From positions 1 through 24,122 of the IMG/VR virus record IMGVR_UViG_3300025894_000066: 24,122 nucleotides of DNA; one strand, 5' to 3'. Shown here piece by piece: positions 1 to 24,122 of the stretch (position 1 is its first letter; each line of letters starts with the position of its first letter). Source of the DNA: a virus. Lineage: Duplodnaviria > Caudoviricetes. Below the pieces are notes generated by a model. That model had not been told where the DNA came from and ran no database searches. It was given only the letters and a program-made list of their open reading frames with translations. Both the position numbers and the translations under genes were made by a program.

Positions 1-181
1 AACGATTAAGGTCAAAACTTTCACAACCTTCATTATTACCATTAATAATAATCTCATCTTTGTAAATACCTACATTAAAATTATTACCAATGTTTTTTAG
101 GTATTCTGCTTCATTCTTAACAGCACACCATTCATCTACGGTAAAGTCCGTAGGTTGTTTCCAATAGTTAGTATATCCCAT
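1..181 (-). CDS. Hypothetical phage protein, truncated by window edge (MGYTNYWKQPTDFTVDEWCAVKNEAEYLKNIGNNFNVGIYKDEIIINGNNEGCESFDLNR...)
   Basis: Manual translation: ATG at 181-179 with AGGAGG SD just upstream; frame stays open to the window edge. Not in the ORF track. Confidence 0.8.
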   Translation of the reverse strand, partial: MGYTNYWKQPTDFTVDEWCAVKNEAEYLKNIGNNFNVGIYKDEIIINGNNEGCESFDLNR

Positions 182-189
182 TTATCCTC

Positions 190-318
190 CTAGTTTGATT
201 TATTGATTAATACTATTTTTTTAATACCTATCCCATTCTTATACGGGATGACCTTATAAGGCGTAGGGCTGTTAAGCCCTGCCTCAATCGCTTGTTTAAT
301 GTATTCTGCCCAATTCAT
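190..318 (-). CDS. Small hypothetical protein, 42 aa (MNWAEYIKQAIEAGLNSPTPYKVIPYKNGIGIKKIVLINKSN)
   Basis: Manual translation; AGGAGGA SD before ATG at 318; its TAG overlaps the SD of the next gene; fills the gap exactly. Confidence 0.75.
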   Translation of the reverse strand: MNWAEYIKQAIEAGLNSPTPYKVIPYKNGIGIKKIVLINKSN

Positions 319-325
319 ATTCCTC

Positions 326-481
326 CTAGTTTAATTGCGGTAGATAAGACCAAAATTTAATCCCTGCTACTGCTGTTAATGATAGACCAAGCCACACGCT
401 TAAATGTATGGCTATAATTATTCCTAAAAACATAAGCGCAAAACAAAGCGCAAACGCTATTGCTGTCAATATAGGGTGCAT
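326..481 (-). CDS. Small membrane protein, 51 aa, two predicted hydrophobic helices (MHPILTAIAFALCFALMFLGIIIAIHLSVWLGLSLTAVAGIKFWSYLPQLN)
   Basis: Manual translation; TAATG overlap with the upstream micro-ORF; almost entirely hydrophobic. Confidence 0.75.
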   Translation of the reverse strand: MHPILTAIAFALCFALMFLGIIIAIHLSVWLGLSLTAVAGIKFWSYLPQLN

Positions 482-546
482 TATTCATCCCCCCATAATC
501 TAACGATTACAAGGGAACAAATTAGAGCCAATAAAAAATACTCCAT
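481..546 (-). CDS. Hydrophobic micro-peptide, 21 aa (MEYFLLALICSLVIVRLWGDE)
   Basis: TAATG stop/start overlaps at both ends (546 and 481), with an AAGGAG SD 5 nt upstream of the ATG. Confidence 0.6.
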   Translation of the reverse strand: MEYFLLALICSLVIVRLWGDE

Positions 547-815
547 TACCACTCCTTCCTAGTTTCTGGTTTAAGATGAATAACATTACCCACGATTACA
601 CCATCAAATAATTGATTATAAAGTTTAGTAGCTTGCTCATTGATAGGCTTACGTTTTAATTTACCTTCCTCATCAACTAACAAACATCCTAAATCTTCAA
701 GATCAACTAATTCAACATAACCGCCAACAGCTTTTTGAGCCTCCTCAAGTGAAGGCTCATAATCATAGACGGTCATAGTAGGTTTATTAGTTTTTATAAC
801 GCTTACTGTTTCCAT
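546..815 (-). CDS. DUF3846-like phage protein, 89 aa
   Basis: Motifs SLEEAQKAVGGYVE and DEEGKLKRKPINEQAT recognised from memory as DUF3846-like. Start moved from 842 to 815 because AAGGAG lies just upstream of that ATG. Confidence 0.8.
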   Translation of the reverse strand: METVSVIKTNKPTMTVYDYEPSLEEAQKAVGGYVELVDLEDLGCLLVDEEGKLKRKPINEQATKLYNQLFDGVIVGNVIHLKPETRKEW

Positions 816-834
816 GTTTTCTCCTTTAGTTTTA

Positions 835-850
835 ATTAACATAAGTTAAT
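835..850. promoter_or_regulatory. Palindromic operator-like site ATTAAC-ataa-GTTAAT
   Basis: Perfect 6-4-6 inverted repeat; the same arms recur at 1681-1696. Confidence 0.55.
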
Positions 851-878
851 AATTTAATCATTTAATAAAACCCGTCAA
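851..878 (-). promoter_or_regulatory. Sigma70-type leftward (early) promoter, TTGACG-N16-TAAATT
   Basis: Near-consensus -35 at 878-873 and -10 at 856-851, upstream of the leftward operon. Confidence 0.55.
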
Positions 879-894
879 CCCATAAAATAACAAT

Positions 895-923
895 TTGCAT
901 AAAAAAAAACTTTAGTTTATAAT
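895..923 (+). promoter_or_regulatory. Sigma70-type promoter for terS, TTGCAT-N17-TATAAT
   Basis: Perfect -10 (918-923) with a 17-nt A-tract spacer; ATG follows 9 nt after the -10. Confidence 0.7.
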
Positions 924-932
924 GTTGCAAAT

Positions 933-1361
933 ATGTCACAAAACCTCACAGACAAACAAAAAATGTTCGTTGAATACTTTAGCCAGACGGGCAACGCTAC
1001 CCAATCAGCGATCAAGGCGGGATACTCTGAAAAGACTGCTGAACAGCAAGGCTACGAACTTAAAAACAAGCTACAAAACCAGATAGAGAACGCTACCAAG
1101 AAACTGCTCGGGTCTGCTGTACCAATGGCGGTGGATAAACTTAAAAAGCTGATTGAGAACGATAAGACTACTCCAAGTGTTCAACTAGGTGCAATCAACT
1201 CATTGCTAGATAGAACGGGCTACCAGACTACAACCAAGTTTGAAGATATAACGGGTAAGAAAACAGACGAGGAACTTAAGGCCGAACTAGATCACTTACT
1301 TACTAACATGAAGATCGTTAAACTTACTGATCCAAGTGATGGTGGGTCTAGCTTAAACTAG
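933..1361 (+). CDS. terS: Terminase small subunit
   Basis: N-terminal HTH signature LTDKQKMFVEYF..GNATQSAIKAGYSEKTA typical of Terminase_2-type small subunits; lies upstream of terL. Confidence 0.88.
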   Translation: MSQNLTDKQKMFVEYFSQTGNATQSAIKAGYSEKTAEQQGYELKNKLQNQIENATKKLLGSAVPMAVDKLKKLIENDKTTPSVQLGAINSLLDRTGYQTTTKFEDITGKKTDEELKAELDHLLTNMKIVKLTDPSDGGSSLN

Positions 1362-1680
1362 GTCATTACTCCTCCATATCTGCTCATAGACAAGCATAAC
1401 ACCTAAAGGACAGTAGAAGGCTTATCACTCTGATTACCTGCGTAAAAGGGCTGGATGAAGGATGTCCGCACACACACACACGCCTTCCCCTGCTATGCCT
1501 CAAGCGGTGCGGTCTGGTGAATATTACCCCTGCTTTGTTCTATTCCTCTCCTACATACACACACAGACAAGGGCTTCGTTATGTGGATGGATGCCCGTGA
1601 TTTGACCCCCCACCCCCCAAGAAGCGATTTGTGTCATTAATCAATGGATAACTCTGCAAACTCATGGGTAATTATTAAAT
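1362..1680. other. GC-rich non-coding island with CA microsatellites, short direct repeats and a C6-A-C6 tract; candidate packaging/terminus region
   Basis: 97/180 G+C in 1441-1620 versus an AT-rich background; no credible ORF; sits between terS and terL. Confidence 0.45.
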
Positions 1681-1697
1681 ATTAACCTATGTTAATA
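1680..1697. promoter_or_regulatory. Palindromic operator-like site TATTAAC-ctat-GTTAATA
   Basis: Perfect 7-4-7 inverted repeat immediately upstream of a TTGCAT -35. Confidence 0.55.
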
Positions 1698-1699
1698 GC

Positions 1700-1728
1700 T
1701 TGCATATGTGTTTTTTTTAAACTATATG
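1700..1728 (+). promoter_or_regulatory. Putative late promoter, TTGCAT-N17-TATATG
   Basis: Same -35 as the terS promoter, T-tract spacer, imperfect -10; ATG at 1735. Confidence 0.4.
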
Positions 1729-1734
1729 GCTTAT

Positions 1735-1953
1735 ATGGCACGTAAATTTTTACAGATAAAAAAACCACAAACTTTATTGCATTTTCAGAATAGTAAATAT
1801 ATTTATAGGTATGTTCTTGTTGATAGAGTTCCTTATACTGCTACACAACATCATGGATTTGACGATAAAACGCATATGACAACCGAAGAAATTTTTGAAT
1901 TAGCAACACCACGTAAAATACGTAGAAAATATATTATAAAAAATGACAAGTGA
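1735..1953 (+). CDS. Small basic hypothetical protein, about 72 aa (MARKFLQIKKPQ...)
   Basis: ORF track gives 1708..1953 (GTG start). ATG at 1735 preferred because the upstream part overlaps promoter-like sequence. Overlaps the terL start by 11 nt. Confidence 0.7.
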   Translation: MARKFLQIKKPQTLLHFQNSKYIYRYVLVDRVPYTATQHHGFDDKTHMTTEEIFELATPRKIRRKYIIKNDK

Positions 1954-3364
1954 CGACCTAGAACAAGCTGTTAAGATAGCCAAAGAATTAGAGCAAAGAA
2001 AAGCTACTAATCGTATGAGTGAATATAAACCATACAAATACCAAATGAAATTCCATAATGCAAAAGCGCAACAAAGATTGCTTATGGCTGGAAATAGGAT
2101 CGGTAAGTCTTTTAGTGGGGCTATGGAAATGGCGTACCATGTGACGGGTCTATACCCAACATGGTGGGAAGGTAAACGGTTTAACAGACCAATTCGTGCT
2201 TGGGCTGGGGGAGTTTCTAATGAAACCACTAGGGATGTTTGCCAAAAAGAACTTATCGGTCAACCAGACGACCCTGCGGCAAAAGGTACAGGATCAATAC
2301 CTTTAAAATATATTGTAGAAACTGTTAGAAAAGCAGGTGTACCTAACGCTTTAAACTCCGTTATTGTAAAACACGTATCTGGTGGTAACTCCAGAATAGG
2401 TTTTAAATCATATGATATGGGTAAAGAAAAATGGATGGGTGAAAGTGTTGATGTGATCTGGCTAGATGAAGAACCACCTACTCCAATCTATACACAATCA
2501 CTAACACGAACAGCCGATAAAGGTGGTGTGGTATATATGACATTTACACCAGAAAGCGGTATGACAGAAACCGTTGCACAATTTGTAAACAACTTAAGAA
2601 AAGGACAAGCATTAATAACAGCAGGATGGGATGACGCACCTCATATGACAAAAGAGGTTAGAGAACAAATTTTAGCCGCATTACCGCCACACGAAAGAAA
2701 AATGAGAGAACGTGGAATACCACAATTAGGTTCTGGTTTAGTATTTCCAATAGCAGAAGAAGATGTAATATGTGATGAAATTGTATTACCAGATCATTGG
2801 CCAAAAATTTGTGGGCTGGATTTTGGATGGGATCACCCAACAGCCGCAGTATGGGTTGCTTGGGATAGAGATACAGATACAGCTTATGTTTATGATTGTT
2901 ATGCTATGAGGCAAGAAGCAGTACCTATTCATGCATCTGCTATAAAAATGAGAGGAAAACATATACCTGTTATTTGGCCTATGGATGGCAGACAAGCTGA
3001 TAAAGGTTCTGGTAAAAGTTTAACACAACAGTACAAAGAAGAAGGTGTTAATATGAGCAGAGAACATTTTAGTAATCCACCTCAAAACGGACAAAAAGAT
3101 GGTTCTGGAGGAAACTCCGTAGAAGCAGGTGTTCAAGAATTATACACTAGATTTAAAACACAAAGGTTGAAAATATTTAAAAATCAGAGTAAACTGCTAG
3201 AAGAATTGCGTATGTATCATAGAAAAGATGGTAAGATTGTACCAGCTAATGATGACGTAATATCTGCAATGAGATATGCAGTTATGTCGTTAAGAAAAGC
3301 TAGAACAAAATCATATGAAAGATTACAAGTGCAATCAGATTATGAGTTTAATATATTTAACTAA
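1943..3364 (+). CDS. terL: Terminase large subunit
   Basis: Walker A (MAGNRIGKS), Walker B (VIWLDEE), coupling motif (TFTP) and RNase H-like nuclease motifs (GLDFGWDHP, DDVISAMRY). Confidence 0.97.
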   Translation: MTSDDLEQAVKIAKELEQRKATNRMSEYKPYKYQMKFHNAKAQQRLLMAGNRIGKSFSGAMEMAYHVTGLYPTWWEGKRFNRPIRAWAGGVSNETTRDVCQKELIGQPDDPAAKGTGSIPLKYIVETVRKAGVPNALNSVIVKHVSGGNSRIGFKSYDMGKEKWMGESVDVIWLDEEPPTPIYTQSLTRTADKGGVVYMTFTPESGMTETVAQFVNNLRKGQALITAGWDDAPHMTKEVREQILAALPPHERKMRERGIPQLGSGLVFPIAEEDVICDEIVLPDHWPKICGLDFGWDHPTAAVWVAWDRDTDTAYVYDCYAMRQEAVPIHASAIKMRGKHIPVIWPMDGRQADKGSGKSLTQQYKEEGVNMSREHFSNPPQNGQKDGSGGNSVEAGVQELYTRFKTQRLKIFKNQSKLLEELRMYHRKDGKIVPANDDVISAMRYAVMSLRKARTKSYERLQVQSDYEFNIFN

Positions 3365-3376
3365 CAAAGGATAACA

Positions 3377-3631
3377 ATGGGATTTGTAAGAAGAATAATA
3401 CAGACAATTACACAAACAGTAAATCCACCCGCAGTACAAGTACAAGCACCTGCACAAACTGCACCTGCACAAACTGCACCAGTAACAGATGTTGCGGCAC
3501 AAAAAAAAGCGGCATTAGGTTCTGGTTATGGAACATCTGGACAAACTGTATTATCTAGTGGTGATACAGAAGAAGCAAATGTTTCTAAAACTATTTTAGG
3601 TCAAGGCAAAAAGAAAAAAATTAAAGCATAA
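3377..3631 (+). CDS. Small putative virion protein with QTAPA repeats; paralogue of 4074..4283
   Basis: AAGGA SD; C-terminal GQTVLSSG..EANVSKTILG followed by a Lys-rich tail. Confidence 0.75.
   Translation: MGFVRRIIQTITQTVNPPAVQVQAPAQTAPAQTAPVTDVAAQKKAALGSGYGTSGQTVLSSGDTEEANVSKTILGQGKKKKIKA
3446..3480 (+). repeat. Perfect 15-bp in-frame tandem repeat GCACCTGCACAAACT x2.3
   Basis: Units at 3446-3460, 3461-3475 and a partial unit at 3476-3480. Confidence 0.95.
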
Positions 3632-3634
3632 TTT

Positions 3635-4063
3635 ATGGTTGAAGTCGTAACAGACGACAAATGGAGAAAACCAATTGGTGATTATCTAAAAAAAAATTGT
3701 CATATATCTGCTGATATAAAAGATGAATTTTCCTATATTGGTTTTGTTGAAAATGAAAAAATATTAGGTGGATTTTTATTTACTGATTATGATGGTCATA
3801 ATATCTATGTTCATTTAGCTATAGAAAGTCCTAGATTATTTACCAGAAAACATATAAGATACGTTTTTGACTACGGTTTTAAACAAATCGGCTGTGGTCG
3901 TATGACAGCAGTTTGTAGAAATGGATACGAACGTAATGAACGTATTTTATCTGGAACAGGTTGGAAAAAAGAAGGCGTAGTTAGACAAGTTATGAAAATA
4001 GATAATAATTTTGTTGATGCGGCTATATACGGTATGTTAAAAGAAGAATGTAAATGGATTTAG
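3635..4063 (+). CDS. GNAT-family (RimJ/RimL-like) acetyltransferase
   Basis: Motifs FDYGFKQIGCGRM, NERILSGTGWKKEGVVRQ and DAAIYGMLKEE match the RimJ/RimL-type GNAT C-terminal pattern. Confidence 0.8.
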   Translation: MVEVVTDDKWRKPIGDYLKKNCHISADIKDEFSYIGFVENEKILGGFLFTDYDGHNIYVHLAIESPRLFTRKHIRYVFDYGFKQIGCGRMTAVCRNGYERNERILSGTGWKKEGVVRQVMKIDNNFVDAAIYGMLKEECKWI

Positions 4064-4073
4064 GAGAATAATT

Positions 4074-4283
4074 ATGGGCGGAAAAGCACAACCACAAATG
4101 CCACCACCAGTAGATCAATCGGTCTATGATAAAACTGCGGAAGCAGATGCAAAACTTGCGGCTGAAAAAGAAAAAATGTTAGGTACAAAAAAAAAGGGAA
4201 TGTACGGAACAATTTTAACTTCTGGTACAGGTGATGAAACAGAAGCGGAAACAAGTAAAACAGTATTAGGAGGAGGAGTATAA
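4074..4283 (+). CDS. Small putative virion protein of the kind found before BPP-1-like portals
   Basis: AGGAG SD; MGG start; GTILTSGTG...SKTVLGG motif. Confidence 0.8.
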   Translation: MGGKAQPQMPPPVDQSVYDKTAEADAKLAAEKEKMLGTKKKGMYGTILTSGTGDETEAETSKTVLGGGV

Positions 4284-4411
4284 TGTCATTAGTAAAAAAT
4301 ATTAATGCTAGAAAAAAAGCTGGCACTTCAAGACCAAAAAGTAAATCAACAGTATCTCCAAAAGCATACAAAGCAATGAAGTCTGGTTGGAAGAATACAA
4401 AAAAAAGTTAG
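4283..4411 (+). CDS. Very basic 42-aa protein (MSLVKNINARKKAGTSRPKSKSTVSPKAYKAMKSGWKNTKKS)
   Basis: Manual translation; TAATG overlap, AGGAGGAGGAG SD, ends 1 nt before the portal ATG; 11 Lys and 2 Arg, no acidic residues. Confidence 0.85.
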   Translation: MSLVKNINARKKAGTSRPKSKSTVSPKAYKAMKSGWKNTKKS

Positions 4412-4412
4412 T

Positions 4413-6077
4413 ATGGCATCTTTTGAATATGTAAAAAAACGTCTAGGCTCTATGGAAGAAGATAGAGGAACTTGGGAAACTCATTGGCAAGAAATTCTTG
4501 ACTATGTTATGCCAAGAAAAGCAGACGTTATAACTTTAAGAACTCGTGGTGAAAAAAGAACAGAAGTTTTATATGACAGTACAGCTATTACTGCTAACAA
4601 TTTATTAGCGGCATCATTACAAGGTACACTTACATCTCCATCATTAGCATGGTTCTCAATTAAATTAAGAGATGAAAATCTAAATCAAAATAGAGAAGTT
4701 GCTTTATGGTTAGAAGATACTGCAAAAAGAATGTATGACACTTTTAACGAAACAAATTTTAATACAGAAGTACATGAATTATATCTTGATCTATGCTCAA
4801 TAGGTACAGGTGCAATTTTTGTTGAAGAAGGTAAAAAAGGTTTTGATACAGACGGTATTCATTTTAATTGTTTACATATTGCAGAATATTATATTCAAGA
4901 AAATATAAATGGAAAAGTAGATACACTTTATAGAAAATATAAATTAACAGCTAGACAAGCTGTTCAAGAATTTGGTGAAGAAAATTTAGGTGAAAAAATT
5001 TTAAAAGCGGCAAGAGAAAAACCAGAAAAAAATTTTACATTTATTCATGCTGTAGAACCAACAGAAGATTACGAAAGAGCAACAGGAAAATCTGCAACTA
5101 AATTACCATTCCATTCATGTCATGTTTGTGAGGAAGATAAAATGGTTGTTAGAACAGGTGGTTATAATGAATTCCCATATTTAGTACCACGTTGGTCAAA
5201 AGCAACTGGTGAAATTTTTGGAAGATCACCATCATTTAATGCATTACCAGATATTAAAACTTTAAACAAAGCAGTTGAAATTGGATTAAAAGCATGGGCT
5301 AAAGCAATTGACCCACCACTACTTGTTCAAGATGATGGAGTAATTGGTAGAGTTAGAATGACACCTGCTGGAATTACAGTTGTTAGAAATGACGGTGCTG
5401 TTAAACCATTACAAATTGGTTCTAATTGGCAAATAACTGACATGAAAGAAAATCAATTAAGAACTGCTATTAGACAAGCATTTTATTCAGACCAATTACA
5501 ATTACAAGAAGGCCCACAAATGACAGCAACAGAAGTTCAAGTTAGATATGAACTTATGCAAAGATTACTTGGGCCAACATTAGGTCGTTTCCAAACTGAA
5601 TTTTTAAATCCATTAATTGAAAGAGTATTTGGAATTATGTTTAGAGCAGGTGCTTTAATGCCTGCACCAGATGTTATTCAAGACACTACAATTGATGTAG
5701 AATATGTTGGGCCATTAGCTAGATCACAAAGAATGGAAGAAGCAGTTGCTATAGAAAGATTATATACTTTAGCAATGAATATTGCACAAGTTGATCCTGC
5801 TATTATGGATAATATAGATCACGATAACGCAATTAGAATGAGAGCAAAATTACTTGGTGTACCTAAAACTGTTTTAAGAGGTAAAGATCAAGTTGATGAA
5901 ATGAGAGCCGCACAAGCAGAAGCACAACAACAAGCGGCAATGGCACAACAAGCACAACAAGAAGCACAAGTAGCTAACACACAAGCTGACGCAACTAAAA
6001 AATTAGCAGACCCTAATGTACAATCCGCTATGGGAGATATGGCAGATGATATGGGTATGTCTGATATGATGGGATAA
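4413..6077 (+). CDS. Portal (head-to-tail connector), T7 gp8/BPP-1 type
   Basis: 554 aa; motifs PYLVPRW..GEIFGRSP, DPPLLV, MTATEV..R and EFLNPLIER; Gln/Ala-rich C-terminus; position after terL. Confidence 0.95.
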   Translation: MASFEYVKKRLGSMEEDRGTWETHWQEILDYVMPRKADVITLRTRGEKRTEVLYDSTAITANNLLAASLQGTLTSPSLAWFSIKLRDENLNQNREVALWLEDTAKRMYDTFNETNFNTEVHELYLDLCSIGTGAIFVEEGKKGFDTDGIHFNCLHIAEYYIQENINGKVDTLYRKYKLTARQAVQEFGEENLGEKILKAAREKPEKNFTFIHAVEPTEDYERATGKSATKLPFHSCHVCEEDKMVVRTGGYNEFPYLVPRWSKATGEIFGRSPSFNALPDIKTLNKAVEIGLKAWAKAIDPPLLVQDDGVIGRVRMTPAGITVVRNDGAVKPLQIGSNWQITDMKENQLRTAIRQAFYSDQLQLQEGPQMTATEVQVRYELMQRLLGPTLGRFQTEFLNPLIERVFGIMFRAGALMPAPDVIQDTTIDVEYVGPLARSQRMEEAVAIERLYTLAMNIAQVDPAIMDNIDHDNAIRMRAKLLGVPKTVLRGKDQVDEMRAAQAEAQQQAAMAQQAQQEAQVANTQADATKKLADPNVQSAMGDMADDMGMSDMMG

Positions 6078-6078
6078 T

Positions 6079-6294
6079 ATGGCAGATCAAGATACTGATC
6101 TAAAACAATTAAAACAACAATACAAAATTACATTTTCATCTAAAGAAGGTGAAAAGGTATTAGCAGATTTAACGTCTGCTTATTATCATAGAAGTTCATT
6201 TAAAGAGAACCCCTATGAAACAGCCTTTCGTGAAGGACAACGATCGGTATTAATCAGAATAATCAATCTAATAAAGGAGAATAAAAATGTCTGA
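6079..6294 (+). CDS. Bbp19-like small phage protein
   Basis: FSSKEGEKVLADL...TAFREGQRSV pattern; lies between portal and scaffold. Confidence 0.75.
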   Translation: MADQDTDLKQLKQQYKITFSSKEGEKVLADLTSAYYHRSSFKENPYETAFREGQRSVLIRIINLIKENKNV

Positions 6295-7138
6295 TGAACA
6301 AACGACCACTAATGACAATCCAGCAGTAGAAACTCAAATAGCTGATGCAGTACAAGGCACAGTTAATACAGTTCTTGGATCAGAAAGTGATAATCAAAAT
6401 GATTGGAGATCAACACTTTCAGAAGATTTAAAAAATGATCCAACTTTATCAAACTTTAAAGATGTAGAAAGTCTTGCTAAAACTGTAGTACATCAACAAA
6501 AAGTATTAGGTAGCAGAATACCATTACCTAAAACTGATGAAGAACGTAACGAACTTTATAATAAATTAGGCAGACCAGAAGATGCTAGTAAATATGAAGT
6601 TAATATTCCAAATGAAATGGCAGAATTTATGCCTAAAGAAGATATTGAACAATTTAAAAATGTTGCTCATAAAATTGGATTAAATAACGAACAAGTAAAT
6701 GCATTAATGGAATTTCAAGTTAGTGCAACTAAATCTAGTTTAGATAATCAAGGCGCAATTCTTAATCAAGAAAAAGAAAAATCAACAGAAGTTCTTAAAA
6801 AAGAATGGGGTTATGATTATGATAAAAATGTAAGGGCGGCACAAAGAGCATTAAATGTTTATGGTGATGCAGAATTACAACAACTTTTATCTGAAACATC
6901 TGCTGGAAATAATCCTGCTGTAGTAAAATTTTTAGCAACTATTGGTAAAGAAGTAACAGAAGATATGGCTCAAAATACTACTAATAATAGATTAGCTACA
7001 TCTCCGTTAGATGCTAAAGAAGAAATTAATAATGTTATGGCTGATACAAGTCATGCTTATTTTAATCCATCACACCCAAACCATGAAATTGCTGTAGAAA
7101 AAATGCGACAATTACATGAAAAAGTGTATGGTAAATAA
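6287..7138 (+). CDS. Capsid scaffolding/assembly protein
   Basis: Acidic and helical; KLGRPE and LKKEWG..YD motifs; AAGGAG SD; directly precedes the capsid gene. Confidence 0.82.
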   Translation: MSDEQTTTNDNPAVETQIADAVQGTVNTVLGSESDNQNDWRSTLSEDLKNDPTLSNFKDVESLAKTVVHQQKVLGSRIPLPKTDEERNELYNKLGRPEDASKYEVNIPNEMAEFMPKEDIEQFKNVAHKIGLNNEQVNALMEFQVSATKSSLDNQGAILNQEKEKSTEVLKKEWGYDYDKNVRAAQRALNVYGDAELQQLLSETSAGNNPAVVKFLATIGKEVTEDMAQNTTNNRLATSPLDAKEEINNVMADTSHAYFNPSHPNHEIAVEKMRQLHEKVYGK

Positions 7139-7146
7139 GTCACAAG

Positions 7147-7157
7147 TGTGATATTAT
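7147..7157 (+). promoter_or_regulatory. Putative extended -10 promoter (TGTG-a-TATTAT) for the capsid gene
   Basis: TGn-TAnnnT at the start of the 205-nt intergenic region, about 7 nt before the first leader hairpin. Confidence 0.45.
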
Positions 7158-7164
7158 TACAACA

Positions 7165-7316
7165 ATATATTTGCCCGCAAGGACAACAAATGTATAAGTC
7201 ATGTTGACTATAAAACCGTAGTGATTGTATCGTTATTACAATAAGGTTTCCCAGAAATGGATAAAGACCGATTAATTGGAATATGGTTTAATACATTTGT
7301 ATTATGCTCTCTATTC
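7165..7316 (+). ncRNA. Structured 5' leader of the major capsid gene (cis-regulatory RNA candidate)
   Basis: Series of hairpins read by eye, two of which share a GNRA loop and a C/AYAA internal loop (7165-7195, 7245-7269). Confidence 0.55.
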
Positions 7317-7343
7317 TTAACTTTTAAATAAGGACTAAATAAC

Positions 7344-8201
7344 ATGAGTACACAAATAACAACAGCTTTTGTAGAACAATACAAAAGTAATGTGTTTCAT
7401 CTTGCACAACAAAAAGGTTCAAGGTTAAGAGGTGCGGTTAAATCTGAAACGGTAACTGGTACATCTCATTACTTTGAAAGAATTGGTGCAACTGCGGCAC
7501 AAGTAAGAACAACAAGACATTCTAACACACCTCAAATTGACACGCCTCACTCAAGAAGAAAAGTGACGCTTGCTGATTACGATTGGGCAGATTTAATTGA
7601 CCAAGAGGATAAAGTAAGAATGTTGATTTCACCTCAATCTGAATATGCGAAAGCTGGTGCTTACGCTATGGGTAGAGCAATGGATGACGCAATTATTGCG
7701 GCCGCTTCTGGCAATGCATTTGGTGGAGTAGCTGGTGCTACTTCTGTTGCATTACCTGCTGGTCAAAAAATTGCAGTAGGCACTACTTCTCTAACAGTTG
7801 CAAAACTTATTGCGGCTAAAGAGATTTTAGATGCTTCTGACGTTGATCCAGATGAAACTAAATACTTGGTTTGTTCAGCTAAAGAGATTACTTCTCTATT
7901 AGGTGATGACAAAGTAACTTCTGCTGATTACAATTCAGTAAAAGCACTTGTTGCAGGCCAAATTGATAGTTTCATGGGCTTTAACTTCATCAGAACTGAA
8001 AGAATTGCGGCTTCTGGCGGAGATAATCTAGCACTTGCGTTCACTCAATCAGCTATTGGTCTTGCTCTTGGAAAAGACATTGCTACTAGAATATCTGAAA
8101 GAGATGACAAGAACTACGCAACTCAAGTATTCCTATCTATGACGATTGGTGCTACTAGAGTTGAAGATGAAAAAGTTGTAGAAATCGCTTGTAACGTATA
8201 A
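7344..8201 (+). CDS. Major capsid protein (BPP-1/HTVC010P-like)
   Basis: 285 aa; MSTQITTAFVEQY..LAQQKGSRLR, AMGRAMDDAII and GATRVEDEKVV motifs; TAAGGA SD; more C-ending codons, consistent with high expression. Confidence 0.93.
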   Translation: MSTQITTAFVEQYKSNVFHLAQQKGSRLRGAVKSETVTGTSHYFERIGATAAQVRTTRHSNTPQIDTPHSRRKVTLADYDWADLIDQEDKVRMLISPQSEYAKAGAYAMGRAMDDAIIAAASGNAFGGVAGATSVALPAGQKIAVGTTSLTVAKLIAAKEILDASDVDPDETKYLVCSAKEITSLLGDDKVTSADYNSVKALVAGQIDSFMGFNFIRTERIAASGGDNLALAFTQSAIGLALGKDIATRISERDDKNYATQVFLSMTIGATRVEDEKVVEIACNV

Positions 8202-8230
8202 TATACTTATACTTACAATTTTTTACAAAG

Positions 8231-8254
8231 TGGGGCGTTGAAATATACGCCCCA
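8231..8254 (+). terminator. GC-rich hairpin after the capsid gene (TGGGGCGT-N8-ACGCCCCA); attenuator or mRNA-stabilising stem
   Basis: 8-bp perfect stem with no following U-tract, so at best a leaky terminator. Confidence 0.6.
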
Positions 8255-8275
8255 TACAATATTTAAAAAGGATTT

Positions 8276-8848
8276 ATGGCTACAGAAGTTTCAATTTGTT
8301 CAAACGCATTAAGAAGATTAGGAGATGATCCTATTACATCTCTTACAGATGATACTGAAAGAGCAAGACTTTGTAATTCATTTTATCCAGATGCAAGAGA
8401 TGCAGTATTAAGATTACACACTTGGAACTTTGCAGTTACAAGAGCATCATTAGCACAATTAGCAACAGCACCCGCTTATGGGTTTGCATATCAATATTCA
8501 CTTCCTTCTGATTGTTTAAGAGTATTACAAATGGAAGAACCTCATTTTATTTTTAAAGTAGAAAACGTAGCTACTCACGGTAGAGTATTATTAACAGATG
8601 AAGGTACTGCAAACATTATGTATGTTGCAAGAGTTACTAATACTACTTTAATGGATAGTATGTTTGTTGATACACTTACTGCAAAATTAGCTACAGATTT
8701 AGCTTATCCTGTTACAAATTCTGTTCAATTACAAACTCAAATGCAGAAACTCTATGAATATAAACTTTCGGAAGCCCGTAGTGTTGATGGACAAGAAGGA
8801 TTTATTGATGATCTTGTTTCTGATACATTTACAACTTTCCGAAGATAA
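8276..8848 (+). CDS. Tail tubular protein A (adaptor, T7 gp11-like)
   Basis: ICSNALRRLG, HTWNFA and YQYSLPSDCLRV motifs; position after the capsid gene. Confidence 0.88.
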   Translation: MATEVSICSNALRRLGDDPITSLTDDTERARLCNSFYPDARDAVLRLHTWNFAVTRASLAQLATAPAYGFAYQYSLPSDCLRVLQMEEPHFIFKVENVATHGRVLLTDEGTANIMYVARVTNTTLMDSMFVDTLTAKLATDLAYPVTNSVQLQTQMQKLYEYKLSEARSVDGQEGFIDDLVSDTFTTFRR

Positions 8849-11094
8849 TGGCTAGAGTACATCCTTTTCAAACTAACTTTACTGCTGGTGAATTAACACC
8901 AAAACTTGCAGGCCAAATTGATTTTAAAAAATACAATAATGGCGTTGAGATAATGGAAAACATGACAGTATTTCCACAAGGCGGTGCATCAAGAAGATAT
9001 GGTACTAGATATGTAGCACCAGTTAAAGATAGTTCTAAAGTAACTAGATTAATTCCTTTTGAATTTAATGTTGAGCAATCATATGTATTAGAATTTGGAG
9101 ATCAATATATTAGATTTTATAAAGATGATGGTCAAATAACTTCTGGTGGTTCTCCATATGAAATATCTACAAATATTACAGAAGATAAATTATTTGAAAT
9201 ACAATTTACACAATCAGCAGACGTTATGTATATTGTACATGAAAGTTTACCTCCACAAAAATTATCAAGATTAGGTCATACTAATTGGACATTATCAACA
9301 GTACAATTTGAAAATGGCCCGTTTTTAGATAAAAATACAGGATCAATAACTTTTACTTCATCTCAACATACTGTTGGAACAGGAAGAACTTTAACTGCAT
9401 CTGGTTCTGGTTTTGGTAAAGATAATAATGGTTTTCATTCAACTGATGTTGGAAGAAGTATTTTAATGAAAGATGGTGATGGTGTTATTACAGGATATAC
9501 TTCTGCAACAGTTGTTACTTGGGAAGTAAAAAAAGATTTAGGTGCATCAACAGCTACAACAGAATGGGCATTAGGTGCTTGGTCTGAACACACAGGATAT
9601 CCTAAAACAGTTTCATTTTTTGAACAAAGATTAGTATTTGGTGGTAGTACATATTATCCACAAACTATATGGGCATCTGAAAGTGGTTTTTATGAAAAAT
9701 TTGATACAGGTGCAGGTGATCCTGCAGATGCATTTATTTATACTATTGCCGCTAACAAAGTAAACACTATAAGATGGTTAGCACCCGCTAGAGATTTAAT
9801 TGTAGGTACTGCTGGTGGTGAATTTAAAGTTGGAAAACCTGCTGGTGAGCCTTTACAACCCGATAACGTACAGATTACACAACAAACTACTTATGGTGGT
9901 TATACAACACAACCTATTCAAATTGGTAACGCTGTATTATTTTTACAAAGACAAAGAAAAAAGATTAGAGAATTTTCTTACAGATTTGAAGATGATGCAT
10001 ATCTTGCACCAGACATGACATTGCTTGCTGAACATATTACAGGTAATGGAATTATTGATGTTGATTATGCACAAGAACCAGAAAGTATTTATTGGGCAGT
10101 AAGAGAAGATGGTACTTTATTAGGTATGACTTACCAAAGAGAAGAAGATGTTATTGCTTGGCATAGACATATTATTGGTGGTTCATTTAAACAAACTTTT
10201 AATGCGGCAACTGATGTTACACCTAAAACAACTGATCCTCTTTTTAATGGTTTTATTACAATATCTGGTCATGGTTTTGTTACAGGTGATAAAGTTTTAT
10301 ATAGCGCAAACGGTGGAACTAAAATTGGTGGCTTACAAGATAATACTTATTATTATGTTATAGCAAAAGACGCTAACAATATTGAATTTGCAGAAACATA
10401 CCAACAAGCAAAAGATAGAACTGTAATACAAATATCTGCTGGTGTTGGTACACAAAATATACAATCACAAGCTAAAGTTAAATCTATTTGTACTATTTCA
10501 GAAGAATTAGAAAATCAAACATGGATTATTGTTGAAAGAAAAGTAAACGGTAGCATAGTAAAATATGTTGAATATTTAGATAAAAATGTAAATATGGATA
10601 GTTGTTTATCTACAACTGTAAATGCTAGTAGTACAACAATAACAGGATTAAATCATTTAGAAGGTGAAAGTGTACAAATACTTATTGGTGACGCTGTATA
10701 TCCAAATCAAATAGTTACAAGTGGAGAAATATCTGTTAGTCTATCACCAAATACAGGTTATAAATCTTTAGAAGTTGGTCTTGGTTTTGTATCTCAACTT
10801 AAGACTATGAGAGTAGAAGCTGGCGCATCTGCTGGTACTGCACAAGGTAGAAAAAAGAGATATAATGAAGTTATGGTAAGATTACATAAAACAGTAGGAA
10901 TTAATATAAATGGAGATCAATTACCATTTAGAACATCATCCACTCCAATGGGTCAAAATATTAAAGAATTTACTGGAGATAAAAGAGTAATTAATCTAGG
11001 ATGGGATCGTGACGGACAAATAATTATAAAACAAGAACAACCATTACCTATGACAATTTTAGGAATAACAGGAACATTAGTAACAAGTGATTAA
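8848..11094 (+). CDS. Tail tubular protein B (nozzle, T7 gp12/P22 gp10-like)
   Basis: QTNFTAGELTP start, FFEQRLVFGG and AWHRH motifs; beta-rich 748 aa; TAATG-coupled to tube A. Confidence 0.9.
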   Translation: MARVHPFQTNFTAGELTPKLAGQIDFKKYNNGVEIMENMTVFPQGGASRRYGTRYVAPVKDSSKVTRLIPFEFNVEQSYVLEFGDQYIRFYKDDGQITSGGSPYEISTNITEDKLFEIQFTQSADVMYIVHESLPPQKLSRLGHTNWTLSTVQFENGPFLDKNTGSITFTSSQHTVGTGRTLTASGSGFGKDNNGFHSTDVGRSILMKDGDGVITGYTSATVVTWEVKKDLGASTATTEWALGAWSEHTGYPKTVSFFEQRLVFGGSTYYPQTIWASESGFYEKFDTGAGDPADAFIYTIAANKVNTIRWLAPARDLIVGTAGGEFKVGKPAGEPLQPDNVQITQQTTYGGYTTQPIQIGNAVLFLQRQRKKIREFSYRFEDDAYLAPDMTLLAEHITGNGIIDVDYAQEPESIYWAVREDGTLLGMTYQREEDVIAWHRHIIGGSFKQTFNAATDVTPKTTDPLFNGFITISGHGFVTGDKVLYSANGGTKIGGLQDNTYYYVIAKDANNIEFAETYQQAKDRTVIQISAGVGTQNIQSQAKVKSICTISEELENQTWIIVERKVNGSIVKYVEYLDKNVNMDSCLSTTVNASSTTITGLNHLEGESVQILIGDAVYPNQIVTSGEISVSLSPNTGYKSLEVGLGFVSQLKTMRVEAGASAGTAQGRKKRYNEVMVRLHKTVGININGDQLPFRTSSTPMGQNIKEFTGDKRVINLGWDRDGQIIIKQEQPLPMTILGITGTLVTSD

Positions 11095-11108
11095 GGAGAT
11101 TAAATAAT

Positions 11109-11546
11109 ATGGCATGGCAAGTATTGGCCGCAATGGCCGCAAGTACAGCAGTTACGTTGATGGGTCAACGTCAACAAATGAAAACTATGAAAGCAAATGC
11201 GGCTTGGCAAAATTATGAAAATGAACTTTCATTTCAATATGAAAAACAAAAGACATTAAAAGCACAAGCTAAATTAATGAGCAAACAAAGAGCCGCTATA
11301 GGCGCATCTGGCGCACAATTTACTGGTTCACCATTAATTGCATCTAATGCAGATTTTGAAGAATTTGAAAGTGATTTATGGTATATGGAAAAAAGATTTT
11401 TTGTTCAAAGTGCGGCAAGAGATGCTGAACTAACAGGATTACTTACAGCCCAAAAATATAAAATGGGTCAAACATTATTGTCTGGCGCAAGTAGTGGTGT
11501 AAATTATAAATATGGAAATAAAGCCGCAAATACTACAGGAACTTAA
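11109..11546 (+). CDS. Small internal virion (ejection) protein, gp14-like
   Basis: AAGGAG SD; hydrophobic Ala-rich N-terminus; QRAAIGASG..GSPL motif; position after the nozzle. Confidence 0.7.
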   Translation: MAWQVLAAMAASTAVTLMGQRQQMKTMKANAAWQNYENELSFQYEKQKTLKAQAKLMSKQRAAIGASGAQFTGSPLIASNADFEEFESDLWYMEKRFFVQSAARDAELTGLLTAQKYKMGQTLLSGASSGVNYKYGNKAANTTGT

Positions 11547-11548
11547 TA

Positions 11549-11728
11549 ATGATTTATTTAATTAAAGTTTGGGATGGTATGGAAAAAATATTTGAAGGTT
11601 ATTCAAGAACTGATCCTACTGTTAATAAAGAATTTAATGCATGGACAGATAAAACAGATGAACAAGGAACAGCAACAAAGGTAAATTTTACACCTGCTAG
11701 ATATAGGATTACATATGAAACTGCCTAG
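11549..11728 (+). CDS. Hypothetical 59-aa protein (MIYLIKVWDGMEKIFEGYSRTDPTVNKEFNAWTDKTDEQGTATKVNFTPARYRITYETA)
   Basis: Manual translation; fills the gap exactly with genome-typical codons; overlaps the next start by 14 nt. Confidence 0.75.
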   Translation: MIYLIKVWDGMEKIFEGYSRTDPTVNKEFNAWTDKTDEQGTATKVNFTPARYRITYETA

Positions 11729-13547
11729 ATATACAAGTCAAAATTCATCTGGTGTTGTTTCTAGTAATAGATCATTAACAACTGGTACTCAAACTGGTAG
11801 TGCTATTGCTGATATAGGTGCATTAGCTTTAAATAAAGTTGCTGAATATGGTGTAATGAAAAATAACCATGAAGCAAAATTAAGAAGATTAGATATTAAT
11901 ACTAATAAATCTTTATCAGACAGTATGATGTTTGGTAAAGTTTCTGAATTTGAAAATAGTTTAGAAACTAGAGAAGATTTTTTAACTCCAGAAAATTGGT
12001 TATTAGATTTTGATAAGCAATCAAAAGGATGGGAAAAAGAATTTAAAGAAGGTTTAGATGAGCAAACTTGGAAAGAATATCAACCTTTATATTATCAAAA
12101 GTTTTTTGAAAGTAAAAACAAAGTTGTTAAAGCAGTAAATAATCAAAAGTTAAAAAATGCAGGTCATGCTTTTAATGAATCAGTTAATACATTTCAAAAA
12201 TCAGTAGAAAATTCTACATCTTTAAATGAAATAGAAGCACAATATGAATTATTTACTGAAATACATTTAAAAGACAATGTTAAAACTAATCTATTTGATG
12301 CAGATAAATTTAACGCAGTTAAAGATGAGGCTAAACAATTTACAAATTTAAAATACACAATGTTTCAAGCAACAGAAGGTTTAAATATTTTATCACCTAA
12401 TGGTAGTAAAGAAGTAGATTGGAATAATGTTGTATCAAGATTAAAAAATAAAGAATTTAAAATGTTAGATATTGATGGTAATGAACTTACTGTAGATGAT
12501 GATTTAAGACAAACTTTAATTAAAGATGCTAATGAAAAATTTACTACTCAAAATTCTTTACACACAAAACAAAAAGAAGAAAAGAATAAAACTATCAAAT
12601 TAGATTTTACCAATAGAATAATTGGTATGGAAACTGGATCAGAAGAAGGTAAAGAAGGTGCTAAAAATTTTATGGCTGATTTAGAAAAATCAGATTTAGA
12701 ACCTACAACAAAATTAAGTTTAAGAACTGCATACAATGCATCTCTTAATAATATGAAAAATGGTAAAAATAGTTGGAACTCTGTACAAGGACAACAAGCA
12801 TTATCTTTAACTACTTATTTAGTTGCATCTGGTGCAATGGACACAGAAGAAGAAAGAGATGTCATTTTTGATATGATGGCTAAAGGTTTATTAGAACCTA
12901 AAACTGCATTAAGTTTATATAATGAAAGTATTAAACTAACTAAAAATAGAAACGTATATAAAAAAGATTTAACTACAAGAGCAACTTCTATGCTTATGAA
13001 AGAAATAGGTGCTGGAGAAGGTGTAATGAGTTTATTAAATAATTTATCAAATATTCCACCTGCGGAAAGAACAGTAGCTTTAACTGCGGCATTAGATAGT
13101 GGAAGAATGACACAAGAAGCATATAACGCTATGAATAATATGTTTAGCTTACTTGCTCAAGGTGAAAGAAAAGGATTTACATACGAAAATATGTTAGTCA
13201 ATCAAAGACATCCAAACTACATTTTAAATGATTTAATTTCATCTTATAAAGGTTCTATGGATGACGCTAGATTAAAAGAATTACAAACTAAAATTGATGG
13301 TCTTGTAGGTACAACAGAAACAGATAAAACTTTCTATATTATGCCTACAGAATACTTTACAAAGAAAACACCTTCAAATGCTAATATGATTATGCCACAA
13401 AGACTTGAGGGAGAAGGTGTATTAGAATATGTTAAACGTGCTAAAAAATTAATTAAAAGAAATGATAACTTACCGAGTGTTATAACAGGTCAAACTATAG
13501 AAACATTAGACATATCAGACTTGTTTATAGTACCAGATTTTGAATAA
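11715..13547 (+). CDS. Internal virion protein, gp15-like by position
   Basis: 610 aa, helical and charged; lies between the small and giant internal proteins. No family motif recognised. Confidence 0.6.
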   Translation: MKLPRYTSQNSSGVVSSNRSLTTGTQTGSAIADIGALALNKVAEYGVMKNNHEAKLRRLDINTNKSLSDSMMFGKVSEFENSLETREDFLTPENWLLDFDKQSKGWEKEFKEGLDEQTWKEYQPLYYQKFFESKNKVVKAVNNQKLKNAGHAFNESVNTFQKSVENSTSLNEIEAQYELFTEIHLKDNVKTNLFDADKFNAVKDEAKQFTNLKYTMFQATEGLNILSPNGSKEVDWNNVVSRLKNKEFKMLDIDGNELTVDDDLRQTLIKDANEKFTTQNSLHTKQKEEKNKTIKLDFTNRIIGMETGSEEGKEGAKNFMADLEKSDLEPTTKLSLRTAYNASLNNMKNGKNSWNSVQGQQALSLTTYLVASGAMDTEEERDVIFDMMAKGLLEPKTALSLYNESIKLTKNRNVYKKDLTTRATSMLMKEIGAGEGVMSLLNNLSNIPPAERTVALTAALDSGRMTQEAYNAMNNMFSLLAQGERKGFTYENMLVNQRHPNYILNDLISSYKGSMDDARLKELQTKIDGLVGTTETDKTFYIMPTEYFTKKTPSNANMIMPQRLEGEGVLEYVKRAKKLIKRNDNLPSVITGQTIETLDISDLFIVPDFE

Positions 13548-13549
13548 AT

Positions 13550-16500
13550 ATGAAAATAACAGCTTTACAATTATCACAAGCTGGTTTTGATAACGATACA
13601 ATTAAATCGTATGTTGATAACCAAGTTCCTTTATTAGAAAAAGCAGGTTTTAGTAAAAACGAAATATATAAATCTTACGGTATTACACAAGTACAAAATA
13701 CCCCATTACATGATTTTCACATGATGGAAGATACTACTGCTATTACAGATAATAGTATGACTATAGGTCAAAAATCTAGTTTAATGAAAACTCAAGACCA
13801 AGAAAATGCAAACACTATTAACAGTAGCAAAACAAGTGATGCAAAATACAATCTTAAAAACACTACATTTGATTTACTTAAAAACGAAGATCAAGCTAAA
13901 ATTGTAGAAAAAATTGGTGAAGCATACAAATTATTTAAAGAAGATGATGAAGGTAGAATTGGTTTTATAGATAATTGGATGGAAAATTACTATCCAAATA
14001 TTGCCTATGAAAAGAAAAACTTTATGAATAATCCAGAATTAAGTTTAGCTGAAAGTGCTTTAAATGATGAGCAAGTTAAAATGATAGATGGTCTAACAGC
14101 TAAAGATAAAATATCTGGTAATTTAGGTTTTATTGAAGAAGAAGGTAGGTATGTATTTGACCAAAATTTTGTAGAAGCTGAAAAAGAAAGAAAATTTAAT
14201 GAAAAAATAAATGTATTACATACAGCATTTTCTACAGGTCAAAACACTTTATCATTATTAGAATATACTAAACAAAATTATGGATTTAATGATATGCAAA
14301 ATATGTATCTTAATGAATTCATGTCATTTGTTTCAGCATTAGAAAGTGATAATAAAAATATTTATAATGCAGATGGTAGTGCGGCTGGTTTATTTCAATT
14401 TAGAAAGTCTGGTTTTAGAACTGCAATAAATAGATTTAATAACATTATGACTAGAATGAACCCTAATTATGAATTACCTAATTGGGTTCAAGATGCATTA
14501 GTACACCAAGACCCTACAAGATTATCACCAGATGAACAAAAAGCATTAGCATTAGCTAACTTTTTAGAAATGCCCGCAAGCACAAAGTTTAATCGTGCAG
14601 GTTCAGATGCTTTATTAAAAGCAATTGCAGACGGTGATGTTGATGCAATGAAAGAATTATACATAAAATATCATCATGCTGATTATGAAAAAGTACCAGA
14701 TATAGAAGCAGGAGATGGTCAAGAATATAGACTTGTAGATAATGAAGCATTAAGAGATAGAACGGATAAATATTTTTCTAAATGGGGTACTGATAATTAT
14801 GAATATCAAACAGCGCAATTAGCTTATTGGGGTAATGATAATATAGTTACTAAAGCATTAGAAAAATTACCTGCTAATGCAGGAGATAAATTATTAAATG
14901 CTTTTGGTGGTAAAGGTTATTACAACGTATTTACAAATGGATATGAACAATCTGTAAATGGTGTAATGGATAGATATTATCAAGTATTTATTGATGATCC
15001 TAATGCTGATCCATATGAAGCAATACAAAAAGTATTTATGTATCAAGAACAAAGATTTGATAAAGATATTATTTCTGCGGCTACAACATTAGTTAATGAT
15101 TTACCTTATATGGTAACAGGTTGTTTTGCGGCCGCAGGTACAGCAATAGTTGGTAGTTTAGGTACATCTGCACCTGCTACACCTGTTATATGTGGTGCTG
15201 GTGGTTTTGCATTACCAGAAGTTATGAGATCATCATATATGAGAGCAATAGAAGATAATTATGTAGGATCATTTTCAGAATTTTTAAGTCATTATATGGA
15301 TAAAAAAACAGCAGTAGTTGCAGGTAAATCAGCAGTTATTGGTGGTGCTACATTTGGTGTTGGTGCAAAAGTAAAAGCAGTTACAGGAAGTACAACAGCT
15401 AGACTTGCATCAGAAATAGCTGTTATGACTACTCTAGGGGCGGCTATGGAAGGCCACGTACCTACTTTAAAAGACTTTGCTCATGCTACTGTCTTGGTTT
15501 TTGGAGTACATGGATCAATAAGAGGTATGAGTGTATTTAAAGATATTTATTCACAATATTCAAGACATCCTAGAGATGTTATTAAAGATATGGAAAGTGA
15601 TGTTAGTATAAGAGTTGCAATAGAAAACGGTGAAATACCATCTGTTTATAAACAAGGTTCAGAAACAGTTATTAAAGGATTAGAAAAACAAGCTGATATT
15701 AAATTATTACCACCACCAAAATTTAAAAACAATGAAACTGTAAACATATCTACATCTTCAACAGAAGTTGCTAAAGTTAAAGGTAAAGAAACAATAGGAT
15801 CAGAAAGTGTAATTATTGTTGAAAAACCAAATGGTGCAACAATTCCTGTATTAGAAAGTCAAGTTAGAAAAGCACCTACTAAACCAGTAGAGGTAATAAT
15901 AGAAGGTGATAAAATATTTATTAATCTTAAAAAAGATAATTCATTTAAAGAAAGAAAAGAAAACGGTGAATTTGCGGCAGATATAGTTGAGTTAGTAAAA
16001 GATGCAGAAGGTGTATTTAGAGAAACTAATTTTAAATCTACACCACAAGCAGTTGTAAGAGAAACTGGATCATCTACTAAAGTAGTTACATTAGATGGTA
16101 AAACTATTGCTAATGAAAGTATTACAATTCAAAGTAAATTCTATCCAGAACTAACTAAACTGTTTAATAAAAACCAAACTAAAAAAACAGAATACAAAAA
16201 TGCTAAAGATTTTATCAATAATGAAAGAGGTCAAATATCAAGCAGAAACAAAAAAGCAGAAATACTATTTGCATTAGAAGCAGGTGGTAAATCTAAATTT
16301 CCAGTTGACACTTTAATTGTTAGAGTTGGTAATGAAAATGTAGCAATCAATAGATCAGCTTATGAACAACTAATTAAATTTACAGAAAATGGACAAGTAA
16401 AAACTGCTCAAGTTATGGGTGCAGGTAAAGATAGCCCTATACTATTTTTACATCCAGAAACTAATAAAATTTTAGCTACAATTAAACCAGAGAAAATACA

Positions 16501-19500
16501 AAATGGTGAGATTAATGCACAAGCAACTAATTATTTTGAAAATTTTAAAGAAAAAGAAGGTACATTTTACGATAGAGTAAACAGTAGTAGAGATGGTGAT
16601 AACTGGGGAATACCTAATGATATATTTACACAAACAAAAGGTTTGCCAGCAGATTACTCTACTAATGCGGCCGCATGGAAAGGATTATTTAACTCATCAA
16701 GAGGTTTAGATTTAATTGATCTTGTAGAACTATACAAAGTATTTGTTAAAAAATCACCAGAAGTAAGAAACTTACCAGAAGGTTTAAATGGTTATTTCCA
16801 ATTTAAAGGAAAGAAATCACCTAGAATAGTTATTAACGAAGCATTACAAAAAAACCCAGAACAATTTATGATGACGTTTGCGCATGAATTGGGTCATTTA
16901 ATTGATTATTTACCTAACGGTACTTTAAGTAGAGGTAACATATTAGGTTCAATAGCTACATTAAAAGGCTATATGAATAAATGGATTGACGGTAAAAATG
17001 AAGGCGCAAAACCATTTAGTGCAAAAGAAATAGAGGCAATGAAAAAAGCCGCTATAAAAGAAGCTAAAGAAAAACAAAAAGAAGTTAAAGTAGATTTAGA
17101 AAAATTAGAAATTACACCAGAAACAGTATTACAAATATTTAGAGATGCTGGTGCTAGAGAAAAAATTAATCCAGATTTTTATAATGCATTTGTTAAGTTA
17201 GATGGTGCTGTTAAAAAATTAGTAGTTAGAGATGCATTAAAAGGATTAATGTCAAATCATCTAAAAGCTATTGCAGATAAAATTAATGGTAAACCTAGTG
17301 ATAGTAGATTAACTAATGAAGCATACAAAATCTTTGCTAAAAACTTTGAAAGAGGTTTAAAAGAAAGAAACCTAGTAAACAAAGAATGGATTACAAGTGA
17401 ATTAAAAAGTCTATCAGCTAAATGGAAACCATTTGATAGAAGTGCTAGAGCAGATTACACAGCATATAGAGATGGCCCAAGAGAACTAATGGCTGATTTT
17501 ATGATGGCGTTTATGTTAAGACCACAATGGGTTAAAAACAATGCACCTAGAACTTGGGAAATGTGGATGCATTATATGCACGCTAGACCAGAAGTTAAAG
17601 CAAACTGGGAAAGAATACAAATAGATTTAAAATCTGGATCAGACAAAAGATTAGGTAAAGTAGTTTCAGACATAAGTAATATGTTTAGAGAAACTAATGA
17701 CTTAATGATTGAAAGAATAGAAAAAGATTACACACCTTCTAAAGCAGATATTTTAGGTACAGAAGCAATAGATAACTTTTATTGGATATACAGAAGATTT
17801 AAAGGAACTGGTAATGAAAGATGGCATAGTCCATTAGCAAAAGAATTAAATTGGTCTATTGAAAACTATAGATACCGTCATGCTAAATTAAAAAGATATA
17901 CAGAAGATATGATTAACAAAGTTGTTAAGCCAGCAGAAGAATTGGGATACAACTCAATTGATCTTGGTACTGCATTATTTTTAAGAAACATAGCTGAAAG
18001 TTCTCAAAGAAATAAATTAGTAAATGCATTAGGTATTATGAAAGTTAATCCAGAATTAGCTAAAAAATTAGGTGATAGAACTGCTAAAGAAGTTTATGAC
18101 TATTATGCAAAAATGCATCCAGATTTAATAAATCTAACAAATGAATTTTACAAAGTTAGACAGGAAATGGTTATTCCAGAATTAAAAGAAAGTGGAATGT
18201 ATAGTGCAGAATTAATAGCTAAATTAGAAAACAATAAAGAATACGTAACTTTCAATGTAAGAAAATACTTACTTGAACGTATAGAAAAATATGGGCCAAA
18301 CTCAAGTGCTACAAGATTTTTAAAAGGTTCTAAAGGTTCGTTTGATGACATTATGAATGTATTTAATGCAACACTTGAAAAAGATATGTTGTTATTAGTT
18401 GAAGCTAAAAGACATAGAACAATGGCATTAACTATTAAATGGTTAAAAGAAAACAAACATTGGATGGAACGATATGGTAAAAAACCTTTTGAGCCATCTG
18501 ATAGAATTATTTATAAACCTAAATTTGTTGGAGAAGGTAAATTAGAAAAACCCGCTAAAGGCATGGAACAATTTAGTTATATGAAAGATGGTAAGATGCA
18601 ACATTGGCACGTAAATAAATTTGTTGCACAATCATTTAAAGAAAATCCTAATGGTACATTTTATATGTACAAATTAATGACACAAACTGGTGATGTATTT
18701 AGAAAACTATTTACTGAATATAATCCTGCTTTCTGGCCAATCAACTTGGGTAGAGATTTAAACAGATCAGTTAAATTATTAAAAAATGCTAGATATATTG
18801 ATATAGCTGGAAAAGGTAAAAATTCATTACTTAAATATTATTTCCAAGCAATAAAACCTGCTTATAAATCTATTTTTAAAGATGGTACTGAATTGACTAG
18901 ATGGATGGAAAATGAAGGTTTTTTAATATCTATGAATGAAGGTTATAGAGGTCAAGCTGGAAGTAAAGCATTATTAAAAGATAAAGACCCAGATACATAT
19001 GCGCTTGAAAAATTACTAGGTGATCTAAATAAGAAAAAAGGTTTTGACAAATATTGGAGTTCAACATTTGGATATTTATTTGAAAGTCTTGGTAACTTTG
19101 CAAGAATGTTTGAAAGAACACCTAAAATTGCAGGTGCAATGTTTTTAAAAGATCAAATTAAAAGAGGTGAATTAAAAATGACTGATAAAGAAATGATGTT
19201 AAGAGTTCAATCAGAAGTAGGATCACCAAACTTTTTAAGACAAGGTAAATTAAACGCATTAACTAATAATTTATATTTATACTCTAACGCATTTAAAGAA
19301 GGTTGGAGAGCAGATATAACTAGATTTAAAGAAGCACCTGTATCAGTTGGTAGTAAATTTGTAGCATACAATGTAATTCCTAAAATATTACAAAAATCTA
19401 TGGAAATAGGATTATTTGGTGTTGGTTTAGGTGCAGTTTATAAATATGGTATTTCTGATTGGGATAAAATAAATTACATTCCAATAGTATTAGGTGAAAC

Positions 19501-20317
19501 ACCAGATGGCAGACCAATATATTTAAGAATACCACAAGATGAAACATCAAGATTAATTAATGGTATTTTATACAAAGCAATGAGTATTGGTGATGATGGT
19601 AAAGTTGGTTCATTAGAAACACCTGCTGATTTATTTGGTTATGTAGGATCATCTGGATTACCATCTATGAACCCTGTATTTAGTTTGTTTGCTGATTTAA
19701 TAGGATGGATGAATGGTACTACTCCATATGATGATTTTAGAGGTACAACTGCAATTGATAAAACAACTGATAAAGCAGATGATGCTAGAAAAAACAAAGA
19801 AATATTAAAATGGTTCTTTAATACTTATTCTGGTCAAGGTGTATATAAATTTAAAAGTAATGATTTAAAAGAAGTTACAAATGAATTAGAAAAAGTATTA
19901 GATATACCAGTTATAGGTAGAGTATTAGGTAGATGGGTTAAAATAGGTCAACATCCAGCTATAGGATTTATGGAAAAATCAGAAGGTGGTATTGAACAAT
20001 TTGAAAAAGAAAATGCACAAATAACACTTGATTACAAAGAAGCTGTAGCAAATTTAGTTACAGGAGAACCTTTAACAGATAAACATAAATTGGCTTTAAT
20101 GGTTAGAGGTGAAAGATTAAAGACAAATAAACTACTAATAGAAAGATTATCTCAACAAGCTGGCGGTACTGTATTATTACAAGAAATATTAAGTGAAAAT
20201 GATAGTAAAAAACTAGCTATTAAGATAATGAAGTTGATTGAATTTATTGAAAAAACTGATAATGAGTATCCTATTAACTTTATTAAAAAGGAAAAATCTG
20301 ATAAAATAGAAGAATAA
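13550..20317 (+). CDS. Giant internal virion / polyvalent protein (lysozyme-like transglycosylase motif, HEXXH zincin motif, LPD38-like C-terminus)
   Basis: 2255 aa; ALES...AAGLFQF (E265), Gly/Ala-rich hydrophobic helices, FAHELGH (H1112) and WDKINY..IYLRIPQ near the C-terminus. Confidence 0.78.
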   Translation: MKITALQLSQAGFDNDTIKSYVDNQVPLLEKAGFSKNEIYKSYGITQVQNTPLHDFHMMEDTTAITDNSMTIGQKSSLMKTQDQENANTINSSKTSDAKYNLKNTTFDLLKNEDQAKIVEKIGEAYKLFKEDDEGRIGFIDNWMENYYPNIAYEKKNFMNNPELSLAESALNDEQVKMIDGLTAKDKISGNLGFIEEEGRYVFDQNFVEAEKERKFNEKINVLHTAFSTGQNTLSLLEYTKQNYGFNDMQNMYLNEFMSFVSALESDNKNIYNADGSAAGLFQFRKSGFRTAINRFNNIMTRMNPNYELPNWVQDALVHQDPTRLSPDEQKALALANFLEMPASTKFNRAGSDALLKAIADGDVDAMKELYIKYHHADYEKVPDIEAGDGQEYRLVDNEALRDRTDKYFSKWGTDNYEYQTAQLAYWGNDNIVTKALEKLPANAGDKLLNAFGGKGYYNVFTNGYEQSVNGVMDRYYQVFIDDPNADPYEAIQKVFMYQEQRFDKDIISAATTLVNDLPYMVTGCFAAAGTAIVGSLGTSAPATPVICGAGGFALPEVMRSSYMRAIEDNYVGSFSEFLSHYMDKKTAVVAGKSAVIGGATFGVGAKVKAVTGSTTARLASEIAVMTTLGAAMEGHVPTLKDFAHATVLVFGVHGSIRGMSVFKDIYSQYSRHPRDVIKDMESDVSIRVAIENGEIPSVYKQGSETVIKGLEKQADIKLLPPPKFKNNETVNISTSSTEVAKVKGKETIGSESVIIVEKPNGATIPVLESQVRKAPTKPVEVIIEGDKIFINLKKDNSFKERKENGEFAADIVELVKDAEGVFRETNFKSTPQAVVRETGSSTKVVTLDGKTIANESITIQSKFYPELTKLFNKNQTKKTEYKNAKDFINNERGQISSRNKKAEILFALEAGGKSKFPVDTLIVRVGNENVAINRSAYEQLIKFTENGQVKTAQVMGAGKDSPILFLHPETNKILATIKPEKIQNGEINAQATNYFENFKEKEGTFYDRVNSSRDGDNWGIPNDIFTQTKGLPADYSTNAAAWKGLFNSSRGLDLIDLVELYKVFVKKSPEVRNLPEGLNGYFQFKGKKSPRIVINEALQKNPEQFMMTFAHELGHLIDYLPNGTLSRGNILGSIATLKGYMNKWIDGKNEGAKPFSAKEIEAMKKAAIKEAKEKQKEVKVDLEKLEITPETVLQIFRDAGAREKINPDFYNAFVKLDGAVKKLVVRDALKGLMSNHLKAIADKINGKPSDSRLTNEAYKIFAKNFERGLKERNLVNKEWITSELKSLSAKWKPFDRSARADYTAYRDGPRELMADFMMAFMLRPQWVKNNAPRTWEMWMHYMHARPEVKANWERIQIDLKSGSDKRLGKVVSDISNMFRETNDLMIERIEKDYTPSKADILGTEAIDNFYWIYRRFKGTGNERWHSPLAKELNWSIENYRYRHAKLKRYTEDMINKVVKPAEELGYNSIDLGTALFLRNIAESSQRNKLVNALGIMKVNPELAKKLGDRTAKEVYDYYAKMHPDLINLTNEFYKVRQEMVIPELKESGMYSAELIAKLENNKEYVTFNVRKYLLERIEKYGPNSSATRFLKGSKGSFDDIMNVFNATLEKDMLLLVEAKRHRTMALTIKWLKENKHWMERYGKKPFEPSDRIIYKPKFVGEGKLEKPAKGMEQFSYMKDGKMQHWHVNKFVAQSFKENPNGTFYMYKLMTQTGDVFRKLFTEYNPAFWPINLGRDLNRSVKLLKNARYIDIAGKGKNSLLKYYFQAIKPAYKSIFKDGTELTRWMENEGFLISMNEGYRGQAGSKALLKDKDPDTYALEKLLGDLNKKKGFDKYWSSTFGYLFESLGNFARMFERTPKIAGAMFLKDQIKRGELKMTDKEMMLRVQSEVGSPNFLRQGKLNALTNNLYLYSNAFKEGWRADITRFKEAPVSVGSKFVAYNVIPKILQKSMEIGLFGVGLGAVYKYGISDWDKINYIPIVLGETPDGRPIYLRIPQDETSRLINGILYKAMSIGDDGKVGSLETPADLFGYVGSSGLPSMNPVFSLFADLIGWMNGTTPYDDFRGTTAIDKTTDKADDARKNKEILKWFFNTYSGQGVYKFKSNDLKEVTNELEKVLDIPVIGRVLGRWVKIGQHPAIGFMEKSEGGIEQFEKENAQITLDYKEAVANLVTGEPLTDKHKLALMVRGERLKTNKLLIERLSQQAGGTVLLQEILSENDSKKLAIKIMKLIEFIEKTDNEYPINFIKKEKSDKIEE

Positions 20318-20318
20318 T

Positions 20319-22379
20319 ATGACTATTAGTACAACGATTATAAAAAATTCTTATTCTGGTAATGCTTCCCAAACAGTATTTCCTTACACTTTTAAGATAA
20401 GTGTAGATGCTGATATACAAGTTATTTTAAGATCAGCATTAGGTACAGAAACAGTAAAAGCAATATCTACAGATTATACAGTTAGTGGTGCAGGTGATGC
20501 AAATGGTGGTAATGTTACTATGGTTGTTGCACCAGCAAGCGGTGAAACACTTGTTATTAGACGTGCTACAGTACAAACTCAAACTATTGATCTTGTTGAA
20601 AACGATCCTTTCTCTGCTGAAACAGTAGAAGGTGGATTTGATAAATCAGTTTCATTAGTACAAGAAATTCAAGAAGAAGCAGATAGAGCAATTAAACTAT
20701 CAAGAACAAATACAATGGCCTCAACTGAATTTACAGTTGATGCAGTTAATAGAGCAGGTAAAATTTTAGGATTTGATAATGCTGGTGAACTTGTTGTATC
20801 ACAAGAATTAGGGTCATTTAGAGGTAATTGGACAACAGGAACTACTTATGCCGCTAGAGATATTGTAAAAGATACTTCTAACAATAACATTTATTTATGT
20901 AATACAGGTCACGTAGCATCTGGATCACAACCTATTTCAAGTAACACAGATGTTGCTAAATGGGATTTATTAGTTGACGCTTATTCTGCAACTGCATCTG
21001 CTACTGCGGCCGCTTCAAGTGCTAGTGCGGCTTCTACATCAGAAACGAATGCGGCAACGTCTGCAACTACTGCAACTACTCAAGCTGGAATTTCAACTAC
21101 ACAAGCTGGTATATCAACTACTCAAGCTACTGCATCTGCGGCTAGTGCTACTGCGGCTCAAACTGCTCAAACTGCGGCAGAAGCGGCATTAGATAATTTT
21201 GATGACAAATTTTTAGGTGCTAAAGCATCTGACCCTACATTAGATAATGATGGTGATGCATTAACAGACGGTGCATTATATTTTAATACTACAGATGATG
21301 TTATGAAAGTTTACGACTTGACTAACACTACATGGAGGCAAATACAATTATCAACATCAGACCAAGCAAATGTAAATACAGTTGCGGCTGATTTATCTGG
21401 TTCAAACACAATAGGAACTGTTGCTGGATCAATTGCTAACGTAAACACAACAGCAACTAACATAGCAAATATAAACACAACTGCTGGAATAGATACTGAA
21501 ATTACAAATGTATCTGGAATAAGTGCGGCAATATCTGCTGTTAATTCAAATTCAAGCAACATAAATGCAGTTAATGCAAACAGTACGAATATAAATTTAG
21601 TAGCGGCAAATGATACTAACGTAACAAATGTTGGAACTAATATATCTTCAATTACAACTGCGGCAAACAACCTTGCAGAGATTAATGCTTTTGCAAATAT
21701 CTATCTTGGCCCAAGTGCTACAGCACCTACGCAAGACCCAGATGGTTCAGCATTAGATGTAGGTGATTTATATTTTGATACTGCATCACAAACTATGAAA
21801 GTTTACTCATCAAGTGGGTGGACTGCGGCAGGTTCAAGTGTAAATGGTACTGCTAGTAGATATACGTATTCAATATCATCATCAACTACTACTGTAACAG
21901 GTGCGGATAATTATGGTCAAACTATGGCATATGATGCTGGTTATCTTGATGTATATCTAAATGGTGTAAAACAAGTAAATGGAGTTGATGTTACTGTTAC
22001 ATCTGGAACTTCTATTGTTTTTGCTACTGCAATAGGTACAGTTGGAACTGATACTGTAGATGTTATTGCATATGGAACATTTAATTTAGCTAATTTTAGT
22101 GTTAATGATGCAACTGATGTATCAACTGCTGGTATTACAGATGGTCAAGTATTAACTTGGAATGCATCTGGTAGTTCATTTGTAGCAGGAAATGCTAGTA
22201 GTGCAGAAGTATATGGATTTAGTGTTAATGGTAATGGTGAGTTAATAGTAACTACTACAGGTGGCGGTGCAGACAATATAGATGAGGCTACTTATGCTTC
22301 ATTTGATGATGTTTTGTTTGCGGCATCTGGCTTTACTTTTAGCATTGATAGTAATGGTAATTTAATCTCAACAATTTAA
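20319..22379 (+). CDS. Tail fibre protein with T7 gp17-like N-terminal anchor
   Basis: YSGNASQTVFPYTF..DYTVSG..LVIRR N-terminal domain, Ala/Thr/Ser-rich shaft, duplicated GxLYFxT..MKVY modules and LDVYLNGVK. Confidence 0.88.
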   Translation: MTISTTIIKNSYSGNASQTVFPYTFKISVDADIQVILRSALGTETVKAISTDYTVSGAGDANGGNVTMVVAPASGETLVIRRATVQTQTIDLVENDPFSAETVEGGFDKSVSLVQEIQEEADRAIKLSRTNTMASTEFTVDAVNRAGKILGFDNAGELVVSQELGSFRGNWTTGTTYAARDIVKDTSNNNIYLCNTGHVASGSQPISSNTDVAKWDLLVDAYSATASATAAASSASAASTSETNAATSATTATTQAGISTTQAGISTTQATASAASATAAQTAQTAAEAALDNFDDKFLGAKASDPTLDNDGDALTDGALYFNTTDDVMKVYDLTNTTWRQIQLSTSDQANVNTVAADLSGSNTIGTVAGSIANVNTTATNIANINTTAGIDTEITNVSGISAAISAVNSNSSNINAVNANSTNINLVAANDTNVTNVGTNISSITTAANNLAEINAFANIYLGPSATAPTQDPDGSALDVGDLYFDTASQTMKVYSSSGWTAAGSSVNGTASRYTYSISSSTTTVTGADNYGQTMAYDAGYLDVYLNGVKQVNGVDVTVTSGTSIVFATAIGTVGTDTVDVIAYGTFNLANFSVNDATDVSTAGITDGQVLTWNASGSSFVAGNASSAEVYGFSVNGNGELIVTTTGGGADNIDEATYASFDDVLFAASGFTFSIDSNGNLISTI
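21076..21128 (+). repeat. Imperfect 21-bp in-frame repeat encoding TTQAGIS x2.5
   Basis: actactcaagctggaatttca / actacacaagctggtatatca / actactcaagc. Confidence 0.8.
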
Positions 22380-22417
22380 TTGAAACAAAAACAAAAATAG
22401 GATAAAAGGAGAACAAT

Positions 22418-23236
22418 ATGGCAACAATTAATTTAGGTTCTATAAAATTTAACTGGAAAGGTGTTTATGCAGGTGGTACTGCTTATGCAGTAGATGACGT
22501 TGTATCGTACAATGGATCATCATATGTTTGTATTCTAGCATCAACTGGTAACTTACCAACTAACGGAACTTATTTTTCAGTAATGTCACAAGCTGGTACA
22601 GATGGTACAGACGTTGGAACAACTTTAACAACACAAGGTGATATACTTTACAGAGATGGAAGTGGATTACAAAGACTTGGTGCAGGAACAAGTGGACAAG
22701 CATTAATTACAGGGGGTACTGGTGCTAACCCATCATGGGGTTCAGCAGGTGGATTAGTTCAACTTAAAGCAGTAGAAAAATCTAACACTCAATCTTGGCA
22801 AAATACTAATGAAAATGAAATTACAGGTCTTAATGTTTCAATAACACCAAGTAGTGCCAGTAATAAAATATTAGTTGTAGGTCAATTATGGACTTCACAA
22901 GACACTAGCACAGTAACAGCTTTTAATGCATTAAAAAGAAGTATTGATGGTGGTACTTATGCTACTATTGGTAATCACTCTAGTGATGGTTCAGACAACA
23001 CTAAAGCAACTGGTCATGGTGGTACATATTCTGGTAATTGGAATTTAATGAATACCTCTGTTAGCTTTCTTGACAATCCTAACACAACCAATTCTATAAA
23101 TTACAAATGGTATATGAGAAGTGAAGACAGTAGTGGAGCAACTTATATTAATAGAACTGCAAGAAACAATACACAATTTCACCCAAGACTTATGTCAACA
23201 ATAACACTAATGGAAATAGACGCAGGAGTATTATAA
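22418..23236 (+). CDS. Secondary tail fibre / receptor-binding protein
   Basis: AAGGAG SD; WKGVY..YAVDDVVSYNGSSYVC (CBM5/12-like) module, TTQGDILYRD..RLGAGTSGQAL linker and a beta-rich ITPSSASNKILV...TITLMEI head. Confidence 0.75.
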   Translation: MATINLGSIKFNWKGVYAGGTAYAVDDVVSYNGSSYVCILASTGNLPTNGTYFSVMSQAGTDGTDVGTTLTTQGDILYRDGSGLQRLGAGTSGQALITGGTGANPSWGSAGGLVQLKAVEKSNTQSWQNTNENEITGLNVSITPSSASNKILVVGQLWTSQDTSTVTAFNALKRSIDGGTYATIGNHSSDGSDNTKATGHGGTYSGNWNLMNTSVSFLDNPNTTNSINYKWYMRSEDSSGATYINRTARNNTQFHPRLMSTITLMEIDAGVL

Positions 23237-23238
23237 TT

Positions 23239-23499
23239 ATGAAACACGAAGCAATATATAATCTTTATTCAAATGTATATACTATTATAGAAGATAATGA
23301 TGGTAATCTAGTTGCCAAAGAAGAAAATGGAAATGAAATTACTATTGATATGTCAGCAGTTAATACAAAAGCTACTGAACTTCAAACAATAGAAGATGCT
23401 AAAGTACAAGCTAAAGCAGATAATAAAGCTAGTGCTAAAGCAAAGTTAATTGCAGGAGAAGCATTAACTGAAGATGAAGCTAACACGATAGTACTATAG
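23239..23499 (+). CDS. Small protein following the fibre gene; possible fibre-assembly chaperone
   Basis: AGGAG SD; 86 aa; function inferred from position only. Confidence 0.6.
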   Translation: MKHEAIYNLYSNVYTIIEDNDGNLVAKEENGNEITIDMSAVNTKATELQTIEDAKVQAKADNKASAKAKLIAGEALTEDEANTIVL

Positions 23500-23509
23500 G
23501 TAAAATCCT

Positions 23510-24122
23510 ATGACTAAAGCAAGAGATATAGCTACAGTTTACACTACAGCAAACACAGCTAACAACTTTGTTAAGACAGATGGTTCTAATCAATTACCTG
23601 CTTTAGATGGTTCAAATCTTACAGGTGTTGCAGAAACAAAACCTACTATCAGTTCTATCTCACCAACTACAATAGATAATTCACAAGCAACTATTACAAT
23701 TACAGGTGCTAATTTTGAGAGTATTCCTCAAGTAGAATTTTTAAATCCTTCAACTGGTATTTGGTATGTTGCTAGTACAGTTACATTTAATAACTCTACA
23801 TCTTTAACAGCAGTAGTTACTTTATCAGTAGATGCTCAATATAAAATTAGAATAGAAAATCCAAATGGTTTAGCTGTACAATCTGGAACAATACTTACAG
23901 TTTCAGATGCACCTACATGGAATACTGCGGCTGGTGATCTTGGTACATTTGCAGGAGATTTCTCTGGAACACTTGCAACACTTTCAGCTACATCAGATAG
24001 TGCAATAACTTATTCTGAAGTAGGAAGTAATCTTACTACAGCTAATGTTACTTTAAATACTTCAACAGGTGCTTTGACTACAACTGACTTTGGTGGTACA
24101 AGCACAACAGCAACAACATACA
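23510..24122 (+). CDS. Ig-like (IPT/TIG) domain virion protein, truncated at window end (MTKARDIATVY...KPTISSISPTTIDNSQATITITGANF...)
   Basis: Manual translation, open to the end of the window; PTISSISP..ITITGANF is an IPT/TIG signature, followed by APTW..LNTSTGAL resembling a second Ig-like repeat. Confidence 0.82.
   Translation, partial: MTKARDIATVYTTANTANNFVKTDGSNQLPALDGSNLTGVAETKPTISSISPTTIDNSQATITITGANFESIPQVEFLNPSTGIWYVASTVTFNNSTSLTAVVTLSVDAQYKIRIENPNGLAVQSGTILTVSDAPTWNTAAGDLGTFAGDFSGTLATLSATSDSAITYSEVGSNLTTANVTLNTSTGALTTTDFGGTSTTATTY

Follow-up and report, generated by a model that had tools for sequence, protein, structure and literature searches.

Two hairpins built on one and the same RNA module lie in the untranslated leader that precedes the major capsid gene in a marine podovirus. 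We show that this module has covarying base pairs, occurs in two polarities, and is associated with head genes in phages. As far as searched, the module is uncatalogued, and it is far more widespread than could be seen in the original prediction, which was made from the letters of a single stretch of DNA. Both hairpins are genuine and beyond chance. Elements of the same leader that had been overlooked are an extended -10 box, a predicted pseudoknot, and predicted pairings directed against the ribosome site.

Two copies of a hairpin module in the capsid leader

The window, namely the whole stretch of 24,122 nucleotides analyzed here, represents 24 kb of the genome of an HTVC010P-type podovirus (marine phage), and its IMG/VR record holds no sequence outside the window. 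The genes are ordered as terminases, portal, Bbp19-like, scaffold-like (6287-7138), major capsid (7344-8201), and tail tubes, and the scaffold-capsid gap of 205 nt holds both RNA units. Among named phages, the capsid protein is closest to that of Pelagibacter phage EXVC032P Baldr (72% identity), and its identity to that of HTVC010P is 56%. In Baldr and HTVC028P, the gene in the position of the scaffold-like gene of the window is annotated as capsid assembly protein. The features considered in this study are as follows.

6079..6294, plus strand: Bbp19-like small gene (PF25181, E 2e-13)
6287..7138, plus strand: scaffold-like (capsid assembly) gene, encoding a candidate ligand (phrog_3742, phrog_458)
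7149..7157, plus strand: extended -10 box (TG-n-TATTAT), predicted start at about 7163-7165
7165..7195, plus strand: unit 1, with a 9-bp outer stem, a C7174.A7183 wobble, the 3-nt bulge CAA, a C-G/C-G inner stem, and a GCAA loop
7197..7216, plus strand: predicted H-type pseudoknot, with stem 1 (7197-7200/7206-7209), the loop AUGUU, and an A-rich linker (7210-7213)
G7203-C7216, U7204-A7215, and U7205-A7214, plus strand: stem 2 of the predicted pseudoknot (anchored parse, 20 haplotypes)
7199..7205, plus strand: perfect 7-nt complement of the start-codon region 7341-7347, candidate OFF pairing
7224..7242, plus strand: hairpin P3, with two-sided changes in 6/6 pairs and a conserved CG in its loop (7231-7232); short-form leaders are without P3
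7245..7269, plus strand: unit 2, with a 5-bp outer stem, a C7250.A7261 wobble, the 3-nt bulge UAA, a 3-bp inner stem, and a GAAA loop
7278..7317, plus strand: optional long hairpin P5 (-9.3 kcal/mol), gone where the distance from unit 2 to the AUG is 28-40 nt
7318..7334, plus strand: U-rich tract (UAACUUUUA) and Shine-Dalgarno AAGGA (7330-7334), from the sequence
7344..8201, plus strand: major capsid protein gene, the putatively regulated gene (PF19821, E 3e-90; phrog_3437)

The original prediction had placed two motif copies in the capsid leader, and their coordinates and pairings were confirmed; the further hairpins that it had put at 7197-7209, 7224-7242, and about 7279-7316 are also all present, the last of them as 7278-7317. 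The folding energy is unremarkable, with z scores of -0.72 (7140-7340) and -1.96 (7164-7272) for the leader and of -1.59 and -0.46 for unit 1 and unit 2 alone. When the gap of 205 nt was scanned for the internal-loop unit, two copies were found, and dinucleotide shuffles of the gap gave two copies in 0 of 2000 cases and one copy in 17 of 2000. The same scanner matched 0-3 times per shuffle in the shuffled 24-kb window (30 shuffles); because lone matches are so common there, the significance rests on the pair of units within the gap.

The two hairpins had been described as sharing a 1x4 loop. The shared asymmetric loop stands, but it is better read as a Y.R wobble followed by a 3-nt bulge. C.A and U.G wobbles are isosteric, and U-A takes the place of the wobble in two relatives; the invariant core is therefore best read as a C-G pair, a Y.R wobble, and a 3-nt bulge. 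The first base of the bulge in this reading is C in 58, U in 74, and G in 6 of 138 copies, and would be A if the bulge were read as 4 nt. The GNRA cap, which had also been taken for a retained feature, is found in only 16 of 68 unit-1 copies and 33 of 70 unit-2 copies among the relatives. A dimer of the units through GNRA tetraloop-receptor pairing, which depends on a conserved cap, was hence rejected.

Several other observations were made in the window. The 3' arm of unit 1 (7187-7195) is perfectly complementary over 9 nt to an inner part of P5 (7291-7299), a match better than that to its own 5' arm; among close relatives, this complementarity is kept in only two loci (L005 and L007) and absent from the others, so that it perhaps reflects a recent template-switching copy. 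An Acyl-CoA N-acyltransferase-like gene (3635-4063, phrog_4470) lies between terminase and portal, as in BPP-1, and a very large gene (13550-20317, 2255 aa) encodes a probable internal virion protein. Directly 3' of the capsid gene is a strong G+C-rich hairpin (8230-8255) with no U run after it on the plus strand, which may be a 3' stabilizer or a processing site at the junction of the capsid and tail genes.

Conservation and covariation among relatives

Clade loci (n = 165) were gathered via capsid, scaffold, and a motif, and 163 of them had the full leader, corresponding to 70 distinct leaders. Unit 2 is present in all of the 70 and unit 1 was parsed in 68, while the remaining two have A in place of the bulge C. 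Together with the covarying pairs, these counts bear out the claim of a conserved plus-strand RNA element in the capsid leader. The conserved part amounts to about 180 nt and runs from the extended -10 box through unit 1, the predicted pseudoknot, a hairpin, and unit 2 to the ribosome site. A covariance model on capsid-upstream regions, one of the checks that the original prediction had proposed, did reveal covariation: 97.8% of 743 cells are paired, as compared with 26-46% when the pairing is slid, and 13 of 22 pairs have two-sided changes, figures that are biased toward structure because the alignment was fitted to structure. The model, made from 33 leaders, gave 35 matches in 46 sources, with weak matches in short-form leaders and none in HTVC010P-type or distant phages. 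In unit 1, two-sided changes were found in all four modelled outer pairs. The outer stem of unit 2 varies mostly from U-A to U.G, which favors plus-strand RNA over a DNA hairpin, in agreement with what had been argued from the G-U pairs of the window. No named Rfam family had been assigned to the motif, and a search with the Rfam 15 covariance models was in keeping with this: the window gave two chance-level matches distant from the leader and nothing at a family threshold within it, and the 12 related loci gave no match.

Between the two units, the pseudoknot is likely to be real in long-form leaders, as judged from compensatory changes in the sequences. An anchored parse of 46 long-form leaders, which represent 20 haplotypes, showed the middle pair of stem 2 to be Watson-Crick in 20/20 haplotypes (A-U 13, U-A 4, C-G 3) and the third pair in 14/20; the first pair, which is partly fixed by the parse, has one change from G-C to A-U. 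In this anchored parse, 54 of 60 stem-2 cells are paired versus 2-22 of 60 when slid, and several different branches of the capsid tree bear the two-sided changes. The model alignment omits stem 2 and shifts the clade of the window by one column relative to the other clades; on that alignment, support is weaker, with stem 2 being 76% paired in the majority register (reached in 0 of 500 shuffles) and 70% paired in the register of the window (55 of 500 shuffles). Short-form and HTVC010P-like leaders keep the hairpin and the linker, and their stem 2 consists of 1-2 pairs or A.C mismatches. The exact 17-mer of the pseudoknot was found in 38 stretches of viral contigs, of which four distinct contexts are capsid leaders of the clade and the rest are chance-like. 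A leader peptide initiated at the RUG that is conserved in the loop of the pseudoknot was rejected, as its frame and length vary among relatives. Also, the conserved CG after the pseudoknot (7217-7218) and that in the loop of P3 (7231-7232) are jointly lost in short-form leaders; a two-pair tertiary contact between them is possible.

Distribution of the module in phages

A scan with a 17-base pattern for the C.A form detected at least 120 viral stretches (estimated 180), of which 100 are distinct and 92 have a callable downstream ORF. Among the matches listed, 69 of these 92 ORFs are major capsids, comprising 61 PF19821-type capsids and 8 of the gp10A-like, SU10, or P22-coat type; many of the other C.A-form matches are located within long ORFs and are probably due to chance. 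In Alteromonas phage ZP6 and Vibrio phage K300, the places of C and the facing AYAA are taken by U and GUAG, and the scan for this U.G form gave 115 distinct contexts, 73 of them with a callable ORF. Major capsids account for 38 of the 73 (21 phrog_3437, 16 phrog_9953, and 1 probably coincidental).

The module is found in forward, reversed, and nested copies on unrelated stems. In 64 of 64 distinct HTVC010P-like leaders, the same small hairpin lies between a unit 1 in reversed and a unit 2 in forward orientation, and compensating changes are seen in the reversed unit 1. An additional copy is present in 41 of 55 capsid leaders of the C.A type and 16 of 29 of the U.G type, as compared with about 3 and 2 expected from shuffles. 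The additional copies almost always match the loop type of their own leader, with 52 C.A to 1 U.G in C.A leaders and 15 U.G to 4 C.A in U.G leaders.

The unit is carried by 11 of 16 deposited relatives and is missing in HTVC028P, Vibrio 1.182.O, Dunaliella virus SI2, YeP5, and APEC. All of eight loci in bacterial genome contigs have it, a count that leaves out one weak ninth locus. Among 116 distinct metagenome contexts, 15 are upstream of PF19821-type capsids, and no recurring cellular gene stands behind the 17-mer in this set. The scaffold and capsid starts of P22, BPP-1, and epsilon15 have no unit, and phiEco32 has one weak match. Six contigs have the unit 13-34 nt upstream of an unannotated ORF in the scaffold position, and a major head match follows in five of them. 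No unit was detected in the scaffold-upstream regions (-400 to +30) of the window clade, where 47 distinct ones were searched.

Some side observations concern individual relatives. A U.G-type unit on the minus strand of locus L468 (2501-2521) precedes a Mu-type head maturation protease gene (phrog_976) by 78 nt; either the module extends past podoviruses or the match may be due to chance. HTVC010P has a small helical ORF of about 60 aa in the scaffold-capsid interval (L081, 927-1103), and like ORFs exist in many relatives, among them L083, L084, L085, and L414; the 3' end of this ORF, which has no Pfam match and no counterpart in the window clade, is overlapped by the reversed unit 1. HTVC010P-like leaders (L288-L367) also possess an extra conserved stem-bulge element between the reversed unit 1 and the small hairpin, and its strands, in which some compensating changes occur, could pair with unit 1 or stem 1.

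Promoter and transcription

The extended -10 box is present in 65 of the 68 leaders having a parsed unit 1 and lies 15-18 nt before the bulge C of unit 1 in 62 of the 65. With this spacing, unit 1 would form the 5' end of the mRNA, and the transcription start predicted from the sequence at about 7163-7165 would coincide with the edge of unit 1. Eight marine RNA runs from eight studies have contigs over the leader, and a contig bridges the leader and the capsid gene in seven of them; these runs were chosen using the leader stretch, the contigs carry neither strand nor start, and DNA carry-over is possible. A G7192A variant that preserves the base pair appears in three runs. The contig starts are scattered (6326, 6999, 7043, 7116, 7119, 7119, 7177, and 7181), without any common end, and no plus-strand terminator was called in 6000-8400. 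The original prediction had offered a processing signal as one role of the motif, for which we found no evidence. In the wide sets, the -10 box is not enriched upstream of the unit (2/55 C.A-type and 5/29 U.G-type leaders), and a promoter-linked antiterminator was rejected as a general role on this ground.

Alternative pairings of the leader

When the leader was folded together with the start of the gene, the Shine-Dalgarno was often paired with the C-rich strand of a unit. Baldr (L082) and two other relatives (L069 and L284) have three different unit-1 loops, each of which pairs with its own Shine-Dalgarno region by 7-9 pairs. Overall, pairing of the unit-1 loop is stronger with the Shine-Dalgarno region of its own leader than with those of other leaders (-4.67 versus -3.82 kcal/mol, 0 of 20000 permutations), and permutations within clades gave 0 and 17 of 20000; the within-clade signal comes mostly from L069, Baldr, and L284 plus one further clade. 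The loop of unit 2 matches its own Shine-Dalgarno region no better than permuted partners. This covariation of the unit-1 loop suggests a fold switch in the Baldr-containing clade.

In the window itself, the loop of unit 1 is not of the anti-Shine-Dalgarno kind, and the predicted minimum-energy fold contains both units. The candidate for closing the ribosome site is instead the pairing of 7199-7205 with 7341-7347, which is mutually exclusive with the pseudoknot and has a predicted probability of 0.75 in a folding model incapable of pseudoknots. Lineages tend to have either the unit-1/Shine-Dalgarno or the pseudoknot-to-AUG pairing (Spearman -0.61, n = 30). The latter covaries only across clades, falls short of significance in the stricter test within clades (3771 of 20000), and has a probability above 0.3 in just 3 of the 46 long-form leaders. 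The 3' arm of unit 2 is predicted to pair with the Shine-Dalgarno in 28 of 64 HTVC010P-like leaders, and the test of cognate pairs was not significant (1457 of 20000). A second OFF helix between the 3' arms of unit 1 and P5 was rejected because of no covariation (8563 of 20000), and so was a small phage RNA complementary to the leader, the longest complement in the window, a partial genome, being 13 nt and alike in shuffles.

The two-unit fold equals the predicted minimum in the window and lies a median of 4.5 kcal/mol above it in the relatives, by models that leave out pseudoknots and non-canonical pairs; there, it would need help to form. With the units forced in 212 capsid leaders, access to the start region went up in 49 and down in 12, with a median shift of at most 0.05 and no matched control.

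Discussion

The module is kept in both polarities, on unrelated stems, and before head genes of unrelated phages, on which grounds protein binding is its most likely role; from these sequence patterns, we consider it probable that the module is a protein site. Whether the bound protein would be encoded by the phage we judge to be evenly balanced. The agreement of loop types within a phage was counted in favor of a phage-specific ligand, as was the lack of a recurring cellular gene among the 116 metagenome contexts; the agreement could also result from duplication or from differences among hosts. As a universal ligand, the Bbp19-like protein is disfavored: it is absent from 13/13 unit-bearing contigs outside the PF19821 capsid group, four of which are at least 90% complete, and its gene is present in E. 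coli phage APEC, which is without the unit. Scaffold or capsid is thus left as a candidate. Neither has a clear RNA-binding basic patch, and both are net acidic.

The reading that we put first, though tentatively and at somewhat less than an even chance, is that free scaffold binds the units, keeps the ribosome site open, and thereby raises the translation of capsid. Both hairpins in the capsid leader would dock a head-assembly protein, most probably free scaffold, and the leader would thereby be kept in a fold with an open ribosome-binding site. In the predicted alternative fold, strands of the leader would pair with the translation start region and close the site; these strands would differ among lineages, namely the unit-1 loop in Baldr-like phages, the 5' segment of the pseudoknot in the window clade, and the 3' arm of unit 2 in HTVC010P-like phages. 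A surplus of unused scaffold would then lead to binding, to the local fold, and to more synthesis of capsid. Activation is favored by the sole directional evidence, and surplus capsid would hardly be a sensible activator; free scaffold is preferred for these reasons. The evidence for a switch is thin in the window, and the absence of the unit from all of the 47 scaffold-upstream regions in the clade also counts against this reading. The original prediction had proposed tandem protein-binding sites, for example for an autoregulation by scaffold or capsid that sets the stoichiometry of head proteins: protein binding is still the most likely role, but simple autoregulation of scaffold is unsupported in the clade by the same 47 regions. 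Repression would be possible instead in leaders whose module is 13-34 nt away from a scaffold start. A more general circuit of head stoichiometry, in which podoviruses with unrelated capsid families reuse one portable module, is a rather unlikely extension; free scaffold would turn capsid on by keeping the anti-ribosome-site strands away, and would shut down its own production in cases where the module is next to the start of scaffold.

Binding of the units by unassembled capsid or scaffold to repress the translation of capsid is unlikely, if of some weight. The protein would nucleate on the pseudoknot and the units and spread over the A/U-rich stretch to the ribosome site in the manner of T4 gp32; the predicted pseudoknot with UUAAA-like and U-rich tracts after it is reminiscent of the T4 gene 32 operator (PMC535899). 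Negative feedback by surplus capsid needs no additional gene, the unit precedes whichever head gene is first, and it can sit as close as 4-34 nt to a start codon. Nonetheless, 28-79 nt separate the end of unit 2 from the AUG in the clade and the median distances from unit to start are 53 and 99 nt in the wide sets, mostly beyond the ribosome footprint, and the anti-Shine-Dalgarno covariation of unit 1 predicts activation upon binding.

It is distinctly unlikely that the module has no dedicated ligand and is a self-folding three-dimensional motif that stiffens a 5' stabilizer and translation enhancer, with the alternative pairings acting as a folding timer by which the ribosome site closes some time after transcription. 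Unit 1 at the predicted 5' end with a fixed spacing from the -10 box would fit such a role, as would local hairpins that form first, a masked fold of lower energy in most relatives, and the U-rich tract before the Shine-Dalgarno. This tract may resemble the T7 gene 10 enhancer. Neither one sequence-specific bulge that persists in both orientations among unrelated capsid families nor matching loop types within a phage would be required of a stabilizer, however, and the wide sets show no enrichment of the -10 box upstream of the unit.

A host factor such as a ribosomal protein, RNA polymerase, or a nuclease, for which the module would be an enhancer, a put-type antiterminator, or a processing site, is quite improbable. 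The promoter-proximal position in the window clade, the long operon downstream, and the presence of the module across many phage groups are consistent with it. No cellular gene recurs in the 116 metagenome contexts (SAR11 host genomes being outside this search), however, and the wide sets have no promoter link; moreover, unit 1 of HTVC010P-like phages is inside an upstream ORF, no terminator was called around the leader, and the RNA contigs lack a common end. Finally, participation of the leader RNA in head assembly, where it would gather scaffold beside capsid-making ribosomes loosely like phi29 prohead RNA, is highly improbable: two or three copies per leader are tied to capsid and scaffold genes only, but there is no terminator or end to release a separate RNA, and contigs run from the leader into capsid in 7/8 RNA runs.

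Comparison with known systems

The scaffolding protein of P22 is autoregulated post-transcriptionally, and to our knowledge, balancing of scaffold and capsid in tailed phages is known only for P22. Activation by free scaffold, the reading preferred here, would share its logic, in that free scaffold senses the balance of head proteins and acts on mRNA. In contrast, the starts of P22 gene 8 and gene 5 are without the unit, and the unit of the window precedes the capsid gene, not the scaffold gene. A P22-type position at the start of the scaffold gene itself was found in 0/47 in the clade and is matched in the six distant contigs described above.

According to PMC535899, the gene 32 operator of T4 and RB69 has a 5' pseudoknot followed by a UUAAA/UAAA-type sequence upstream of the ribosome site, and repression is established for that of T4. 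The layout of a leader pseudoknot, predicted here, and then UUAAA would be shared, as would post-transcriptional control by a phage protein, which is proposed here; on the other hand, the predicted pseudoknot of the capsid leader is far smaller than that in the described operator and is flanked by two wobble-bulge hairpins, and the downstream gene is the major capsid and not a single-stranded-DNA-binding repressor. The leader can be likened to a phage translational operator and is a member of neither the T4 gene 32 nor the P22 type.

The module also recalls the C-loop, which, according to PMC9516175, is an asymmetric internal loop whose longer strand usually has C first, in which two non-canonical pairs form two base triads, and which can serve as a protein site. 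Both have, within a hairpin stem, an internal loop that is asymmetric and whose 3-nt strand ends in A. The first bulge base is C in only 58/138 copies of our module (U 74, G 6), however, and a C.A or U.G wobble flanks the loop on one side, different from the C-loop as described there. The list of common internal-loop motifs in the accessible part of PMC12510878 names none like the module. Structured leaders before head or scaffold-type genes are likewise represented by GP20-a (RF02991), GP20-b (RF03003), and the capsid-linked candidates of PMC10690425. This source reports unnamed RNA candidates before capsid genes and in Pelagibacter phages, and one of these may overlap part of the leader. No published description of the motif was found in the literature searched.

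In conclusion, a short and exactly defined RNA module precedes head genes in HTVC010P-type pelagiphages and many other podoviruses. The cultured phages Baldr, HTVC010P, Skadi, Ralstonia phage DU_RP_II, and Alteromonas phage ZP6 carry it, so that binding and its direction are testable at once. It can further serve to locate head genes in uncultured phages, unannotated scaffolds among them. Activation of a partner's translation by a structural protein would be unusual, if true, and, on the rather unlikely wider reading given above, the most abundant marine phages would possess a general circuit for the stoichiometry of their heads.
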